Sequence record: PZ049694.1
Source: a phage
Length of the DNA stretch: 64,000 nt
Strand: one strand, 5' to 3'
Shown here: positions 1 to 64,000 of the stretch, piece after piece
How positions within the stretch are numbered: position 1 is the first letter of the stretch
Layout: each line of letters begins with the position of its first letter
Position numbers and translations under genes: made by a program
The notes under the pieces: generated by a model
Told to the model about the DNA's origin: nothing
Seen by the model: the letters and a program-made list of their open reading frames with translations, nothing else
Database searches by the model: none

Positions 1-125
1 GACACAATACCAGCCATAAGGTCCCGTTGAGTTGGAAAAACACGAGAATCTTTATTAGCATTCTCGTTTAAAAGGTCTTTATTAGTTTTATGAATCAATC
101 CTTCAATTTCTTTTTCAATTGTCAT
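1..125 (-). CDS. 5' part of a CDS running off the left edge (N-terminus MTIEKEIEGLIHKTNKDLLNENANKDSRVF...)
   Basis: ATG at 125..123 overlaps the TGA stop of gene 49 (ATGA coupling); frame stays open to position 1; sits where T4 has the gene downstream of 49 (pin region), identity not verified. Confidence 0.55.
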   Translation of the reverse strand, partial: MTIEKEIEGLIHKTNKDLLNENANKDSRVFPTQRDLMAGIV

Positions 126-595
126 TTTAAACTCTTTCTAAGCTGCTTTTTGAATGAAGCTATTAATTGTGTTTTAGTATCAGATTCATTATATTCAAAT
201 CCTCTTTGAAGCATCTCAGCCATCATTTCCTCTTTACCTAGTCTTGAGAACTCTTTAGTTTTGTCTGGAACAAAATTAGGATGGATATTATTATCAGAAT
301 AATCTTGTTTCAAATAAGCAAGAAGAGCTTCAAGCCATTCGAGGTAGTCGACATCACGTCCTTTAAGACCGGAACGGTTGAACTTATGCTTCATTTGACC
401 TTCTGCTGCGTTGCACAGATTACAGAGTAATCCACGAACTCTACCGGCTTTTGGCCCGTTTAATTCATGGTCGTGGTCAAGATGGTTACCTTGAACATCA
501 GGGTCTAATTCACGGTGGCAAATAGGACACTTACCATTCTGTGCATCATAAAATTTTTGTTTTTCTTCTTTATATTTTGCGCCTGATAATAACAT
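122..595 (-). CDS. 49: recombination endonuclease VII (junction-resolving enzyme)
   Basis: 157 aa; matches recalled T4 gp49 along its length (GKC.IC.REL.PDVQ.NHLDHDHELNGPKAG.VRGLLCNLCNAAEG, C-terminal KKQLRKSLK). Confidence 0.9.
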   Translation of the reverse strand: MLLSGAKYKEEKQKFYDAQNGKCPICHRELDPDVQGNHLDHDHELNGPKAGRVRGLLCNLCNAAEGQMKHKFNRSGLKGRDVDYLEWLEALLAYLKQDYSDNNIHPNFVPDKTKEFSRLGKEEMMAEMLQRGFEYNESDTKTQLIASFKKQLRKSLK

Positions 596-624
596 GATAA
601 ACCCTTACCTTAAATAGATAAGGG

Positions 625-632
625 TATTTATA
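625..632 (-). promoter_or_regulatory. T4-type late promoter TATAAATA upstream of gene 49
   Basis: minus-strand TATAAATA about 30 nt upstream of the gene 49 ATG. Confidence 0.45.
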
Positions 633-634
633 AT

Positions 635-814
635 TTAATAAATGTTATAAAAGTCACGATGGAAACGTTTGTATTGGCGAATCATTCTTTTAGTAGGACG
701 TGTTACCGAAATGATTGAAGTCCTCATGTTCGGATTGTTTGGAGCACCAATTATAACAAATTTCCAAGATTTTTGACCGTTTGTTCTTTCGCCAAAAAAT
801 AATGCAGTTTTCAT
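635..814 (-). CDS. small basic protein, 59 aa (not in ORF track)
   Basis: ATG 814..812, TAA 637..635; MKTALFFGERTNGQKSWKFVIIGAPNNPNMRTSIISVTRPTKRMIRQYKRFHRDFYNIY; paralogous C-terminus with ORF 1239..1409. Confidence 0.45.
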   Translation of the reverse strand: MKTALFFGERTNGQKSWKFVIIGAPNNPNMRTSIISVTRPTKRMIRQYKRFHRDFYNIY

Positions 815-823
815 AATAGGCCC

Positions 824-1237
824 TTAACTTAAACGTCTTTCTAAATATTCAATGTATTCCGCTGCGGCTTGCATCAGATTACCTTCATAACCGTCATTAT
901 TTTCTTGGGCGGCTAATTTAGCTAAAGCATAAGAAATACGTTCACCTTCGAATTCGCCAAGTCCACCATCACAAACTACTTGGTCAATTTCTTCGAGTTC
1001 ATCTATTGAATGGGATTCCCAGAAGCACCAAAGAGAAGTATCACGGTCATAGATGCAAAGTTTCTCACCTGTGTTCAACATCACTTCGATAATGCCATGG
1101 TCGCCATAACCATCTTCGGTAGTAGTACCAATTACCTTGATGATCGTATCTTTCTTTAATTCAGGAAACTTATCTTGGAGTTCTTCGTCTTCTTTAACAA
1201 TCTTGAACCATTTACCGCGAGTTTCAGAAATATTCAT
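824..1237 (-). CDS. hypothetical protein, 137 aa
   Basis: ORF in minus-strand early gene chain, tightly packed with neighbours. Confidence 0.6.
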   Translation of the reverse strand: MNISETRGKWFKIVKEDEELQDKFPELKKDTIIKVIGTTTEDGYGDHGIIEVMLNTGEKLCIYDRDTSLWCFWESHSIDELEEIDQVVCDGGLGEFEGERISYALAKLAAQENNDGYEGNLMQAAAEYIEYLERRLS

Positions 1238-1238
1238 A

Positions 1239-1409
1239 TCAATATTCTCTATAAAAGTTACGATGAGAACGTTTAGCTTTGCGAAGCTGACGTTTAGTAG
1301 GACGAACTGTAAATGGTTGTCCAGAGAAAAAATTTGGTTCAGTTTTAATCAACACATACCAATCGTGTTCGCCGCTTTTTAATAAACGATATAACAATTT
1401 AACTTGCAT
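1239..1409 (-). CDS. small basic protein, 56 aa (start trimmed to ATG MQVKLLYRLL)
   Basis: track ORF begins at TTG; first ATG has a GGAAGAG Shine-Dalgarno; C-terminus FTVRPTKRQLRKAKRSHRNFYREY resembles ORF 635..814. Confidence 0.45.
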   Translation of the reverse strand: MQVKLLYRLLKSGEHDWYVLIKTEPNFFSGQPFTVRPTKRQLRKAKRSHRNFYREY

Positions 1410-1537
1410 AATAATCTCTTCCCATTTCCATATCAATTAATTCATTTATTGAAGGTTCATCATAACACGTTTCTTCGTCATTGTAAACTGTTTCGACGTC
1501 TGGCTCGACTGTCTCCCATCGAGCCGAATACCACGGT

Positions 1538-1846
1538 TTAACGGTCATACCAATAACTACTTACTTCAAAATCGGGTTCGCCATCTTCCCAGAACCATGG
1601 GCCAACCGGATGCCAATCGCCATGCTTATCTTCTTCATATTCTATAGATTCAAGCCCAACGTATTGCCATTGGACTTCATAAGCAGTGCCGCCGATTACA
1701 ACAGTGTTCTCACCATATGGGTTAGCCACGGCAAAGTCAATACCTTCTTCCTTTGCCAGGGCAACCATGTATTCGTATAGTTTATATTCCAGGTCATCTT
1801 TGTTGCCATCGCCTAGATAAATTGTTTGTCCGTCTAATTCACTCAT
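1538..1846 (-). CDS. hypothetical acidic protein, 102 aa
   Basis: ORF; 4-nt overlap with upstream gene. Confidence 0.6.
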   Translation of the reverse strand: MSELDGQTIYLGDGNKDDLEYKLYEYMVALAKEEGIDFAVANPYGENTVVIGGTAYEVQWQYVGLESIEYEEDKHGDWHPVGPWFWEDGEPDFEVSSYWYDR

Positions 1847-2031
1847 AATTCCACCATAAATTCAAATAGCTGGTCACGTACACAAGTATCAGTCCAACCC
1901 CATTCATTGGCTTCTTCTTTTAACCAATCCGGGAGATTTACCAATACGGTTTCTTTACTAGGCGCAGGAGTATAAAACTCACTTGCAAACTCTCTTGCGC
2001 ATGTTTCATAAGCTTTATCAAATTCGGTCAT
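1843..2031 (-). CDS. hypothetical protein, 62 aa
   Basis: ORF; ATGA overlap with upstream peptide gene. Confidence 0.5.
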   Translation of the reverse strand: MTEFDKAYETCAREFASEFYTPAPSKETVLVNLPDWLKEEANEWGWTDTCVRDQLFEFMVEL

Positions 2032-2189
2032 TTAAAGTTCCAGAATGAAGCACCAACCAGAAATAAAGGCCAACAAATCATAGACGTCAACCACCAACAA
2101 AAGTCACCTGAATCATCTAATTTAGCTAGGGTCTTAGCATAACCAATACCTATGATAAGATACAAAACAACCAACATTAATTCAATCAT
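2028..2189 (-). CDS. small hydrophobic (single-TM) peptide, 53 aa (not in ORF track)
   Basis: ATG 2189..2187 overlaps the nrdC TGA and its own TGA overlaps the next ATG; MIELMLVVLYLIIGIGYAKTLAKLDDSGDFCWWLTSMICWPLFLVGASFWNFK. Confidence 0.45.
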   Translation of the reverse strand: MIELMLVVLYLIIGIGYAKTLAKLDDSGDFCWWLTSMICWPLFLVGASFWNFK

Positions 2190-2449
2190 TTGAAATACGC
2201 TCGCAGTTGGTCAAATCCACCAATATGACTTCCGTCAGGAGCAAACACTTGAGGCATAGTCAATCCGATTTGTGATTCACGTCCAAGCTTAACCAGAAGC
2301 TCAGCAATTTTCTCATCATCAAAAACACCTTTTTCCGGCATAACATTAATGAATTCGAATGGCTGTTTCTTAACGGTCAGCAATCGTTTCGCATTATCGC
2401 AATAAATGCATTTATGAATAGTAGAGTCATAACCATACACTTTAAACAT
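2186..2449 (-). CDS. nrdC: glutaredoxin/thioredoxin NrdC
   Basis: MFKVYGYDS.IHKC.YCDNAKRLL... with CxxC active site; matches recalled T4 NrdC; start trimmed to MFKVYGYD. Confidence 0.85.
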   Translation of the reverse strand: MFKVYGYDSTIHKCIYCDNAKRLLTVKKQPFEFINVMPEKGVFDDEKIAELLVKLGRESQIGLTMPQVFAPDGSHIGGFDQLRAYFK

Positions 2450-2855
2450 TATTTTTCCTTTCATCGATTAAATATGCAATGCCAAATACAATACATGTAA
2501 TAAAACCTGTGATACAGATAGAAACCAACAACACTGTACCAAAGAACCAAATCAAGTTATCTTTAGTAGTTTGTTTGATATCCATCTCACGAATTTCTAT
2601 AGCTATCGTATCACCTTTATTCAGAAGCGTATAAAACGACGGTGATACATGCCTGTCAAAAACACGGCCTTGTTCATCTTTATAAACTGCAATAAATTCC
2701 AATTTAGAATATTTTCCTGTAGATTGGCCTGAGATTAATTCCACTACCTCCACAGGAATTACTTTAGTTTCCATGTAAGTATTCTGGCTGTTCCAAATGA
2801 ATGGAATGATGGCAAAAACTAAAGCTGCAATAAAGCAACGAAGGCTATATCTCAT
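2442..2855 (-). CDS. membrane protein (N- and C-terminal TM segments), 137 aa
   Basis: ORF with hydrophobic segments at both ends. Confidence 0.55.
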   Translation of the reverse strand: MRYSLRCFIAALVFAIIPFIWNSQNTYMETKVIPVEVVELISGQSTGKYSKLEFIAVYKDEQGRVFDRHVSPSFYTLLNKGDTIAIEIREMDIKQTTKDNLIWFFGTVLLVSICITGFITCIVFGIAYLIDERKNNV

Positions 2856-3160
2856 TATAATGTTCTCTCAAATTTGTGGAAGCATTTACGGCATTTCAAT
2901 TTCAAGTTATCAGTGGTCCAGTTAACCAGTTGGACTTGGATAGTTCCACATTCCGGACATGGATGTTTTGCTGCCGATTTGGCAGCATTTTCACGTCGTT
3001 CAACCATTTTCATTATTTCGTTCCATGCCGGAGGAACGAACTCTTCTTCACCGTGGATTTTATCTCGCTGAACAAATTCAATCTTTGAACTATCGTCAAT
3101 AAACTTAACCAAGCCATGATTAGTGCTCATATCAATATCCTCTAAAAGACGTAGTTTCAT
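2855..3160 (-). CDS. zinc-ribbon protein, 101 aa
   Basis: CPECG...CRKC Cys4 pattern. Confidence 0.55.
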   Translation of the reverse strand: MKLRLLEDIDMSTNHGLVKFIDDSSKIEFVQRDKIHGEEEFVPPAWNEIMKMVERRENAAKSAAKHPCPECGTIQVQLVNWTTDNLKLKCRKCFHKFERTL

Positions 3161-4110
3161 TATAACACCTCAATGGCATTTCGTAAGCCATCCGCTTTCG
3201 CATTCAGAGCTTTTAACGATTTAGTTTGTTCTGCAATCTGGGCTTCGACTTCTTTCAGACGAGATTTGAGATATTCGCGTTCTTCTCTTAAGTTATCAAC
3301 TTTTTCTGCTTTAGGCTCTTTAATAGGCTTAGGCTTATACTCATTAGGGTTCTTCAACTTAATTTGAATGCGAGAACTGTATAACATTGAACCGTTATCT
3401 TCGGTTTCGCTGAACATTTCAACAACATCCATAGTCTGTAATATCATACGAAGTTTATAAGACAGCGAACTAACGGTTTTGTTGCGCTTATTAATTTCTT
3501 CGGCTTTCATGGTACCGAGATTACGTGAGTAGTAATAAGGAACCTGGATATCAATTGACAATGATGCGTTACCATTACCAGTTGGTTTGAATACTGCAGT
3601 AACCCAATCTTTAACATGAACTTTATTTGTACGACCGTCGCCGCCTGTGAATAATTTACGTGAATGTTTAAAAAGCATATTCACTTGGTTATTGAATTCA
3701 CAAGCAAATTTATCAGCAAATTTAGTTTCAGGAATGGTAGATAACCAATCAGCCAAATGAGTCTTTTTAACATCGTTAATAATAGTAAATTCAACTAAAT
3801 CAGTTTTAGATGTCACAGATTTAATAAAGCTCGGCTTCATAAAGTTTTTAATGTTATCGCGAGCTACAGTAGAAGATAATAAACGAGAACGTTTGAACCA
3901 TTGAAGCAGTGTCCCTAATGAATGAGAATACGCATTCTGAGTATCTTTACAGATATGATTTTCTTGGCCTGTGTATGTACCAAAATCGCGAAGAATACCA
4001 CTTACTACAACTCGGTGTGGAACATCAAATCCTAATGAACCAGAAGCACGTTGGGCATGAACGTTAGCGATAAGACCTGCAAAATAATCAACATAATGTG
4101 AACGTGTCAT
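3160..4110 (-). CDS. hypothetical protein with C-terminal coiled coil, 316 aa
   Basis: ORF with GAGAGG Shine-Dalgarno; Lys/Glu-rich heptad-like C-terminus. Confidence 0.6.
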   Translation of the reverse strand: MTRSHYVDYFAGLIANVHAQRASGSLGFDVPHRVVVSGILRDFGTYTGQENHICKDTQNAYSHSLGTLLQWFKRSRLLSSTVARDNIKNFMKPSFIKSVTSKTDLVEFTIINDVKKTHLADWLSTIPETKFADKFACEFNNQVNMLFKHSRKLFTGGDGRTNKVHVKDWVTAVFKPTGNGNASLSIDIQVPYYYSRNLGTMKAEEINKRNKTVSSLSYKLRMILQTMDVVEMFSETEDNGSMLYSSRIQIKLKNPNEYKPKPIKEPKAEKVDNLREEREYLKSRLKEVEAQIAEQTKSLKALNAKADGLRNAIEVL

Positions 4111-4138
4111 AATATTTTCCTCTCGTTAAGATAGAAAG

Positions 4139-4168
4139 ATTATACTCCAACCATCCTTGGTTGTAAAC
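4139..4168 (-). promoter_or_regulatory. T4 early-type promoter (GTTTAC -35, TATAAT -10) with inverted repeat (PeSL-like)
   Basis: minus strand GTTTAC, 18-nt spacer, TATAAT; ccaacc/ggttgg arms in the spacer. Confidence 0.5.
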
Positions 4169-4172
4169 TGAT

Positions 4173-5105
4173 TTATGATTTTAATGCATTCATTGCGTTA
4201 AAAAGTTTAGAGTACTGCAACTGGAGCTTGGTAACTACTTGTTGAGCATCACGAAGCTTAGCTTGTGCTTTGTCAAGTTCAACAGACAGTTGGTCCACAG
4301 TGCCTTTGATTTGATTATAATAGTAATCTTCGGCAGGAAGAAGACCGTTAGAGATTTCCAGTTTAGTCGACGGTGTGCCGTTAAACATAACAGGTTGTGC
4401 TGAAGCTGCATTAATCTTACCGATAGTTGGGGCGACAATAATTGACGCTTCGAACGTTGCATTTTCCTTTTTAAGATTTTGATAGTATTCAGAGTCTTTG
4501 TGCCACCATGGCGCAGGAACCTTTTTACCAATAGATACACGAGCCTGGATAGCGATATGGCCCTTATTCTTGATAGGGTTGATAATATTAAGCTCACGAG
4601 AATAAATTGCTTTAATCTGGTGAATATTATCACCTAGCACTTCCAACGCTTGGTGGAATACACGAGCAACGTTATCATTCTTAGGTTTATACGTAAGAGT
4701 GAACTCGTTCTCACTGATAACCATGATTTCCAACTTATCGTAAGTATATTTCAAATGTTTCATGTTAATTGCTTGAGGACGAATACGAGAAGCAATGGCC
4801 ATCAGATTGTTAAGGTTATTCCGGAACTGCTTAGCGAAATATTGTCCTTCACCGCCAATACAAAAATTACGAAGTTTCTGTTTGGCTAATAAACGGCTGA
4901 ACTCACCATTTTTAATGAACTCTTTAACGGGTGTGTTAGTAACGCATTCAAATTGAGTAAACTTACGAGAATTAATCCCATAATACGAACAGATTTCCTC
5001 AATCTCTTCAGGAGTCTTTACAGGCATACGGATAGGATTAGGTCCTGGGGTATATGCGTTCGAGGTAAATTCTTTGATAAGTTCTCTACGTGTAATAGAA
5101 GCCAT
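4173..5105 (-). CDS. hypothetical protein with C-terminal coiled coil, 310 aa
   Basis: ORF; GAGGA Shine-Dalgarno; same promoter cassette sequence as at 4139. Confidence 0.6.
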   Translation of the reverse strand: MASITRRELIKEFTSNAYTPGPNPIRMPVKTPEEIEEICSYYGINSRKFTQFECVTNTPVKEFIKNGEFSRLLAKQKLRNFCIGGEGQYFAKQFRNNLNNLMAIASRIRPQAINMKHLKYTYDKLEIMVISENEFTLTYKPKNDNVARVFHQALEVLGDNIHQIKAIYSRELNIINPIKNKGHIAIQARVSIGKKVPAPWWHKDSEYYQNLKKENATFEASIIVAPTIGKINAASAQPVMFNGTPSTKLEISNGLLPAEDYYYNQIKGTVDQLSVELDKAQAKLRDAQQVVTKLQLQYSKLFNAMNALKS

Positions 5106-5131
5106 TTTATATTCCTCATGTTGAAAAATTT

Positions 5132-5160
5132 ATTATACTCCAACCATCCTTGGTTGTACA
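5132..5160 (-). promoter_or_regulatory. early-type promoter cassette (same sequence family as 4139..4168)
   Basis: ttatactccaaccatccttggttgta repeated; minus-strand -10 TATAAT. Confidence 0.4.
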
Positions 5161-6156
5161 TCATTCCTTAAGAAGTTTTACTACTTGAATAAGATTAGCT
5201 CGTTCTGTTTTATTTTTACCGTTTAAGCCTGCTAATCGTGAGATTTCATCATCAGTCTGTTGAATAGTTACATTAAGTTCGTTAATCAAAGCTTCAAAGT
5301 ATTTGATTTGCTCAGCATGTTTTGATTCAAATTTTTGAACCGGAATAACGTCTTGGTTTAGTTCATCAATAAGGTCTTTAAGAGCATCTTCTTGGTTGAT
5401 ATCATATTCAACTTCTTTTATTTCTTCAACGAGCTCGTCTTTATATCTAACGTCTTTTAGTCCTGGTGCTGGTCCTGAAATCTCTTCTTTAAGAGTACAA
5501 ACATATCCAATACGGTATCCAATACCGTCTCGCTTGATAACAACTTCGTCAATAAATCCACAATGTTTAAGACCGGAGCCGATTAGGTCAAAATATCCTT
5601 GACGTCGTCCTTCAAACGTTACACGAACTACTAAGACAGTTTTACCTGCAACCTTTTGAAGCTCACATTTATAAAAGTCTGTTGAACCTGAATAACGTGG
5701 ATGAGTTTTAAAGTTCATCTGACGATCTAGACCCATTTGTAAGCGTGCTGATACGGCCATAAAACGTGTTTGGTTCTCGTTAAGATGAGCAACAATCCAT
5801 TTCAAAGGCATTTTACACTGTTCACGACCGAACAAATCAGTACGTCCTAGATTACGCAGGATGTTGTTAGAGTTAATCATCGACAGAACGTTAAGTTTAT
5901 TCAGCGCGCTGAAGATTCCATCGGCCATTGATTTTCCGTAACCTTTACACGCTTTAATAAGCGCTCGCGGTAGATTAGTATAGATTTCAGACGGCATATG
6001 AAAATCAAATTTACTAGTCAGTAATTGATGAACTTGGATAGCAATTTGCTCATAATTAAGTGCTCTGCGATCATTATGGTCTTTAAACCACACTTTAATC
6101 TGTGAAGCACATAAACCGTTAATTTCATGTTTTACCGCATCAGATGTAATGCTCAT
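5161..6156 (-). CDS. hypothetical protein with C-terminal coiled coil, 331 aa
   Basis: ORF; third member of a loosely similar trio 3160..6156. Confidence 0.6.
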   Translation of the reverse strand: MSITSDAVKHEINGLCASQIKVWFKDHNDRRALNYEQIAIQVHQLLTSKFDFHMPSEIYTNLPRALIKACKGYGKSMADGIFSALNKLNVLSMINSNNILRNLGRTDLFGREQCKMPLKWIVAHLNENQTRFMAVSARLQMGLDRQMNFKTHPRYSGSTDFYKCELQKVAGKTVLVVRVTFEGRRQGYFDLIGSGLKHCGFIDEVVIKRDGIGYRIGYVCTLKEEISGPAPGLKDVRYKDELVEEIKEVEYDINQEDALKDLIDELNQDVIPVQKFESKHAEQIKYFEALINELNVTIQQTDDEISRLAGLNGKNKTERANLIQVVKLLKE

Positions 6157-6218
6157 AACTATTTCCTCAGATTGAATTGGAACTCAAAACCATTATAACC
6201 CGTCCTTGGGTAAAGCGT

Positions 6219-6746
6219 TTATGCGTGAACCGTCTTTAAACGTTCTTCAAATTTCCGAAGAGTACTAATACGTTCTGCTTTCTGTTTTGTATAGTTTGCA
6301 ATACGTTCTGAAGTGAGAGCGTATCGTTCGTTTACTGTTTCTTTCATGAAGTCAGGGATTTCACGAGAAGCTTTAATTTCATCAAACTTATCGAGTACTG
6401 CCTGGTCTTCAGCGATTAAATTTTCGTACATCTCGATATCTTTCTTGATAAACTCGATATCTTCCTGGGTTACTTTGGATAAACGAGATGCTTTATCCTT
6501 TTTGTACTGCTCGTTAGTTTCACGAGACCAGAATAATGTACGTTTTTTGTTAGTGTTTTTGTAGACTTCCACAATTCCAACTGAATCGATGATAGCAATC
6601 CAATTCCAGCGAGATTTGAAAATCTGACCTCCGTCCACGGTAATCTCGTTACCATAAGCAACGTCATTAAAGAACTTGCTTTGTGCTTCAGATTTAAATT
6701 TACCGTCGTTATAATTTACCAGGTTGAAAATATCTTTAGCGTTCAT
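6219..6746 (-). CDS. hypothetical protein, 175 aa
   Basis: ORF in early gene chain. Confidence 0.6.
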   Translation of the reverse strand: MNAKDIFNLVNYNDGKFKSEAQSKFFNDVAYGNEITVDGGQIFKSRWNWIAIIDSVGIVEVYKNTNKKRTLFWSRETNEQYKKDKASRLSKVTQEDIEFIKKDIEMYENLIAEDQAVLDKFDEIKASREIPDFMKETVNERYALTSERIANYTKQKAERISTLRKFEERLKTVHA

Positions 6747-6804
6747 GTTTTACCTCCAGTAGTTGATAGGTCTATAATAACATAACCATAGACCTTGTAA
6801 ACAA

Positions 6805-7092
6805 CTAAAAGAAACTTTTTTCGGTATTTTTTCCACTGAACCAAACCGATTTCGGAATTTTCTGTAATTTTTCAGATTTAAGTTTCTCTTCCTGTTCTTT
6901 CTTATATGCATCCTTGTCGTACTGGAACAACTCTAAGGCATTCTTTTGTAGACGGTCTAAGGTAATTAAGGCTTTAGTTTTTCCTTTCAAGGAAGAGTCC
7001 TGGCGAACCTCCTCGCTATATTGCATCGTAGAACTAACCATACGATGTGCATAGAGTTCGACTGCGGCTTTAATTTTTTGCATAAAATCCAT
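6805..7092 (-). CDS. hypothetical protein, 95 aa
   Basis: ORF with AGAGGA Shine-Dalgarno. Confidence 0.5.
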   Translation of the reverse strand: MDFMQKIKAAVELYAHRMVSSTMQYSEEVRQDSSLKGKTKALITLDRLQKNALELFQYDKDAYKKEQEEKLKSEKLQKIPKSVWFSGKNTEKSFF

Positions 7093-7230
7093 AACATATC
7101 CTCTTTGATTTGTACATCATTATTTTTAAATATTTCTATGCCCTCAGTAGGTTCCTGGTGTCCTTCTTTGAGGTAAGCCATATGATTATTCATCTTTATG
7201 GCTTTTGTTACCTCAGAACTTCCTATAAGC

Positions 7231-8232
7231 TTATTTCAGTAAAGTTACTTCAGAGATTTCCTCCCAACCATCTTTATCAGTTGAAATAAAATCTGCTACG
7301 TAAAGAGCCGTACGTAATGATACATTGCGAAGACGAGATACGTTAGCCTTCATCCAGGACAATGCTTTATACGTTTCTGCATCCGTCAGACCACGTTTCT
7401 GCATCATGTCAGTAGATAATATTACATCTTCAACTCGAACCATAATCTCTTCATTAGAGTGTACTCCAAGGTCGAGATACACTGAACGAGATACTAAAGC
7501 TTGAAGGTGTGGGGCAAGTTTCGAACCGCGTTCTAACTCTTTATCGATATCAACGTTTGTAATGAAAACGATAGTACCTTCAAACTCAAATTCTTTATCA
7601 ATACCCTTATCATCGAGATAAGATGACGCAGTGCTCCAACAAACTTTGCGTTTATCTCCAGTATCTAATGCTGCTTTAAGAAGGTTCAAGATGTCCATAT
7701 CTGAGAATACGTCAACGTCGTCGATTAAGAGAACGCTGTCTGCATCACGGTTGAGCCAAAGTTGTTCGTAAAGGCCGATACCAGAGATTTTACCATTAAT
7801 GCTTTTGTATTTGATGAAACCATTATCATTAGCGTTATTAAGTGCTTTATCCAGAGAATACGTCTTACCAATACCAGCTGCACCTGAAATAATGAGTGAA
7901 CGAATTTTACCATCGATAATGCCATTCGTCATCATGTTCATTACTTTAAAGCGTTTGTTGATACGAGTTTTCATATCTTCAGTGCTTTCAACGACTGCAA
8001 CTGGTGATGTCTCAACTCCTTCCATTACGATGTCTGATTTGAAGACCCATACTCCACGTTCAGAACCGTCAATCATAACGAAGATTTTACCATCACCTAA
8101 GTGGGAACATTCAGGATTAAGCTTTGCCGGGAACCAGGTCTTTGTGGCAACATAAGAACCAGAGATTTCGTTATTACGATAGATACCTTTTTTGATTTGA
8201 ACGTTGAACATTTTATTCTCCAATTTACTCAT
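7231..8232 (-). CDS. P-loop ATPase (AAA-like), 333 aa
   Basis: Walker A GAAGIGKT, Walker B VLLIDDVD, sensor-like FITN. Confidence 0.7.
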   Translation of the reverse strand: MSKLENKMFNVQIKKGIYRNNEISGSYVATKTWFPAKLNPECSHLGDGKIFVMIDGSERGVWVFKSDIVMEGVETSPVAVVESTEDMKTRINKRFKVMNMMTNGIIDGKIRSLIISGAAGIGKTYSLDKALNNANDNGFIKYKSINGKISGIGLYEQLWLNRDADSVLLIDDVDVFSDMDILNLLKAALDTGDKRKVCWSTASSYLDDKGIDKEFEFEGTIVFITNVDIDKELERGSKLAPHLQALVSRSVYLDLGVHSNEEIMVRVEDVILSTDMMQKRGLTDAETYKALSWMKANVSRLRNVSLRTALYVADFISTDKDGWEEISEVTLLK

Positions 8233-8298
8233 TTCGTTTCGATAGGTCTATAGTATCATATCCTAAAAGCATGTACACTACTTTTTTAAAAATATTTT

Positions 8299-8327
8299 AA
8301 CCCCCTAAAGGGACCCGAAGGTCCCCA
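8299..8327 (-). terminator. stem-loop (UUCG-type) after the 8331..8612 stop
   Basis: minus strand gggaccTTCGggtccc followed by tttaggggg; near-copy of the element at 26622..26652. Confidence 0.4.
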
Positions 8328-8330
8328 CAT

Positions 8331-8612
8331 TTACTTATCGCACTTAGCAACATAATTAGGCATATCACAGAATACGGAGCGAGTAACTACTCGGCCCTTT
8401 GACCATGCTTCAGTTGCTTGTCCGGCTGTGCTATTAATATAGCTTGATCTAATGTTCTCAATACCCTGAGAATGTGAGGCATTTACCGAACCATTAGAAG
8501 ACCCAGAAGACTGGTTACCGCCAGCTCCTGCACTACCGCTGGCTGCACCCGTGGTAGCACCAACAGAGAATGCCATCATTACTGCGAATAAACCAATTAC
8601 TAATTTTTTCAT
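8331..8612 (-). CDS. secreted Gly/Ser-rich protein with signal peptide, 93 aa
   Basis: N-terminal MKKLVIGLFAVMMAFSVGA signal-like segment; two Cys near C-terminus. Confidence 0.6.
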   Translation of the reverse strand: MKKLVIGLFAVMMAFSVGATTGAASGSAGAGGNQSSGSSNGSVNASHSQGIENIRSSYINSTAGQATEAWSKGRVVTRSVFCDMPNYVAKCDK

Positions 8613-8643
8613 ATTTACCTCAAGTTAATGGTTATTTATCTAC

Positions 8644-9657
8644 TTATTTATAGTAAGAATTATGATTTTCGAGATAGACTTGTTCAAGGAAGTCATCCCA
8701 GAAACTCATATCTACTTTTTGTTGCATACCGTTCTTGGCCGCTTGTTCTGACGCATGTTCAACTTGGTCAACGATATCTTCTAGGAATTCTTGTACAGTT
8801 TTAAACGTATGTTTACCAAGCTTAACATCGAGAATAAATGGAGCATCCTGAAGTGGGTAAACCAAGTCACCAGTTTTGTAAATTTCCAATAGTTGGAGTC
8901 CACCACGACAAGCATGACTTAGAGCTTTCCAGTCAATGCCCTCATTCGCTTCAGCCTTACGAGCACGTTCGCCATATTCAGCATCAAGTTTATTCAAAGA
9001 CTGCTTAAGCTCAATAAGAGAAAGTGTTGTCTGATATTTACGACCCAACACGGTATAGAACGTTTGCGGGCCTGTTTTCTCGTGGTTATGGAATACCCAT
9101 TCACAGAACTCGTTTTCAGGGAGTCTGTGTTTGATATCTTCTACCTTAGTACGACGAAGTCTATCAGGGATTCCTTCTTGATAGTCGACCCACTGGTCAG
9201 GGATTTGATTAACTACTTTCAATACATCACGTAATGCGGCCAAACGAGAACCCTTGACACCGTATTTAGAAGCTTGCTTGCGGACATATCCTAAATAGGA
9301 TTTCATGTTAGTTGTATAAAACCGTGAACGATTGTCTTGGATAAATTTCCATACATCAGGCAAATCAGATTTAACCACTAGTTCAGGCGGAGTGTGAAGC
9401 ATATCCAATGCTACAGTTTCACCATCTGCTGCTAATTTAAAGAAATACTTAAGACTGTACAGTTCATGGTCAATATCATCTTTGGTGTTTTTAGATGATG
9501 TGTTGTTAGTGTTTTTACTCATATGCTCTTTAACATTTCCGATAAGAATATCGCGAGCAGGAGGAACAAAGATTTCTTTAAAATCGACGTCAGATTCAGG
9601 AGTAGACGTTCCATAAAGGTGGCTACCAAAGTAGCCTTTCATAATTGTTTTCATCAT
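8644..9657 (-). CDS. nucleotidyltransferase-fold protein (Pol-beta superfamily), 337 aa
   Basis: N-terminal GSHLYGTSTPESDVDF matches the G[GS]x(9-13)Dx[DE] NTase signature; ATGA overlap with upstream membrane-protein gene. Confidence 0.65.
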   Translation of the reverse strand: MMKTIMKGYFGSHLYGTSTPESDVDFKEIFVPPARDILIGNVKEHMSKNTNNTSSKNTKDDIDHELYSLKYFFKLAADGETVALDMLHTPPELVVKSDLPDVWKFIQDNRSRFYTTNMKSYLGYVRKQASKYGVKGSRLAALRDVLKVVNQIPDQWVDYQEGIPDRLRRTKVEDIKHRLPENEFCEWVFHNHEKTGPQTFYTVLGRKYQTTLSLIELKQSLNKLDAEYGERARKAEANEGIDWKALSHACRGGLQLLEIYKTGDLVYPLQDAPFILDVKLGKHTFKTVQEFLEDIVDQVEHASEQAAKNGMQQKVDMSFWDDFLEQVYLENHNSYYK

Positions 9658-10127
9658 TTAGCCTTATATTCAAGAGTAGGACAGACTTTTTCTTTACGAG
9701 CTTTAAGGTATTCACCTATTAATGATTTCTTACGTTCAATAGGTCCAAGTCCATTTTTAATTCGTTCTTGGTTTTGTGCAATGAACTCAATTTCTTTATA
9801 ATATTTTCTGTCGTTATATTTGTCTAACAACCAAGACGGACCAATTACCAACCCGGCAGAAATAAAAGCCATGACTGCTACCATTAAAATGCCTACGCCA
9901 ATTGAGGCTGGAACTAATGTCCATAGACTGCTAAAAACAAAGAATCTAGTTAAAATTTCCTGGCCAATGATTGTTACTGCTGCTAAAATCGCAAATCCGA
10001 TAATTGAAACAGACAATACTGGGATTAACGTTTTCCAAAAATAAGCACACAACGTTTTAGGGCGATTCCATGTACTATTGAACGCGGCATAAATTTTAAA
10101 GTGCCAAGAGTTTTCATTGATAATCAT
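9654..10127 (-). CDS. multi-pass membrane protein, 157 aa
   Basis: two to three hydrophobic helices then a basic C-terminal tail; translationally coupled to the NTase-fold gene. Confidence 0.6.
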   Translation of the reverse strand: MIINENSWHFKIYAAFNSTWNRPKTLCAYFWKTLIPVLSVSIIGFAILAAVTIIGQEILTRFFVFSSLWTLVPASIGVGILMVAVMAFISAGLVIGPSWLLDKYNDRKYYKEIEFIAQNQERIKNGLGPIERKKSLIGEYLKARKEKVCPTLEYKAK

Positions 10128-10136
10128 AATAATTCC

Positions 10137-10664
10137 TTATTTCAAAGTCGGGATAATAGAATCAAGATAAGCTTTAAGAGCTACAGCTTCGTCTTTGGTA
10201 AATGTAGTAACATGTGAACGTAAATCATCATTTTGGCGAATAGTTACGACATCACCATCTTCATAAGAATTCATGACTGCCAAAGTCGTGGTATAGTTTG
10301 GAGCTATTGGATTAATAATGTAAGCACCACGACTGATACCCCATTTAAGTTTAGCCTTTTCAGGTGGTTCGGATTCCAAGAATTCTTTCACCTTAGCAAC
10401 GAATGTTTTCCAGTTATCGATAGAAAGGCATTTGTCTTCAGTTTCGATATTAGCACCGTTATAAAGCCCATGATAAAAACGAGCCTGAAGGTCTCCACCA
10501 ATATTAATTGCCGATGCATGACCAGGCGGATTGAGTTTCAAAATCTCGTCTAGTTCCATAGGACAAATAGTAATACCATCATCTTCCTGAGTCAGAACGT
10601 ATACATTACCACGTTTTTCGATAGTCAAATCACCGAACAGTTCGGTTGTTTCAATTACAGTTTT
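10137..10664 (-). CDS. hypothetical protein, 175 aa (start at MKTVIETT)
   Basis: ORF; start trimmed to the ATG following the upstream stop. Confidence 0.55.
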   Translation of the reverse strand, partial: KTVIETTELFGDLTIEKRGNVYVLTQEDDGITICPMELDEILKLNPPGHASAINIGGDLQARFYHGLYNGANIETEDKCLSIDNWKTFVAKVKEFLESEPPEKAKLKWGISRGAYIINPIAPNYTTTLAVMNSYEDGDVVTIRQNDDLRSHVTTFTKDEAVALKAYLDSIIPTLK

Positions 10665-10668
10665 CATA

Positions 10669-10848
10669 TTATTCACCAATTAAAGTTTCAACAAAATTCA
10701 CCAAATCATTCTGACGAGAATCAACTTGTTTTTCATAAAAGTCTCCACAGTCATTTACTGCATGATAAGCTACATCATTTAAATCTGAATCAGCTTCACG
10801 TAAGTCATGGATAAGGTCCATCAATTTATTAGCTTGTTCACGGGTCAT
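10669..10848 (-). CDS. small protein, 59 aa (not in ORF track)
   Basis: MTREQANKLMDLIHDLREADSDLNDVAYHAVNDCGDFYEKQVDSRQNDLVNFVETLIGE; ATG overlaps the TGA of the upstream micro-ORF. Confidence 0.4.
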   Translation of the reverse strand: MTREQANKLMDLIHDLREADSDLNDVAYHAVNDCGDFYEKQVDSRQNDLVNFVETLIGE

Positions 10849-10955
10849 TTTACCATACTCGTTTCAATAAGATTCACTATGCCGTTTACCATGTTATAAG
10901 TAAACATCGGATAATTGTATTGTACTACAACATAAGCGATAAGCAAAAGTTTCAT
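10845..10955 (-). CDS. hydrophobic micro-ORF, 36 aa
   Basis: GGAGAACAAA then ATG; MKLLLIAYVVVQYNYPMFTYNMVNGIVNLIETSMVK; ATGA-coupled to next ORF. Confidence 0.3.
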   Translation of the reverse strand: MKLLLIAYVVVQYNYPMFTYNMVNGIVNLIETSMVK

Positions 10956-10974
10956 TTTGTTCTCCGTTTGTTTT

Positions 10975-11013
10975 GATAGGACTACTATAACATAGTCCTA
11001 CCAAGATGTAAAC
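10975..11013 (-). promoter_or_regulatory. PeSL-like early promoter (GTTTAC -35, TGnTATAGT -10) with 10-bp inverted repeat around the -10
   Basis: gataggacta...tagtcctatc arms flank the -10; -35 abuts the upstream stop codon. Confidence 0.5.
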
Positions 11014-11249
11014 TACCGATTGTGTTTTAAATGTTGATAAAGTTCTTCAACTTGTTTAGGGTCCAAAACAATTAGGTCATTTTCTTGGCGAAGATAAATC
11101 CATCCCTTATCCCCAGGACCATTTTTACAAAACATCACCGTCGTCATATCGTCATCTTCAGCGCTTTCAGGTAAAAGTTCAAGTACACCGTCTTCAGATT
11201 TTCCAGTATAATCGTAAAGCATAATATCCTCACATAATCTCGTTAACAT
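11013..11249 (-). CDS. hypothetical acidic protein, 78 aa
   Basis: ORF in early chain. Confidence 0.5.
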   Translation of the reverse strand: MLTRLCEDIMLYDYTGKSEDGVLELLPESAEDDDMTTVMFCKNGPGDKGWIYLRQENDLIVLDPKQVEELYQHLKHNR

Positions 11250-11409
11250 ACATTTGCAATTCGGAGTGGGCTTCGGCCATCTTTTTCATAGCTCTGTTAA
11301 TGTCGATGTCTCCATCTTCGCAACCATGAGCATTTTCCCAATCAGATACCGCATTAGCGTACTCTTCAATCAAAAACATTAACTTAGAAATTTTTTCTTT
11401 ACGTGACAT
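11230..11409 (-). CDS. hypothetical protein, 59 aa (start at MSRKEKISKL)
   Basis: track ORF runs through the promoter/terminator; internal ATG has a GAGGAG Shine-Dalgarno. Confidence 0.5.
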   Translation of the reverse strand: MSRKEKISKLMFLIEEYANAVSDWENAHGCEDGDIDINRAMKKMAEAHSELQMYVNEIM

Positions 11410-11413
11410 AACG

Positions 11414-11465
11414 TTCTCCTCTAGTAAGTAAGGACTACTATAACACAACCTGAGGAGAAGTAAAC
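11414..11465 (-). promoter_or_regulatory. PeSL-like early promoter whose hairpin pairs the downstream Shine-Dalgarno
   Basis: GTTTAC, 17-nt spacer, TATAGT; spacer arm ttctcctc pairs with gaggagaa (the Shine-Dalgarno of 11230..11409). Confidence 0.5.
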
Positions 11466-11473
11466 TGATAGAT

Positions 11474-11505
11474 GCCAAAAAGCCCCAACCATAAGGAAGG
11501 GGCTA
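11474..11505 (-). terminator. rho-independent terminator after rI
   Basis: minus strand agcccc-ttccttatggtt-ggggct then TTTTT; near-copy of the terminator at 27324..27355. Confidence 0.65.
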
Positions 11506-11510
11506 GTAAA

Positions 11511-11813
11511 TTAGATAGATGTAGGCTCTAATTTTATTTTCATGAACTCGGCAAATTGTCTGGCAGTTTTTATGCCTTGTTCATGACATTCAAATGCATC
11601 ATCACAGGGGCTATTTTTGTAATGCTTTACCATATACTTATAGAATTTTTCAGAATTCTCGACATTTTGAATTTCAAACAAAGTATATACGTTTTTAATC
11701 CCTGATTCCATAAAGTTGTCAAAATATGGGTCGGTGTACGCAGTACCAACGATAGGAGTTGTTGCTGCAAAAAACCCCAGCATCGCCATGACAGCTATCG
11801 CTCTTAAGGCCAT
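11511..11813 (-). CDS. rI: lysis-inhibition regulator (antiholin) rI
   Basis: signal-anchor N-terminus and DP.FD.FMESGI..VY.LFE...E.S..FY.......KN.PC...FEC...G motif matching recalled T4 rI; sits next to tk as in T4. Confidence 0.85.
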   Translation of the reverse strand: MALRAIAVMAMLGFFAATTPIVGTAYTDPYFDNFMESGIKNVYTLFEIQNVENSEKFYKYMVKHYKNSPCDDAFECHEQGIKTARQFAEFMKIKLEPTSI

Positions 11814-11825
11814 ATAGGCCTCCTG

Positions 11826-12038
11826 TTAATTTTGGCCAGTATTTATTTTTCGCCTTTGGACGGCCTTAACATCTGTGAGGTATTTTTCCAGCTTGCGCTT
11901 GCGTGTATAATCAGCTTTAGAACCAGTTTGACGGATATCCTCGTTTAAATGAGAAATAGAATGTCCTAATTCTCTTCGGATTTCATCCAGTTGGGTTACA
12001 GTAAGATTACGAAGTTGTCTTTCGTTTAATTGCTGCAT
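11826..12038 (-). CDS. hypothetical basic protein, 70 aa
   Basis: ORF between tk and rI. Confidence 0.5.
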
Positions 12039-12065
12039 ATATACCTCTTGGTTAGATATTAGTAT

Positions 12066-12647
12066 TTATAACAACCCTGTCAAATCATTCCAATGCTTCC
12101 GGCATAATGACACATATCTATCAGTATCACCAATTTCAATTTGACTGCCATCTGTAATTGGAAGTCCGTCTTCCGTGACTCTAGCTACCATTGTGGCCTT
12201 TTTACCGCAATGACAGACACCTTTAAGTTCAACAAGCTTATCGGCAATAGCCATTAATGCTTGAGAACCTTCAAATAGATTACCTTTAAAATCTGTTCGT
12301 AGTCCATATGCCATTACCGGCACATTGTATACGTCAACAATACGACTAAGTTGATACACCTTTTCAGTAGTTAAGAATTGAGCTTCGTCAACAAATACAC
12401 AATGAATATCCTTTTGTGCTGCAGCCCATTTATAGAATTCAAAGATATCCATGTCTTTTGTAATTATATTGGCGTCCTGACGAATACCAATACGAGAGAC
12501 TATTTCACCTTTTGAATCGCGAGTATCAATAGCCGGTTTAAGAACTAATACACCCATGCCACGTTCTTTATAGTTATGTGCGGCTGTAAGTAATGAAGCA
12601 GACTTACCAGCGTTCATAGCGGCATATGTAAAAATTAAACTAGCCAT
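12066..12647 (-). CDS. tk: thymidine kinase
   Basis: 193 aa; P-loop MNAGKS, VDEAQF, CxCG zinc motif; matches recalled T4 tk. Confidence 0.9.
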   Translation of the reverse strand: MASLIFTYAAMNAGKSASLLTAAHNYKERGMGVLVLKPAIDTRDSKGEIVSRIGIRQDANIITKDMDIFEFYKWAAAQKDIHCVFVDEAQFLTTEKVYQLSRIVDVYNVPVMAYGLRTDFKGNLFEGSQALMAIADKLVELKGVCHCGKKATMVARVTEDGLPITDGSQIEIGDTDRYVSLCRKHWNDLTGLL

Positions 12648-12837
12648 AAGAGTCCTTAGTTAAATTTTCTAAATATGTTTCTAAATCATTTTCGGCTTTA
12701 TCGATAGATTTTACTAATTCGTAGTATGTTTCAGCATCTCCATAATCCGAAGCCAATTCAAAAGATAAATCTCGTTCTAAACTAATAATTTCGCTGATTA
12801 AAAATCGTATTTCATTCTTTTGTTCGCGAGTAATCAT
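12640..12837 (-). CDS. hypothetical acidic protein, 65 aa
   Basis: ORF; overlapping stop/start with neighbours. Confidence 0.5.
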   Translation of the reverse strand: MITREQKNEIRFLISEIISLERDLSFELASDYGDAETYYELVKSIDKAENDLETYLENLTKDSYG

Positions 12838-13040
12838 AAGGAATTTATATAATCAATAAGTTCTTGTTCTTTATCGTCGAAATCTTTACACAGTTCTTCG
12901 TATTCGTCGGTATTAAAAGGACCGCATTCATCGCAAACTTTTTCCAATTCACTATTTTTATCCATAACTTCGTGAATAAGAGAAAACAGTCTGTCTTTTT
13001 GTTCTTTACTTAAACTCATAACCATGTCACCTTTAAGCAA
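12834..13040 (-). CDS. hypothetical acidic protein, 68 aa
   Basis: ORF. Confidence 0.5.
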   Translation of the reverse strand: MLKGDMVMSLSKEQKDRLFSLIHEVMDKNSELEKVCDECGPFNTDEYEELCKDFDDKEQELIDYINSL

Positions 13041-13243
13041 TATTCTTCTACATGTTGTTTACGGCCTTTCTTATCGATAAAAGTATATTCAACGAATGTT
13101 CCGATGTAGTCTTTATCTACATCATGTGGACTATTAATTGGACATTTGGTACGACAAATGCGTTCCCATTGACGAATAATTACTGCCTTATTCTTTGGGT
13201 CATATGGATGTGGATAATGTATATTCATAATAATGGTTCCCAA
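13016..13243 (-). CDS. hypothetical protein, 75 aa
   Basis: ORF. Confidence 0.45.
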   Translation of the reverse strand: MGTIIMNIHYPHPYDPKNKAVIIRQWERICRTKCPINSPHDVDKDYIGTFVEYTFIDKKGRKQHVEEYCLKVTWL

Positions 13244-13722
13244 TCAACAATCACAATTTCTAGTTTAGTGGAATACGTATCTAAAATCTCTTCGATGACA
13301 TCCCAGTTTCCACCACCAATACCTGCACCAATTCTTGGCATATAAATTACAGGCTTTGTTATCTTATTCTTTCCGAATTCATTTAATTCTATTATACAAT
13401 TCATTAAAGCATAGTACTCAAAATTAGGTCCCGGCTCAAACTGTGTATAAAGATTAAAGCAATAAGCTTTATGGGTCTTAAAATATTTTTCATAAACCGA
13501 ATAAGTCCCGAGTTTAGACTTGTCTCCGAATTCGGTTTGAAGTTTATCGGCTTCTAAAATTTTTGGATAAGCCTTTGCTAATTGTCCTGCCACACCAGCG
13601 CCCATTGTATGAAAACAATTACACCCATGAGCAATATTATTACCTTTAGAAAACAGGGCGACAATATCGCCCTTGATATAGTTTTTAATCACTTGCTGCA
13701 AGTCCTCTAGTATAAGAGTCAA
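13225..13722 (-). CDS. macro-domain protein (ADP-ribose binding/processing fold), 165 aa
   Basis: GDIV...NIAHGCNCFHTMGAGVAGQL resembles the macro N..GGGV.A motif; second glycine-rich loop PRIGAGIGGG. Confidence 0.6.
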   Translation of the reverse strand: MTLILEDLQQVIKNYIKGDIVALFSKGNNIAHGCNCFHTMGAGVAGQLAKAYPKILEADKLQTEFGDKSKLGTYSVYEKYFKTHKAYCFNLYTQFEPGPNFEYYALMNCIIELNEFGKNKITKPVIYMPRIGAGIGGGNWDVIEEILDTYSTKLEIVIVDWEPLL

Positions 13723-14032
13723 CTAGACGGTCCACCATAGAATTGCATGCTGCCTTATCTTTAGGTTCCGCCACCGAGCATTCTAATATTTGCCATTTTT
13801 TATAGTATCTTTTAATTAAGGTAGACGCCTTGAACCTACTAGACGCCCCATCTTTTTCTCCGTCTTTATACGCATATAACAATTTTTGTGAAAAATCTAC
13901 TTTACACTCTTGACTTTGACCACAATAATCAGATGCCGTTCTGTTTGTATACTCCGTTACATCAGTATATGTAGTATTAGCAAGAGCGTTAAATGAAACC
14001 AAGCCAACTATTAAAGCCAACATTTTGGTCAT
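13685..14032 (-). CDS. secreted Cys-containing protein with signal peptide, 115 aa
   Basis: MTKMLALIVGLVSFNALA signal peptide; four Cys. Confidence 0.55.
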   Translation of the reverse strand: MTKMLALIVGLVSFNALANTTYTDVTEYTNRTASDYCGQSQECKVDFSQKLLYAYKDGEKDGASSRFKASTLIKRYYKKWQILECSVAEPKDKAACNSMVDRLVDSYTRGLAASD

Positions 14033-14571
14033 TCTTTTATTTCCAGTAGTTTGTTTGATTTAAGGTAATTAGCCTTTTCTAGGACTTCAGAAGCATATTT
14101 ACTTCCAGCACTCGTCTTCCATCCCGCATTATATGAGGATATAGCTTTTCTTATATCCCCGTTATGTATATTTAACCAATAAGAAAATTCGATATAAGCC
14201 CATCTGGCTGAATTAGACCGCTTAGATAGCATTTTCTTAATTTGGGCATCAGACATATTATAACCAAGCCGGTTAATTCTTGCCCTCATTGTTGGTAGAT
14301 AATTTTGGAACATTCCATACGCATGGTGACCTTTCTTATCTTTAAGATTAATACCGGCAGATGATTCCTGCCATAGTATTGCGGCCATTATGTATCCAAG
14401 TCCTTTCTTATGCATATTTTCATGCGTTTTAAATTTTCCATCCTTAGAAAACTGTTCCCCAAACTGATAAGCATAATTCAAGTTATCGAGTTGGACATTA
14501 CTAAAAGTATGCTCGGAGCTATGTGCTGATAACGAAAGAGCAAATAGACCAGCGAGTAGTGCTTTTCTCAT
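14029..14571 (-). CDS. periplasmic lytic transglycosylase (SLT domain) with signal peptide
   Basis: signal peptide; SLT motifs QESSAG (catalytic Glu-Ser), GMFQ, SYNAGW. Confidence 0.65.
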   Translation of the reverse strand: MRKALLAGLFALSLSAHSSEHTFSNVQLDNLNYAYQFGEQFSKDGKFKTHENMHKKGLGYIMAAILWQESSAGINLKDKKGHHAYGMFQNYLPTMRARINRLGYNMSDAQIKKMLSKRSNSARWAYIEFSYWLNIHNGDIRKAISSYNAGWKTSAGSKYASEVLEKANYLKSNKLLEIKE

Positions 14572-14579
14572 GTTTACCT

Positions 14580-15038
14580 CTAGATTTTAATCACTGCTTT
14601 AGAAGCTTTTCCTGGTAGTCGTTTACTGTTAATAATAGCCATTCTGCATTGAAGAGTCTTCATTTTGAATGCTGGATTTTCGCGACAAACTGTAAGTCCT
14701 AGCCAAAGATTTCCATCAGTTATTTCTAAACGGCCTGGACGATATTCGACACCTTCGACAAAATCTTCATCAACATCTGGACGTGCCGGCATTGATAAAA
14801 ATTCTGCAACTTCTTTAACATGATTTTTTACTTTACGAAATAATTCAAAAACGTAGTTCTCATCTATTTCTCTCTGGATAGCACGATCTAAGAGATGTTG
14901 AGAATACTTGATATGAAAGCCTGGTAGTCCAAGAGACTTTGCAGCATCTTTTATACCGGCATTTATTTTGCGGAACTCCGTTTCAAAGATTCGACGGAGT
15001 TTATTACGGCGGATAAAAACGTCAGAATTGATAGTCAT
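14580..15038 (-). CDS. regB: RegB site-specific endoribonuclease
   Basis: 152 aa; MTIN..VFIRRNKLRR.FE.EFR.IN...KYSQHLLDRAIQREIDE.YVFELF...RLPGKASKAVIK matches recalled T4 RegB. Confidence 0.88.
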   Translation of the reverse strand: MTINSDVFIRRNKLRRIFETEFRKINAGIKDAAKSLGLPGFHIKYSQHLLDRAIQREIDENYVFELFRKVKNHVKEVAEFLSMPARPDVDEDFVEGVEYRPGRLEITDGNLWLGLTVCRENPAFKMKTLQCRMAIINSKRLPGKASKAVIKI

Positions 15039-15046
15039 TTTTGATT

Positions 15047-15096
15047 TCTCCTCTAGTTGACAGGTCTATAGTAACACAACTAGAGGAGAAGTAAAC
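15047..15096 (-). promoter_or_regulatory. PeSL-like early promoter with 13-bp stem pairing the regB Shine-Dalgarno
   Basis: GTTTAC, 17 nt, TACTAT; arms tctcctctagttg / caactagaggaga; the 3' arm holds the regB GAGGAG. Confidence 0.55.
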
Positions 15097-15437
15097 TACT
15101 CTTTGAAAGGAATTAACTTTTTAACTGCTTTAGATACTTCGTCACGAACCTGGTGGAAGTTCTTGAGCTGTTCAAGGCGTTGTTCGTAATACGCAATCTC
15201 ATCTTCTTCAAGACAATCGTCAGCGTCTTCTTTCAGATATGCCTTGTACTCATTAAAGAGGGCCCATAGGCGATTCTCAAAGTCATCAAGGCTTTGAATT
15301 TTCTTGTGCTTCGGAACAAGGCCAAAAGGATTGCTTTCAGTTATGCGTCGAGATGCTTCATAATGAGTTCCAAAGCCTGATAGGATTTGAGCCATTAGTA
15401 TTTTTCCTCTGGTCGAAATACCGCACGGCATGCCCAC
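15096..15437 (-). CDS. hypothetical protein, about 100-113 aa
   Basis: ORF; start uncertain (possibly MAQILSGF). Confidence 0.5.
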
Positions 15438-15661
15438 ATGCTGGCTTCTTTTAGATGTTGCTTAGCATACTTAAGAGCCTGCACTGCATCCATATCTTCT
15501 TTGGTTTGTTGCTCTGATTCATTTTCTTTCAAGATATATGCTTCTTCAATCAGAGCATCAAACATCAATCCAAGACGGACTTCTGCGTCTTTAATAGCGT
15601 TCACTTTACTGATTTTATCATCGGTATGTGGCTTGTAGCCTTTGATGTCTTCAATCGACAT
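15395..15661 (-). CDS. hypothetical protein, about 88 aa (start MSIEDIKGY)
   Basis: internal ATG with GAGGA Shine-Dalgarno; upstream part of track ORF overlaps the preceding gene. Confidence 0.4.
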
Positions 15662-15875
15662 AAGGAATTTCCTCATCGGTGGCAAGGTCATATTCAACCA
15701 ATTGGATAGGCTCATTAATACCATATCCGCGTACAGTGATATCAGTTGTCGGATATTTTCCAGTAATATCACCCGTTCTAAATGCTTCAATGAATGATTG
15801 CTCGCCTGAGCAACTAAACCAGGCGGCAAAACATTTTAAAACATCTTCGGACCCTTCTATAATCAATTTAGCCAT
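15651..15875 (-). CDS. hypothetical acidic protein, 74 aa
   Basis: ORF; start overlaps the GrcA-like stop. Confidence 0.5.
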   Translation of the reverse strand: MAKLIIEGSEDVLKCFAAWFSCSGEQSFIEAFRTGDITGKYPTTDITVRGYGINEPIQLVEYDLATDEEIPYVD

Positions 15876-16237
15876 TATAGACTCTCAGTAAAGGTGCGAG
15901 CGATAACGTCGCGCTGCTGTTCCGGAGTCAGAGAGTTAAAGCGAACTGCATAACCAGATACACGGATGGTCAGCTGCGGATATTTTTCAGGATGCTTAAC
16001 TGCATCTTCCAGAGTTTCACGACGCAGAACGTTAACGTTCAGGTGTTGACCACCTTCAATTTTAACTTTAGGTTGTTGTTCAATTTCAATTTCACGAGCA
16101 TTCAAACCGTAGAAAATTTCCGGGTCTACAATATCGTCTTCTTTAAAAGTCTTAGAGACAATAATCCGGGCTTGAATACCGTCTTCAAAATAAATAGTGC
16201 CTTTATGTGCACCTTCAAGAATTTGATATGCTTTCAT
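15875..16237 (-). CDS. grcA: GrcA-like autonomous glycyl-radical cofactor (PFL C-terminal domain homolog)
   Basis: 120 aa; glycyl-radical signature RVSGYAVRF; C-terminal half matches recalled E. coli GrcA/YfiD ([45 protein letters not shown]). Confidence 0.8.
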
Positions 16238-16243
16238 ATAACC

Positions 16244-16552
16244 TCAATTAGAAAATAAATTTATCCAAGATTTTTCTTTAATCAAAAATGGGTCGGAATT
16301 AAACGCCATTAAACTTTGAGTAATTAATCCCTTAAATGGTCCATCAATAAATTCCATTTTGAAATGCGGAATACTAGTCATCAACCGTGCATTAGGAGCA
16401 GTACAAAGAACCTGCTGACCTGCGAATGGACCTTTAGTCAAACGATATCGTTTAGGTTTAAAATGGTAAATCTCGTAATTTTCTACAAGAGCCCTTTTAT
16501 TGCATACTGGACTGTTATAACAATACTCAAAAACTTCAATAGTGGTCATCAT
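16244..16552 (-). CDS. hypothetical Cys-containing protein, 102 aa (start MMTTIEVF)
   Basis: ATGATG start overlaps the upstream TGA (ATGA coupling). Confidence 0.5.
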   Translation of the reverse strand: MMTTIEVFEYCYNSPVCNKRALVENYEIYHFKPKRYRLTKGPFAGQQVLCTAPNARLMTSIPHFKMEFIDGPFKGLITQSLMAFNSDPFLIKEKSWINLFSN

Positions 16553-17088
16553 TGCATTCCAATCACAAAAAATTGAGGACGAGCAGTACCGCCTATGCAA
16601 TATTTGCTTTTGCAGCAGTGCTGTACTGATTTAATATGGACATTGTAAATCTTATCCATATCAGGAGCTTTAATAGGCTCGTCAATTATGTATAGAATAC
16701 GAGAAAGCGTTAATCCACGGAATTTAGAACCTTCATTGCCAATAAAACTACGGACAGAATCAGTAAATAAACGGAATCGAATATCATCGCTAGAATAACG
16801 AGAAAATTCTTTTTTAATATTGCCAACAGAAATTTTAGCATAAGCTGAAGTATTAGAAAGAACAATAACTGTTCCACCGTCGTACAGCCAATTAACAGCA
16901 AAATTAGTTACTGCAGTCGATTTACCTGATTGTCTGCCGCCGTCTAAACGAAGTGTACAGTACTGCTTGAGTACGTCTTCAAATGGCGGGATATAACCAT
17001 TCTTACAAATTTCTTCTACTCTAGCATCAGAATGGTGTGTAAAAGCATTCATCAGGGATAGATAAGGCCCAGTTAAAAATGTTCTCAT
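16549..17088 (-). CDS. small P-loop NTPase, 179 aa (start trimmed to ATG MRTF)
   Basis: Walker A GGRQSGKST, Walker B-like LYIIDEP; track ORF begins at GTG inside a non-coding spacer. Confidence 0.55.
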   Translation of the reverse strand: MRTFLTGPYLSLMNAFTHHSDARVEEICKNGYIPPFEDVLKQYCTLRLDGGRQSGKSTAVTNFAVNWLYDGGTVIVLSNTSAYAKISVGNIKKEFSRYSSDDIRFRLFTDSVRSFIGNEGSKFRGLTLSRILYIIDEPIKAPDMDKIYNVHIKSVQHCCKSKYCIGGTARPQFFVIGMQ

Positions 17089-17260
17089 TTTATTCTCTCT
17101 AGGTTGGGGCCATTCCGTGGCACATGTTAGGTCCTTCGACTCGCTATGTAAACCCATTACCGCACTTGGGCTCGACCTTATTACAGGTTGGAAAAGGTAC
17201 ATCACTCAGAGGACTCGACGTTCATAAGGAGAGGTTGCGTTTCCCTTTATTAGGCAAGAA

Positions 17261-17590
17261 TTATACTCTAGGCTTTTGAGCTTGTTTGGTATTGGATTCC
17301 CATGCGGCTTTGGTAATTTTGTTAGCGGCATAACCAAAGGCACTAGATAGAACACCTTTAGAGTTGAATACATCCAATCCAATAAGTACACTTGCTGTGT
17401 TAAATTTAGGAGCAAAGTACGCATTAGTTTTAGAAAGAGCTTTTTTCAATTCAGGGTCTTGAACCAAGCCATCAAAAACGCCTTTACCATTTACTTTATA
17501 TGTTACTTTGGGATTTTTAGCTTCTTCGATAGCAGCTTTCTGTTCCGCAGATAATGTAACTTCAGTAATAAATTCTTGATATGTTTTCAT
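17261..17590 (-). CDS. internal-protein-like (ipII/ipIII family) with capsid-targeting leader
   Basis: N-terminus MKTYQEFITE, a T4-type 10-aa capsid targeting sequence ending in the gp21 protease site I-x-E. Confidence 0.6.
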   Translation of the reverse strand: MKTYQEFITEVTLSAEQKAAIEEAKNPKVTYKVNGKGVFDGLVQDPELKKALSKTNAYFAPKFNTASVLIGLDVFNSKGVLSSAFGYAANKITKAAWESNTKQAQKPRV

Positions 17591-17681
17591 TTTTGTTTCC
17601 TTGTTTGTTTTGATAGAGTAATTATACCATATTAATACTTAAGCGTAAACTGTTTAAGCTTTACCATCGCAACCTTTTTCC

Positions 17682-18095
17682 TTAGTAAATTGATTTACCA
17701 TAGTATTTGTACCAAGTAGGACGTTGAGCAATTTTTTCATCTAAACGAGCTTGACTTATCGCAATGGACGCTTCGGTCGGGACATAATTATTACGAAATT
17801 CGGCAGGGATGTCGGAAATATCTTGGACAGTCGTGTCCTTGATTTTGAAACCACGTTTCAAGCATTCAGCGATTAGCTCGATTTGACGTAAACGTAAAAA
17901 TTCGAGTTTGTCGTAAAAGAATGTTACGTGACCTGTGCCTAAGATAAATGCTGGAGAGATTTTAAAATCCTTTACACGTTTACCGTTTTGAACATGTTTA
18001 CGGACTGCACCAAATACGCGTGGTAATTCACGATACTCAGCCATAAGATGTTGGTCGGTCAGTTCAGAAACAAGTGTTAAATTGATACGAGTCAT
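17682..18095 (-). CDS. denV: endonuclease V (pyrimidine-dimer DNA glycosylase)
   Basis: [77 protein letters not shown] matches recalled T4 DenV; start trimmed to ATG. Confidence 0.92.
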
Positions 18096-18100
18096 AATTT

Positions 18101-18153
18101 CCTCCAAGTAGTTGATGAATGTATAGTATCAAAGTCCTTGGAGGAAGTAAACA
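18101..18153 (-). promoter_or_regulatory. PeSL-like early promoter whose hairpin pairs the denV Shine-Dalgarno
   Basis: GTTTAC, 18 nt, TACTAT; arms cctccaag / cttggagg; the arm downstream of the -10 contains the denV GGAGG. Confidence 0.5.
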
Positions 18154-18354
18154 CTATTTTTCTGAAGCGCCTGAAATATATTTTTCAAGACGTTGTTTCA
18201 TCAGCGAACCGTTCTTGGCGATTTCTTCCGGTTTATCGCACATACGCAACAAGGCTTCAAGCTTAACGATATCACTGGTGCGTTCAAATTTGCGAGTATC
18301 TATCTTACTAGCAAGTTCAGAAATACGTGCTAATAGACTTTCGGCTTCAACCAA
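18154..18354 (-). CDS. doubtful small ORF, 66 aa, TTG start
   Basis: open frame between e and denV with no in-frame ATG near its start. Confidence 0.25.
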   Translation of the reverse strand: MVEAESLLARISELASKIDTRKFERTSDIVKLEALLRMCDKPEEIAKNGSLMKQRLEKYISGASEK

Positions 18355-18431
18355 AGCTGCACCTAGCTTAGTTGCAAATGTGTCAGTAGCTTAGTTAAGA
18401 ATAGATTCTGATAAAAATTCACTATATGTTT

Positions 18432-18920
18432 TCATATATACGCTTTCCAAGTTCCTGTTTTAAATGTTGAGATTACGCGTTTAGCGCGATTAGGTGTCTG
18501 ACGATACCATTTAGATTGAGCTAGATTTACTGCCGCTTCATCCCAACGTTTCTGTTGAAGCATACGAAGAGAATTAGTAAAACCAGCGACGCCTGCTACG
18601 CCCATTTGGAAGACCATATTGACCAATGCACATCTACGAACCGCATCTAAAGAATCATATACCGGTTTAAGTTTAGCATTACCCAAGATTCCGCGAACGG
18701 CTTTATCAACGTCTTCATTAAATAGCTTTTCAGCCTCATCAAGGGTAATTGTACCGTTGCATTTACGTCCGATCATTCTGTCAAGTTCAGCTTTAGCTAC
18801 GGCTAAAGACGGGTTCTTTGTTACTAAATGACCTATGCCAATCGTCCAAAAGCCTTCAGTGTCTTTGTATAAAGTCAGTCTAAGACCTTCGTCATTACGA
18901 AGCATTTCAAATATATTCAT
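18432..18920 (-). CDS. e: endolysin (T4 lysozyme e)
   Basis: [27 protein letters not shown] with catalytic E11/D20/T26 positions conserved; matches recalled T4 e; GGGAGG Shine-Dalgarno can pair with an upstream CCTCC arm. Confidence 0.92.
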
Positions 18921-18954
18921 AATACCTCCCACGTTTATAGGAGGTATTTATTAC

Positions 18955-19413
18955 TTATAGGAGGGTAGTGAGCACCTTATATAATGATTTGCCCATTACA
19001 TATTCCCATTGAGAAGGTTTAATTAAAGCGAATGCATCAAATTCAGGAATCTGACGTCCGTCTGGGAATGTATGATAGGAATTACAAACACTGTTTCTGA
19101 ATTGCTCGTGCTCTACAGGGATGGTATATAGGAACAGATGAATATTCTTATTGTCTGAGTAATGATGTTCACCTAGGTCTTTCAGGAAGGCAGGGTCATA
19201 TTGTGTAAACCCAGTTTCTTCTTCGCATTCACGAATAGCGGCTTCAATAGGAGATTCGCCAGGCTCGACACGTCCTTTAGGAATATCCCACCGATGAGCT
19301 AAAGAACCTTTAGGACGAGAACCAGTTACACGCCCCATGAATAATTCTTTATCTTCGGTAAGGAAAATAATACCGGCTGATAGTTCTTTCACTTTATTTT
19401 TCTTACTCATCAT
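18955..19413 (-). CDS. nudE: Nudix hydrolase
   Basis: Nudix box GRVEPGESPIEAAIRECEEETGF; immediately upstream of e as in T4. Confidence 0.8.
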   Translation of the reverse strand: MMSKKNKVKELSAGIIFLTEDKELFMGRVTGSRPKGSLAHRWDIPKGRVEPGESPIEAAIRECEEETGFTQYDPAFLKDLGEHHYSDNKNIHLFLYTIPVEHEQFRNSVCNSYHTFPDGRQIPEFDAFALIKPSQWEYVMGKSLYKVLTTLL

Positions 19414-19654
19414 CTCGGTCCCATGATTTGACCATTAATTCGGACATAAATTCTTCAATGCGCGTTTCTTTAGATGGACTTTCACTATTAGAGACCGCAA
19501 GTTTGTAATCTGCAATAGGACAGAACATATCAAGGTCCATATTAAGGTCGTCTTTGATTTTTTCTTCTGACACATCTTTATCGTATGTATACAGATAACT
19601 ATCACACGATTCTGATTTAATGTAAATTGCTATACTCATCTCAAATTCCTGCAT
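19403..19654 (-). CDS. hypothetical acidic protein, 83 aa
   Basis: ORF overlapping both neighbours by a few codons. Confidence 0.45.
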   Translation of the reverse strand: MQEFEMSIAIYIKSESCDSYLYTYDKDVSEEKIKDDLNMDLDMFCPIADYKLAVSNSESPSKETRIEEFMSELMVKSWDRDDE

Positions 19655-20127
19655 TCGGTAATAAAACGTTCAACTTCATTATTCTTGGCTTTTATCTTGT
19701 CTTTATGTTCTTGTAAACTACTTTTAATAAGATTAATAATGATGCCTACAGTACCTCCACCAATTATACCGCCAATTATACTTACGATAGTAGATGCTAA
19801 TAAGATAGCGATAATATCTAGTACAGCAAAGGCACTTACTTTAGTACTAAAAAACCATACCGACGGTACAAATATAATCCATCCTGTTATCCATTGGCAC
19901 TTATTGAAAAACTTTTCAAGCTCAGCTTGAGTTGTTCGTATTACTTCATCGATAGGTTGATATCCATTAATGTATCTATTCACGATAATACCTGCTGGCT
20001 GGTCGATTTTAAATTCTTGGCAAATACGTTTCACTAAGTAGGATGGACATCCTGTCCAATCTACTGAATAGTATGAAATACCTTCGTTGCCATCGTCTAT
20101 ATTAGACCAATATGTTTTGTTAATCAT
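19636..20127 (-). CDS. membrane protein with C-terminal ERFITECR tail motif, 163 aa
   Basis: soluble N-domain, two hydrophobic helices, C-terminus ...NNEVERFITECRNLR; ATGA-coupled to upstream gene. Confidence 0.6.
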   Translation of the reverse strand: MINKTYWSNIDDGNEGISYYSVDWTGCPSYLVKRICQEFKIDQPAGIIVNRYINGYQPIDEVIRTTQAELEKFFNKCQWITGWIIFVPSVWFFSTKVSAFAVLDIIAILLASTIVSIIGGIIGGGTVGIIINLIKSSLQEHKDKIKAKNNEVERFITECRNLR

Positions 20128-20813
20128 TACCAGCCTTCCATAGGGAATTCCAGATAAACTTGAGCGTTGACACGAATTTCATTGGTAATCTTTTTAACTC
20201 GGTCTGTATTACGAGATACACGTCCGAACCAACGCCATCCATTACTAATTGCACGAGAACCAGTGTGCCATGTTTGCCAATCAAACTGAAGAAGAGTACG
20301 GTCCGGAGCTTCCCATTTCTCTAGTTCGCCTTTTTCGATTTTTTCGAGGACTTCTTTGTGCCACTGGCGATAGATAAGTTCGCCATCAGGAATCTGACTG
20401 AACTCCGCAGTTCCTGTTGCAAAATGAGTAGGACACACATCAGCATTAACAAGACCAAGAATATGTTCAGAATGGTAACGAGGGTTGTCATAATCAGGTT
20501 GTCCTGCAGTAATAAAATGTTGTCCTGTTGGAATATCTGGGCGTGGTACGTCATCATGGTGATATCCAGGAATAGCAGGATACCAACCAGGCATCAGCAT
20601 GTGGACTCGTGAATCAAATACTACATCCGAGACTTTCCAATCATCAGGAAGATTTTGGATAAAGCTACGAGTAATCGGGCCGCCATTATCAAAAGCAAAA
20701 TTCAAATCGCAGTTAAAGAACATAGGCTCGTTTTTAATCTGGTCGTTTTTAATCGCATGAGCAAAACCACCTACTGCACGAGCTTGACTATTAAACACTT
20801 TAGAACTATTCAT
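20127..20813 (-). CDS. possible 2OG-Fe(II) oxygenase-fold protein, 228 aa
   Basis: HxD candidate (GYHHDD) then distal His (WHTGSR) and RxS (GRVSR) at plausible spacing; assignment tentative. Confidence 0.35.
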   Translation of the reverse strand: MNSSKVFNSQARAVGGFAHAIKNDQIKNEPMFFNCDLNFAFDNGGPITRSFIQNLPDDWKVSDVVFDSRVHMLMPGWYPAIPGYHHDDVPRPDIPTGQHFITAGQPDYDNPRYHSEHILGLVNADVCPTHFATGTAEFSQIPDGELIYRQWHKEVLEKIEKGELEKWEAPDRTLLQFDWQTWHTGSRAISNGWRWFGRVSRNTDRVKKITNEIRVNAQVYLEFPMEGW

Positions 20814-20814
20814 A

Positions 20815-21120
20815 TTATTTTCCTCGACATTCTTTAATGAAATTTTCTAGATTGGTAGATTCAATAGCTTTTTTACGAGCTTCTGCGTGTTCTTCTTCGG
20901 ACAATTTACGTTTATAATTGACCCAGACATTATGGTCGAAACCAGTCGTGGCATATAATAACAATGCTCCAACGAATAGCAAAAACGGCGATAAGAATAC
21001 AAAACCAGGAACACCATCCATATCGTAAGCCTTTTGTAATACTGCAACAGAAAGAGCTACGTAAAAAGGTGATGCAAGTATTGTTAAAAGACCAATTCGG
21101 TTGGTTTCTGTTAATTTCAT
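20815..21120 (-). CDS. membrane protein with C-terminal ENFIKECR tail motif, 101 aa
   Basis: two hydrophobic helices; C-terminus ...NLENFIKECRGK. Confidence 0.6.
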   Translation of the reverse strand: MKLTETNRIGLLTILASPFYVALSVAVLQKAYDMDGVPGFVFLSPFLLFVGALLLYATTGFDHNVWVNYKRKLSEEEHAEARKKAIESTNLENFIKECRGK

Positions 21121-21176
21121 AATATTCTCCTCAAGTTGATAGGACTACTATAACATAGCCCTATCAGTTTGTACAC

Positions 21177-21395
21177 TTATTTTGACATTTCTTCGATGTC
21201 ACGACGATACCCATCACGAACTTCACGAAGAGCTTCAAGGCCACACATAGGCTCGATACCAGTAATGTGAACTTGATTAATCTGATACTCTACATCTTCT
21301 AACTGAGCGAAAACATAACGACGTTCTGCTGCACAACCAGGTTTAGCTTTACCGAAACGTTTATTCAAAGTAGTCATTTTTATATCTCCATTCAC
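21177..21395 (-). CDS. hypothetical protein, 72 aa
   Basis: ORF flanked by PeSL-like cassettes. Confidence 0.45.
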   Translation of the reverse strand: MNGDIKMTTLNKRFGKAKPGCAAERRYVFAQLEDVEYQINQVHITGIEPMCGLEALREVRDGYRRDIEEMSK

Positions 21396-21457
21396 TCATT
21401 TGTTTTGATAGGTCTATAGTATCAACAACTACAGACCTTGTAAACTGTTTTGTGAAA

Positions 21458-22414
21458 TTATTTGAAAGGTTTTACCATATGGAAATTTTGTTTGAAACGT
21501 TTTACGTAATCGTCGTGTCCTAAGCTTTGGTACATACTTACTACTTTGCTATAATTTTCCCAAGCGAACTCACGGAACCATCCTGATGTGATTGATGTAC
21601 AGACCTTTTCCAATGCCATCATGAAACTGGCTTCAGGGTTAATTTTAAAGTCATTAGGAATCTGAGAACGTTCTAACGCTAGTACACATGATTCTTCATA
21701 TACACCGGCCAATTTGACAATTTCTGGTAACGATTCGAACTTCTCGCGTGAGGTCATGACTTCAGAACCGTCTTTCATATAAAATGTATAAGCCGGACGG
21801 TCTGTTAGTGCAATGGCTTCATGAATAGTATCATGGTCATACGTATAGATGTCATCTTTAAAGAACGCACTTTTAGAAGTGTCAAGAACTGGGTGAGCAT
21901 AGTTCAAGGTTTCTTTCTGGCGTTTCAGCATAATTTCAGTAAGTTCATCGTTCAGTGTAACACCTTTACCACGAAGATACTGAATATGGTTCATAGTCTT
22001 TAAAAAGAATGGATTATTTTTCTTGAAACGATGAGACATCTTAATTGCAAGACATATCTCAGGAGTTGCCCAGTAAAACCCGTTCAAACGGTCTTTAGTC
22101 AAATTTTTCTTGGCGTATTTTAAAAGGTCATAAGAAGACGTGAAATCTTCAGGAGTGAGTTCACCTACTAATTCACGGACATTAGTGATTGCCGGAACAA
22201 TATATGCTTCAAAATGAGTTTCGCGTCCATTATGGAAGCATTTGAAAACTTGGACATCAGGGTTATCTTGGTGAACATATACACCCATCATTTGATTTTT
22301 GAATGCGTTCCAAGAACCTTGGTCCGCAATAAAGTCCCAATCGCTATTTTTGATAGCGCTAGAATCAATAAGACCGTGATAGTGAAGTGCACGAGAACCA
22401 ATAACTAACATCAT
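21458..22414 (-). CDS. hypothetical protein, possible divergent nucleotidyltransferase fold, 318 aa
   Basis: N-terminus MMLVIGSRALHYHG...SDWDF loosely parallels GS...SDVDF of ORF 8644..9657; GAGGA Shine-Dalgarno. Confidence 0.45.
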   Translation of the reverse strand: MMLVIGSRALHYHGLIDSSAIKNSDWDFIADQGSWNAFKNQMMGVYVHQDNPDVQVFKCFHNGRETHFEAYIVPAITNVRELVGELTPEDFTSSYDLLKYAKKNLTKDRLNGFYWATPEICLAIKMSHRFKKNNPFFLKTMNHIQYLRGKGVTLNDELTEIMLKRQKETLNYAHPVLDTSKSAFFKDDIYTYDHDTIHEAIALTDRPAYTFYMKDGSEVMTSREKFESLPEIVKLAGVYEESCVLALERSQIPNDFKINPEASFMMALEKVCTSITSGWFREFAWENYSKVVSMYQSLGHDDYVKRFKQNFHMVKPFK

Positions 22415-22438
22415 AATATTTTCCTCGGATTAATTAAC

Positions 22439-22690
22439 TTAAATTTCACGACATGCGATATTATATTCATCCCAGAGGTCATCGTGTGAAGCCTCTACCA
22501 ATGGAACGATTGTACCATTTATGTCTTCATTATAAGGGCAAATTGTACAGTGCGCATCTTCGAATCGGATACCTTTGTGTTCAGATTTTTTATAACGCAT
22601 ATCGAATATCTTTGCAAATTTTTCACGAGTAATGGTTTTACCAACCACTTTGGTTCCGATACTTTCGTAATAAATCATTGTGGACTCCAT
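22439..22690 (-). CDS. hypothetical Cys-containing protein, 83 aa
   Basis: ORF preceded by a PeSL-like cassette. Confidence 0.5.
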   Translation of the reverse strand: MESTMIYYESIGTKVVGKTITREKFAKIFDMRYKKSEHKGIRFEDAHCTICPYNEDINGTIVPLVEASHDDLWDEYNIACREI

Positions 22691-22740
22691 TTAATTTGAT
22701 AGGACTACTATAACATAGCCCTATCTTGTTGTAAACTGTT

Positions 22741-22938
22741 TTAGCAAGAATAACTAGACGATACCCAGCCTTGAACAGTGATACTATTGTGGGATAATGA
22801 GATCGCGTCCTGGAGATTCAGACCTGCGTTATCTTCAATCCATAACGTAACTTCTTCGCGTTCTTCTGTTGCAATTTGGAACAGGTTTTCCAGAGCAGCT
22901 ACTGCCGTACGTACAGCACAATCTAATTCACGAGACAT
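22741..22938 (-). CDS. small protein, paralog 3 of tandem family ending ...GWVSSSYSC
   Basis: 65 aa; shares N-terminal MS(K/R) and invariant C-terminal GW[VI][SA]SSxxC with 22948..23220 and 23230..23535. Confidence 0.55.
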   Translation of the reverse strand: MSRELDCAVRTAVAALENLFQIATEEREEVTLWIEDNAGLNLQDAISLSHNSITVQGWVSSSYSC

Positions 22939-22947
22939 ATGGTTTCC

Positions 22948-23220
22948 TTAGCAAGTGTGAGAAGATGCGATCCAACCACCAGTTTCGAGGCTTAGGTTGT
23001 AGTCGTATTGGTAAACGTCGGCCCATTCAGCATAGCCGTTTTTTGTACAACGTTCAAGGTCGGCTTTAAGCTGTCCGGGTGAATGATATGTTCCACCCAT
23101 ACCATAAGCTGGATACAAGTCGAATGTTGTGTTTTGTTTATCAGCAATTTCTTTGGCAGCCTCAATAGCTGCATAGATTTTTGCTACAGCTTCGGCCAGT
23201 TCGGTTTGTTCTTTAGACAT
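22948..23220 (-). CDS. small protein, paralog 2 of tandem family ending ...GWIASSHTC
   Basis: 90 aa; tandem with 9-nt spacers; AGGA Shine-Dalgarno. Confidence 0.55.
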   Translation of the reverse strand: MSKEQTELAEAVAKIYAAIEAAKEIADKQNTTFDLYPAYGMGGTYHSPGQLKADLERCTKNGYAEWADVYQYDYNLSLETGGWIASSHTC

Positions 23221-23229
23221 AATGATTCC

Positions 23230-23535
23230 TTAGCACATCGCAGAAGACGAAACCCAAGCACCTTCAGTAATAACGTAACCATTACCTTCACGCTTAACAT
23301 CGCCACCATTATTTTCAATTTCATCTTTCATCCACTGGGATACGATTTCACCCTTAGGATAATAAGTACGACCGCTACCATAATCACCTACAGAAAATGA
23401 TACGGCATATTGGTCCGCGATCTTTGTTGCTTCTTCTTCGATACGTTCAGCTTGATTCAGAAGTTTATAAATTGCATCTGAAGCGGATTTGGCATCATTA
23501 AACTCTGGTACTTTAATTTCAATAATCTTACTCAT
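23230..23535 (-). CDS. small protein, paralog 1 of tandem family ending ...AWVSSSAMC
   Basis: 101 aa; ATGA-coupled to upstream membrane-protein gene. Confidence 0.55.
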   Translation of the reverse strand: MSKIIEIKVPEFNDAKSASDAIYKLLNQAERIEEEATKIADQYAVSFSVGDYGSGRTYYPKGEIVSQWMKDEIENNGGDVKREGNGYVITEGAWVSSSAMC

Positions 23536-23891
23536 TTTCTACATTCCTTAATAAAGTTTTCGATTGTTTCATTTTCACGTCTAGCTAGGAGTTCATTATA
23601 ACTAATCATTTGAGAAGCGTAAACCTTTTTATTTTTCTTGTTATGGTTTATAAAATCGTAGTAAAAATAGACTACAGTACAAAATGATGCGATGGATGCA
23701 AAGGCTTGGGTATACCGTAAGTCCCGCCATTGGTCTATGAATCCGCCAGTGTTACCTATAAATCCTAATACAACTCCGTCAATAAGAAATCCAACTAATC
23801 CAAAGGCAAATCCCATGCCAATACTCATAATAAAAATTAGAATGTTCTCACCAAGAGAAGGCCATACGGTTAAGAGTTGAGGCTTTTGCAT
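23532..23891 (-). CDS. membrane protein with C-terminal ENFIKECR tail motif, 119 aa
   Basis: hydrophobic helices then ...ETIENFIKECRK. Confidence 0.55.
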   Translation of the reverse strand: MQKPQLLTVWPSLGENILIFIMSIGMGFAFGLVGFLIDGVVLGFIGNTGGFIDQWRDLRYTQAFASIASFCTVVYFYYDFINHNKKNKKVYASQMISYNELLARRENETIENFIKECRK

Positions 23892-24295
23892 CTTATTTCC
23901 TTAACGAATTCCATAGCTTCTTCATATTCATACTTTTTAACAGCTTCATCATACTGAGCTTGGGCTTTTGCGCACTGAACTTTCCACTCACGAACTCGGG
24001 CTCTGTGATGACGGCCTTGGTACCAATATCCCACCCAGTTAATAGGCATTAATAAAAATGGTACAATAAACGACCCGGCTATAATAAGTAAAAACACTGC
24101 ATCAGACGATATAACTTTATTGGAATCTAAAATAGCTCCTATAATCATAAAGATTAAAAATGCTAAAGCTAAAATAGGACCAAACAACACTTCATTAGGA
24201 ATTAATTTACGTTTGTATTCGTATGCCCAGGGCTTAATTGGCATGTACAGGGTTGGCTTTGACATATTCTCTACATTCCATAATAAATTGCTCAA
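23870..24295 (-). CDS. membrane protein with related C-terminal motif (EFVKEIRCK), 141 aa
   Basis: two hydrophobic helices; start may be an internal ATG. Confidence 0.5.
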   Translation of the reverse strand: MSNLLWNVENMSKPTLYMPIKPWAYEYKRKLIPNEVLFGPILALAFLIFMIIGAILDSNKVISSDAVFLLIIAGSFIVPFLLMPINWVGYWYQGRHHRARVREWKVQCAKAQAQYDEAVKKYEYEEAMEFVKEIRCKSLNS

Positions 24296-24851
24296 GGATT
24301 AAATTGTTAGTGAAATTAGGACTAACAACCATGGTTTCATAAAGCGCATCAATAGCACTTAAAGCATCAACTCTCTTAAGCAAAGGCTTGCCTTCATACA
24401 TAGTTTCAGAATCGACGATTAAAGTGAAGTAGTATTTTTTATTATTGACCAGAACTTCTGTATCAATATAAAACATGTTAGACCTTAAAAGCTTGTCTCT
24501 AAAGCCTACGTAATCATCTGAACGTTCACTGATATATTCCCATTCAGTGTTTAAACAACAAACAGACCACGTAGGAGCAACGAAATCAGTGAATCTAATA
24601 TCATGATCTGCAACTAATTTAGCAATAGCTCCGATATCATGAATCATAATACCTGGGGCTAATAAAGATTTTCGGCGATTTGCATATTCAGTTGTCTCAT
24701 AAGAAGCTGACCAGTACCATTTACGTCCAGTTGCAACATATCGTAATGAATCAACTAAAGACGTAGGTGGATTTACCTTATTTCGGAACTCTTCGAACAT
24801 TGAGTCAATATCATTATTTTGGTTTCGCATGTTAACTCCTTTATTATCCAA
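24234..24851 (-). CDS. hypothetical soluble protein carrying the same tail motif near its C-terminus (EQFIMECREYV), 205 aa
   Basis: ORF; motif lies 10 aa from the end. Confidence 0.5.
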   Translation of the reverse strand: MDNKGVNMRNQNNDIDSMFEEFRNKVNPPTSLVDSLRYVATGRKWYWSASYETTEYANRRKSLLAPGIMIHDIGAIAKLVADHDIRFTDFVAPTWSVCCLNTEWEYISERSDDYVGFRDKLLRSNMFYIDTEVLVNNKKYYFTLIVDSETMYEGKPLLKRVDALSAIDALYETMVVSPNFTNNLILEQFIMECREYVKANPVHAN

Positions 24852-24879
24852 AAGGAGGACCGGAGTCCTCCGTATTATT

Positions 24880-25473
24880 TTATTTCAAAGAGTTAATATA
24901 TTCTTGTACATCGGCAGAAGTGGTTTCGACACCGGTTGGAGTGCCATTGAACGTTTCAACACGAGTCAGAGTGTCTTCGATATCAACCTTAGTCAGTGCA
25001 GCGATTTCAATTACATCATCAGCCGTAGAGATACCAAGGGCATTAGCTGCTCGAGTTTCACGAATGTATTCGAGTTTGATTGCCAGGTTCTGACGAGCAT
25101 CGTCAAGTTCAACCACCTTACGAGCAATTTCAATTCGCATAGCGGCATACCCGTCAGCTTTTGTATTAAGTTGTTCGGCAGTTCGACGATACAGAAGACC
25201 AAGCTTGGCATGCATGGTAACATCTTGTCCTTCAGCCAGGAGCTTACGAATTTCACGTTCCTTAGAAGCGGCTTGCTTATTCTTTTCAATAACAAGTTCG
25301 CGAATACGTTTTTCTTCATTAATAGATTTAACAGAAGCCGTTTTTAGTTCTTTGATTTGGGTAATCAACTTATCTGCAGCTGCGTTATACTGTTCTTCGA
25401 CAGTCAGATTTTTAGCCATAGCAGTACCCAGTTTAGTGCGGATGAATTCAACAAGTTTCTTCAGTGTGTTCAT
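24880..25473 (-). CDS. coiled-coil protein, 197 aa (start trimmed to ATG MNTLKKL)
   Basis: track ORF starts at TTG; ATG has a GAAAGG Shine-Dalgarno; upstream TTTACA, 17 nt, TATAAT promoter with inverted repeat. Confidence 0.55.
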
Positions 25474-25543
25474 ATTATTACCTTTCAATTGGTGGTTTAT
25501 TATCCAATGAGAGCATTATACTCTGCTCTCAAGAGTTTGTAAA

Positions 25544-25771
25544 TTATTTTTTAATCAAATTAACATAAAACTTGGCGTCTTCGGGGTGCATGCCTTCGCA
25601 GTATTCTTCAACCATGAACTTCTTAACAGCTTCATAAGGACCACTCAGATTAAGCTCGGTTGTCCAGAACTTGGAATCTTGGACTGAATCGATACGAACT
25701 TCAGGGTGACGGTTGCGAATAACTTCTTCGGTGTATTCATAATCAACGACATCAATACTAACTGTAGCCAT
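25544..25771 (-). CDS. hypothetical protein, 75 aa
   Basis: ORF. Confidence 0.5.
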   Translation of the reverse strand: MATVSIDVVDYEYTEEVIRNRHPEVRIDSVQDSKFWTTELNLSGPYEAVKKFMVEEYCEGMHPEDAKFYVNLIKK

Positions 25772-25817
25772 TTTGTTTTCCTCTTGATTTGATAGGACTA
25801 CTATAACATAAACTTAC

Positions 25818-25982
25818 TTAGATGTAAATTATTTCAACGTCACCTTTAGCTGCTTTATAACCTTCAGCCCAAGATACAACAGAGTTTTTATCTGAGGATT
25901 CAAATTCAGGCATTGGGCTTTCGCCAATGTTCACACAGTATGTTTCTTCATTTTCGTCAAACCAAATAATTAAAGTAGTCAT
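25818..25982 (-). CDS. hypothetical protein, 54 aa (start MTTLIIWF)
   Basis: ATG with GAGGAG Shine-Dalgarno lies inside a 42-nt cassette repeated at 62427..62468. Confidence 0.5.
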   Translation of the reverse strand: MTTLIIWFDENEETYCVNIGESPMPEFESSDKNSVVSWAEGYKAAKGDVEIIYI

Positions 25983-26040
25983 TTTGTTTACTCCTCTGTA
26001 GTTGATAAGTCTATAGTAACACCGTCCTTGGCGTTTGTAC
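25977..26040 (-). repeat. PeSL-like promoter/5'-UTR cassette, copy 1 (42 nt identical to 62427..62468)
   Basis: agtcattttgtttactcctctgtagttgataagtctatagta is identical at both loci and includes the Shine-Dalgarno, ATG and second codon of the downstream gene. Confidence 0.6.
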
Positions 26041-26041
26041 A

Positions 26042-26545
26042 TCATTTATTTTTAATTTTGCAAATTTTTTCTGCTTCAGCAATTGCAGCGTCAATGATGC
26101 TTTGTGCAATTTTATTACTAGTTGACCTGGCAATCACACTAAGAACAATTTCTTTTTCTTCACCACCCCAACCCCAAGTCCTTTGTTCGTGGGTACCTTT
26201 AACTACAGCTGAAACTTCAACAGAACGTCCACCATCAGAAGTTTTAACATCTACAACCCAATCACCATCTTTCTCTTCTACCCTTGATTTATCCCAAGAA
26301 ATACTAATATATGATTCGCTGTCAATAGAAGTCGCCGGGTTTTTCTCTACCGTAAGACCTTCACTTTCCAGCCATTCAATAGTATTTGCGCATAAATCAG
26401 AAGAACACCTCATCGGAAACCGGCAAGATTTTTCACCTTTAGATGCTGCATCGTACATCTTTTCCAAAATACGCTTTTGCACGTTTTTAAAAATAGTTTC
26501 AGCGGATTCTTCAGATTTTTTATTCAGTTCAGTGTAAAGACTCAT
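26042..26545 (-). CDS. hypothetical protein, 167 aa
   Basis: ORF with GAGGAG Shine-Dalgarno. Confidence 0.6.
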   Translation of the reverse strand: MSLYTELNKKSEESAETIFKNVQKRILEKMYDAASKGEKSCRFPMRCSSDLCANTIEWLESEGLTVEKNPATSIDSESYISISWDKSRVEEKDGDWVVDVKTSDGGRSVEVSAVVKGTHEQRTWGWGGEEKEIVLSVIARSTSNKIAQSIIDAAIAEAEKICKIKNK

Positions 26546-26621
26546 AATATTCTCCTCATGTTTTAATAGGACTATAGTAACACATCTAGGGAAGAAGTAA
26601 ACAACTTTTTCAGTAAGTTAT

Positions 26622-26652
26622 AGACCCCCTAATGGGGACCGAAGTCCCCATT
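26622..26652 (-). terminator. double stem-loop element after the 26655..27281 stop
   Basis: minus strand tggggacTTCGgtcccca then ttaggggg; near-copy at 8299..8327. Confidence 0.4.
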
Positions 26653-26654
26653 CT

Positions 26655-27281
26655 TTACTTACGAGTTTTTGCATACTGAGCAGCGTCAGCAGCCAAACGA
26701 CCTGCCTGACGAAGTTTTTCTTTAATCGCATCGTGAAGTGGTTGAGTATACTTCAAACCTTCGATAGTCAAATAAAGACGATAAAGGTCTGGGGTATCAA
26801 GGTTGTTGATATGTTGGCCATTACGAAGACTGTTGAATTCACGAACGAGTGAAGATGTATCGGATTCAATATCACGAACAAGCGAAGATAGTTGTTTATA
26901 TTTTTTTTCCAGGCTAGAAGTATCAAACTTAAGAGCAGGAGCTTTAGGAGTTGCTTTTACTTCCGGCTTAGGCTCAGGTTTTGCTATTGCTTTAGGGGTC
27001 GCAGGTTTAGGAACGGTAGGAGCAGGTTTTACTTTAGGCGAACCCGATTTAGCAGAAACACCGCCACTAACAATATCTTTGAATGCTTTAGAAGCTCTGT
27101 AATATTCTTTTTGGCTGGAAGTGTCGATACCATACATGGCTTGAACGTTTTTGAAAAACTCTGTACTAGTTTTTGTACCAGAAATAGCATCGTAAGCAGC
27201 TTGCCATTTCTCTTTTGTCATACGTACACCGGCTTCGGTGATTACTTCCGTTTCGGCTAAAAATTCATTAAAAGTATACAT
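26655..27281 (-). CDS. internal-protein-like (ipIII-like) with capsid-targeting leader and Pro/Lys-rich repeat, 208 aa
   Basis: N-terminus MYTFNEFLAE resembles the 10-aa capsid targeting sequence ending L-x-E; KPAPTVPKPATPKAIAKPEPKPEVKATPKAP low-complexity tract. Confidence 0.55.
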   Translation of the reverse strand: MYTFNEFLAETEVITEAGVRMTKEKWQAAYDAISGTKTSTEFFKNVQAMYGIDTSSQKEYYRASKAFKDIVSGGVSAKSGSPKVKPAPTVPKPATPKAIAKPEPKPEVKATPKAPALKFDTSSLEKKYKQLSSLVRDIESDTSSLVREFNSLRNGQHINNLDTPDLYRLYLTIEGLKYTQPLHDAIKEKLRQAGRLAADAAQYAKTRK

Positions 27282-27316
27282 TGATGGTCCTTAGAAAGTA
27301 GGTTTATTGTTTACTA

Positions 27317-27324
27317 TATTTATA
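27317..27324 (-). promoter_or_regulatory. late promoter TATAAATA upstream of the ipIII-like gene
   Basis: minus-strand TATAAATA about 35 nt upstream of the ATG. Confidence 0.4.
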
Positions 27325-27355
27325 CAAAAAAGCCCCAACCTTTCGGAAGGGGCTA
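27324..27355 (-). terminator. rho-independent terminator
   Basis: minus strand agcccc-ttccgaaaggtt-ggggct then TTTTTT. Confidence 0.65.
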
Positions 27356-27397
27356 TATACCTTGTCGGGGTTTCCACCTACTAAGGCAAGTGTTTGT

Positions 27398-27470
27398 ACG
27401 AAACGCCGGGATTCGAACCCGGTTATTAAGCAGTTGACGCTACTCAATATTTTTAAAAGGCCATATCTCG
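27398..27470 (-). pseudogene. tRNA-like remnant: intact T-arm and acceptor-like pairing, degenerate D and anticodon arms
   Basis: minus strand ccgggTTCGAATcccgg T-arm then cgtttcg; candidate 5' strand cgagata pairs 6 of 7; no canonical cloverleaf could be drawn by hand. Confidence 0.3.
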
Positions 27471-27657
27471 ACCATATCCGAACGTTCCGTCAAAAACGCT
27501 ACTCGGCTTACGGCAAAGATATTTCCTCGAATCGGTAATTCTTTGCGCCGTTTCTGCTGTGATGTAAGGGGATATTAACAAATCATAAAGATTTATTAAG
27601 ACAAGTCCTTACTCAGGGAACATCAGTCCGACGACTTGCCGGTAGCGACCCGGCTTC
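27471..27657 (-). ncRNA. non-coding tract between tRNA genes and terminator; candidate small stable RNA(s)
   Basis: about 190 nt with no ORF on either strand; several hairpins (gccgg-gtcgcta-ccggc); T4 carries stable species 1/2 RNAs in its tRNA region (by analogy only). Confidence 0.25.
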
Positions 27658-28002
27658 TTATTTTGACATATCATCAATTTGTTCTCTACGTCTACGCCAT
27701 AGATTAATTACTTCATCAACACATTCAGCATTTGGTATATGACGACAATAGTATAGTGATTCGCGTTTCTGGAACCGATGTTGTAATGGAATTTCGTTTA
27801 AAAGGTCTTTACGGTCAAAGTATTCAAAACTAGTTAACCCGGAACGGTTTTTAAGAAACTTCCAATGTCCGAATTCATTTTGAAAATAGACATAATCAGC
27901 ATGCTGATACAGCGAATTAATTAACCTATCGGAAATAACTGTTTCACGTTCGTTAAAATAAAACGTTAAGTCATGAACTACCAGATAAATATTGCCTTTC
28001 AT
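27658..28002 (-). CDS. hypothetical protein, 114 aa (start trimmed to ATG MKGNIYLVV)
   Basis: track ORF N-terminus overlaps tRNA-Arg; internal ATG has a GAGGA Shine-Dalgarno. Confidence 0.5.
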   Translation of the reverse strand: MKGNIYLVVHDLTFYFNERETVISDRLINSLYQHADYVYFQNEFGHWKFLKNRSGLTSFEYFDRKDLLNEIPLQHRFQKRESLYYCRHIPNAECVDEVINLWRRRREQIDDMSK

Positions 28003-28020
28003 ATTTTCCTCACTTAAAGT

Positions 28021-28097
<77 letters not shown>

Positions 28098-28100
28098 GAT

Positions 28101-28175
28101 TGGTGACCCTGGCTGGTTTCGATCCAGCTACCTATCAGTTATGAGCTGACAGCTCTCCCATTGAGCTACAGGGCC
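28101..28175 (-). tRNA. tRNA with CAT anticodon (Ile2-type by T4 analogy, or Met), CCA encoded
   Basis: acceptor GGCCCTG/CAGGGTC, D-arm GCTC-AATGGGA-GAGC, anticodon arm GTCAG-CTCATAA-CTGAT, T-arm GCTGG-ATCGAAA-CCAGC; 3 nt from tRNA-Arg. Confidence 0.75.
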
Positions 28176-28254
28176 TAAATAACTTTCTATTATGAAAGGC
28201 ACTTTAGAGCACCTTTGGTAATAGAGGGTATGAATTAATAATAACACATAATTC

Positions 28255-28770
28255 TTAAAGCAAATCAATCATTTTAACAGTCGGCAAAACAATTTCTTCT
28301 TCAATATAAGCGAATTCAACACGTTCAACTACACGCAAGAAATCATAGTCGTAGTATTCAGAAGCATAGCCAAGAATATCAATAAGGCCTTGGGATATCT
28401 CATCGCCTTTCACAAAGAACAGGTCGAATACACGCGATTCGTCTTCTTCAGATTTATTACCAAGGTCGACTTCAATATCAAAGACCTTTTTAATGAATTC
28501 TGGATAAAGCTGGTCTGAGAACAGTCCTTCAACCAAGTATTCATAGATTAAAAGCGAGCAATCACTGAATGGTGTATTACCACAGTAACGTTCAGCTTTA
28601 GTGCTAGAATGACGACTCTTAAATTTCTTCAAGAGATATTTAAACTGTTGGAGCTCATGCTCTTCTACACCAAATAATGTTTTGGTTTTATAGTTGTCGC
28701 CGTCATTTTCCCAAGTAGTGACATCAATTACGTAACCTTTAGGAATTGTACTGCCTAAACAAATATTCAT
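28255..28770 (-). CDS. hypothetical acidic protein, 171 aa
   Basis: ORF upstream of the tRNA pair. Confidence 0.55.
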   Translation of the reverse strand: MNICLGSTIPKGYVIDVTTWENDGDNYKTKTLFGVEEHELQQFKYLLKKFKSRHSSTKAERYCGNTPFSDCSLLIYEYLVEGLFSDQLYPEFIKKVFDIEVDLGNKSEEDESRVFDLFFVKGDEISQGLIDILGYASEYYDYDFLRVVERVEFAYIEEEIVLPTVKMIDLL

Positions 28771-28774
28771 TTAC

Positions 28775-29065
28775 TCACCGTACCATATTAATGTAATTAT
28801 ATTCAATGCAACATAATTTCAAAGGATTCTTGAAAATATCATATTCAAGAGGACCTTTTTCTGTTTCAATAAAGAAATCAAAGTTCACACTATTAAATTT
28901 GCGGTCTTCCCAAAGTAATTTAACCTGTGAAGATGAACGGTCGACGTAAACCTTTTCAACTTCAAAGTGGGTCAAAATACCATAGTAATCGACTAGTGCT
29001 TTAGCTGCAGCTCGGTCGCTTTCATATCCATTCTCAACGGATTTTACCTTAGCATAAAGAATCAT
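28775..29065 (-). CDS. hypothetical protein, 96 aa
   Basis: ORF; ATGA overlap with upstream gene. Confidence 0.5.
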   Translation of the reverse strand: MILYAKVKSVENGYESDRAAAKALVDYYGILTHFEVEKVYVDRSSSQVKLLWEDRKFNSVNFDFFIETEKGPLEYDIFKNPLKLCCIEYNYINMVR

Positions 29066-29424
29066 GAATGTTCCACCATTTCAAAGGTATGAGCATCAAC
29101 AATATGATACCAGTCAAAATTTTCTTCTGCGTTTTTACAAATTTCGCGAAGAGCCTCAACAGTTTTTCCTGTAGCAACAAGGTCGTCAATACCGCCAAGA
29201 GGATAACAGTCGTAACCGGCAAACAGAAGGAAATTAATAGTTTCTGTAGGGGCCGGATGCAGTGTACCATTGTCATCGACTACTTCAAAGAACATATAAC
29301 CAGGCGATTTAGATTTAATCCAAGCCCATGCTTGAGCTGCTGAATCAAATGGTCTGCGTATCAAACGACAATCAGGGTCTTTAGAAGGATTTGCTTCAAA
29401 ATCCGCATATACGTGATATTTCAT
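29062..29424 (-). CDS. hypothetical protein, 120 aa (start MKYHVYADFE)
   Basis: ATG two nt after the upstream TAA. Confidence 0.5.
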   Translation of the reverse strand: MKYHVYADFEANPSKDPDCRLIRRPFDSAAQAWAWIKSKSPGYMFFEVVDDNGTLHPAPTETINFLLFAGYDCYPLGGIDDLVATGKTVEALREICKNAEENFDWYHIVDAHTFEMVEHS

Positions 29425-29425
29425 T

Positions 29426-29632
29426 TTACTCACCTTTTGCAATTTTATCCATAACGATAGCGATTAAGCCGATTAGAAATGCTACTACCAATGAGATAGA
29501 ATTTTCTGTTGTTGTCAGTAGTCCACAAATGAATCCTACAAACATCGAAAAACTAAAAGCCATTGAAGCAATTACTACAGCAACATTACGAATCAGTTCA
29601 GCGCGTTTCATTTTATTTCTCCATTTACTCAT
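29426..29632 (-). CDS. small two-helix membrane protein, 68 aa
   Basis: two hydrophobic segments; directly downstream of a PeSL-like promoter. Confidence 0.5.
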   Translation of the reverse strand: MSKWRNKMKRAELIRNVAVVIASMAFSFSMFVGFICGLLTTTENSISLVVAFLIGLIAIVMDKIAKGE

Positions 29633-29640
29633 TTTGTTTT

Positions 29641-29679
29641 GATAGGACTACTATAACATAGTCCTATCAGCGTGTAAAC
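29641..29679 (-). promoter_or_regulatory. PeSL-like early promoter (GTTTAC, 18 nt, TGtTATAGT) with 10-bp inverted repeat around the -10
   Basis: gataggacta / tagtcctatc arms, -10 in the loop. Confidence 0.55.
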
Positions 29680-29682
29680 TAC

Positions 29683-29970
29683 TTACAGAAGAGTTTTTGC
29701 AATAATTTTAAGCTGAGCTACAGAAATGTGCTTAGCTTTAAACAGTGCAGTCTCTTCAGCCGGAGAGATAACAATAGTAGCGCCATCTTTCTTAGCGGAC
29801 CACCCGTCTCCTAAGTAAACAGTACCTTTTACTTCTTCGCCGTCAGCTAGACTAATCATTGGTTTACCCTCACGGCCTTTGTTTGCTTTAATAACTTCGG
29901 AAGTAAGGGTTGCTTCAGTCAGAGTAGAAACGTTAGCAACAGGTGATATAAATTCTTTATAGGTTTTCAT
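29683..29970 (-). CDS. internal-protein-like (ipI-like) with 19-aa capsid-targeting leader
   Basis: 95 aa; MKTYKEFISPVANVSTLTE ends in the gp21-type site L-x-E; position upstream of 57B matches T4 ipI. Confidence 0.6.
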   Translation of the reverse strand: MKTYKEFISPVANVSTLTEATLTSEVIKANKGREGKPMISLADGEEVKGTVYLGDGWSAKKDGATIVISPAEETALFKAKHISVAQLKIIAKTLL

Positions 29971-29998
29971 TTTATTTCCTTGAGGTTGTTTATTTGAT

Positions 29999-30034
29999 AG
30001 GATGATAGTAACACACCATCATCCTTATGTAAAC
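29999..30034 (-). promoter_or_regulatory. PeSL-like early promoter (GTTTAC, 18 nt, TACTAT) with inverted repeat
   Basis: aggatgat / atcatcct arms around the -10. Confidence 0.5.
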
Positions 30035-30047
30035 TGTTTTGTGAAAA

Positions 30048-30733
<686 letters not shown>

Positions 30734-30737
30734 TTTA

Positions 30738-31472
30738 TTACCTTAAGATTGTTTCAATTTTAGAATAAAGCTCTTCTAAAGAGCCGTCGTTTGTAATAAC
30801 TAAATCGCCTTCTTCAATAGGCAACCCAGCTTCTGTAATATGTTTATCGGTGGATTCCGTACCAGAGCGAACCACATGAATAACTGTAGCACCCATCGCT
30901 CTAGCGGTTTCCATTTCATGGACTTGACGTGTATCGGTTACGACATAGTAATCGAAATCACTTCCAATATAATCCATATAGTTTAATGCAAAAAGTTTAA
31001 CCCAATACATACGGTCAAATAAATTAACGACAACATCCGTACCGAGGGCTTGCATAAGACGGCGGATTGACCATGTGTCGTTGATATTATTTATAGCTTC
31101 ACGCAGGGCTTCATATGGTTTAATATCTAGATACGAATATCCACCTTCTAACGATGATAATACTTTAACATTATTAATTGGTAAATATTGACTTTGCAAA
31201 TAAATTAGCGCTTCTTCCAATAATTCAATAACATCCAACTTATTGAGATTTAATGGTGTTTCACGGTCGTATCCAATGCCTTCAAAGTATTCGTATTTCA
31301 ACTCTGTGAATACATCAGGGTTTTCAGCATGCCTACGTCCCCAGGCTATTGCTAGAGCGTCTTTAATCGGATATGCCAATTGGTATTTTACGGATTTAAA
31401 GTTTGAATTGATGTAATCGGCAGTGGTGTCTTTACCACTACGTTTGATGCCGCTTAAAAAGATTAGCTCCAT
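30738..31472 (-). CDS. 1: deoxynucleoside monophosphate kinase gp1
   Basis: 244 aa; P-loop GIKRSGKDT; DRMYWVKLFAL and C-terminal ITNDGSLEEL match recalled T4 gp1. Confidence 0.9.
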   Translation of the reverse strand: MELIFLSGIKRSGKDTTADYINSNFKSVKYQLAYPIKDALAIAWGRRHAENPDVFTELKYEYFEGIGYDRETPLNLNKLDVIELLEEALIYLQSQYLPINNVKVLSSLEGGYSYLDIKPYEALREAINNINDTWSIRRLMQALGTDVVVNLFDRMYWVKLFALNYMDYIGSDFDYYVVTDTRQVHEMETARAMGATVIHVVRSGTESTDKHITEAGLPIEEGDLVITNDGSLEELYSKIETILR

Positions 31473-31525
31473 AGGTTTTCCTCATATAATTTATGAGTGA
31501 TTATAACATACGGAGCTAGAAGCGA

Positions 31526-32110
31526 TTAACGCAAGGAAGGGTGTCTAGAAATGGATTTAGATTCGACTGCTTGACGTGGTTGTTGAGATACAATGACTTC
31601 GCCATCCTTTTCTATCGTCATATATGCGTAGTGAATAGTTGCTACGCACGTAACAGCAGGGTCAGAGTCTTCAGTGTAACTAAATTCAATTTCACTCAAA
31701 TCAGAAATCCATGGTTTATAGAAATTTGCCGTCAAAACTACTTCGGTCTTATTGTTGTTTAAAATGTGCAAAGTAACAAACTCAGGACCATCAGAGTGGG
31801 CCGTATTATGTCCGGTTATATAGTTATTAGTGCTGAGCATCCATTTATACATGTTCATCCAGGACGTCATGTCTTCATCAACTATAAATCGTACAACAAA
31901 AGGGTCGTATTCAAATGTGGTGCCTGCACGCATCGCACGTCCTAACCCCATTGTGCCTGTCACAGTTTCAACAACAGGAATTCTCACACCTGGTAATGGA
32001 GCCGTTTGGGCATTGAGCACAAAACCTGAAGTTCGTGTACTATCTGGGATATCCACAACAAAGTTTGTTATATTTGTTTGGTTAAAAATCTGTCTCGCTG
32101 GACGAGTCAT
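31526..32110 (-). CDS. 3: tail completion / sheath stabiliser gp3
   Basis: synteny 1-3-2-4; start trimmed to ATG with GAGGTG Shine-Dalgarno; length about 194 aa versus about 176 recalled for T4. Confidence 0.75.
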   Translation of the reverse strand: MTRPARQIFNQTNITNFVVDIPDSTRTSGFVLNAQTAPLPGVRIPVVETVTGTMGLGRAMRAGTTFEYDPFVVRFIVDEDMTSWMNMYKWMLSTNNYITGHNTAHSDGPEFVTLHILNNNKTEVVLTANFYKPWISDLSEIEFSYTEDSDPAVTCVATIHYAYMTIEKDGEVIVSQQPRQAVESKSISRHPSLR

Positions 32111-32212
32111 AAGCACCTCAAAAACGCTTTAATAAAAATGCAGTATAATGGTTTTAGGTCTCTTCCATTAATCTGGTTCAACGGAATATCAGAAGAACGG
32201 AAGAGAATAGAA

Positions 32213-33034
32213 TTAAGATTTCCAAACAGTATTCGCAGAGAAACGTTTTCCTTTTGACATAAACTGCTGAGTAGGTAACATGATTATGTTAGCCCAGTCT
32301 TTAGGAGCTATTTCTGTTATTGTTCCTCTAATGTGGCCTGGCAGGTATGCTTTAATCATTTTGTCAGCACCTTGAAATCCTTTCACTTTGCTCCAGTCTA
32401 TCTTCAACTTCGTGTTATTAGTAATAGTAGTTGTGCTAGCATATTGCTTCAGCAATTCTTCAAGAAACTGTTGTCGTGCTTTAGGTGGGATATAGTGCAA
32501 GTTTAACCCATACATCAAATTATGTTTACCTAATCCTAAATAAATAATCAAAGGATATCGGTCCCAGTATGGCAGAGTATCTTTATGTTTAGCATCATAC
32601 ACGTAAGTATAAATTTTGCCTGGCGTAGGCTTGACTACTTTATGACCTTTTACACTTTTCTTAATTGTTTCAACAAACCACTTAGATGATTTGTTGTTTA
32701 CTGCTGCGCCTTCATTTCTAATCTTTTCTCGTATTGAACTGCGAAACGAGTTTATCATCAGAAGTTGACGTTCTTGCTTATTGAGTTTATTTTTAGGTTT
32801 AGATTCAAGCGTTTCAATTTTCTGTGCAGTCTTAATAGATGATGCATATCTAGACATTGCAGATGTAAATGACGAGTATTTTATTCCTTTTGATTCTGCA
32901 AATGCTTTTGCAGTGATTCCTTTCTCTTTAGCTTTCTTGTATTCTAATCCTATCTCAATCCATTTTCTTTCATTCATAGACTGAGCAATCTTAGGGGCTT
33001 GTACGCCTTCAGATATAATTTGGAATATGCTCAT
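32213..33034 (-). CDS. 2: DNA end-protector gp2
   Basis: 273 aa; synteny and size match T4 gp2. Confidence 0.8.
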
Positions 33035-33036
33035 AA

Positions 33037-33486
33037 TTACCCCTTGTATCCGAGTTTTCTAAGACCATCTTCGGTTAGAACTCGAAATTTTATATTTCTC
33101 TTTTCAGCAACAGCTGCGGCAGCTTTCCATTTGTCACAGTTCACAGACCAGGTATATATTTCATTCATATAACGTTTCTTTGCTGCAGTCGTAAGATTTA
33201 CAGGCTTAATAGGCGGCTGAGTTTCTTTCTTTGGTTTTATTTCTACAAAGAACTCTTGACCTGATGCATCTTTCATCCATATGTCCATGTAGTATCGACG
33301 TTTCTTACCTTCAGCATTACAAAAATATGGAATTACTGCTGTTTCACTACCCCATGCAATAATTTCTGGATTTTTATCTAACCATTCGAAAAAGAATTTT
33401 TCCCAGTTTGAACGATACGTTATTTTGGTATGGTCTCCACGGTATTTTTTTAAATTTTTTGGGACCCATTTACCAGAGTAGGCCAT
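33037..33486 (-). CDS. 4: head completion protein gp4
   Basis: [44 protein letters not shown] matches recalled T4 gp4; start trimmed to that ATG (149 aa). Confidence 0.85.
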
Positions 33487-33497
33487 GTTGTCCTCCT

Positions 33498-33520
33498 TAT
33501 AAATAGTATTATTATTTATA
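33498..33520. promoter_or_regulatory. divergent pair of late promoters (TATAAATA on both strands) between gene 4 and gene 53
   Basis: plus TATAAATA 33498..33505 (gene 53) and minus TATAAATA 33520..33513 (gene 4), each with a downstream Shine-Dalgarno. Confidence 0.55.
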
Positions 33521-33547
33521 CCAATTTCATATTGGAAGGAGACTATC

Positions 33548-34123
33548 TTGTTATTTACATTCTTCGACCCAATAGGATATAGTGCTAAAACAGTTAATAA
33601 GAACGCACCTACTATTCCTATGACAGACATATTTCGTAACTATAAAGAGTACTTTAAGCGTGTTGCTGCCAATTATAGATTACGTTCTTATTACATTAAA
33701 GGCTCTCCGCGTCCTGAAGAACTAGCGAATATCATTTATGGCAACCCTCAATTATACTGGGTCCTTTTGATGTGTAATGACAACTATGATCCGTATTATG
33801 GTTGGATTACATCTCAGGAAGCAGCGTATCAAGCTTCTATTCAGAAATATGCTAATGCTGGCGGTGACCAAATTCTTTATCATATTAACGAGAACCGTGA
33901 GAAATTTTACAATTTGGTTTCATATCCGGACGAGCCTTTAGTGTGGTACGATAAAGGTGATGAAGCTCGTAAGTATCCGCAATATAAAGGACCTTTAGCT
34001 GCAGTAGATACTTATGAAGCGGCAGTATTAGATAATGAAAAACTTCGTAAAATAAAAATTGTTGCAAAAGAAGATATAAACTCGTTTATCACAGATTTGA
34101 TTCGTGAGATGGAGATTGCATAA
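33548..34123 (+). CDS. 53: baseplate wedge protein gp53
   Basis: 191 aa; MLFTFFDPI.Y.AKTVNKNAPTIPMTDIFRNYK.YFKR matches recalled T4 gp53; apparent TTG start with GGAAGGAG Shine-Dalgarno. Confidence 0.88.
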   Translation: MLFTFFDPIGYSAKTVNKNAPTIPMTDIFRNYKEYFKRVAANYRLRSYYIKGSPRPEELANIIYGNPQLYWVLLMCNDNYDPYYGWITSQEAAYQASIQKYANAGGDQILYHINENREKFYNLVSYPDEPLVWYDKGDEARKYPQYKGPLAAVDTYEAAVLDNEKLRKIKIVAKEDINSFITDLIREMEIA

Positions 34124-35856
34124 TGGAAATGATTAGCAGTAGCCTTAATTGGTTCGTGGGTGTTGTCGAGGACAGAATGGACCCGTTAAAACAAGGGCGA
34201 GTTCGAGTTCGAGTCGTTGGTCTTCATCCAGCGCAGAGAACACAAGGTGATGTACAAGGTATTCCTACAGAAAAACTTCCATGGATGACTGTTATTCAAC
34301 CTATTACGTCTGCATCAATGTCAGGTATTGGTGGTTCTGTTACAGGTCCTGTTGAAGGAACTCGAGTATATGGTCATTTCTTAGACAAATGGAAAACAAA
34401 CGGGATTGTACTTGGCACATACGGCGGAATAGTACGTGAAAAGCCTAATAGACTTGAAGGTTTTTCAGACCCGACAGGCCAGTATCCGCGACGTTTAGGT
34501 AATGATACGAACGTACTAAACCAAGGTGGTGAAGCTGGTTATTATTCGAACTCTAACGTAATTCAAGATAACAACTTGGATTATGGTATAAACCCAGACG
34601 ATACAGATTTAGCAAATATTCCAGAAGATGATGACCCTAATTTTACAATAACGGAAATGTTACGTCGTGACGAAGGTCTTCGTGATAAAGTGTATTGGGA
34701 CCATCTCGGATATCCTACAGTAGGTATTGGTCACCTTATCGTAATGGAAAAGACCCGAGATATGTCTCGAATTAATAAATTGTTATCTGATCAAGTAGGG
34801 CGTGAAGTAACAGGAAATCCGGGAACTATTACATTAGAAGAAGCAACAGCGTTATTTGAGAAGGACCTTGCTAAGATGCAGAAAGACATTCGTTCTAATT
34901 CTAAAGTAGGTCCTGTTTATGCTAAAATGAACAGATCTCGCCAAATGGCATTAGAAAACATGTGCTTCCAGATGGGCGTTGGTGGTGTAGCAAAATTCAA
35001 TACTATGCTTAAAGCAATGGCCACAGGTGATTGGAAAACCGCATACAAATCCGGACGCGATTCATTATGGTTCCAACAGACTAAAGGGCGTGCTTCACGT
35101 GTAACAACAATTATTTTAACCGGTAACATGGAATCATACGGTGTTCCTGTTAAAACACCGCCTTCACCGGGAGTTGGTGCTGATTTAGTTACTAGAAATA
35201 CCGATCCAGAAGACCCGGCTGGTCCTCCTGTTCCATTAGATTCACGTATCCTTTTTAAAGAACCGGAATCAAGTTATCGTGGTGAGTATCCATACGTTCA
35301 TGCTATGGAAACAGAAAGCGGTCATATCCAAGAATTTGACGATACTCCAGGTAATGAACGTTATCGCTTAGTTCATCCAACAGGGTCATATGAGGAAGTT
35401 TCTCCGTCTGGACGTCGTACTCGTAAAACTGTAGAAGACCTTTTTGACATTACTAATGGCGATGGGAACTTCTTGATTTCTGGCGATAAGCTTGTTAACG
35501 TTGGTGCTAATGAAATATATTATAACATGGCAGACCGCCTCCATCAAATAGACGGCAATGACACAATCTTTATTCGTGGTAATCAAACTAAAACTGTTGA
35601 AGGCGATGGAACTCTTTACGTTAAGGGCAATATCAAAATAGTTGTTGACGGAAATGCCGATATTCTTGTTAAAGGTGATGCTAAAACTCAGGTCGAAGGG
35701 AATCATGATTACACCGTAAACGGAAACGTTAAATGGACTGTTAATGGTAATGTTGATATGACTGTTGCTGGGGATTGGGCAGAAACAATGTCTACAATGA
35801 GCTCAGTAGCTTCAGGACAATACACTGTTGACGGATCTCGTATTGATATTGGGTAA
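34123..35856 (+). CDS. 5: baseplate hub / cell-puncturing device with lysozyme domain gp5
   Basis: 577 aa; N-terminal OB domain, central lysozyme domain (ITEMLRRDEGLRDKVYWDHLGYPTVGIGHL) and C-terminal repetitive beta-helix. Confidence 0.9.
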   Translation: MEMISSSLNWFVGVVEDRMDPLKQGRVRVRVVGLHPAQRTQGDVQGIPTEKLPWMTVIQPITSASMSGIGGSVTGPVEGTRVYGHFLDKWKTNGIVLGTYGGIVREKPNRLEGFSDPTGQYPRRLGNDTNVLNQGGEAGYYSNSNVIQDNNLDYGINPDDTDLANIPEDDDPNFTITEMLRRDEGLRDKVYWDHLGYPTVGIGHLIVMEKTRDMSRINKLLSDQVGREVTGNPGTITLEEATALFEKDLAKMQKDIRSNSKVGPVYAKMNRSRQMALENMCFQMGVGGVAKFNTMLKAMATGDWKTAYKSGRDSLWFQQTKGRASRVTTIILTGNMESYGVPVKTPPSPGVGADLVTRNTDPEDPAGPPVPLDSRILFKEPESSYRGEYPYVHAMETESGHIQEFDDTPGNERYRLVHPTGSYEEVSPSGRRTRKTVEDLFDITNGDGNFLISGDKLVNVGANEIYYNMADRLHQIDGNDTIFIRGNQTKTVEGDGTLYVKGNIKIVVDGNADILVKGDAKTQVEGNHDYTVNGNVKWTVNGNVDMTVAGDWAETMSTMSSVASGQYTVDGSRIDIG

Positions 35857-35859
35857 TAT

Positions 35860-36375
35860 ATGGCACAAATACTTCCTTTAAATACCGACTTAGGAGAAGA
35901 CATGGAAGGGGCGTCTATTGACGTCCTTTTTACTCCACAGTTAGAACCAACCGAAACTTTAGTGTCAATAAATATAACAGATTATGAACCGACAAAAGGC
36001 ATTACGGTAGATGGTAATCGTTTATATGGAACATATGAAAGTGTGTTTAGCTTTTCTTCGGATGCATTGAAATACCGATTAAATGATGATTTTGAAACCG
36101 CATCTTCATGGGATGATTTACCAAAAGATGAATCCACACAGTTATATTTGTGGAGAGCTCCTCAGAATCTTCGTAAAGTGTTTAGTTATACGGTTGAAAT
36201 GATTTATAACTACCAAGAAGAAAGTTCATCAGGCGGTTCTAGAAGTGACTCTGGTGCAGAACCTCCGCCAGCTCCAGTACAAAAAACTCTTACTAAGGTT
36301 TATACAAAAACTATAGTAGGAAATTGGAGCAAATGGGCTCAACAATTACGAAACTATGTTTATGTGAGGCCGTGA
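35860..36375 (+). CDS. hypothetical protein in the gene 5.1 position, 171 aa
   Basis: ORF between gene 5 and the PAAR gene. Confidence 0.6.
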
Positions 36376-36377
36376 AA

Positions 36378-36671
36378 ATGTCTGGCTTAAGTTACGACAA
36401 GTGCGTTACAACAGGTCATGAAGCATGGCCTCCTACTGTAATAAATGCTTCTCAATCTAAAGTGTTCACCGGTGGTATTCCTGTTCTTGTGGCAGGAGAC
36501 CAAATAACACCTCATACAGAAATTAAAAAACCATACGAGACTCATGGAGGTGTTACTGAACCTCGTACATCTAAAGTATACGTCACCGGTAAAAAGGCCG
36601 TTCAAATGGCCGACCCAATTTCATGCGGGGATACTGTTTCTCAGGCCTCGTCAAAAGTCTTTATAAAATAG
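36378..36671 (+). CDS. 5.4: spike-tip PAAR-like protein (gp5.4 position), 97 aa
   Basis: start trimmed to ATG after a GAGG Shine-Dalgarno; size and position between 5 and 6 match T4 gp5.4. Confidence 0.65.
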
Positions 36672-36679
36672 GAATTAAA

Positions 36680-38653
36680 ATGGCAAACACTCCTGTAAAT
36701 TATCAATTAACACGAACAGCGAATGCTATTCCCGAGATTTTTATCGGGGGCACATTTGCCGAAATCAAACAGAACATTATCGAATGGCTCAATGGACAGA
36801 ATGAATTTCTTGATTATGATTTTGAAGGTTCGCGTTTAAACGTATTGTGTGACCTTTTAGCATATAACACTCTTTACATCCAACAGTTCAGTAATAGTGC
36901 AGTGTATGAAAGTTTTATGCGTACTGCAAACTTGCGTAGTTCTGTTGTACAAGCGGCTCAAGATAACGGATATCTGCCTTCATCTAAATCAGCAGCACAA
37001 ACAGAAATTATGCTCACATGTACAGATGCATTAAATAGAAACTATATCACCATTCCACGTGGCACTCGTTTCTTAGCATACGCTAAAGATACTTCTGTTA
37101 ACCCGTATAACTTTGTTTCTACTGAAGATGTCATTGTAGTTAAAGACAAAAATAACCAATATTTTCCACGTCTTCGATTAGCTCAAGGACGTATTGTTCG
37201 CACTGAATTAACATTTGATAGATTAAAACCTATCATTATTCGTGATAAGAATATTGACCGTAATTTGGTTAAGTTGTATGTTGACGGAGCAGAATGGATT
37301 AACTGGACTCGTAAGTCGATGGTTCACGCTGGTTCTACGTCAACAATCTATTATATGCGTGAAACAGTTGATGGGAACACCGAATTTTATTTTGGTGAAG
37401 GCGAAATCTCTATTAACACATCAGAAGGTGCGTTAACATCTAACTACATTGGCGGCCTTAAACCTGTTCAGGGTTCTAAAATCGTAATTGAGTATATTTC
37501 TACTAACGGCGCAGATGCTAACGGTGCTGTAGGATTTTCTTATGCTGATACATTAGCTAATATCACGGTAATCGGTATTAACGAGAACCCTAGCAACAAC
37601 CCGGACTTTGTCGGGGCCGATGGTGGTGGTGACCCTGAAGATATTGAACGTATCCGCGAATTAGGCACAATTAAACGCGAAACTCAACAACGTTGTGTAA
37701 CAGCTTCCGACTATGACACATTCGTCTCTGAGCGGTTTGGTTCTATTATTCAAGCGGTTCAAACATTCACAGATTCATCTAAACCAGGGTACGCATTTAT
37801 TGCTGCTAAACCTAAGTCTGGGTTGTATTTGACTTCTGTTCAACGTGATGATATCAAAAACTATTTAAATGATTATAACTTAGGGACTATTACACCTGTT
37901 GTTATTTCGCCTGATTATTTGTTTATCAAAATGAATATCAAAGTTACGTACGCTTTGAATAAACTCCAGGAATCAGAACAATATCTTGAAGGGCAGATTA
38001 TTAATAAAATAGACCGTTATTATATTGAAGATGTAGAAATTTTTAACTCATCGTTTGCAAAATCTAAAATGCTAACTTATGTCGATGATGCAGATATTTC
38101 TATTATTGGTTCTTCAGCTACTATTCAAATGGTTCGCGAAGTACAAAACTTCTATAAAACGCCTGAGGCCGGTATTAAATACAATAATCAGATTAAAGAT
38201 AGATCGATGGAATCTAATATATTCTCGTTTGATTCACACAGACCTAATCCAGAAAATGCAAACGAAACTATTAAATACGGTGTTCGCATAGTATCTTCTG
38301 ACCGTAATGATCGTGGCATAGGTCAAGTTATTATTGGTCCATTTGCAGACGGTGATGTTGTTGAAAACGAAAATATACAACCTTATACAGGTAATGATTT
38401 TAATAAACTTACTGTTACTGACGGACGAAACAAATACTATTCAATTGGTGAAGTGAATTATCCTGCCGATTCGATTTATTGGAACATTGCTAAAATTGAC
38501 CTCACTTCAGACCGTTTTGAAGTTCAAACAATTGAACTTTATTCCGACCCTGCAGATGATATTATTTTTACAAAGGATGGTTCTTTAATCGTATTCGAAA
38601 ATGACTTACGTCCTCAGTACTTAACTATAGATTTGGAGCCTATTTCACAATGA
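36680..38653 (+). CDS. 6: baseplate wedge protein gp6
   Basis: 657 aa from ATG MANTPVNYQL; synteny and size match T4 gp6. Confidence 0.85.
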   Translation: MANTPVNYQLTRTANAIPEIFIGGTFAEIKQNIIEWLNGQNEFLDYDFEGSRLNVLCDLLAYNTLYIQQFSNSAVYESFMRTANLRSSVVQAAQDNGYLPSSKSAAQTEIMLTCTDALNRNYITIPRGTRFLAYAKDTSVNPYNFVSTEDVIVVKDKNNQYFPRLRLAQGRIVRTELTFDRLKPIIIRDKNIDRNLVKLYVDGAEWINWTRKSMVHAGSTSTIYYMRETVDGNTEFYFGEGEISINTSEGALTSNYIGGLKPVQGSKIVIEYISTNGADANGAVGFSYADTLANITVIGINENPSNNPDFVGADGGGDPEDIERIRELGTIKRETQQRCVTASDYDTFVSERFGSIIQAVQTFTDSSKPGYAFIAAKPKSGLYLTSVQRDDIKNYLNDYNLGTITPVVISPDYLFIKMNIKVTYALNKLQESEQYLEGQIINKIDRYYIEDVEIFNSSFAKSKMLTYVDDADISIIGSSATIQMVREVQNFYKTPEAGIKYNNQIKDRSMESNIFSFDSHRPNPENANETIKYGVRIVSSDRNDRGIGQVIIGPFADGDVVENENIQPYTGNDFNKLTVTDGRNKYYSIGEVNYPADSIYWNIAKIDLTSDRFEVQTIELYSDPADDIIFTKDGSLIVFENDLRPQYLTIDLEPISQ

Positions 38654-41600
38654 CAGTAAAAGCGCCAGCAGTCACAAGTCTCAGAATATCCAAGTTGTCC
38701 GCTAACCAAGTTCAAATACGCTGGGATGACGTTGGTGCTAATTTCTACTATTTCGTAGAAATCGCTGAGACTAAAACGGCAGACGGGGAAATAATTCCCC
38801 CTGCCAACTACAGATGGATAAATTTAGGATATACTCCTAATAGCAATTGGTTCGAAAGTAGCTTAGACCCATTAACTTCTTATATTATTCGTGTATCAAC
38901 TGCCGCCGAAGGCTTCGAGAGATCTGATTGGGTATACACCGAAATATTTGAATCATTTCAGACCAACGCGTATACATTTCAACATATGATTGAAATGCAA
39001 TTGGCTAACACTTTTATTAGAGAAAAATTTACAAATAACAACACGGCTTATGTCGATTTTAATAACGACACTATAATGGCAGCTCTAATGAATGAATCGT
39101 TCCAATTTAGCCCTGCTTATGCGGATATTTCATCTATTAAAAATTTCATTATTGGCGAAAATGAGTATCATGAAATTCAAGGTTCGATTCAACAGGTGTG
39201 TCATGATATAAACCGCGTTTATTTGATGGAATCCGAAGGAATTCTTTATTTGTTTGAACGGTACCAGCCTGTGGTTAAAGTCTCTAATGATAAGGGACAA
39301 ACCTGGAAATCGGTTAAATTGTTTAATGACCGTGTAGGGTACCCTGTATCAAGAACAGTGTATTACCAGACAGATCACACCACGTATGTTCTTGGGTATG
39401 ATAAATTATTTTACGGCCGTAAATCAACTGACGTTCGTTGGTCTGCTGATGATGTGAGATTTAGTTCTCAAGATATAACATTTGCTAAAATTGGCGACCA
39501 ATTAAATTTAGGATTTGATGTAGAAATATTTGGTAACTACGCATCATTACCTGCTAACGTATCGCGTATTGCAGAAGCTATCGTTTGCAATGACGATTAT
39601 GTATACGTTGCTGCTCGAGATAAAGTTCGTTTTATTAAAACTAGTAATGCCCCTATTGATTCGGACCCATTATCTCCGACATATTCCGAACGTTTGTTTG
39701 AACAAGAAACATTTAACATCACAGGTAACCCTAAGGCAGTTTGCTATAAAATGGATTCTGTTGGTGGTAAAATATTTGCACTGATTATCGGTGAAGTTGT
39801 TAATCTTAATGACGACCCGAGGACCACTCCTATTGTTGATTCTGTTGATAAGGGTGTTTACGTTCTAGACCATGATGCTGGCACATTTAAACGTGTGTTT
39901 GGTAATACTGAAGAAGAACGCCGTCGTATTGAACCTGGGTACACCAGTATGTCTACTGATGGTGTTGAGTTATCTATTTCATCTAGTAATTTTAAATTTT
40001 TAGAATCAGATATTGTTGATGACCCAAAAACACAAGTCAAATACGGTTTAATCGGTGCTGTTAAATATGAGTATCCTCGCGAATGGTTGGCTGATAAACA
40101 TTATCATATGATGGCATTTATTTCAACTGAAGACTCTCAATGGGAATCGTTCACTCCCCAACCGATGGAATACTATGCTGAGCCATTCTTTAGTTATTCT
40201 AGAAAGTCTGGTACTCGTTGTTGGATTAATAACTCAGACAAGGTCGTTGTAATTTATTCTGATTTACTTTACACTAAGGTTATTGAGAGTCATCCACTTA
40301 GTTCTCCAGACCGTGAAGTTCATGAATATTGGAAGGACGGTGACTGTACAATAGTGATGCCTAACGTAGATTTCACCGGATTTAAAAAATATGCATCCGG
40401 CATGATTTTCTATAAAGCATCAGGTGAGATTATTTCTTATTATGATTTTAGTTACCGTGTTAGAGATAATGTTTCTATAATTTGGAAGCCTACTAATGTA
40501 TTCTTAACAGCATCGTTACAAAACCAAGAAAAAGATACCACATGGTCTCCTGTGGAAGAGAACGGTATTGCGGACCCAGATTTACGACCATTGCTCACTA
40601 CAATGATGCCGGAGTCTTATCTTTTAGATAATACAAACTTCGAAGCATTCTGCGAGGCTTATATTCAGTATCTTTCTGACGGCTATGGGACCCATTATAA
40701 CAACCTTTTAAATCTTATTAAAAATCAATATCCGCGAGAAGAACATGCGTGGGAATATTTATGGTCTGAGATTTATAAACGAAACATTTACTTAAACGCC
40801 GAAAAACGCGATTTAGTGTCTCGTTTCTTTGAATCAAGAAGTTATGACTTCTATTCAACTAAAGGAACTGAAGCATCATATAAATTCTTGTTTAAAGTGC
40901 TTTATAATGAAGATGTTGAAATTGAAATTGAATCTAGTTCCGGGACCGAATATGATATCATCATTGAATCTGATTCGTTGACAGAAGATTTGGTCGGACA
41001 AACCATATACACCGCTACAGGACGTTGTAATGTGACGTATATCGAGAGAAGTTACTCTAAAGGTAAATTACAATGGGCTGTAACAATTCACAACCTCTTA
41101 GGTCGTTTAATCCAAGGACAGGAAGTTAAAGCTGAAAGACTCCCTGGTTTTGAAGGTGAAATTGTTCGTGGTATTAAAGGTAAAGAGCTTTCTCAGAACA
41201 ACATCGATTACATAAATCGTGGTAGAGCATACTACGTAATGAAGATTAAATCTAAACTTCCATCATCTCGTTGGAAATCAGACGTATTACGTTTTGTTCA
41301 TCCGGTTGGATTTGGATTTATCGCAATTACCCTTCTCACAATGTTTATTAACACCGGATTAACACTTAAACATGTTGAAACCATTATTAATAAATACAAA
41401 AACTATAAGTGGGATTCTGGATTACCGACTAAATATGCAGACCGAGTGGCTAAATTAGACCCACAAGGAAATGTTGAGTTTGACCCTATTACAGGTGAAG
41501 CGATATATGAAATAGGCCCTATGGCTGGTCAAGATTATCCATTGCCTGAAGATTATAACGCTGAAAACAATAACTCCATATTTCAAGGTCAACTTCCATC

Positions 41601-41748
41601 GGAACGACGTAAACTGATGAGCCCATTATTTGATGCGTCCGGAACAACATTCTCTAGATTTAGAGATTTGGTTGAACAGCGGTTAATCGATAATGTAGGA
41701 AATCCAAGAGACCCCGTGAATCCACCACAGGTTAAATTAGATGAATGA
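38650..41748 (+). CDS. 7: baseplate wedge protein gp7
   Basis: 1032 aa, same length as T4 gp7; ATGA overlap with gp6. Confidence 0.85.
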   Translation: MTVKAPAVTSLRISKLSANQVQIRWDDVGANFYYFVEIAETKTADGEIIPPANYRWINLGYTPNSNWFESSLDPLTSYIIRVSTAAEGFERSDWVYTEIFESFQTNAYTFQHMIEMQLANTFIREKFTNNNTAYVDFNNDTIMAALMNESFQFSPAYADISSIKNFIIGENEYHEIQGSIQQVCHDINRVYLMESEGILYLFERYQPVVKVSNDKGQTWKSVKLFNDRVGYPVSRTVYYQTDHTTYVLGYDKLFYGRKSTDVRWSADDVRFSSQDITFAKIGDQLNLGFDVEIFGNYASLPANVSRIAEAIVCNDDYVYVAARDKVRFIKTSNAPIDSDPLSPTYSERLFEQETFNITGNPKAVCYKMDSVGGKIFALIIGEVVNLNDDPRTTPIVDSVDKGVYVLDHDAGTFKRVFGNTEEERRRIEPGYTSMSTDGVELSISSSNFKFLESDIVDDPKTQVKYGLIGAVKYEYPREWLADKHYHMMAFISTEDSQWESFTPQPMEYYAEPFFSYSRKSGTRCWINNSDKVVVIYSDLLYTKVIESHPLSSPDREVHEYWKDGDCTIVMPNVDFTGFKKYASGMIFYKASGEIISYYDFSYRVRDNVSIIWKPTNVFLTASLQNQEKDTTWSPVEENGIADPDLRPLLTTMMPESYLLDNTNFEAFCEAYIQYLSDGYGTHYNNLLNLIKNQYPREEHAWEYLWSEIYKRNIYLNAEKRDLVSRFFESRSYDFYSTKGTEASYKFLFKVLYNEDVEIEIESSSGTEYDIIIESDSLTEDLVGQTIYTATGRCNVTYIERSYSKGKLQWAVTIHNLLGRLIQGQEVKAERLPGFEGEIVRGIKGKELSQNNIDYINRGRAYYVMKIKSKLPSSRWKSDVLRFVHPVGFGFIAITLLTMFINTGLTLKHVETIINKYKNYKWDSGLPTKYADRVAKLDPQGNVEFDPITGEAIYEIGPMAGQDYPLPEDYNAENNNSIFQGQLPSERRKLMSPLFDASGTTFSRFRDLVEQRLIDNVGNPRDPVNPPQVKLDE

Positions 41749-42745
41749 TTCAAGTGTTATCTATCGTGCAATAGTTACATCAAAATTTAGAACAGAGAAA
41801 ATGCTGAATTTTTATAATTCAGTTGGGGATGGAGATGATAAGAACTCCATTTATATTACGTTTGGACGTTCAGAGCCTTGGGCGTCAAATGAAAATGAGG
41901 TGGGCTTCGCCCCACCTTATCCTACAGATTCTGTTCTTGGTGTTACTGATATGTGGACCCATATGATGGGTATCGTTAAAGTTTTACCTTCAATGTTAGA
42001 TTCTGTTATTCCTAGACGTGATTGGGGAGATGTGCGATATCCAGACCCTTACACGTTTAGAATTAACGATATAGTCGCATGTAATACTGCTCCGTACAAC
42101 GCGACAGAAGTTGGAGCCGGTTGGTTAATTTACCGTTGTTTAGATGTCCCTGACGTAGGGCTCTGTTCAATAGAATCTTTAGATAATAAAGATGAATGTC
42201 TTAAATTAGGTGGTAAATGGACCCCGTCTGTTCGTTCTATGTCTCCTCCTGAAGGCAGAGGCGATGCTAATGGGGTTATCGAAACCGGTGATGGATATAT
42301 TTGGGAATATCTTTATGAGATTCCTGCCGATGTGTCAATTAACCGTTGCACTAACGAATATCTTGTAGTTCCATGGCCGGAAGAAATTAAAGAAGACCCC
42401 ACCCGTTGGGGATATGAAAATAACTTAACTTGGCAACAAGATGACTACGGCTTGATTTACCGTGTTAAAGCTAATACGATGCGGTTTAAAGCATATTTTG
42501 ATTCTGTTTATTTCCCTGAGGCAGCTTTGCCTGGTAACAAGGGTTTTAGACAGATATCAATTATCGCAAACCCGTTAGAAGCTAAGAAAAATCCAAATGA
42601 CCCTAATGTTAAAGCAGAAAAGGATTATTACGACCCTAGAGACCTGCAACGTCATTCTGGTGAAATGATTTATATGGAAAACCGCCCACCTGTTATTATG
42701 GCAATGGACCAAACAGAAGAAATTAACATTTTGTTTATGTTTTAA
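41741..42745 (+). CDS. 8: baseplate wedge protein gp8
   Basis: 334 aa; synteny and size match T4 gp8. Confidence 0.85.
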   Translation: MNDSSVIYRAIVTSKFRTEKMLNFYNSVGDGDDKNSIYITFGRSEPWASNENEVGFAPPYPTDSVLGVTDMWTHMMGIVKVLPSMLDSVIPRRDWGDVRYPDPYTFRINDIVACNTAPYNATEVGAGWLIYRCLDVPDVGLCSIESLDNKDECLKLGGKWTPSVRSMSPPEGRGDANGVIETGDGYIWEYLYEIPADVSINRCTNEYLVVPWPEEIKEDPTRWGYENNLTWQQDDYGLIYRVKANTMRFKAYFDSVYFPEAALPGNKGFRQISIIANPLEAKKNPNDPNVKAEKDYYDPRDLQRHSGEMIYMENRPPVIMAMDQTEEINILFMF

Positions 42746-42748
42746 TTA

Positions 42749-42775
42749 GGGAGCCTTCGGGCTCCCATTTTTGTA
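42749..42775 (+). terminator. rho-independent terminator after gene 8
   Basis: gggagcc-TTCG-ggctccc then ATTTTTGT. Confidence 0.6.
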
Positions 42776-42777
42776 TC

Positions 42778-42785
42778 TATAAATA
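42778..42785 (+). promoter_or_regulatory. late promoter TATAAATA upstream of gene 9
   Basis: TATAAATA 33 nt upstream of the gene 9 ATG. Confidence 0.5.
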
Positions 42786-42817
42786 GAATATAATATCGGA
42801 CAACAAAAGGCAGAATT

Positions 42818-43690
42818 ATGGCATTTTTTAAGCAAACTCCTAAACAATTAATCGATACCGGCGAAATTGGTAATGCCTCAACAGGTGATATCTTATTCGA
42901 CGGTGGTAATAAAATAAATGACGATATCAACGCTATTTACAATGCATTTGGCGATCAACGTAAAATGGCCGTAGCAGATGGAACCGGACCTACAGGTCAA
43001 ACTATTCATGCCACAGGTTATTATCAAAAAGGAAAGGCGGTCGATTATCAAACTCCTATTAAACCCGGCACCATGCATGATATTGATGCTTCTGATGGCG
43101 GTGTGATTGTTATTATTGACCGTCCTGAATTAGGTGACTCTGTAGAATTCATAAACTCTAATGGGTCTATTTCTGTTAACAATCCTTTAAGTATCCAAGT
43201 AACCGATGGTTCAATTAAAGGCGTTCTTAATAATCTTGTTATTTCCACCCCTTATACCCATGTTGTTCTTCGTTGTATTGAACTTAATGGGCCGACTTCA
43301 GTATGGAATTATTCTACTGATAGCATGTTTGGGCAGAAAGAATCTCCTGTCGATGGGACTTGGAGTCTTACAGGAAACACAGTTTCTATTCCTCTGTTTT
43401 ATCGCACAGATTATAACATGGCTAAATTGCTTGTTACATGCCAATCCGCCGACGGTAGAAAAATAAAAACATGCGAAATAAATATTCTAATAGATACAAT
43501 TAACTCAGAAGTTCTTTCTACCGAATTTGCAGTAATGCGAGTTGGTAATGTAGATGAAACCGACGAGATTGCTAATATTAGCTTTAGTATTATTAACAAC
43601 TTTGTTACTATGACGATTACATCTGATATTATTGGATTACGTTCGGCAGTTAAAATTATCTCAACTCAGAAAATTGGGGTCGCTCAATAA
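42818..43690 (+). CDS. 9: baseplate wedge / long-tail-fibre socket protein gp9
   Basis: 290 aa; synteny and size match T4 gp9. Confidence 0.85.
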   Translation: MAFFKQTPKQLIDTGEIGNASTGDILFDGGNKINDDINAIYNAFGDQRKMAVADGTGPTGQTIHATGYYQKGKAVDYQTPIKPGTMHDIDASDGGVIVIIDRPELGDSVEFINSNGSISVNNPLSIQVTDGSIKGVLNNLVISTPYTHVVLRCIELNGPTSVWNYSTDSMFGQKESPVDGTWSLTGNTVSIPLFYRTDYNMAKLLVTCQSADGRKIKTCEINILIDTINSEVLSTEFAVMRVGNVDETDEIANISFSIINNFVTMTITSDIIGLRSAVKIISTQKIGVAQ

Positions 43691-45495
43691 TGAAACAAAA
43701 TATTAAAATTGGTAACGTCGTTGATGACGGACAAGGCGATTACCTTCGTCGAGGTGGTGAAAAAATAAATGAGAACTTTGACGAAATCTATTATGAATTA
43801 GGTGATGGTGAAGTTCCTTATGCCGCCGGCGCATGGAAGACTTATGATGCGGCTGATGGTCTTAATCTTAATGCCGCTTGGGGTAAATCTTATGCAATTA
43901 ATACTACTTCTGGGCGAGTTTCGGTAAATCTTCCTAAAGGGACAATTGCAGACTATAATAAAGTTATTCGTGCTCGTGACGTATTTGCAACTTGGAACAT
44001 TAACCCTGTTACTTTAATTCCGGCAAATGGAGACACGATTAAAGGTTCTTCATCTCCGGTAGAAATTAACGTCCAGTTCTCTGATTTAGAATTAGTTTAT
44101 TGTGCTCCTGGACGTTGGGAATACATCAAGAACAAACAAATTGATAAAATAGTTAGCTCTGACATTAGTAATGTTGCTCGTAGAGAATATCTGGTTGAAA
44201 CCCAAGGTCAGACCGATTTCATGGATGTTTTTAACGGGACCTCTTATAATGTTAACAACATTCGCGTAAAACATCGTGGCAACGAATTGTACTATGGTGA
44301 TGTATTCAGTGATAATAGTGATTTTGGTTCTCCAGGCGCTAATCCTGGTGAACTGGTTGCACTCGATGGATTTAATATTAGATTACGCCAACCGTGTAAT
44401 GTTGGGGACACTGTACAAATTGAGACATTCCTAGATGGTGTTTCTCAGTGGCGTAGTTCATATACTCGTCGCCAAGTTCGCATTTTAGATAGTAAATTGA
44501 CTGCTAAAAAGTCTATTGACGGAAGTATTTACGTCACTGATTTGAGTACGTTCAGGTCTATTCCATTTACAGCATTTGGTATTAATCCTACAGAACCACC
44601 TAACCCGAATTCATTAGAAGTTCGCTTCAATGGTATTCTCCAAGAATTAGCTGGTACTGTTGGAACTCCTATTTTCCGTTGTGAAGGTGTGGATGCTGAT
44701 TCTGAAGAGTCATGCACTAATCTCGGTGGGACGTGGACTCAATCGTATACAGATTATGCGATTGAATATACTGATAATATCCCTAGCGCAATTCTATTTG
44801 ACCGTCAATTTGAAGACCAAGACATTATTACCATCACATGGTTTAATAACGATTTAGGAACTCTTCTCGAAATGGAAGAAATCCTTGATGTCGCTGATGA
44901 GAAATATGTTTCTCAAGGGTCTAACATTGAAATTACTGGTGACGTTGCATTAACCGATTTCGATAAAATTGGATGGCCTAATGTAGAACCTGTTCCTAAG
45001 TATGAACGTGAATTCTCGACTATCTCAGCAATATTTGATACAATTTATCCTGTCGGGACTATTTACGAAAATGCGGTTAACCCTAATAATCCGGCAACTT
45101 ATTTAGGTTTTGGTTTGTGGAAAATTTGGGGACAAGGCAAAGTATTAGCAGGTTGGAATGACGACGCATCCGATCCTAATTTTGCATTAAATAATAATGA
45201 CCTTGACGTCAATGGTAACCCTACTCATACCGCAGGTGGTACCGTTGGTGTAACAACCATCACATTAGAAAATGCTGATTTACCAGCTACACAAACCGAT
45301 GAAAAGGTTCTTATTTCTGATGATAATGGTACAGTAATTATAGGCGGTTGCCAATATGACCCGGATGAAGAAGGTCCTATTTACACTAAATATCGTGAAG
45401 ACCATGCAAAGACTAATGGATCTCATGTTCCAGCGCGTTCTATAACTAATATTCAGCCATCTATAACTGTATACCGTTGGGTAAGGATTGCATAA
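43690..45495 (+). CDS. 10: baseplate wedge / short-fibre attachment protein gp10
   Basis: 601 aa; synteny and size match T4 gp10. Confidence 0.85.
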
Positions 45496-46154
45496 TGACT
45501 GTACTTAATACAAAGGCGGGAGTTATTTCCCGTCATGCTGATTTTTTGAATTACAGAAAAAATCCAGCTCAAATTGATGTTTTAAACAACCAAGCTGTAG
45601 GTTCCGTGACTATTTCTCAGTTAGCTCGCGGTTTTTATGATGCTAACGTAGAATCTGCAATAAATGATGTCCATAATATGGCACGAGCTGATATTGGTAC
45701 TGTTGTCACAAACACTTCAGGCGTATCGCCTGAAGGTACAGCACAAGTTGATTATTGGACTTTTTCTGGTGATGTTCTCGACGATACTTTGACCACTGGA
45801 ACGCCAGTCGTTATTAACGTATTTGGACTTGCTGTTAAAGCAACAATCGGTATGACTGATAACGAATTAACGGCACAAGTTCGTATAGCTTTACAAGAAG
45901 CCATTGCTAATCAAATCGCTATTTCTTCTTATAAAGACCATCCGTCTGAAGGTAATAAACTTCAGGTGACATATTTAGATAACCAACGTCATGTGTTGCC
46001 AACATATGCTTCGTTTGGTGTAACAATTTCGCAAGAAATTTTGTCTGAAGCAAAATCCGGATACGGAACATGGAATTTATTAGGTGCCCAAACGGTTACT
46101 CTTGATAACCATGATACTCCTACCGTTTTCTACCACTTTGTGAGAGCCTCATGA
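45495..46154 (+). CDS. 11: baseplate wedge protein gp11
   Basis: 219 aa from [16 protein letters not shown]; TAATG overlap with gp10; [15 protein letters not shown] matches recalled T4 gp11. Confidence 0.85.
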
Positions 46155-47734
46155 GTAATAACAATACATACCAACACGTTTCAAATGAATCTATTTACGT
46201 TGAATTCGACCCTACTGGGTCGAATTTTCCAGATACAGTCACTAATGTCCAAGCCGCATTAGCTGCTATTTCTCCTTCAGGTGTTAATGGCGTACCGGAA
46301 GCAACAACTACTACACCTGGAATTATTCAAATAGCCACTCCACAAGAAGTTATTGATGGATTAGATAATAGTAAAGCTGTTACTCCGGCATCACTGAATG
46401 CTCGTCTACAATATCCTAATGCAACCGAAACTCAATATGGTTTAACTCGTTATGCTACTGAAGATGAAGCAGTAGCCGGAGCTATTGACGATGCATCAAT
46501 TACTCCGCTTAAATTGAATCAAAAAATAGACAATGTATTCCAGACAAAAGTATCAACAGAAGCAACAAATGGTGTAATTAAAATTTCAACTTCTGCTGCG
46601 GCATTAGCTGGTTCTGACGATACAACGGCAATGACTCCGTTAAAAACGCAACAATTAGCAATTAAACTTATTTCGCAAATTGCTCCAAATAATAGTGACG
46701 CCACCGAATCTATTACAGGTGTTGTTCGTTTAGCTACAGTTGCACAAGCACAACAAGGCACCCTGCGTGAAGGCTATGCAATTTCACCTTATACCTTTAT
46801 GAATTCAGTAGCATCAGAAACTAATAAAGGTGTCGTTAAACTAGGGACACAGACTGAAGTAAATAGTAACAACTCTTCAGTTGTAGTGACCGGCGCAACA
46901 TTAAACGGGCGTGGGGCTACAACTTCTTTACGTGGAGTTGTTCGTTTAACTACACAAGCGGGTAGCCAATCAGGTGGTGATGGTTCTTCTGCCCTTGCTT
47001 GGAATGCTGATGTTATCCACCAACGAGGCGGTCAAACTATTAATGGCACTCTTCGCATTAATAATACGTTGACGGTTGGTTCTGGTGGTGCTAATATAAC
47101 GGGTAATGTCAATATGACCGGTGGTTATATTCAAGGCAATCGTATTGTGACTCAAAATGAATTAGACCGAATTCTTCCAGTTGGCGCTATTACAATGTGG
47201 GCTGCAGATAGTTTGCCGAGTTCGGACTGGCGTTTCTGTCACGGTGGGACCGTTTCTGCTTCAGAATGTCCGGTATATGCTTCCAGAATTGGGACACGAT
47301 ATGGTGGTAGTTCTTCTAACCCAGGCTTGCCCGATATGCGTGGATTATTTGTTCGCGGCTCCGGTCGTGGTAACCATTTAACTAACCCTAATGTTAATGG
47401 TAATGACCAATTCGGTAAGCCTCGTCTGGCGGTAGGTTGTACCGGTGGATATGTTGGTGAGGTGCAAAAACAACAGATGTCATATCATAAGCATGCTGGC
47501 GGTTTTGGTGAACATGACGATGCAGGAGCATTCGGTAATACTCGTCGTTCAAACTTTGTTGGTACTCGTAAAGGACTTGACTGGGATAACCGTTCGTATT
47601 TTACTAACGATGGATATGAAATTGATCCAGCGTCTCAGCGTAACTCTAAATATACCCTGAATCGTCCAGAATTAATTGGAAATGAAACTCGCCCATGGAA
47701 TATTTCTTTAAACTATATCATTAAGGTAAAATAA
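46151..47734 (+). CDS. 12: short tail fibre gp12
   Basis: 527 aa, same length as T4 gp12; ATGA overlap with gp11. Confidence 0.85.
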
Positions 47735-49182
47735 TGACTGATATAACTCTGGTAGATTTACCATATGTTGACGGCCCACCAGACGCGGGTCAGAGTCGTA
47801 TTGAATGGATTAAAAACGATGAAGAAATAACAGGTGCTGACACAAAATACGGTTCTGAAGGTGTAATGAACCGTCCTATTGTTGAAGTTCAACGTAACGT
47901 AGAAGCGTTAGATGTTAATATTAAAACTATAGCATCTTCTTTGAATACGGCCAATGAAGATATCAAAGCTATTCAAGGTATTTTAGATGTTTCTGGGGAT
48001 GTTGATGCTCTTGCACAGATAGGCCAGAACACCCAAGATATCGATGTCATTAAAGTCACAGTTCAAACCCATGCCAGTGAATTGAATGATTTGAATGAAC
48101 ATATTGATGCGAATACTGACGATATTGGTGTTTATAATCAGGAAACAGATTCAGTTTATAGAACGGTTCGTAACGACCTGCTTTGGATTAAAAATGAATT
48201 AGGACAATATACCGGTCAAGATATTAATGGGGTTCCTACTCCAGGAAATGATAGCACTGGTATGAAACGCCGTATTATGACTAATAGCTCCGTAATTGTT
48301 GACCACGGTGTTCGATTAACTGATTTGGAAACTAAATTTGCTGATTCTGACGTCGGCTCTTTAACTGTTGAAGTTGAACACTTGCGCGAAGAAATGGGGC
48401 CTCGCACTTCTTTCACTACTCCAGTGTTTAGTCGTCTTTCCGGTATTGATTTAACTTTGTCGCGTCAAAATGCTGACTTGGATGGCATTAAACAGTCTAT
48501 TGGGTATCCTAATACGACTTCTATTATTACTACAACTAATGCGAATAGTTCAGCAATAAACGACATTAATCTTGAGCTCAATCAATCTGGTGGTATTAAA
48601 CCTCGTTTGACTACAGTAGAAACTGCCATTGGCGCCGATGATTTGCCTACTACAATCCAAGGACGTATTAAACTCAATACTGATGCTATCGGAGCATTGA
48701 ATACTGTTGTCGGCTCTGATTCTTCGTCAGGATTGCGTTTTAATGTGTCATGGTTAAATAACGTAGTTGGTGTTGACGCTTCAGGTGGGAAACCGGAACC
48801 AGACGGCTCTTTGCTTTATCGTACTCGAGAGCTTGAAGGAACTATCGGTGGGCTGAGTAATGACATTCAGAACATTCAAACTGATGTTGGGACTAATTCC
48901 ACAGGAATTAAGGGTTCTGTAAACACATTAAATACTCTTATAAATGGCACCAACCCAAATGGTTCGACTGTTGAAGAACGTGGTATATTGCCTACAGTTA
49001 AAAGTCATGATACGACAATTAATGGTTTAACTTCTAGAATTGCTACTCTTGAAACTGATTTGGCCGCTGCAGAAGCTGAAATCCAAACTCTTAAGGACGC
49101 TGGATATATTGAAGATGCTCCTTCAGACGGTAAATTCTATGTTCGCAAAGATGGTGCATGGGTTGAACTTCCTACAGCTTAA
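47734..49182 (+). CDS. wac: fibritin (whisker) wac
   Basis: 482 aa; N-terminal [17 protein letters not shown]; long coiled-coil; C-terminal foldon-like GYIEDAPSDGKFYVRKDGAWVELPTA. Confidence 0.88.
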   Translation: MTDITLVDLPYVDGPPDAGQSRIEWIKNDEEITGADTKYGSEGVMNRPIVEVQRNVEALDVNIKTIASSLNTANEDIKAIQGILDVSGDVDALAQIGQNTQDIDVIKVTVQTHASELNDLNEHIDANTDDIGVYNQETDSVYRTVRNDLLWIKNELGQYTGQDINGVPTPGNDSTGMKRRIMTNSSVIVDHGVRLTDLETKFADSDVGSLTVEVEHLREEMGPRTSFTTPVFSRLSGIDLTLSRQNADLDGIKQSIGYPNTTSIITTTNANSSAINDINLELNQSGGIKPRLTTVETAIGADDLPTTIQGRIKLNTDAIGALNTVVGSDSSSGLRFNVSWLNNVVGVDASGGKPEPDGSLLYRTRELEGTIGGLSNDIQNIQTDVGTNSTGIKGSVNTLNTLINGTNPNGSTVEERGILPTVKSHDTTINGLTSRIATLETDLAAAEAEIQTLKDAGYIEDAPSDGKFYVRKDGAWVELPTA

Positions 49183-49187
49183 TGAAA

Positions 49188-49203
49188 AGGGCCTTCGGGC
49201 CCT
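49188..49203 (+). other. UUCG-loop hairpin after wac (no U-tract)
   Basis: agggcc-TTCG-ggccct. Confidence 0.35.
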
Positions 49204-49214
49204 AAAGGATTTAT

Positions 49215-50141
49215 ATGTCAGGTTATAATGCACAAAACCCTAAAGAATTAAAGGACGTAATATTACGTCGTTTAGGCGCTCCTATTGTAAATGTTGAATT
49301 AACTACAGACCAAATTTATGATTGTATTTCACGAGCGTTAGAACTTTATGGCGAATACCATTTTGACGGGTTGAATAAAGGTTTCCACGTATTTTTTGTT
49401 GATGACGAAGAAAAATACCGTCATGGTGTATTTGATATGCGTGGTTCTAATGTATTTGCTGTAACAAGAATTATAAGAACAAATGTTGGCTCTATTACTT
49501 CAATGGATGGTAATGCAACTTATCCATGGTTCACTGATTTCCTTTTAGGAATGGCAGGTGTTTCAGGTGGTATGGGTAGTAATTGTGGTAAATTCTACGG
49601 CCCGAACGCTTTTGGCGCTGATCTCGGGTATTATTCTCAATTAGTATCTTATATGGGTATGCTTCAAGATATGATTGCTCCTCTTCCAGATTTTTGGTTT
49701 AACTCTGCAAACGAGCAATTAAAAGTGATGGGTAACTTTAGACAGAAAGATGTCATTATCGTTGAATCATACGTTCGCTCTTATATCGAGACCCATAAGA
49801 TGGTAGGAAATACAGTAGGGTACGGACAGGTCGGTCCTCGTGATTCATGGTCTATTTCTGAACGTTATGATAATCCAGACCATAATTTGGTCGGACGTCG
49901 AGTTGGTGAAGATCCTGCAACTAAACAAGGCGCATATAACAACCGCTGGGTTAAAGATTATGCAACTGCATTAGCTAAAGAGCTTAATGGACAAATTCTT
50001 GCTAAACATCAAGGTATGATGTTACCTGGTGGCGTCACTGTCGATGGTGTTCGATTAATTGAAGAAGCTCGTTTAGAGAAAGAAGCTTTACGAGAAGAGT
50101 TATATTTACTGGACCCTCCTGCAGGTATTTTGGTAGGTTAA
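49215..50141 (+). CDS. 13: neck protein gp13
   Basis: 308 aa; synteny and size match T4 gp13. Confidence 0.85.
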
Positions 50142-50142
50142 T

Positions 50143-50907
50143 ATGGCAACTTATGATAAAAATCTTTTCGCCAAACTAGAAAATCGTGGTGGGTATTCTC
50201 AAACAAATGAGACCGAAATCCTCAATCCATTTGTCAATTTTAATAATTATGAGAATAGTCAGACATTAGCCGATGTTCTAGTGGCAGAAAGCATACAGAT
50301 GCGCGGTATTGAATGTTTTTATGTTCCACGTGAATATGTTGCCGTGGACCTTATCTTTGGTGAGGACCTTAAAAATAAATTTACTAAAGCATGGAAATTT
50401 GCTGCATATCTGAACTCTTTTGAAGGTTATGAAGGAGCGAAATCCTTCTTCAGCAACTTCGGAATGCAAGTTCAAGACGAAGTTACATTATCTATTAACC
50501 CGGGTCTTTTCAAACACCAGGTCAACAATCAGGAGCCCAAGGAAGGTGATTTAATATACTTCCCAATGGACAATAGTTTGTTTGAGATTAACTGGGTTGA
50601 ACCATATGACCCATTCTATCAAGTAGGTAAAAATGCGATTCGTAAAATTACTGCAGGCAAGTTTATTTACTCTGGCGAAGAAATCAATCCGGTGCTTCAG
50701 AAAAATGAAGGTATCAATATACCTGAATTTAGTGACTTGGAACTTAACCCTGTTAGAAATCTTGACGGTATCCATGACATTAATATCGATGAATATTCTG
50801 AAGTTGAGCAAATCAATTCAGAGGCAAGTGAATACGTTGAGCCGTATGTAGTAGTTAACAACCGTGGTAGACAAAATTCACCATTTGACGATGGGTTTAT
50901 GAATTAA
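50143..50907 (+). CDS. 14: neck protein gp14
   Basis: 254 aa; synteny and size match T4 gp14. Confidence 0.85.
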
Positions 50908-50958
50908 TAAATAGATAAGATAAGCAAACACCGGTCGAAAGGCCGGTTAGGAGAAATG

Positions 50959-51780
50959 ATGTTTGGCTATTTTTACAACTCGTCGTTCAGGCGATATATC
51001 ACAATGATGGGCGATTTGTTTTCAAATATCCAAGTTAACCGTCAATTGTCTACAGGCAATAAATTAATTAGAGTTCCTATTACGTATGCATCTAAAGAGC
51101 ACTTTATGATGAAACTTAATAAATGGACCTCTATAAACTCACAAGAAGATGTGGCTAAAGTCGAAACTATTCTACCACGTATAAATCTCCAAATGGTAGA
51201 TTTCGTTTATAACCCGACGTTTAAAACGAATATATTGAATAACTCTCTTTTGAGTAAATCGACTAAGGATATTGTAGACCAATACAACCCATCACCAATT
51301 AAAATGATTTTTGAACTGAGCATCTTTACTCGTTATGAAGATGATATGTTCCAAATCGTTGAGCAAATTATTCCATATTTTCAGCCGCATTTTAATACGA
51401 CTATGATTGAGCAATATGGGCAGGATATTCCATTTGAAAGGGATATTAAAGTCGTATGGATGGCAGCAGCAATGGATGAACAAATAGACGGTGATAATTT
51501 ATCCCGTCGACGTTTAGAGTGGTCATTAACATTTGAAGTAAATGGATGGATGTATCCTCCGGTAGGCGCAGCTGAAGGCCTTATTAAAACGACTTATCTT
51601 GATTTTCATGCTAATGAGCGAGACCTTCAAACAGCCGCCAGTGTTTTTGAATCAGTTGATACAGAAATTAAACCGAGAGACGTTGAAGCACAAGATTGGA
51701 ATGGTGAAGTTGAACAAACTTATACTCATGATATTCCAATCCCGACTCCACCAACCCCTCCTGGTCCTAGAAAACAATAA
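50959..51780 (+). CDS. 15: tail sheath stabiliser / terminator gp15
   Basis: MFGYFYNSSFRRY N-terminus; AGGAG Shine-Dalgarno; second ATG chosen. Confidence 0.85.
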   Translation: MFGYFYNSSFRRYITMMGDLFSNIQVNRQLSTGNKLIRVPITYASKEHFMMKLNKWTSINSQEDVAKVETILPRINLQMVDFVYNPTFKTNILNNSLLSKSTKDIVDQYNPSPIKMIFELSIFTRYEDDMFQIVEQIIPYFQPHFNTTMIEQYGQDIPFERDIKVVWMAAAMDEQIDGDNLSRRRLEWSLTFEVNGWMYPPVGAAEGLIKTTYLDFHANERDLQTAASVFESVDTEIKPRDVEAQDWNGEVEQTYTHDIPIPTPPTPPGPRKQ

Positions 51781-51789
51781 GAGGTAAAT

Positions 51790-54106
<2,317 letters not shown>

Positions 54107-54133
54107 AAATAAAGCAAATTAAGAGGAATTAAA

Positions 54134-56116
54134 ATGGCACTTCTCTCTCCGGGCGTTGAGCTCAAAGAAACTACCGTACAGAGTACTGTAGTTAATAACT
54201 CCACTGGTACTGCTGCCCTGGCTGGAAAATTCCAATGGGGACCTGCATTCCAGATTAAACAAATCACTGATGAAGTTGCATTGGTTGATATGTTTGGTAC
54301 TCCTAATACAGATACAGCAGATTATTTCATGTCTGCTATGAACTTCCTTCAATATGGTAATGACCTTCGTGTTGTACGCGCAGTTGATCGTGATACTGCT
54401 AAGAACTCATCTCCTGTAGCAGGCAATATTGAATTCACAATCTCTGCTGCTGGTAGTAACTATGCAGTTGGTGATAAAATTATCGTTAAGTATTTGACCG
54501 AAACTGTTGAAGCAGATGGTTATGTCACTTCAGTTGATGTCGATGGTAAAATTCTTAACATTTATATCCCGACCGGTAAAATTATTGCTCGTGCAAAAGA
54601 AATTAACGAATATCCGGCATTGGGTTCTAACTGGACCGCCGAAGTTGCCAGTTCTTCTTCTGGACTTTCTGGCGTTATTACAATTGGTTCTATCGTAACC
54701 GATTCCGGTATTCTGTTAACTGAAGTTGAAACTTCTGAAGAAGCTATTACTTCTCTAACTTTCCAAGAATCTATTAAAAAATATGGCGTCCCAGGCGTAG
54801 TTGCTCTTTATCCTGGTGAACTTGGCGACCAGCTCGAAATTGAAATCGTATCTAAAGCAGACTACGACAAAGGTGCTTCAGCCCAGTTAAAAATTTATCC
54901 TGATGGTGGTACTCGCGCATCTACTGCTAAAGCAATATTTGGGTATGGCCCACAAACTGATGACCAATATGCAATTATCGTTCGTCGTAACGATGCTGTA
55001 GTTCAGAGCGTAATTCTTTCTACTAAACGTGGTGAACGCGATATTTATGGTAGTAATATCTTTATTGATGATTTCTTTGCTAAAGGCGCAAGCAATTATA
55101 TTTTCGCTACTGCACAAGGTTGGCCAAAAGGTTTCTCTGGCGTAATCAAACTGGGTGGTGGCTTATCATCTAATGAAACGGTTGACGCTGGTGATTTAAT
55201 GGAAGCTTGGGATTTGTTTGCTGACCGCGAATCTGTTAATGCGCAGTTGTTTATTGCCGGTTCTTGTGCAGGTGAATCTTTAGAAGTTGCTTCTACAGTT
55301 CAGAAACATGTTGTAGCAATTGGTGATTCTCGCCAAGATTGCTTGGTTCTTTGCTCACCGCCACGTGCAACTATAGTCGGTATTCCTGTTAATCGTGCAG
55401 TTGATAATCTGGTTGATTGGCGTACTGCGTCAGGAACTTACACTGATAATAACTTTAATGTAAGTTCTACTTACGCTGCTATTGACGGTAACTATAAATA
55501 TCAATATGACAAATATAATGATGTGAATCGCTGGGTTCCATTAGCTGCTGATATTGCTGGTCTTTGTGCTCGCACAGACAATATTTCTCAGCCTTGGATG
55601 TCTCCAGCCGGTTATAACCGTGGTCAAATTCTTAACGTTATTAAGCTTGCAATAGAAACTCGTCAACCGCAGCGTGATCGTTTGTATCAGGAAGCTATTA
55701 ACCCTGTTACTGGTACCGGTGGTGATGGGTATGTTCTGTACGGTGATAAAACTGCCACTTCTGTTCCTTCACCATTTGACCGTATTAACGTTCGTCGTTT
55801 GTTCAATATGGTTAAAACGAACATTGGTTCAGCATCTAAATATCGCCTGTTTGAATTGAACAACGCATTTACTCGTTCTTCTTTCCGTACAGAGACTTCT
55901 CAATATCTACAGGGTATTAAAGCTCTTGGTGGTGTATATAACTTTAAAGTTGTTTGTGATACTACCAATAACACCCCAGCAGTTATCGACCGTAATGAAT
56001 TTGTAGCTACTTTCTACTTACAACCAGCCCGCTCGATAAATTATATTACGTTGAACTTTGTAGCAACAGCAACTGGTGCCGATTTCGACGAACTAATTGG
56101 TGCTGTAGGTGCCTAA
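54134..56116 (+). CDS. 18: tail sheath protein gp18
   Basis: 660 aa; MALLSPGVELKETTVQSTVVNNSTGTAALAGKFQWGP; synteny and size. Confidence 0.9.
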   Translation: MALLSPGVELKETTVQSTVVNNSTGTAALAGKFQWGPAFQIKQITDEVALVDMFGTPNTDTADYFMSAMNFLQYGNDLRVVRAVDRDTAKNSSPVAGNIEFTISAAGSNYAVGDKIIVKYLTETVEADGYVTSVDVDGKILNIYIPTGKIIARAKEINEYPALGSNWTAEVASSSSGLSGVITIGSIVTDSGILLTEVETSEEAITSLTFQESIKKYGVPGVVALYPGELGDQLEIEIVSKADYDKGASAQLKIYPDGGTRASTAKAIFGYGPQTDDQYAIIVRRNDAVVQSVILSTKRGERDIYGSNIFIDDFFAKGASNYIFATAQGWPKGFSGVIKLGGGLSSNETVDAGDLMEAWDLFADRESVNAQLFIAGSCAGESLEVASTVQKHVVAIGDSRQDCLVLCSPPRATIVGIPVNRAVDNLVDWRTASGTYTDNNFNVSSTYAAIDGNYKYQYDKYNDVNRWVPLAADIAGLCARTDNISQPWMSPAGYNRGQILNVIKLAIETRQPQRDRLYQEAINPVTGTGGDGYVLYGDKTATSVPSPFDRINVRRLFNMVKTNIGSASKYRLFELNNAFTRSSFRTETSQYLQGIKALGGVYNFKVVCDTTNNTPAVIDRNEFVATFYLQPARSINYITLNFVATATGADFDELIGAVGA

Positions 56117-56128
56117 TAAGACGCCTGA

Positions 56129-56156
56129 TGGGCTATTTCGGTAGCCCATATAAATA
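56129..56156 (+). promoter_or_regulatory. hairpin plus late promoter TATAAATA between genes 18 and 19
   Basis: gggcta-tttcgg-tagccc hairpin 56129..56148 immediately followed by TATAAATA 56149..56156. Confidence 0.5.
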
Positions 56157-56228
56157 TACTATATCGTTTAAAAATTAATTCTATGGGCCTCCGGTTAATC
56201 CTAAGCCCATATTACTACAGAGGCTAAT

Positions 56229-56720
56229 ATGTTTGTAGATGACGTAACTCGTGCCTTCGAATCAGGTGATTTCGCTCGCCCTAACCTGTTCGAAGTAGAA
56301 ATCTCTTATCTTGGGCAAAACTTTAGCTTCCAGTGTCGTGCTACGGCTCTTCCTGCTGCGATTGTTGAAAAGGTTCCTGTTTCTTATATGAACCGTAAAA
56401 TTAACGTGGCTGGTGATCGTACATTCGATGATTGGACTATTACGGTAATGAACGATGATGCTCATAGCATTCGTCAGAAATTTGTTGATTGGCAAGGTAT
56501 TGCAGCAGGACAAGGTAATGAAATTACCGGTGGAAAACCTGCTGAATATAAAAAGACTGCTATCGTTCGTCAATTTGCTCGTGATGCTAAAACGGTCACT
56601 AAAGAAGTTGAAATTGTCGGCTTGTGGCCTACTAACGTTGGTGAAGTATCTCTTGACTGGGACAGCAATAACGAGATTGAAACGTTCGAAGTAACTCTTG
56701 CTCTTGATTGGTGGGAATAA
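56229..56720 (+). CDS. 19: tail tube protein gp19
   Basis: 163 aa; synteny and size match T4 gp19. Confidence 0.88.
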   Translation: MFVDDVTRAFESGDFARPNLFEVEISYLGQNFSFQCRATALPAAIVEKVPVSYMNRKINVAGDRTFDDWTITVMNDDAHSIRQKFVDWQGIAAGQGNEITGGKPAEYKKTAIVRQFARDAKTVTKEVEIVGLWPTNVGEVSLDWDSNNEIETFEVTLALDWWE

Positions 56721-56725
56721 TCTGG

Positions 56726-56776
56726 TTGGGGAGAAATCCCCAGCTTCCCGTGATGACGGAGAAGTCCATATAAATA
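56726..56776 (+). promoter_or_regulatory. hairpin (GAAA loop) plus late promoter TATAAATA upstream of gene 20
   Basis: tgggga-gaaa-tcccca 56726..56741; TATAAATA 56769..56776. Confidence 0.5.
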
Positions 56777-56804
56777 TAACTATAATTCCCATTCGGAGAA
56801 TACA

Positions 56805-58376
56805 ATGAAATTTAATATCTTAAGTTTGTTTGCTCCATGGGCAAAAATGGACGAACGTGATTACAAAGACCAAGAAAAAGAAAATTTAGAATCTATCACC
56901 ACACCAAAATTAGACGACGGCGCTAAAGAATACGAAGTATCTGAAAATGAAGCACAGCAAACATATAATGCTATGTTTCAGAGAATGTTCGGTAGTCAAG
57001 AACCAGGGCTCAAATCAACCCGTGAATTAATCGATACGTATCGAAATTTGATGACGAACTATGAAGTGGATAACGCGGTCTCTGAAATAGTTTCCGATGC
57101 TATCGTGTATGAAGATGATACAGAAGTCGTTTCTATAAATTTAGACAACACAAAATTTAGTCCAAATATCAAATCAATGATGTTGGATGAATTTAACGAA
57201 GTGTTAAATCATTTATCTTTCCAACGTAAAGGTTCAGATCATTTTAGACGTTGGTATGTGGATTCTCGAATTTTCTTCCATAAAATTATTGACCCTAAAC
57301 GCCCTAAAGAAGGTATTAAAGAGCTTCGTCGTTTAGACCCACGTCAAGTTCAATATGTCCGTGAAGTTATTACAACCACTGAAGCCGGTGTTAAAATAGT
57401 CAAGGGTTATAAAGAATATTTCATTTATGACACATCACACGAATCTTATGCTTGTGATGGTCGCATATATGAAGCTGGCACAAAAATAAAAATCCCTAAA
57501 GCCGCGATTGTTTATGCCCATTCTGGTTTAGTTGATTGTTGTGGTAAAAATATCATCGGTTATTTGCATCGGGCTATTAAGCCAGCGAACCAATTAAAAC
57601 TTCTTGAGGATGCCGTAGTAATTTATCGTATTACTCGTGCTCCTGATCGTCGTGTATGGTACGTTGATACAGGTAATATGCCTTCAAGAAAAGCAGCAGA
57701 ACATATGCAACATGTTATGAATACTATGAAAAACCGTATTGCATATGATGCTACTACAGGCAAGATTAAAAACCAGCAGCATATTATGTCGATGACCGAA
57801 GATTATTGGTTACAACGACGTGATGGTAAAGCAGTAACAGAAGTTGACACATTACCGGGTGCAGATAATACTGGAAATATGGAAGATGTACGTTGGTTCC
57901 GTAATGCGCTTTATATGGCTTTACGTATTCCTATTACCCGTATTCCAAGTGACCAAGGTGGTATACAGTTTGATGCTGGTACTTCTATTACGCGAGATGA
58001 ATTGTCATTTGGTAAATTTATTCGTGAGCTGCAACATAAATTTGAAGAGATATTCCTAGACCCGCTTAAAACTAATTTAATTCTTAAAGGAATTATTACA
58101 GAAGATGAGTGGAATGATGAAATAAATAATATTAAGATAAAATTTCATCGGGATAGTTATTTCTCGGAATTAAAGGATGCTGAGATTCTGGAGCGTCGCA
58201 TTAATATGCTTCAGATGGCCGAACCATTTATTGGTAAATATATTTCTCACAGAACAGCTATGAAAGATATTCTTCAGATGTCTGACGAGGAAATTGAACA
58301 AGAGGCTAAGCAAATTGAAGAAGAGTCGAAAGAGGCTCGTTTCCAAGACCCCGACCAAGAACAAGAGGATTTTTAA
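56805..58376 (+). CDS. 20: portal vertex protein gp20
   Basis: 523 aa; synteny and size match T4 gp20. Confidence 0.9.
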
Positions 58377-58612
58377 TGGACGATTTAATTCAAGCTATTA
58401 AATCAAACGACCTCGTTGCTACTCGAAAGTTTTTTGAAAGTGCAATGGCAGAAAAAACGGTTCGTTTGATTGAAGCACGCAAAGCAGAAATCGCGTCTCA
58501 ATTTTTGATTGAAGGCGAAGAACCTGAAGAAGAAAAGAAAGCTAAAGCTTCGGAAGACGACGCTGATGAAGGCGATGACGACGAAGACGAAGATGATGAG
58601 GACGATGAATAA
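58376..58612 (+). CDS. 67: prohead core protein gp67
   Basis: 78 aa with poly-acidic C-terminus ([18 protein letters not shown]); ATGA overlap with gp20. Confidence 0.8.
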
Positions 58613-59037
58613 TGTATCTTATCCCTGAATCTTATGAATTGGTACTCGAAAATGTCGAAGCACTTATTCCTGAAGCACAGGGCCGAATCGATGCATTGTC
58701 TTCTGCTCTCGATATTGACGATATAAATACTATTATCGAGAACATGCTTGAAACTGAAACGGATTTAGCTGTTGCAATGGCTTCCATTATTAATGAAGAA
58801 CAGTTAAATGAGTTTATTGTTAAACATGTTTCTTCTCGTGGTGAAGTCACCCGCACTAAAGACCGTAAAACTCGCGAACGTAACGCGTTCCAAACAACTG
58901 GTCTTTCTAAAGCAAAACGTAGACAAATCGCTCGTAAGGTCGTTAAAGCTAAAAAAGCTAACCCTTCAGGCCAAGTTAAAGGCTTGCGTAAGCGTAAAAA
59001 AGCTCTTAAACGTCGTAAAGCATTAGGATTAAGCTAA
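58612..59037 (+). CDS. 68: prohead core protein gp68
   Basis: 141 aa, basic C-terminal tail; synteny. Confidence 0.8.
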
Positions 59038-59678
59038 TGAATAAACCCGAGTTACTTATTGAAACTTGGGGTCAACCCGGTGAGATTATTGATGGCGTTC
59101 CAATGTTGGAATCTCATGATGGAAAAGATTCTGGCTTAAAACCAGGGCTTTATATAGAAGGTATTTTTCTTCAGGCAGAGGTTGTTAACCGAAATAAACG
59201 TTTATATCCTAAACGTGTTTTGGAAAAAGCAGTAAGTGACTATATTAAAGAACAAGTTGCAACCAAACAAGCCCTTGGAGAATTAAACCATCCACCTCGT
59301 GCAAATGTTGACCCTATGCAAGCCGCTATCATTATTGAAGATATGTGGTGGAAAGGAAACGATGTATATGGACGTGCTAGAATTATTGAAGGCGACCATG
59401 GTCCCGGTGATAAATTAGCTGCTAATATACGAGCTGGTTGGATTCCAGGTGTTTCCTCTCGTGGTCTTGGTTCTTTAACCGACACCAATAAAGGGTACCG
59501 TATCGTGAACGAAGGATTTAAATTAACCGTCGGCGTAGATGCCGTATGGGGACCTTCTGCTCCAGATGCTTGGGTTACTCCTAAACAAATATCAGAATCA
59601 GAAAATTCGGTGGAAATCACCAAAAACAGTGCTGACGAAGCATTTAAAGCTCTCGCAGAGAGTTTAAAAGCATTATAA
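59037..59678 (+). CDS. 21: prohead core protease gp21
   Basis: 213 aa; synteny and size match T4 gp21. Confidence 0.88.
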   Translation: MNKPELLIETWGQPGEIIDGVPMLESHDGKDSGLKPGLYIEGIFLQAEVVNRNKRLYPKRVLEKAVSDYIKEQVATKQALGELNHPPRANVDPMQAAIIIEDMWWKGNDVYGRARIIEGDHGPGDKLAANIRAGWIPGVSSRGLGSLTDTNKGYRIVNEGFKLTVGVDAVWGPSAPDAWVTPKQISESENSVEITKNSADEAFKALAESLKAL

Positions 59679-59711
59679 ATAATAATGTAATCTAAACCAC
59701 AGGACACTAAA

Positions 59712-60524
59712 ATGATCAAAGAACAACTTTTGAAAGAAGCTCAGAATATCGAGACTTCAGTTGCTCTTAATAGTGTTTTCGAATCAGTAGAACTGTCTCC
59801 GGACGTTAAAGCTAATTTCAGCACTGTATTCGAAGCCACCGTTAAGCAGGAAGCAGTCAAACTAGCTGAATCTCATATCAAAGCTATCGCCGAAAAAGCC
59901 GAAGAAGAAGTTGAAAAGGCTAAAGAAGATGCTGAAGAGAAAGCTGATAAAAAATTGGCTGAACAAGCTTCTAAATTCCTGGACCATCTTGCAAAAGAAT
60001 GGCTCGCAGAAAACCAAATCGCAGTTGATAAAGGCATTAAAGCTGATTTGTTCGAATCCATGCTTGGTGGTCTGAAAGAACTGTTTGTTGAACATAACGT
60101 TGTTGTTCCAGAAGAATCTGTAGATGTTGTAGCAGAAATGGAAGAAGAGCTGGCCGAACATAAAGAAGAAACCGCTCGTTTGTTCGAAGAAGTTACCAAA
60201 CGTGATGCATATATCAATTACGTTCAGCGTGAAACCGCTATTAATGAAAGCGTAAAAGACCTGACTGAATCTCAGAAAGAAAAAGTTATTGGCCTGGTTG
60301 AAGGTATGGATTATTCTGACGCATTTGGTACTAAGTTAACTGCTATTGTAGAAATGGTTAAAGGTTCTACTAAAGAAGAAGCCGATATTACCGAAAGTAT
60401 AAATACAGTTGACAATGACGCTGCCGGTCTTAATTTTGTTGCCGAAGCAGTTGACACTACCACAACTCAGGTAGAACAGAATTCTAATGTAAGTTTATAT
60501 GCGAAAGTCGCATCTCGTTTCTAA
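59712..60524 (+). CDS. 22: prohead core scaffold protein gp22
   Basis: 270 aa, highly charged coiled-coil; synteny. Confidence 0.88.
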   Translation: MIKEQLLKEAQNIETSVALNSVFESVELSPDVKANFSTVFEATVKQEAVKLAESHIKAIAEKAEEEVEKAKEDAEEKADKKLAEQASKFLDHLAKEWLAENQIAVDKGIKADLFESMLGGLKELFVEHNVVVPEESVDVVAEMEEELAEHKEETARLFEEVTKRDAYINYVQRETAINESVKDLTESQKEKVIGLVEGMDYSDAFGTKLTAIVEMVKGSTKEEADITESINTVDNDAAGLNFVAEAVDTTTTQVEQNSNVSLYAKVASRF

Positions 60525-60541
60525 TTTAAAGGTTAACACAA

Positions 60542-62110
60542 ATGACTACTATCAAAACTAAAGCTCAGCTCGTAGACAAATGGAAAGAACTGCTGGAAGG
60601 TGAAGGCCTGCCGGAAATCGCTAATAGCAAGCAGGCTATTATCGCTAAAATCTTCGAAAACCAGGAAAAAGATTTCGAAGTATCCCCTGAATATAAAGAC
60701 GAGAAAATCGCTCAGGCGTTTGGTTCTTTCTTGTCCGAAGCTGAAATTGGCGGTGACCATGGTTATAATGCTCAGAACATCGCAGCGGGTCAAACCTCTG
60801 GTGCAGTAACCCAAATTGGGCCGGCAGTTATGGGTATGGTTCGACGTGCTATTCCTAATCTGATCGCTTTTGATATTTGTGGTGTTCAGCCTATGAACAG
60901 CCCGACCGGTCAGGTATTTGCTCTCCGTGCAGTATATGGTAAAGACCCTATCGCTGCTGGCGCTAAAGAAGCTTTCCATCCGATGTATGCCCCAGACGCG
61001 ATGTTCTCTGGTCAGGGTGCTGCTAAGAAATTCCCAGCTCTGGCTGCTGACACTACTACTGTTGTAGGTGATATCTATACTCACTTCTTCCAAGAAACTG
61101 GTACTGTATATCTGCAAGCTTCTGCTGTCGTAACACTTGATTCTGGTGCAACTGATGCAGCTAAATTAGATGCAGAAGTTAAGAAACAAATGGAAGCTGG
61201 TGTACTGGTAGAAATCGCTGAAGGTATGGCTACTTCTATCGCTGAACTCCAGGAAGGTTTCAACGGTTCTACCGATAACCCATGGAATGAAATGGGCTTC
61301 CGTATCGATAAACAAGTTATCGAAGCTAAATCTCGCCAGCTGAAAGCTGCTTACTCTATCGAATTAGCACAAGACCTCCGTGCAGTACACGGTATGGATG
61401 CTGATGCTGAACTGAGCGGTATTCTGGCTACAGAAATTATGCTAGAAATCAACCGTGAAGTTGTTGATTGGATTAACTACTCTGCACAGGTTGGTAAATC
61501 TGGTATGACCCTGACTCCGGGTTCTAAAGCTGGTGTATTTGACTTCCAGGACCCGATTGATATCCGTGGTGCTCGTTGGGCCGGTGAAAGCTTTAAATCT
61601 CTGTTGTTCCAGATTGATAAAGAAGCAGTTGAAATTGCTCGTCAAACCGGTCGTGGTGAAGGTAACTTCATTATCGCTTCCCGTAACGTAGTTAACGTAC
61701 TGGCTTCAGTTGATACTGGTATTTCTTACGCTGCACAGGGCCTGGCTTCTGGTTTTAATACCGACACTACTAAATCTGTATTTGCCGGTGTACTTGGTGG
61801 TAAATACCGCGTATACATCGACCAGTATGCTAAACAGGATTACTTCACCGTTGGTTACAAAGGCGCTAACGAAATGGATGCAGGTATTTACTATGCTCCT
61901 TACGTTGCACTTACCCCACTGCGTGGTTCCGATCCTAAGAACTTCCAGCCGGTAATGGGCTTTAAAACTCGTTACGGTATCGGTGTTAACCCGTTTGCTG
62001 AAAGTTCCCTGCAGGCTCCAGGTGCTCGCATCCAGTCCGGTATGCCGTCTATCCTGAACAGCCTTGGTAAGAACGCTTACTTCCGCCGTGTATATGTAAA
62101 AGGCATCTAA
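60542..62110 (+). CDS. 23: major capsid protein gp23
   Basis: 522 aa; MTTIKTKAQLVDKWKELLEGEGLPEIANSKQAIIAKIFENQEKDFE matches recalled T4 gp23. Confidence 0.93.
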   Translation: MTTIKTKAQLVDKWKELLEGEGLPEIANSKQAIIAKIFENQEKDFEVSPEYKDEKIAQAFGSFLSEAEIGGDHGYNAQNIAAGQTSGAVTQIGPAVMGMVRRAIPNLIAFDICGVQPMNSPTGQVFALRAVYGKDPIAAGAKEAFHPMYAPDAMFSGQGAAKKFPALAADTTTVVGDIYTHFFQETGTVYLQASAVVTLDSGATDAAKLDAEVKKQMEAGVLVEIAEGMATSIAELQEGFNGSTDNPWNEMGFRIDKQVIEAKSRQLKAAYSIELAQDLRAVHGMDADAELSGILATEIMLEINREVVDWINYSAQVGKSGMTLTPGSKAGVFDFQDPIDIRGARWAGESFKSLLFQIDKEAVEIARQTGRGEGNFIIASRNVVNVLASVDTGISYAAQGLASGFNTDTTKSVFAGVLGGKYRVYIDQYAKQDYFTVGYKGANEMDAGIYYAPYVALTPLRGSDPKNFQPVMGFKTRYGIGVNPFAESSLQAPGARIQSGMPSILNSLGKNAYFRRVYVKGI

Positions 62111-62133
62111 TCTTAATTGATTAAATCTTATTT

Positions 62134-62165
62134 TGGGAGACTTCGGTCTCCCATTTTTGGTTTTA
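62134..62165 (+). terminator. rho-independent terminator after gene 23
   Basis: tgggagac-TTCG-gtctccca then TTTTTGGTTTT. Confidence 0.7.
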
Positions 62166-62432
62166 TTTCTGTGCAATTTCGATGTAAGTTTTCAAAATAT
62201 TTTGCCAATTAGGCATACCTTCTTGGACATATGCTAGAGAACCGTCTTTGTTTTTGAATGATGCAAGTTTATCAGTGGCCCAATAACCTTTAGCTCGAGC
62301 TTCAGAATCAACTTTCATCCATACTTTGTTGAAGGCATTACCATTAACTTTTGCACCATATTTTTCTACTAACTTAACTGCTTCAGCTTCTAGAACTTTT
62401 AAAGTATCTCGTAAGAAACGTGCTTTAGTCAT
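62163..62432 (-). CDS. small early-type gene between 23 and 24 on the opposite strand, 89 aa
   Basis: ORF MTKARFLRDTLKVLEAEAV... preceded by the PeSL cassette copy with GAGGAG Shine-Dalgarno. Confidence 0.6.
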   Translation of the reverse strand: MTKARFLRDTLKVLEAEAVKLVEKYGAKVNGNAFNKVWMKVDSEARAKGYWATDKLASFKNKDGSLAYVQEGMPNWQNILKTYIEIAQK

Positions 62433-62492
62433 TTTGTTTACTCCTCTGTAGTTGATAAGTCTATAGTATCACATACCAAATACGTTGTAAAC
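62427..62492 (-). repeat. PeSL-like promoter/5'-UTR cassette, copy 2 (42 nt identical to 25977..26018)
   Basis: identical 42-nt block including Shine-Dalgarno and ATG; minus-strand GTTTAC, 18 nt, TACTAT. Confidence 0.6.
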
Positions 62493-62498
62493 AATCTT

Positions 62499-62506
62499 TA
62501 TAAATA
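62499..62506 (+). promoter_or_regulatory. late promoter TATAAATA upstream of gene 24
   Basis: TATAAATA 28 nt upstream of the gene 24 ATG. Confidence 0.5.
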
Positions 62507-62533
62507 ATCTATATCACATAAGGAAAAAATGCA

Positions 62534-63817
62534 ATGAGTAAAATCCAAAAATTATTGCGTGAATCTACAACGTCTACTAGCAACTCAATTGGTCGCCCAA
62601 ATCTCGTTGCTTTGACTCGCGCTACGACTAAATTAATATATTCTGACATTGTAGCAACACAAAGAACTAATCAACCTGTTGCTGCTTTTTATGGTATCAA
62701 ATATCTTAACCCAGATAACGAATTCACATTTAAAACTGGCGCTACTTATGCGGGTGAAGTTGGATATGTAGACCGAGAAAAAATTACTGAGCTAACAGAA
62801 GAATCAAAAGTCACACTAAATAAAGGTGATTTTTTCAAATATAATAATATCGTCTATAAAGTGTTAGAAGATACACCATTTGCAGATATTCAAGAAAGTG
62901 ATCTAGAACTAGCTCTTCAGATTGCAGTCGTTCATTTAAAGGTACGGTTATTTTCAGATGCAGCGGTAACAAGCAAATTTGAAAGCTCCGATAGCGAAAT
63001 TTCTGATGCAAGATTCCAGATTAATAAATGGCAAACTTCAGTCAAATCACGTAAACTTAAAACTGGCCTCACGGTCGAATTAGCGCAAGATTTGGAAGCG
63101 AATGGATTTGATGCCCCTAACTTCTTAGAAGATTTGCTTGCTACTGAAATGGCTGATGAAATTAATAAAGATATTCTTCAGTCTTTAATTACTGTATCGA
63201 AACGTTATAAAGTTACTGGAATTACCGATACCGGATTTATTGACTTGAGCTATGCATCCGCTCCAGAAGCAGGTCGTTCATTATATCGAATGGTGTGTGA
63301 AATGGTATCGCACATTCAAAAAGAGACGACTTATACTGCAACGTTTTGTGTAGCCTCAGCTCGTGCGGCTGCTATTCTTGCTGCTTCCGGTTGGTTAAAA
63401 CATAAGCCAGAAGATGACAAGTATCTTTCACAAAATGCTTATGGATTCTTGGCAAATGGATTACCTCTTTACTGCGATACCAACAGTCCGTTAGATTATG
63501 TTATTGTAGGTGTTGTAGAAAATATCGGCGAAAAAGAAATTGTAGGGTCCATCTTTTATGCTCCATACACTGAAGGAGTAGATTTAGATGACCCGGAACA
63601 TGTCGGTGCTTTTAAAGTTGTAGTTGATCCAGAAAGCTTGCAACCGTCTATTGGATTATTGGTTAGATATGCTTTATCAGCAAATCCTTACACAGTAGCA
63701 AAAGACGAAAAAGAAGCGAGAATAATCGATGGTGGGGACATGGATAAAATGGCAGGACGTTCAGACTTGTCTGTTTTACTCGGTGTTAAGCTACCAAAAA
63801 TTATCATTGATGAATAA
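62534..63817 (+). CDS. 24: capsid vertex protein gp24
   Basis: 427 aa, same length as T4 gp24; gp23-like fold expected from synteny. Confidence 0.9.
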   Translation: MSKIQKLLRESTTSTSNSIGRPNLVALTRATTKLIYSDIVATQRTNQPVAAFYGIKYLNPDNEFTFKTGATYAGEVGYVDREKITELTEESKVTLNKGDFFKYNNIVYKVLEDTPFADIQESDLELALQIAVVHLKVRLFSDAAVTSKFESSDSEISDARFQINKWQTSVKSRKLKTGLTVELAQDLEANGFDAPNFLEDLLATEMADEINKDILQSLITVSKRYKVTGITDTGFIDLSYASAPEAGRSLYRMVCEMVSHIQKETTYTATFCVASARAAAILAASGWLKHKPEDDKYLSQNAYGFLANGLPLYCDTNSPLDYVIVGVVENIGEKEIVGSIFYAPYTEGVDLDDPEHVGAFKVVVDPESLQPSIGLLVRYALSANPYTVAKDEKEARIIDGGDMDKMAGRSDLSVLLGVKLPKIIIDE

Positions 63818-63821
63818 AACA

Positions 63822-63848
63822 AAAGGGACCGTAAGGTCCCTTTTTCGT
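63822..63848. terminator. bidirectional terminator between gene 24 and convergent rnlB
   Basis: aaagggacc-GTAA-ggtcccttttt, with A/T runs on both sides. Confidence 0.6.
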
Positions 63849-64000
63849 TATGATACTAATTCAATCCATGCAGGACGCAGAACATCTTGCACCATTCGGA
63901 CTAATTCTTTCTTAACAAGATTCGGATTATCAGATGTTGTTAATACAATACCTTCACGAGAAGTTTCTTCCAGAATATCTTGAACAGTCAATCCCATCAC
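63848..64000 (-). CDS. rnlB: RNA ligase 2 (Rnl2), C-terminal part; gene continues past the right edge
   Basis: minus-strand C-terminus MGLTVQDILEETSREGIVLTTSDNPNLVKKELVRMVQDVLRPAWIELVS matches recalled T4 Rnl2 C-terminus. Confidence 0.85.
   Translation of the reverse strand: MMGLTVQDILEETSREGIVLTTSDNPNLVKKELVRMVQDVLRPAWIELVS

What the first reader, a model, noticed from the sequence alone, without database searches (positions are those of the whole stretch)
22741..23535. Tandem triplet of small paralogous proteins ending in GW[VI][SA]SSxxC-stop
Three consecutive genes (101, 90 and 65 aa) separated by 9-nt spacers share an MS(K/R) start, an Ala/Glu-rich helical N-region and a near-invariant C-terminus (EGAWVSSSAMC, TGGWIASSHTC, VQGWVSSSYSC) whose last residue is always Cys. 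Serine codons differ (tct versus agt), so the conservation is at the protein level. The first gene is ATGA-coupled to a tail-motif membrane protein. A divergent leader with a conserved C-terminal core ending in Cys is reminiscent of modified-peptide precursors or of proteins that form a C-terminal thioester or disulfide, but no modifying enzyme is demonstrated.
Basis: seen in the sequence. Interest (0 to 1): 0.7.

Follow-up and report, generated by a model that had tools for sequence, protein, structure and literature searches.

The report
Cys-tailed phage protein array plus enzyme
Three small neighbouring phage genes belong to a large uncharacterised virus-only protein family that always ends in the same tail, with cysteine as the last residue, and that almost always sits beside one enzyme-like gene, which points to an undescribed two-part phage system.

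Summary
Three minus-strand genes of 101, 90 and 65 aa are real paralogues under purifying selection. Each ends in W-x-[S/A]-S-S-x-x-Cys-stop.

The window comes from a Mosigvirus, an RB69/JS09-like relative of phage T4. The triplet lies in the early e.2–e.3 region.

It has about 790 clusters at 50% identity. Of 142 new representatives, 133 end exactly in Cys. Members occur in T4-like, rV5-like and jumbo phages and in Pseudomonas, Stenotrophomonas and Acinetobacter phages. None was found in a motif-seeded scan of 185,579 prokaryotic species genomes.

The AlphaFold model is confident (pLDDT 91.6) but matches no solved fold. No Pfam or NCBIfam family matches.

The main new result is genetic linkage. 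Arrays of 1–6 copies lie within about 2.5 kb, on the same strand, of a roughly 300-aa DUF7277+DUF7275 protein. In the window this gene is at 21458–22414. This held in all 27 evaluable viral loci and in every Proteobacteria- or CPR-type enzyme locus checked. T4 has neither gene. The partner carries a nucleotidyltransferase-like G-S…D-x-D motif.

Best reading: a substrate/carrier-plus-enzyme module acting on the Cys tail. The chemistry is unknown. A classical RiPP precursor is unlikely.

The parts
23230..23535 (-). Gene A: 101-aa Cys-tail protein (RB69 ORF139c/138c orthologue), pI 4.6, ends WVSSSAMC
   Evidence: ORF; phrog_899 E 2e-23; homologues; AF2 pLDDT 91.6; dN/dS 0.11 against JS98
22948..23220 (-). 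Gene B: 90-aa Cys-tail protein (RB69 ORF137c orthologue), archetypal YGMGGTY form, ends WIASSHTC
   Evidence: phrog_899 E 1.9e-18; dN/dS 0.22
22741..22938 (-). Gene C: 65-aa short Cys-tail protein (RB69 ORF136c orthologue) that lacks the Gly-rich loop, ends WVSSSYSC
   Evidence: phrog_4882 E 7.7e-37; BLASTP to A and B E 5e-4 to 8e-4; dN/dS 0.28
21458..22414 (-). 318-aa DUF7277 (N-terminal, G-S...D-x-D nucleotidyltransferase-like motif) plus DUF7275 (C-terminal, invariant H128, H194-D195, H198, E240/E241, E248-R249, C272) protein; the conserved genomic partner of the Cys-tail family
   Evidence: Pfam E 4.3e-79 and 9.9e-28; alignment A5 invariants; linkage tests; C272 correlation
22439..22690 (-). 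83-aa ORF (phrog_3723) between the array and the enzyme gene; found only in the closest relatives, so membership of the module is doubtful
   Evidence: BLAST finds it only in JS98 among the compared loci
23595..23623 (-). T4-early-type promoter-like site (A-rich, GTTTACG, 17 nt, TATAAT) about 60 nt upstream of gene A, inside the e.3-like gene
   Evidence: the match to the T4 early-promoter consensus is from general knowledge
22707..22735 (-). Second early-promoter-like site (GTTTACA, 17 nt, TATAGT) directly after gene C, ahead of the 83-aa ORF and the enzyme gene
23532..23891 (-). e.3-like 119-aa membrane protein whose stop overlaps gene A's start (ATGA); local context only, not conserved with the family outside close T4 relatives
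   Evidence: RB69 annotation 'e.3 predicted membrane protein'; 36% identity to T4 e.3

Best explanation
A, B and C are three diverged copies of a phage-restricted family of small (about 65-105 aa), acidic, cytoplasmic alpha/beta proteins. What defines the family is an invariant tail, W-x-(S/A/P)-S-S-x-x-Cys, at or one residue from the C-terminus. The family works together with the neighbouring DUF7277/DUF7275 protein (window 21458-22414). That protein looks like a metal-dependent nucleotidyl- or phosphoryl-transfer enzyme. The most likely arrangement is enzyme plus an array of substrate or carrier proteins. In this picture the enzyme recognises the common tail and acts on its Ser hydroxyls or its terminal Cys thiol. 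The variable bodies of the paralogues give each copy a different downstream partner or target. The module is transcribed early in infection and is accessory, which suggests a role in host takeover or counter-defence.

Shown here: real genes under purifying selection; the family's size and its invariant tail; a confident model with no known fold; near-obligate same-strand adjacency to the enzyme gene across very distant phages; and absence of both genes from T4.

Inferred: physical or functional interaction, enzymatic modification of the tail, the nucleotidyltransferase nature of the partner, early timing, and any biological role.
For: 1. Family and tail. A profile search found 791 clusters at 50% identity. 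Of 142 new representatives, 133 end exactly in Cys, 8 end in Cys plus one residue, and one (P0091) lacks the terminal Cys, ending ...GWVCSSSQY. In the 133, W(-7) is present in 132, S(-4) in all 133 and S(-3) in 131.

2. The tail is the only element shared by every subtype. It is present in the long YGxGGTYY forms, in the short C form that lacks that loop, and in two-motif forms such as ...DWLNSSCYGEE...WYPSSC. A common tail on variable bodies suggests a common recognising partner.

3. Forward linkage. Starting from tblastn hits to the enzyme, Cys-tail ORFs lie within about 2.5 kb on the same strand in Mosigvirus, a JGI jumbo-phage contig, Erwinia jumbo phage Kaldavass, Aeromonas-type T4-likes, Pseudomonas Otagovirus PN09, Phapecoctavirus, Stenotrophomonas Yut3 (downstream of the enzyme gene there), Acinetobacter Lazarusvirus and Pseudoalteromonas H101.

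4. Reverse linkage. Starting from the small family, 27 of 27 evaluable IMG/VR loci carry the enzyme gene 0-2 kb downstream, with HMM E-values of 1e-88 or better.

5. Enzyme hits in prokaryotic assemblies. In a third set, all 8 Proteobacteria/CPR-type loci have a Cys-tail ORF or a recognisable variant next to the enzyme gene.

6. Only these two gene families are shared between the window's neighbourhood and the distant loci.

7. tblastn record counts per genus nearly coincide for the small protein and the enzyme: Escherichia 253/260, Aeromonas 59/59, Klebsiella 34/35, Enterobacter 34/36, Shigella 18/18.

8. T4 has neither gene anywhere in its genome. Its nudE-e.2-e.3-e.4 locus lacks the whole insertion.

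9. Distant enzyme homologues (actinophages, a roseophage, Vibrio XZ1, actinobacterial chromosomes) instead sit next to 1-4 copies of a different small-protein family. The enzyme therefore seems always to come with a small-protein array.

10. Across 12 distant homologues the enzyme keeps G6-S7, D25-x-D27, K125, H128, H194-D195, H198, E240-E241 and E248-R249 invariant. This is the pattern expected of a catalytic protein. Some depositors label it 'putative nucleotidyltransferase'.

11. Cys272 of the enzyme is present in 47 of 47 enzymes linked to Cys-tail proteins. It is Ile or Val in 9 of 10 enzymes linked to the other small family.

12. T4-early-type promoter-like sites flank the triplet.
Against: - There is no direct evidence of interaction or modification. 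Adjacency in phage genomes can reflect shared mobility or co-regulation rather than shared biochemistry.
- The nucleotidyltransferase/HD reading rests on short motifs only. There was no Pfam NTase or HD hit, no PDB hit with a profile, and hhalign against E. coli Cca and GlnD gave probability 0.1. The single-sequence AF2 model failed at pLDDT 37.
- The tail is modelled as part of the fold (strand 93-96, short helix 97-100, pLDDT about 90). It is not a free arm, which is less typical of an enzyme substrate tail.
- The second small family has no Cys tail, so the enzyme's function cannot depend on a terminal Cys in all lineages.
- The Cys272 correlation is confounded by clade.
- Single copies are dispensable: RB69 has gene A frameshifted.
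Confidence: 0.45

Rival explanations
1. The small proteins are stand-alone inhibitors or decoys that act directly on host or defence proteins. The terminal Cys would serve as the warhead or ligand, for example by coordinating a metal in a target active site, forming a disulfide, or assembling a shared metal site in a coiled-coil oligomer. Under this reading the DUF7275 gene is only a co-travelling neighbour that acts in the same pathway or on the same target.
For: - The proteins are small and acidic (median pI 4.5, net charge -8).
- They lie in an early, hypervariable region and are accessory, diversifying in arrays of 1-6 copies. Single copies can be lost. This is a typical profile for phage anti-defence or host-takeover genes.
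- Longer members have coiled-coil-like N-terminal extensions.
- The tail is modelled as part of the fold.
Against: - It does not explain the near-obligate same-strand adjacency to one enzyme-like gene across T4-like, rV5-like, jumbo, Otagovirus, Menderavirus and CPR-associated contigs.
- It does not explain why distant versions of that gene carry another small-protein array instead.
- There were no PADLOC-related or structural hits that suggest a target.
Confidence: 0.2
2. The small proteins regulate or neutralise the enzyme, in an antitoxin- or adaptor-like manner. The DUF7277/7275 protein would be the effector, for example a nucleotidyltransferase acting on host tRNA, RNA or proteins. The Cys-tail proteins would bind it to inhibit, time or retarget its activity.
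For: - Tight two-gene linkage, with the small genes usually upstream.
- From general knowledge, nucleotidyltransferase-fold toxins with small protein partners are known (MenT/MenA, AbiEii/AbiEi, MNT-HEPN).
- The enzyme often lies near RNA ligase, polynucleotide kinase or tRNA genes.
- The co-variation of enzyme Cys272 with the partner family is compatible with a direct contact.
Against: - Up to 5-6 diverged paralogues per single enzyme gene is unusual for a 1:1 regulator.
- An invariant extreme-C-terminal tail on otherwise variable bodies looks more like a recognition or reaction site than an inhibitor surface.
- No similarity to any known toxin-antitoxin family was found.
Confidence: 0.12
3. 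Each protein would be a precursor whose last roughly 8 residues, after the frequent G-G, form a core peptide. That core would be dehydrated or cyclised (a Ser-to-Cys lanthionine, or C-terminal Cys decarboxylation as in AviCys) and then released.
For: - The tail has Ser residues 3-4 positions before a C-terminal Cys. G-G precedes W in most members. From general knowledge this resembles S/T-x-x-C-COOH substrates of LanD-type enzymes and double-glycine leader cleavage sites.
- Several precursor-like genes sit beside one enzyme-like gene, an arrangement seen in some RiPP clusters.
Against: - The 'leader' is a confidently folded conserved domain (alignment).
- The conserved part is the putative core and the variable part is the body, which is the reverse of most RiPP families.
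- No LanB/C/M/D, YcaO, radical-SAM, protease or exporter genes are nearby.
- Two-motif members carry the motif internally.
- Eight representatives tolerate an extra residue after Cys.
Confidence: 0.08
4. The proteins are structural or oligomerisation modules. The C-terminal hairpin (NGYVITEGAWVSSSAMC) would act like the T4 fibritin foldon (QAYVRKDGEWVLLSTFL) at the end of a coiled coil, as part of a virion or assembly factor.
For: - A recalled sequence resemblance of a beta-hairpin with G-x-W-V near the C-terminus.
- A long N-terminal helix.
- Sub-threshold hits to tail-fibre-related entries: Pfam E217_Gp32 at E 0.01 and PDB Phi92_gp137 at E 0.051.
- One depositor's label, 'tail completion protein'.
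Against: - All those hits are below significance thresholds.
- The first strand of the hairpin is not conserved in the family.
- The genes lie in the early non-structural e-segB region behind early-type promoter-like sites.
- Copy number varies and copies are lost.
Confidence: 0.02

Closest known systems
GlnD (uridylyltransferase/uridylyl-removing enzyme) acting on the small PII protein
   Same: An enzyme with a nucleotidyltransferase domain followed by a His/Asp-rich helical (HD) domain acts on a hydroxyl residue of a roughly 100-aa protein. This would be the logic here if the G-S...D-x-D and H...H-D...H motifs mean what they suggest.
   Different: - There is no detectable homology: hhalign probability is 0.1.
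- The small proteins have an unrelated fold with no PDB match.
- They come in arrays of paralogues with a C-terminal Cys tail and are phage-only.
- No modification has been shown.
E1-like enzyme plus ubiquitin-like or sulfur-carrier protein (ThiF-ThiS, MoeB-MoaD)
   Same: A small protein whose function depends on an invariant extreme C-terminus is encoded next to an enzyme that has a nucleotide-transfer motif and a conserved Cys. The position at the very end of the chain is under selection.
   Different: - The tail ends in Cys, not Gly-Gly.
- There is no beta-grasp fold.
- The partner has no ThiF/MoeB domain.
- Eight representatives tolerate one residue after Cys, and two-motif members carry the motif internally, so the thiol rather than the alpha-carboxylate seems to be the key group.
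RiPP clusters with several precursor genes and one modifying enzyme; lanthipeptide/AviCys S/T-x-x-C-COOH cores
   Same: Tandem diverged small genes sit beside one enzyme-like gene. The tail has Ser and a C-terminal Cys, often preceded by G-G.
   Different: - The body is a folded conserved domain.
- The invariant part is the 'core' rather than the leader.
- No known RiPP enzyme, protease or transporter is present.
- The proteins are cytoplasmic phage early genes.
Acyl carrier proteins with their holo-synthases, including CitX/MdcG nucleotidyltransferase-fold holo-ACP synthases and the HD-family ACP phosphodiesterase AcpH (general knowledge)
   Same: Small acidic proteins with an invariant Ser and a thiol used for chemistry, serviced by NTase-fold or HD-type enzymes.
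   Different: - The thiol here is a genetically encoded terminal Cys, not a phosphopantetheine arm.
- The fold is alpha/beta, not a four-helix bundle.
- There is no PP-binding Pfam hit.
PHROG families phrog_899 and phrog_4882, and Pfam DUF7277/DUF7275
   Same: These are the database clusters that already contain these proteins.
   Different: All are labelled 'unknown function'. In the libraries and the paper collection searched, nothing records the Cys tail, the tandem arrays or the linkage between the two gene families.

Membership tests
PHROG phrog_899 / phrog_4882 (uncharacterised phage protein clusters) | Significant profile match | tested here: met
   A E 2e-23 and B E 1.9e-18 to phrog_899 (C-terminal part of a 221-position profile); C E 7.7e-37 to phrog_4882
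RiPP precursor peptide (lanthipeptide / AviCys type) | Short precursor with an unstructured or recognition leader and a separate core | tested here: not met
   AF2 models residues 15-100 as one alpha/beta domain at pLDDT 91.6 that includes the tail. The body has its own conserved motifs.
RiPP precursor peptide (lanthipeptide / AviCys type) | A known modifying enzyme (LanB/C/M/KC/L, LanD/HFCD, YcaO, radical SAM) encoded nearby | tested here: not met
   Pfam, NCBIfam and PHROG scans of the neighbours give only DUF7277/DUF7275 and unknown-function clusters. Only that gene is co-conserved.
RiPP precursor peptide (lanthipeptide / AviCys type) | Ser/Thr placed 2-4 residues before a C-terminal Cys | tested here: met
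   S(-4) is present in all 133 and S(-3) in 131 of 133 representatives, with Cys last
RiPP precursor peptide (lanthipeptide / AviCys type) | Post-translational modification and release of the core | not testable with these tools
   Needs mass spectrometry
Ubiquitin-like / sulfur-carrier proteins (ThiS, MoaD) | Beta-grasp fold and a C-terminal Gly-Gly | tested here: not met
Pol-beta-type nucleotidyltransferase superfamily (for the 318-aa partner) | hG[GS]...[DE]h[DE]h plus a third acidic residue on a strand | tested here: met
   G6-S7 and D25-x-D27 are invariant in 12 distant homologues. An acidic residue in an h-E-h context follows in most of them (HFEAYIV in the window protein).
Pol-beta-type nucleotidyltransferase superfamily (for the 318-aa partner) | Profile- or structure-level similarity to known members | tested here: inconclusive
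   No Pfam NTase hit up to E = 10; no PDB profile hit; hhalign to Cca and GlnD probability 0.1; AF2 single-sequence pLDDT 37. The only other support is depositors' labels.
HD-domain phosphohydrolases (for DUF7275) | H...HD...D metal-binding signature in an all-helical domain | tested here: inconclusive
   H128, H194-D195, H198 and E240/E241/E248 are invariant, but there is no profile or structural support
T4 fibritin foldon-like trimerisation hairpin | Structural match to the foldon; conserved hairpin residues; virion context | tested here: not met
Acyl carrier protein | PP-binding four-helix bundle with a D-S-L-type Ser | tested here: not met
   No Pfam PP-binding hit; the model is alpha/beta
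Known anti-phage defence components (PADLOC) | Profile match | tested here: not met
   No match, apart from one chance-level hit at E 0.01 and 12.5 bits

The most novel reading that the evidence does not exclude
Phages of Gram-negative and CPR bacteria carry an undescribed protein-tail chemistry system. In it, a DUF7277/DUF7275 enzyme (nucleotidyltransferase-like, with a conserved Cys) loads, modifies or relays a group on the genetically encoded terminal thiol or the adjacent Ser residues of an array of small 'Cys-tail' carrier proteins. That would make it a virus-specific analogue of carrier-protein, ubiquitin-like or PII-type systems, used early in infection against the host or its defences. 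A second, unrelated small-protein family would replace the Cys-tail proteins in actinophages.
Probability: 0.3. Interest if true: 0.85.

Novelty: categorically new. Interest (0 to 1): 0.7.

Why it matters
If the link is functional, this is a widespread two-component system with no studied counterpart. It has about 790 sequence clusters and occurs in many unrelated large lytic phages, including common E. coli, Klebsiella, Enterobacter, Aeromonas, Acinetobacter and Pseudomonas phages used in therapy collections.

A protein family selected to end in Cys, paired with a dedicated enzyme, suggests either a new post-translational chemistry or a new way for phages to target host factors.

It also gives two Pfam DUFs and two PHROGs a concrete hypothesis that can be tested with simple experiments: co-expression, intact-mass MS and point mutants.

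Even if the small proteins turn out to be ordinary inhibitors, the invariant tail and the strict synteny remain useful annotation rules.

Tried and rejected
- **Family libraries for A, B and C.** Pfam, NCBIfam and PADLOC gave nothing above threshold. Peptidase_S78_2, E217_Gp32 and MS_channel_3rd were sub-threshold noise.
- **PDB by sequence.** The best hit was Phi92_gp137 at E 0.051, with no significant domain, so it was rejected.
- **Enzyme structure.** The single-sequence AF2 model of the 318-aa protein failed (pLDDT 36.8) and was not used.
- **Enzyme classification.** The profile search against PDB found 0 hits. Pfam at E up to 10 gave only the two DUFs. hhalign against E. coli Cca and GlnD gave nothing.
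- **Homology between the two small-protein families.** hhalign probability was 0.1, so this was rejected.
- **Literature.** Searches for ORF names, DUF and PHROG numbers, motif strings and keyword combinations found nothing relevant.
- **Informative domain fusions.** Longer family members (131-175 aa) have only coiled-coil-like extensions.
- **Foldon idea.** Rejected; see the rival explanations.
- **'Sulfurtransferase' label on the e.4 homologue in phage F27.** Not supported by any scan here and not pursued.
- **Genome scan for the small family in prokaryotes.** No relatives were found.
Full report
**Where the window comes from.** Bases 22400-24300 are 96-97% identical to many Mosigvirus genomes. 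These are RB69/JS09-like members of Tevenvirinae that infect Escherichia, Shigella and Klebsiella. Annotated relatives place the region between the lysozyme/nudE genes and the tRNA/segB cluster, among T4 e.1-e.6 homologues. Compared with T4 (nudE-e.2-e.3-e.4), this phage has an insertion between the e.2-like and e.3-like genes. Read on the minus strand from e.3, the insertion holds the three genes of the finding, an 83-aa ORF, a 318-aa ORF, a 72-aa ORF, a 101-aa membrane protein and a 228-aa ORF.

**Checking the observation.** The three ORFs lie on the minus strand at 23230-23535 (A, 101 aa), 22948-23220 (B, 90 aa) and 22741-22938 (C, 65 aa).
- They begin MSK, MSK and MSR and end EGAWVSSSAMC, TGGWIASSHTC and VQGWVSSSYSC.
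- Each ends TGC TAA. The next three bases, GGA, complete a TAAGGA ribosome-binding site for the following gene. The spacers are 9 nt, and all three genes share one reading frame.
- Gene A's ATG overlaps the TGA of the e.3-like membrane protein.
- The tail pattern occurs three times in the window against 0.003 expected, and never in 300 shuffles.
- Pairwise BLASTP supports paralogy (E 1e-4 to 8e-4).
- dN/dS is 0.11-0.28 against phage JS98 and 0-0.13 within Mosigvirus, so these are translated genes under purifying selection.

**The family.** Word-indexed searches found about 60 clusters. An exhaustive profile search found 791 clusters at 50% identity with E ≤ 0.001.
- Of 142 new representatives, 133 end exactly in Cys and 8 end in Cys plus one residue. 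One, P0091, lacks the terminal Cys and ends ...GWVCSSSQY. In the 133, W at -7 is present in 132, S at -4 in all 133 and S at -3 in 131. Position -5 is S, A or P.
- The usual body is an N-terminal helix ending ...(I/V)AD(E/K)(Y/H)..., then F-x-F, a Gly-rich Y-G-(M/S)-G-(G/R)-T-Y-Y loop, a variable acidic stretch and (G)-G-W-x-S-S-S-x-x-C.
- Gene C represents a short subtype without the Gly-rich loop. Other phages have a two-motif subtype, such as ...EDWLNSSCYGEE...KIWYPSSC. The tail is therefore the one element common to all subtypes.
- The proteins are acidic, with median pI 4.5 and net charge -8.
- tblastn finds them in Mosig-, Dhaka- and Karamvirus, in Klebsiella, Serratia, Edwardsiella, Yersinia, Citrobacter and Aeromonas T4-likes, in rV5-like phages and in Pseudomonas syringae phages.
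- A motif-seeded scan of one genome for each of 185,579 prokaryotic species found no relative. On current evidence the family is virus-only.
- There is no Pfam, NCBIfam or PADLOC match. The PHROG clusters 899 and 4882 are unannotated.

**The key finding is a constant neighbour.** I looked up two distant homologues in their contigs, a 361-kb jumbo-phage contig and a 159-kb Aeromonas-type T4-like. In both, the gene was followed by a second diverged family member and then a roughly 300-aa protein with Pfam DUF7277+DUF7275. The window's 318-aa ORF at 21458-22414 is the same protein (Pfam E 4e-79 and 1e-27). I tested the association three ways.
1. *Starting from the enzyme.* I took tblastn hits from different phage groups (734 records in all) and scanned ±5 kb with a family HMM and a tail pattern.
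   - Cys-tail ORFs lie within about 2.5 kb on the same strand in Mosigvirus, the jumbo contig and Erwinia phage Kaldavass.
   - The same holds for the Aeromonas-type contigs, Pseudomonas Otagovirus PN09 (4 copies), Phapecoctavirus (3 copies), Stenotrophomonas Yut3 (2 copies, downstream) and Acinetobacter Lazarusvirus (2-3 copies).
   - In diverged form (...EWYESRC) one is also present in Pseudoalteromonas H101.
   - JS98 and a Klebsiella phage carry 5 and 5-6 copies.
2. *Starting from the small family.* In IMG/VR, 28 loci were found. All 27 with enough sequence have the enzyme gene 0-2 kb downstream.
3. *Starting from the enzyme in prokaryotic assemblies.* Fourteen loci were found. The eight Proteobacteria/CPR-type contigs all have a Cys-tail ORF or an evident variant directly beside the enzyme gene.

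Three further observations fit this.
- Only these two gene families are shared between the window's neighbourhood and the distant loci.
- Per-genus record counts for the two genes almost coincide: Escherichia 253/260, Aeromonas 59/59, Klebsiella 34/35, Enterobacter 34/36 and Shigella 18/18.
- T4, scanned in full, has neither gene.

**A second partner family.** The most distant enzyme homologues come from Gordonia and Streptomyces phages, a roseophage, Vibrio phage XZ1 and six actinobacterial contigs. They have no Cys-tail gene. Instead they are flanked by 1-4 paralogues of a different small protein (consensus ...GGEGQGDEYW.VF...R.FRK.GYY.SW.GG.YDG...EV.P.E.T.T.Y). That protein is not in Pfam and is not detectably related to the Cys-tail family. 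In this sample the enzyme always travels with an array of small proteins, which argues for a functional pairing rather than chance synteny.

**What the enzyme-like protein may be.** Across 12 distant homologues the invariant residues are G6-S7, D25-x-D27, K125, H128, K139, H194-D195, H198, E240-E241, E248-R249 and T273.
- The N-terminal pattern is hydrophobic strand-G-S, then D-x-D, then an acidic residue on a strand. This is the signature of Pol-beta-type nucleotidyltransferases (general knowledge). Some depositors use that label.
- The C-terminal H...H-D...H plus acidic residues recall HD phosphohydrolases.
- I could not confirm either assignment. There was no Pfam hit beyond the DUFs, no PDB profile hit and no hhalign signal to E. 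coli Cca or GlnD. The single-sequence AlphaFold model was unusable.
- One further correlation: Cys272 (K-V-C-T-S-I-T-S-G-W) is present in 47 of 47 enzymes linked to Cys-tail proteins but is Ile or Val in 9 of 10 linked to the other family. This is compatible with a thiol-thiol relationship, but it is confounded by clade.

**Expression context.** An A-rich GTTTACG-17 nt-TATAAT site lies about 60 nt upstream of gene A. A GTTTACA-17 nt-TATAGT site follows gene C. Both fit the T4 early-promoter consensus (general knowledge). Early expression is therefore likely but not shown. RB69 itself carries a frameshift in gene A, so individual copies are dispensable.

**Interpretation.** The best-supported reading is a two-part module. 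An array of small proteins, defined by a common Cys tail on variable bodies, works with one enzyme that recognises and probably acts on that tail. Ser hydroxyls are the natural acceptors for a nucleotidyltransferase, and the terminal thiol is the other candidate. I put this at about 0.45 overall. Within that, I rate the functional linkage at roughly 0.7 and covalent modification of the tail at roughly 0.3.

The rivals are:
- stand-alone inhibitors that use the Cys directly on a host target (0.2);
- regulators or antitoxin-like partners of the enzyme (0.12);
- true RiPP precursors (0.08);
- a foldon-like structural role (0.02).

The RiPP reading is weakened by three things: the folded and conserved body, the absence of any known RiPP machinery, and the internal copies of the motif. 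It is not excluded.

**Comparison with known systems.** In logic the module resembles several enzyme/small-protein pairs: GlnD-PII, E1-ThiS/MoaD, holo-ACP synthase-ACP, and RiPP clusters with several precursors and one enzyme. It fails every membership test that could be run for those families. In the libraries and paper collection searched, the two gene families appear only as unannotated clusters (PHROG 899 and 4882; Pfam DUF7277 and DUF7275), and nothing records the tail or the linkage. I therefore rate it as lying outside known kinds. The caveat is that the biochemical function is still unknown.

Noticed in passing
window 23532-23891(-), 20815-21120(-), 23870-24295(-), 24234-24851(-): Several membrane or small proteins around the triplet share a C-terminal motif: ...ENFIKECRK, ...ENFIKECRGK, ...EFVKEIRCK..., ...EQFIMECREY. 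JS98 and Klebsiella homologues have ...TFIKECKS and ...FLKEMRK. The AAG GAA (K-E) codons also serve as the Shine-Dalgarno of the next overlapping gene, so part of this motif may be constrained at the nucleotide level.
   Followed up: partly
L014 6217-6612; L015 5549-5905, 6402-6713, 7004-7324; L016 4618-5818; L017 4360-4653; L061-L066: A second family of small paralogous proteins flanks the distant DUF7275 homologues of actinophages, a roseophage, Vibrio phage XZ1 and actinobacterial chromosomes, in place of the Cys-tail family. Its consensus is GGEGQGDEYW.VF..R.FRK.GYY.SW.GG.YDG..EV.P.E.T.T.Y. It has no Cys tail and is not in Pfam.
   Followed up: partly
window 21458-22414(-), residue C272 of the 318-aa protein: The Cys in K-V-C-T-S-I-T-S-G-W is present in 47 of 47 enzymes that neighbour Cys-tail proteins. 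It is Ile or Val in 9 of 10 enzymes that neighbour the second small family. The correlation is confounded by clade.
   Followed up: partly
window 22741-23535(-); L019 3784-4794; L022-L031: In Mosig- and Dhakaviruses the successive family genes all lie in one reading frame, separated only by TAA plus 9 nt (C-stop-G-[NK]-x-M...). In Klebsiella- and Karam-type phages the genes overlap in different frames. This probably reflects in-register tandem duplication. Read-through was not tested.
   Followed up: no
RB69 (AY303349) 69737-70040; P0002, P0020: The RB69 reference genome has gene A split by a frameshift into ORF139c and ORF138c. Phage mar005P1 has a shortened 75-aa B. Individual copies are therefore dispensable.
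   Followed up: no
window 12640-12852(-); T4 tk.1 (L069 10547-10750): A 70-aa ORF (phrog_653, the T4 tk.1 homologue) has ...LSFELASDYGDAETYY..., which resembles the family's F-x-F...YGxGGTYY segment. It lacks the Cys tail. The HMM E-value is only about 0.005, so it may be a remote relative or chance.
   Followed up: partly
window 19403-19669(-); L003 5750-6001; L011 3277-3531: An 88-aa acidic ORF next to nudE is about 30% identical (E 1e-7) to the ORF lying directly upstream of the Cys-tail genes in two jumbo phages. It could be a third, loosely linked component.
   Followed up: no
window 20127-20813(-) and 22439-22690(-): Two further unknowns lie in the same insertion relative to T4. One is a 228-aa His/Trp-rich protein (phrog_1843, RB69 ORF132c-like). 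The other is an 83-aa protein with an HCTIC...C pattern (phrog_3723). Both are conserved only among close T4 relatives and have no Pfam match.
   Followed up: partly
L004, L009, L014 (flanks): NAD-salvage genes (nicotinamide phosphoribosyltransferase, with or without a cytidylyltransferase-like gene) lie within 5-6 kb of the module in three unrelated phages. RNA-repair genes (RNA ligase, polynucleotide kinase, phosphoesterases) are also nearby in L014 and in jumbo phages L003 and L011. Whether this is more than the usual clustering of early metabolic genes was not tested.
   Followed up: no
L001 7475-7870 (phage F27 homologue of window 23870-24295): The e.4-like membrane protein is annotated 'sulfurtransferase' in phage F27. 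No scan here supports that label.
   Followed up: no

Follow-up and report, generated by a model that had tools for sequence, protein, structure and literature searches.

A probable 43-nucleotide recombination footprint between two early promoter/leader cassettes 36 kb apart in an RB69-like phage

Two cassettes with a common 3' half

Two small genes on the minus strand of the 64,000-nt window (the whole stretch of DNA analysed here) begin within identical sequence. The first is a 54-aa accessory gene (25818..25982, minus strand; product MTTL...; RB69ORF145c, PST ORF130, phrog_5461). The second is an 89-aa gene (62163..62432, minus strand; MTKA...; phrog_6003; the JS98 orf173/VR7ORF190c family) that lies antisense between gene 23 (major capsid protein, 60542..62110, plus strand) and gene 24 (capsid vertex protein, 62534..63817, plus strand), both placed from the annotated relative SA79RD. 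phrog_5461 and phrog_6003 are PHROG families of unknown function; a single sub-threshold DUF4859 hit appeared in searches with the two proteins. Both loci match RB69-like (T4-type) phages of the genus Mosigvirus: HX01, JS09, PNJ-6 and 308Ecol101PP are 100% identical to the window at the 23/24 locus, and HY126 is 98.3% identical to it at the locus of the 54-aa gene.

A preliminary description of this DNA had reported a 42-nt block that is identical at two loci 36 kb apart. The 42-mer indeed has two exact occurrences, at 25977-26018 and 62427-62468 on the same strand, and none of 100 shuffles gave a match. Reading of the flanks and the repeat table extend the exact repeat to 43 nt (25976-26018 = 62426-62468). 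These tracts, referred to here as copy 1 (25976..26018) and copy 2 (62426..62468), are direct repeats separated by 36,450 bp. Over a longer span, 25976-26022 against 62426-62472, they agree at 46 of 47 positions, with a single A/T mismatch at 26019/62469.

The anatomy of the tract bears out the earlier reading of it as the -10 box, leader, GAGGAG, ATG and Thr codon of two different genes. On the sense strand, copy 1 and its upstream region read TGTACA, 17 nt, TACTAT AGACTTATCAA CTACA GAGGAG TAAACAAA ATG ACT ACT (54 aa); copy 2 reads TTTACA, 17 nt and TACTAT, is identical to copy 1 as far as ATG ACT, and then continues with AAA (89 aa). Within copy 1 (minus strand), TACTAT occupies 26018-26013, the predicted transcription start is near A26006, the GAGGAG Shine-Dalgarno (SD) sequence lies at 25996-25991 and the ATG at 25982-25980, followed by ACT and one further A. 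The corresponding positions in copy 2 (minus strand) are 62468-62463, near A62456, 62446-62441 and 62432-62430, again with ACT and A. The leader is 24 nt long, 8 nt separate GAGGAG from ATG in both copies, the second codon is ACT (Thr) in both products (MTTL... and MTKA...), and sharing past the ATG amounts to 4 nt only.

The shared tract starts at the -10 hexamer, and the -35 boxes and spacers upstream of it are unrelated between the two copies. Copy 1 has TGTACA (26041-26036) and a 17-nt spacer (together 26019..26041, minus strand), absent from copy 2; copy 2 has TTTACA (62491-62486), a 17-nt spacer and a TG extended -10 (62469..62491, minus strand), absent from copy 1. Each -35 box is preceded by an AT-rich stretch, AAAATTAAAAATAAATGA in copy 1 and ATAGATTATTTATAAAGATTG in copy 2. 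The common part is the 3' half only of two T4-type early promoter/leader cassettes.

Several lines of comparison bear on the assignment of these promoters. Both agree with a sigma-70-like early promoter pattern (-35 TTTACW or TTGACA, a spacer of about 17 nt, -10 TAYWAT). In the promoter scan, copy 2 scores 9/12 against the consensus with its 17-nt spacer and TG extended -10; copy 1 scores 8/12, which is under the scan threshold, and was therefore not reported by it. Both also carry the elements of the T4-type early promoter consensus of Miller 2003, as applied in record OL960576 (GTTTAC in the -35 region, a correctly spaced TAnnnT as -10 and a downstream ORF in matching orientation): copy 2 has GTTTAC and TACTAT, and copy 1 the variant ATGTAC/TGTACA. 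Copy 2 is annotated as a T4-type early promoter in SA79RD; this annotation and that of the gene 24 late promoter fall in 62463-62506 of the window. In RB69, the orthologs of copy 1 and copy 2 had been predicted to be early promoters, as Pe:72567 and Pe:109605, respectively (Nolan et al. 2006, PMC1524935, both in additional file 3). That work gives coordinates and logos; its text and supplements, as searched here, mention neither the identity of these two promoters nor recombination between them. A literature search found no usable transcription starts or transcriptomes for RB69-type phages. Each copy is most likely an early promoter for the host sigma-70 RNA polymerase joined to the translation initiation region of a small accessory gene. 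This promoter reading draws on consensus, position and the earlier RB69 prediction, and the assigned activity, early timing and translation start draw on consensus, position and homology.

The identity of the two copies stands out within the window. About 21 related early-type promoter/leader cassettes lie on its minus strand, the runner-up among which matches the 43-mer at 30 of 43 positions without gaps; for the 26-nt leader/SD/start part, no other match in the window reaches 18/26. This difference in similarity identifies the identity as a specific event and not as general conservation of the family. The 43-nt identity is most likely a recombination footprint between dispersed early-promoter cassettes. 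Such cassette recombination has already been described for T4-type phages, making this a clean example of a phenomenon that is not new.

The two loci in related phages and metagenomes

A 47-mer version of the tract (GTGATACTAT...ATGACTA) is found at 227 places in 142 phage records, with at most two per record, and all of these are Escherichia or Shigella phages of the RB69-like group. Copy counts per genome come from megablast with a 28-nt exact word, so diverged copies are missed; for the source genome, the copy number is that of the 64,000-nt window, and complete relatives carry at most two. Both copies recur in most RB69-like (Mosigvirus) genomes and in two genome-length metagenome contigs.

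Environmental collections were searched in several ways. In IMG/VR, a protein-guided search gave three loci for the 54-aa gene and zero for the 89-aa gene, and a DNA scan gave one locus, a yield too small for a survey; annotated GenBank records were taken instead. A metagenome scan with the 19-nt SD/ATG core returned 20 loci. Five of these are the phage cassette, always before the 54-aa or 89-aa gene, and the rest are unrelated chance matches in other organisms. In both IMG/VR and the metagenome collection, the genes downstream of the phage-type cassette are the 54-aa and the 89-aa gene only. This restriction, seen in every collection searched, speaks against a promoter that moves freely, and the notion of a widely mobile cassette has to be given up.

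The 54-aa gene is present in 285 phage records. Its upstream neighbour is e.8 in PST and T2, ORF146c in RB69 and a 167-aa gene in the window; its downstream neighbour varies between e.6, a 111-aa gene and frd.3. Among Mosigviruses the gene is a 212-bp presence/absence module, present in HY126 and missing from 308Ecol101PP. The right-hand partner of copy 1 in this indel is the frd.3 promoter/leader cassette (25772..25828, minus strand; TTTACA, 17 nt, TATAGT, GAGGA, AAACAAAATG), and the deletion is flanked by the near-repeats GAGGA(G)(T)AAACAAAATG. In the gene-less form, seen in 308Ecol101PP, JQD51 and Ec3 (Ec3-ASingh), the copy 1 promoter/leader continues straight into frd.3 across the junction GAGGAG.AAACAAAATGGCT. 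It is found with two different upstream backgrounds, that of 308Ecol101PP and that of JQD51 and Ec3-ASingh, which places the breakpoint in the SD/ATG spacer common to copy 1 and the frd.3 cassette. Excision and insertion of the 212 bp are one reaction read in opposite directions.

The 54-aa gene is also shared with Tequatroviruses. Against PST, the promoter from the -35 box to TATCAA is identical at 38 of 40 positions and the 54-aa coding sequence is 94.3% identical with one amino-acid change, as compared with 79.8% for the neighbouring e.6 gene. The homology runs from the -35 box of the 54-aa gene to the -35 box of the next promoter, which is that of the frd.3 cassette. Homology bounded by two -35 boxes marks the 54-aa gene and its promoter as a laterally exchanged unit. 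The copy 1-type -35 box and spacer are likewise found upstream of the gene in T2/PST-type phages. Between TATCAA and ATG, the leaders of PST and the window differ, and a different leader precedes the gene in 166 Tequatrovirus records. In PST, segB lies about 0.9 kb from ORF130.

At the second locus, the late promoter TATAAATA of gene 24 (62499..62506, plus strand; annotated in SA79RD, and Pl:109573 in RB69 according to Nolan et al. 2006, PMC1524935) is arranged divergently from copy 2, whose -35 box and AT-rich upstream region it adjoins. A GC-rich hairpin, GGGAGAC TTCG GTCTCCC (62134..62153), separates the end of gene 23 from the end of the 89-aa gene; it is read as the gene 23 terminator and is kept in JS98 and LF82-5. 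As the preliminary description had it, copy 2 lies upstream of an 89-aa ORF antisense to the capsid genes, at the 23/24 slot that segD occupies in T4 on the same strand. The ORF is not a decayed segD, a candidate origin rejected here: it gives no alignment with T4 SegD, and no GIY-YIG match was found for it. In RB69, the ORF is split into ORF188c and ORF189c.

The same description held that the cassette had placed an early gene between genes 23 and 24, and proposed a comparison of T4-like genomes at this junction. That comparison points the other way. Both JS98 (Dhakavirus) and VR7 (Gaprivervirus) have a collinear homolog of the 89-aa protein (32-37% identical) in this gap and in the same antisense orientation, each with its own early promoter and its own leader. 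In alignment, the block TATTTAT(A)AA..TT.TTTACA, which comprises the gene 24 late promoter and the antisense -35 box, is invariant among RB69-type phages, JS98, VR7 and T4. Together, the collinear homologs and the invariant block argue that the 89-aa gene and an early promoter are ancestral to the 23/24 gap across three genera, and therefore that the shared tract did not bring the gene there.

The gap occurs in three states, and one of them records an exchange at copy 2. In the Mosigviruses LF82-5 and LF82-9, the sequence of the gap is Mosigvirus-type as far as ...CTACAGAGGAG and JS98-type from ATTAAAAATGAACAAG on, and the JS98-type allele is followed by a gene for a 219-aa homing endonuclease. 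For LF82-5, the gene 24 side and promoter are 95.8% identical to the window and 69.7% to JS98; the small ORF is 93.8% identical to JS98 and has no meaningful nucleotide match with the ORF of the window. The first 32 nt past the endonuclease gene are identical to JS98, and the endonuclease itself is 57% identical to T4 SegD (E = 3e-86). Among the relatives, an endonuclease gene in the 23/24 gap is confined to those of the LF82-5/-9 type, and the window has none. The switch from Mosigvirus to JS98 sequence at GAGGAG makes the SD of copy 2 the left junction of an inter-genus replacement.

Relation to PeSL elements and other exchange systems

The tract had been proposed to fit the promoter-early stem-loop (PeSL) cassettes of T4-type phages. 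Several features do agree. As in the PeSLs of PMC2839356 and PMC4122927, the cassettes combine an AT-rich upstream region, sigma-70-like -35 and -10 boxes and, at the 3' end, an SD and start codon; dispersed members of the family stand beside small accessory ORFs; and the breakpoints of indels and replacements fall inside the cassette. As with PeSLs, which are found mainly in hyperplastic regions, indels or replacements of accessory ORFs adjoin the cassettes here, copy 1 lying beside the 212-bp indel and copy 2 in the head-gene block, at a gap with three known states. The crossover zone, between -10 and ATG or SD, is that of the RB49 mini-circles (PMC2839356). The part of the proposal that holds is accordingly the location of recombination junctions inside the cassettes.

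The part that does not hold is the stem-loop. According to Arbiol et al. 2010 (PMC2839356), most PeSL stem-loops sit between the two promoter boxes or overlap the -10; Comeau et al. 2014 (PMC4122927) put them immediately before the promoter. At neither position do the two copies fold better than shuffled sequence: z is +0.34 (copy 1) and -0.51 (copy 2) for the upstream 75 nt, and -0.89 and -1.46, respectively, for the promoter region. The best hairpin in either has 5 Watson-Crick pairs, a chance-level result (P = 0.35 for copy 1, 0.60 for copy 2). Eight other cassettes of the window, like the RB49 PeSLs, have a hairpin between -35 and -10 or over the -10, with 8-11 Watson-Crick pairs and P <= 0.02; those whose -35 boxes start at 29678 and 21444 have folding z-scores of -4.9 and -4.2. 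Full PeSL-type elements are present in this genome, and copies 1 and 2 are promoter/leader cassettes without a stem-loop. In this they differ from full PeSLs and resemble the degraded or half PeSLs of Comeau et al. (PMC4122927).

The pair departs from the PeSL model cases in three further respects: only the 3' promoter half is common to the two copies; the partners, instead of being neighbours in one hyperplastic region, have the structural gene block between them at a distance of 36 kb; and copy 2 falls within the conserved head-gene module. The phage pairs analysed in PMC2839356 and PMC4122927 included no RB69-like phages. The exchanged unit had also been noted to include the start of the coding sequence, and it does contain the ATG and 4 nt beyond. 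Reaching the start of the coding sequence is not new, as SD and start codon belong to the PeSL element in both descriptions (PMC2839356, PMC4122927).

Two other systems offer parallels. The 89-aa gene shares the 23/24 slot and the antisense orientation with the T4 segD locus (Edgell et al. 2010, PMC2988022), and the allele exchange beside an endonuclease gene in LF82-5/-9 resembles co-conversion. The window differs from such a locus in that it has no endonuclease gene and an 89-aa protein dissimilar to SegD, and the identity between copies 1 and 2 is ectopic where segD co-conversion is allelic. The general T4 system carries out exchanges and deletions between homology patches of less than some 50 bp (Singer et al. 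1982 and Mosig et al. 1998, as cited in PMC2839356), and the 212-bp deletion between near-repeats is of this kind. Unlike in the usual short-homology events, the homologies here are promoter and ribosome-binding-site motifs, and the products would be expected to stay expressed.

Origin and direction of the exchange

From these comparisons we infer an ectopic exchange. The 43-nt identity probably goes back to an ancestor of the sampled Mosigviruses in which the two cassettes underwent one old ectopic homologous recombination or gene conversion. Such an exchange would have been anchored on short blocks conserved across the family, with the -10/start box TAYTATAGACYTATCAA as the left anchor and AAATGACTA as the right one. 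The conserved blocks also mark the crossovers of three other events: gain or loss of the 54-aa gene in the 212-bp indel; transfer of this gene between genera, bounded by -35 boxes; and replacement of the 89-aa gene by a JS98-type allele and a segD-like gene, joined at the SD. The breakpoints observed within cassettes lie in the SD (LF82-5/-9), in the SD/ATG spacer (308Ecol101PP, JQD51), and at TATCAA and the -35 boxes (window compared with PST). For the mini-circles of RB49/phi1, crossovers between -10 and ATG, and between -10 and SD, have been shown (PMC2839356). Counting against the exchange is the length of the tract, which at 43-47 nt does not exceed the approximately 50 bp given as enough for recombination in T4 (Singer 1982, as cited in PMC2839356).

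After the exchange, the two copies would have drifted independently. LNA2 has CAGTGGAG in copy 1 and TATAAACTT in copy 2; RB69 has a canonical copy 1 and three substitutions in copy 2; the OCHD contig has GTGGTACTAT in copy 1 and a canonical copy 2. Among the six genomes in which both copies were read, no derived change is common to copy 1 and copy 2 of the same genome. This small sample of six genomes shows no sign of continuing conversion and agrees best with a single old event, after which the copies drifted slowly and independently. Their likeness may owe something to selection for a good promoter and ribosome-binding site.

The direction of transfer can be argued either way. In both genera the 54-aa gene comes with the T in GACTTATCAA and the ATGACTA start, which appear native to it, and every other homolog of the 89-aa protein begins with MNK in place of MTK; both features would favour transfer from copy 1 to copy 2. 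Transfer from copy 2 to copy 1, as one replacement between the anchors TAYTATAGACTTATCAA and AAATGACTA, would account for the different leader of the Tequatrovirus 54-aa gene. Alignment scores of the leaders favour neither direction: the Mosigvirus leader is no nearer to the leader of Tequatrovirus ORF130 or of JS98 orf173 than to other cassettes of the window, and no Mosigvirus with a Tequatrovirus-type leader was found. If transfer was from copy 1 to copy 2, the 23/24 gap of basal lineages should show a GACCTATCAA box and a start of the MNK type; if it was from copy 2 to copy 1, basal Mosigviruses should have a Tequatrovirus-type leader on the 54-aa gene.

Other explanations of the identity have evidence of their own. 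Convergence or purifying selection, by which one optimal combination of -10, leader and ribosome-binding site was independently reached or retained in both genes, could draw on the family-wide occurrence of the -10/start box and of GGAG-type SDs, and on the ACT second codon in 3 of 19 other cassettes. It is highly improbable, given that some 19 other early cassettes in the window manage with different leaders (none matching at 18/26 or better), that natural variants are tolerated in either copy (LNA2, RB69, OCHD and IMG/VR contigs), and that the 54-aa gene works with another leader in 166 Tequatrovirus records. A shared cis-regulatory operator, placing both mRNAs under one trans-acting factor (RegB acting at GGAG, or a RegA-like repressor) as a two-gene early regulon, would account for an identity that spans the whole leader and translation initiation region, and GGAG within the SD is a known target motif of T4 RegB (reviewed in PMC3014915). 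Yet GGAG SDs are common to many cassettes, independent changes accumulate in the two copies, the 54-aa gene is dispensable and often deleted, and the leader has no conserved structure, so that this reading is very unlikely. That the repeat reflects misassembly or chimeric reads, a general possibility with nothing further in its favour, has a probability close to nil: both copies are found, with lineage-specific variants, in scores of independently sequenced genomes and in metagenome contigs. The assembly artefact that the preliminary description had named as a refutation is thus excluded, on the evidence of 142 independent records, the two contigs and these variants.

Two further readings invoke known mobile agents. 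The 89-aa early gene might have entered among the capsid genes on a mobile PeSL cassette or mini-circle: it is antisense and early-type, and is set in a gap that accepts a mobile gene (segD in T4), and cassette-bounded single-gene modules exist here, as the 212-bp 54-aa module illustrates. There is scarcely any likelihood of this, however, with collinear homologs in the same gap and strand under their own leaders in JS98 and VR7, a late-promoter/-35 block invariant across four genera including T4, and an identity that begins only at the -10. Co-conversion by a homing endonuclease, in which a seg-type enzyme (SegD-like at 23/24, SegB near the tRNA region) makes breaks that are then repaired, gains from the SegD homolog that adjoins the swapped allele in LF82-5/-9, with its left junction inside copy 2, and from segB near ORF130 in PST. 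It is quite unlikely as the source of the identity, as break repair copies the allelic site of a co-infecting genome and not a site 36 kb away, and as the window and most two-copy genomes have no endonuclease gene at either locus. Ectopic homologous recombination or gene conversion remains the preferred reading.

A more far-reaching proposal is that crossovers fall preferentially, possibly through active targeting, on the -10/start box TAYTATAGNCYTATCAA and the GAGGAG SD, and that a single dedicated mechanism underlies the pair of copies, the LF82 chimera and the recurrent deletion junction at the 54-aa gene. This is unlikely, and contrasts with occasional short-homology recombination by the general phage system. 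Were it true, non-reciprocal exchange would operate over tens of kilobases and between genera, and would reach even the capsid genes.

These observations leave the current view of how T4-type genomes evolve unchanged. They extend the PeSL/early-cassette shuffling model, with junctions at nucleotide level, to the RB69-like phages, which are used in collections for phage therapy. Natural material for experiments exists in Mosigviruses that have or lack the 54-aa module, and in those that have or lack a SegD-like gene beside alternative 23/24 alleles. Within the model, exchange partners can be 36 kb apart, one of them within the head-gene module, and the ribosome-binding site itself can be the crossover point, such that swapped genes would stay expressed.

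Hairpins in the early cassettes

Eight early cassettes on the minus strand of the window carry hairpins of 8-11 bp; their -35 elements start at 30033, 29678, 25543, 22735, 21444, 21175, 11012 and 6801. One arm of each hairpin is located inside the -35/-10 spacer, and the other lies over or just past the -10. The arm sequences vary among the cassettes while the complementarity is kept, as illustrated by the pairs TGATAGGACTA/TAGTCCTATCA, AGGTCTGTAGT/ACTATAGACCT and AGGATGATGGT/ACTATCATCCT. Each hairpin is significant as compared to shuffled sequences (P <= 0.02), with two of the eight reaching z = -4.2 to -4.9. Such a layout is that of the RB49-type promoter-early stem-loop (PeSL), here in an RB69-like phage.

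A distinct pairing is found in the minus-strand cassette upstream of the 152-aa gene (window 15036-15095). Here, the promoter spacer UCUCCUCUAG is complementary to the Shine-Dalgarno (SD) region CUAGAGGAGA, and folding predicts a 14-bp hairpin of -21.6 kcal/mol (z = -5.4). Only transcripts that read through from upstream would have their SD sequestered, and the transcript made from the gene's own promoter would not, an arrangement like that known for T4 e and I-TevI. A weaker instance of spacer/SD pairing occurs at 11407-11464. Within c2, the copy of the shared tract upstream of the 89-aa gene, the -35 region TTGTTTAC (window 62486-62493) and GTAAACAA in the SD-ATG interval (62436-62443) are reverse complements, and the minimum-energy fold pairs them over 8 bp at long range; folding here is no better than in shuffled sequences at a significant level (z = -1.46).

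Repeated promoter and terminator segments

An exact 27-nt repeat, TACAACCAAGGATGGTTGGAGTATAAT (sense strand), is present at window positions 4139-4165 and 5132-5158. It comprises the -35, spacer and -10 of the promoters for two neighbouring genes of ~310 aa, one of which encodes DUF7235. The CCAAGGATGGT block of this repeat is also present in the spacer of the RB69-type c1, the tract copy upstream of the 54-aa gene, which suggests that shuffling extends to the 5' halves of promoters.

The window also contains two families of alike, GC-rich terminator hairpins. Members of the GGGAGNCTTCGGNCTCCC family are located 3' of gene 8 and 3' of gene 23 (42731-42780 and 62117-62166), and the gene 23 terminator is kept in JS98 and LF82-5 as well. 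The AAAAGCCCCAACC...GGAAGGGGCT family occupies two early-region sites (11472-11505 and 27322-27355).

The 23/24 gap in related phages

As of a 2010 review, no segD-specific promoter had been identified (PMC2988022). Upstream of T4 segD, a consensus match on the minus strand (NC_000866 107253-107281; 2754-2782 of the T4 stretch, L020) contains TTTACA, 17 nt and TATTAT, matches 10/12 positions and has a TG extended -10. This candidate promoter is the positional homologue of the 23/24-gap early promoter in RB69-type phages, JS98 and VR7.

The RB69 reference has the 89-aa gene split into ORF188c and ORF189c (RB69 109291-109531; L015 41292-41532), and the gene's cassette has three substitutions as compared to other Mosigviruses. 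These changes reflect either gene decay in that isolate or errors in the old sequence. Gene 24 is annotated as two tandem copies, adjoining the small antisense ORF, in JS98 (L005 1-1399) and VR7 (L006 1-1395); the window and RB69 have a single copy.

In the Mosigviruses LF82-5 and LF82-9 (L017 and L018; PV660449/PV660452, 10382-11311), the small 23/24 ORF is present as a JS98-type allele and is followed immediately by the gene for a SegD homolog, which has 57% identity to T4 SegD. Flanking sequences are ~96% identical between these two phages and their endonuclease-free relatives. Together, they form a natural test system for SegD-type homing or marker exclusion.
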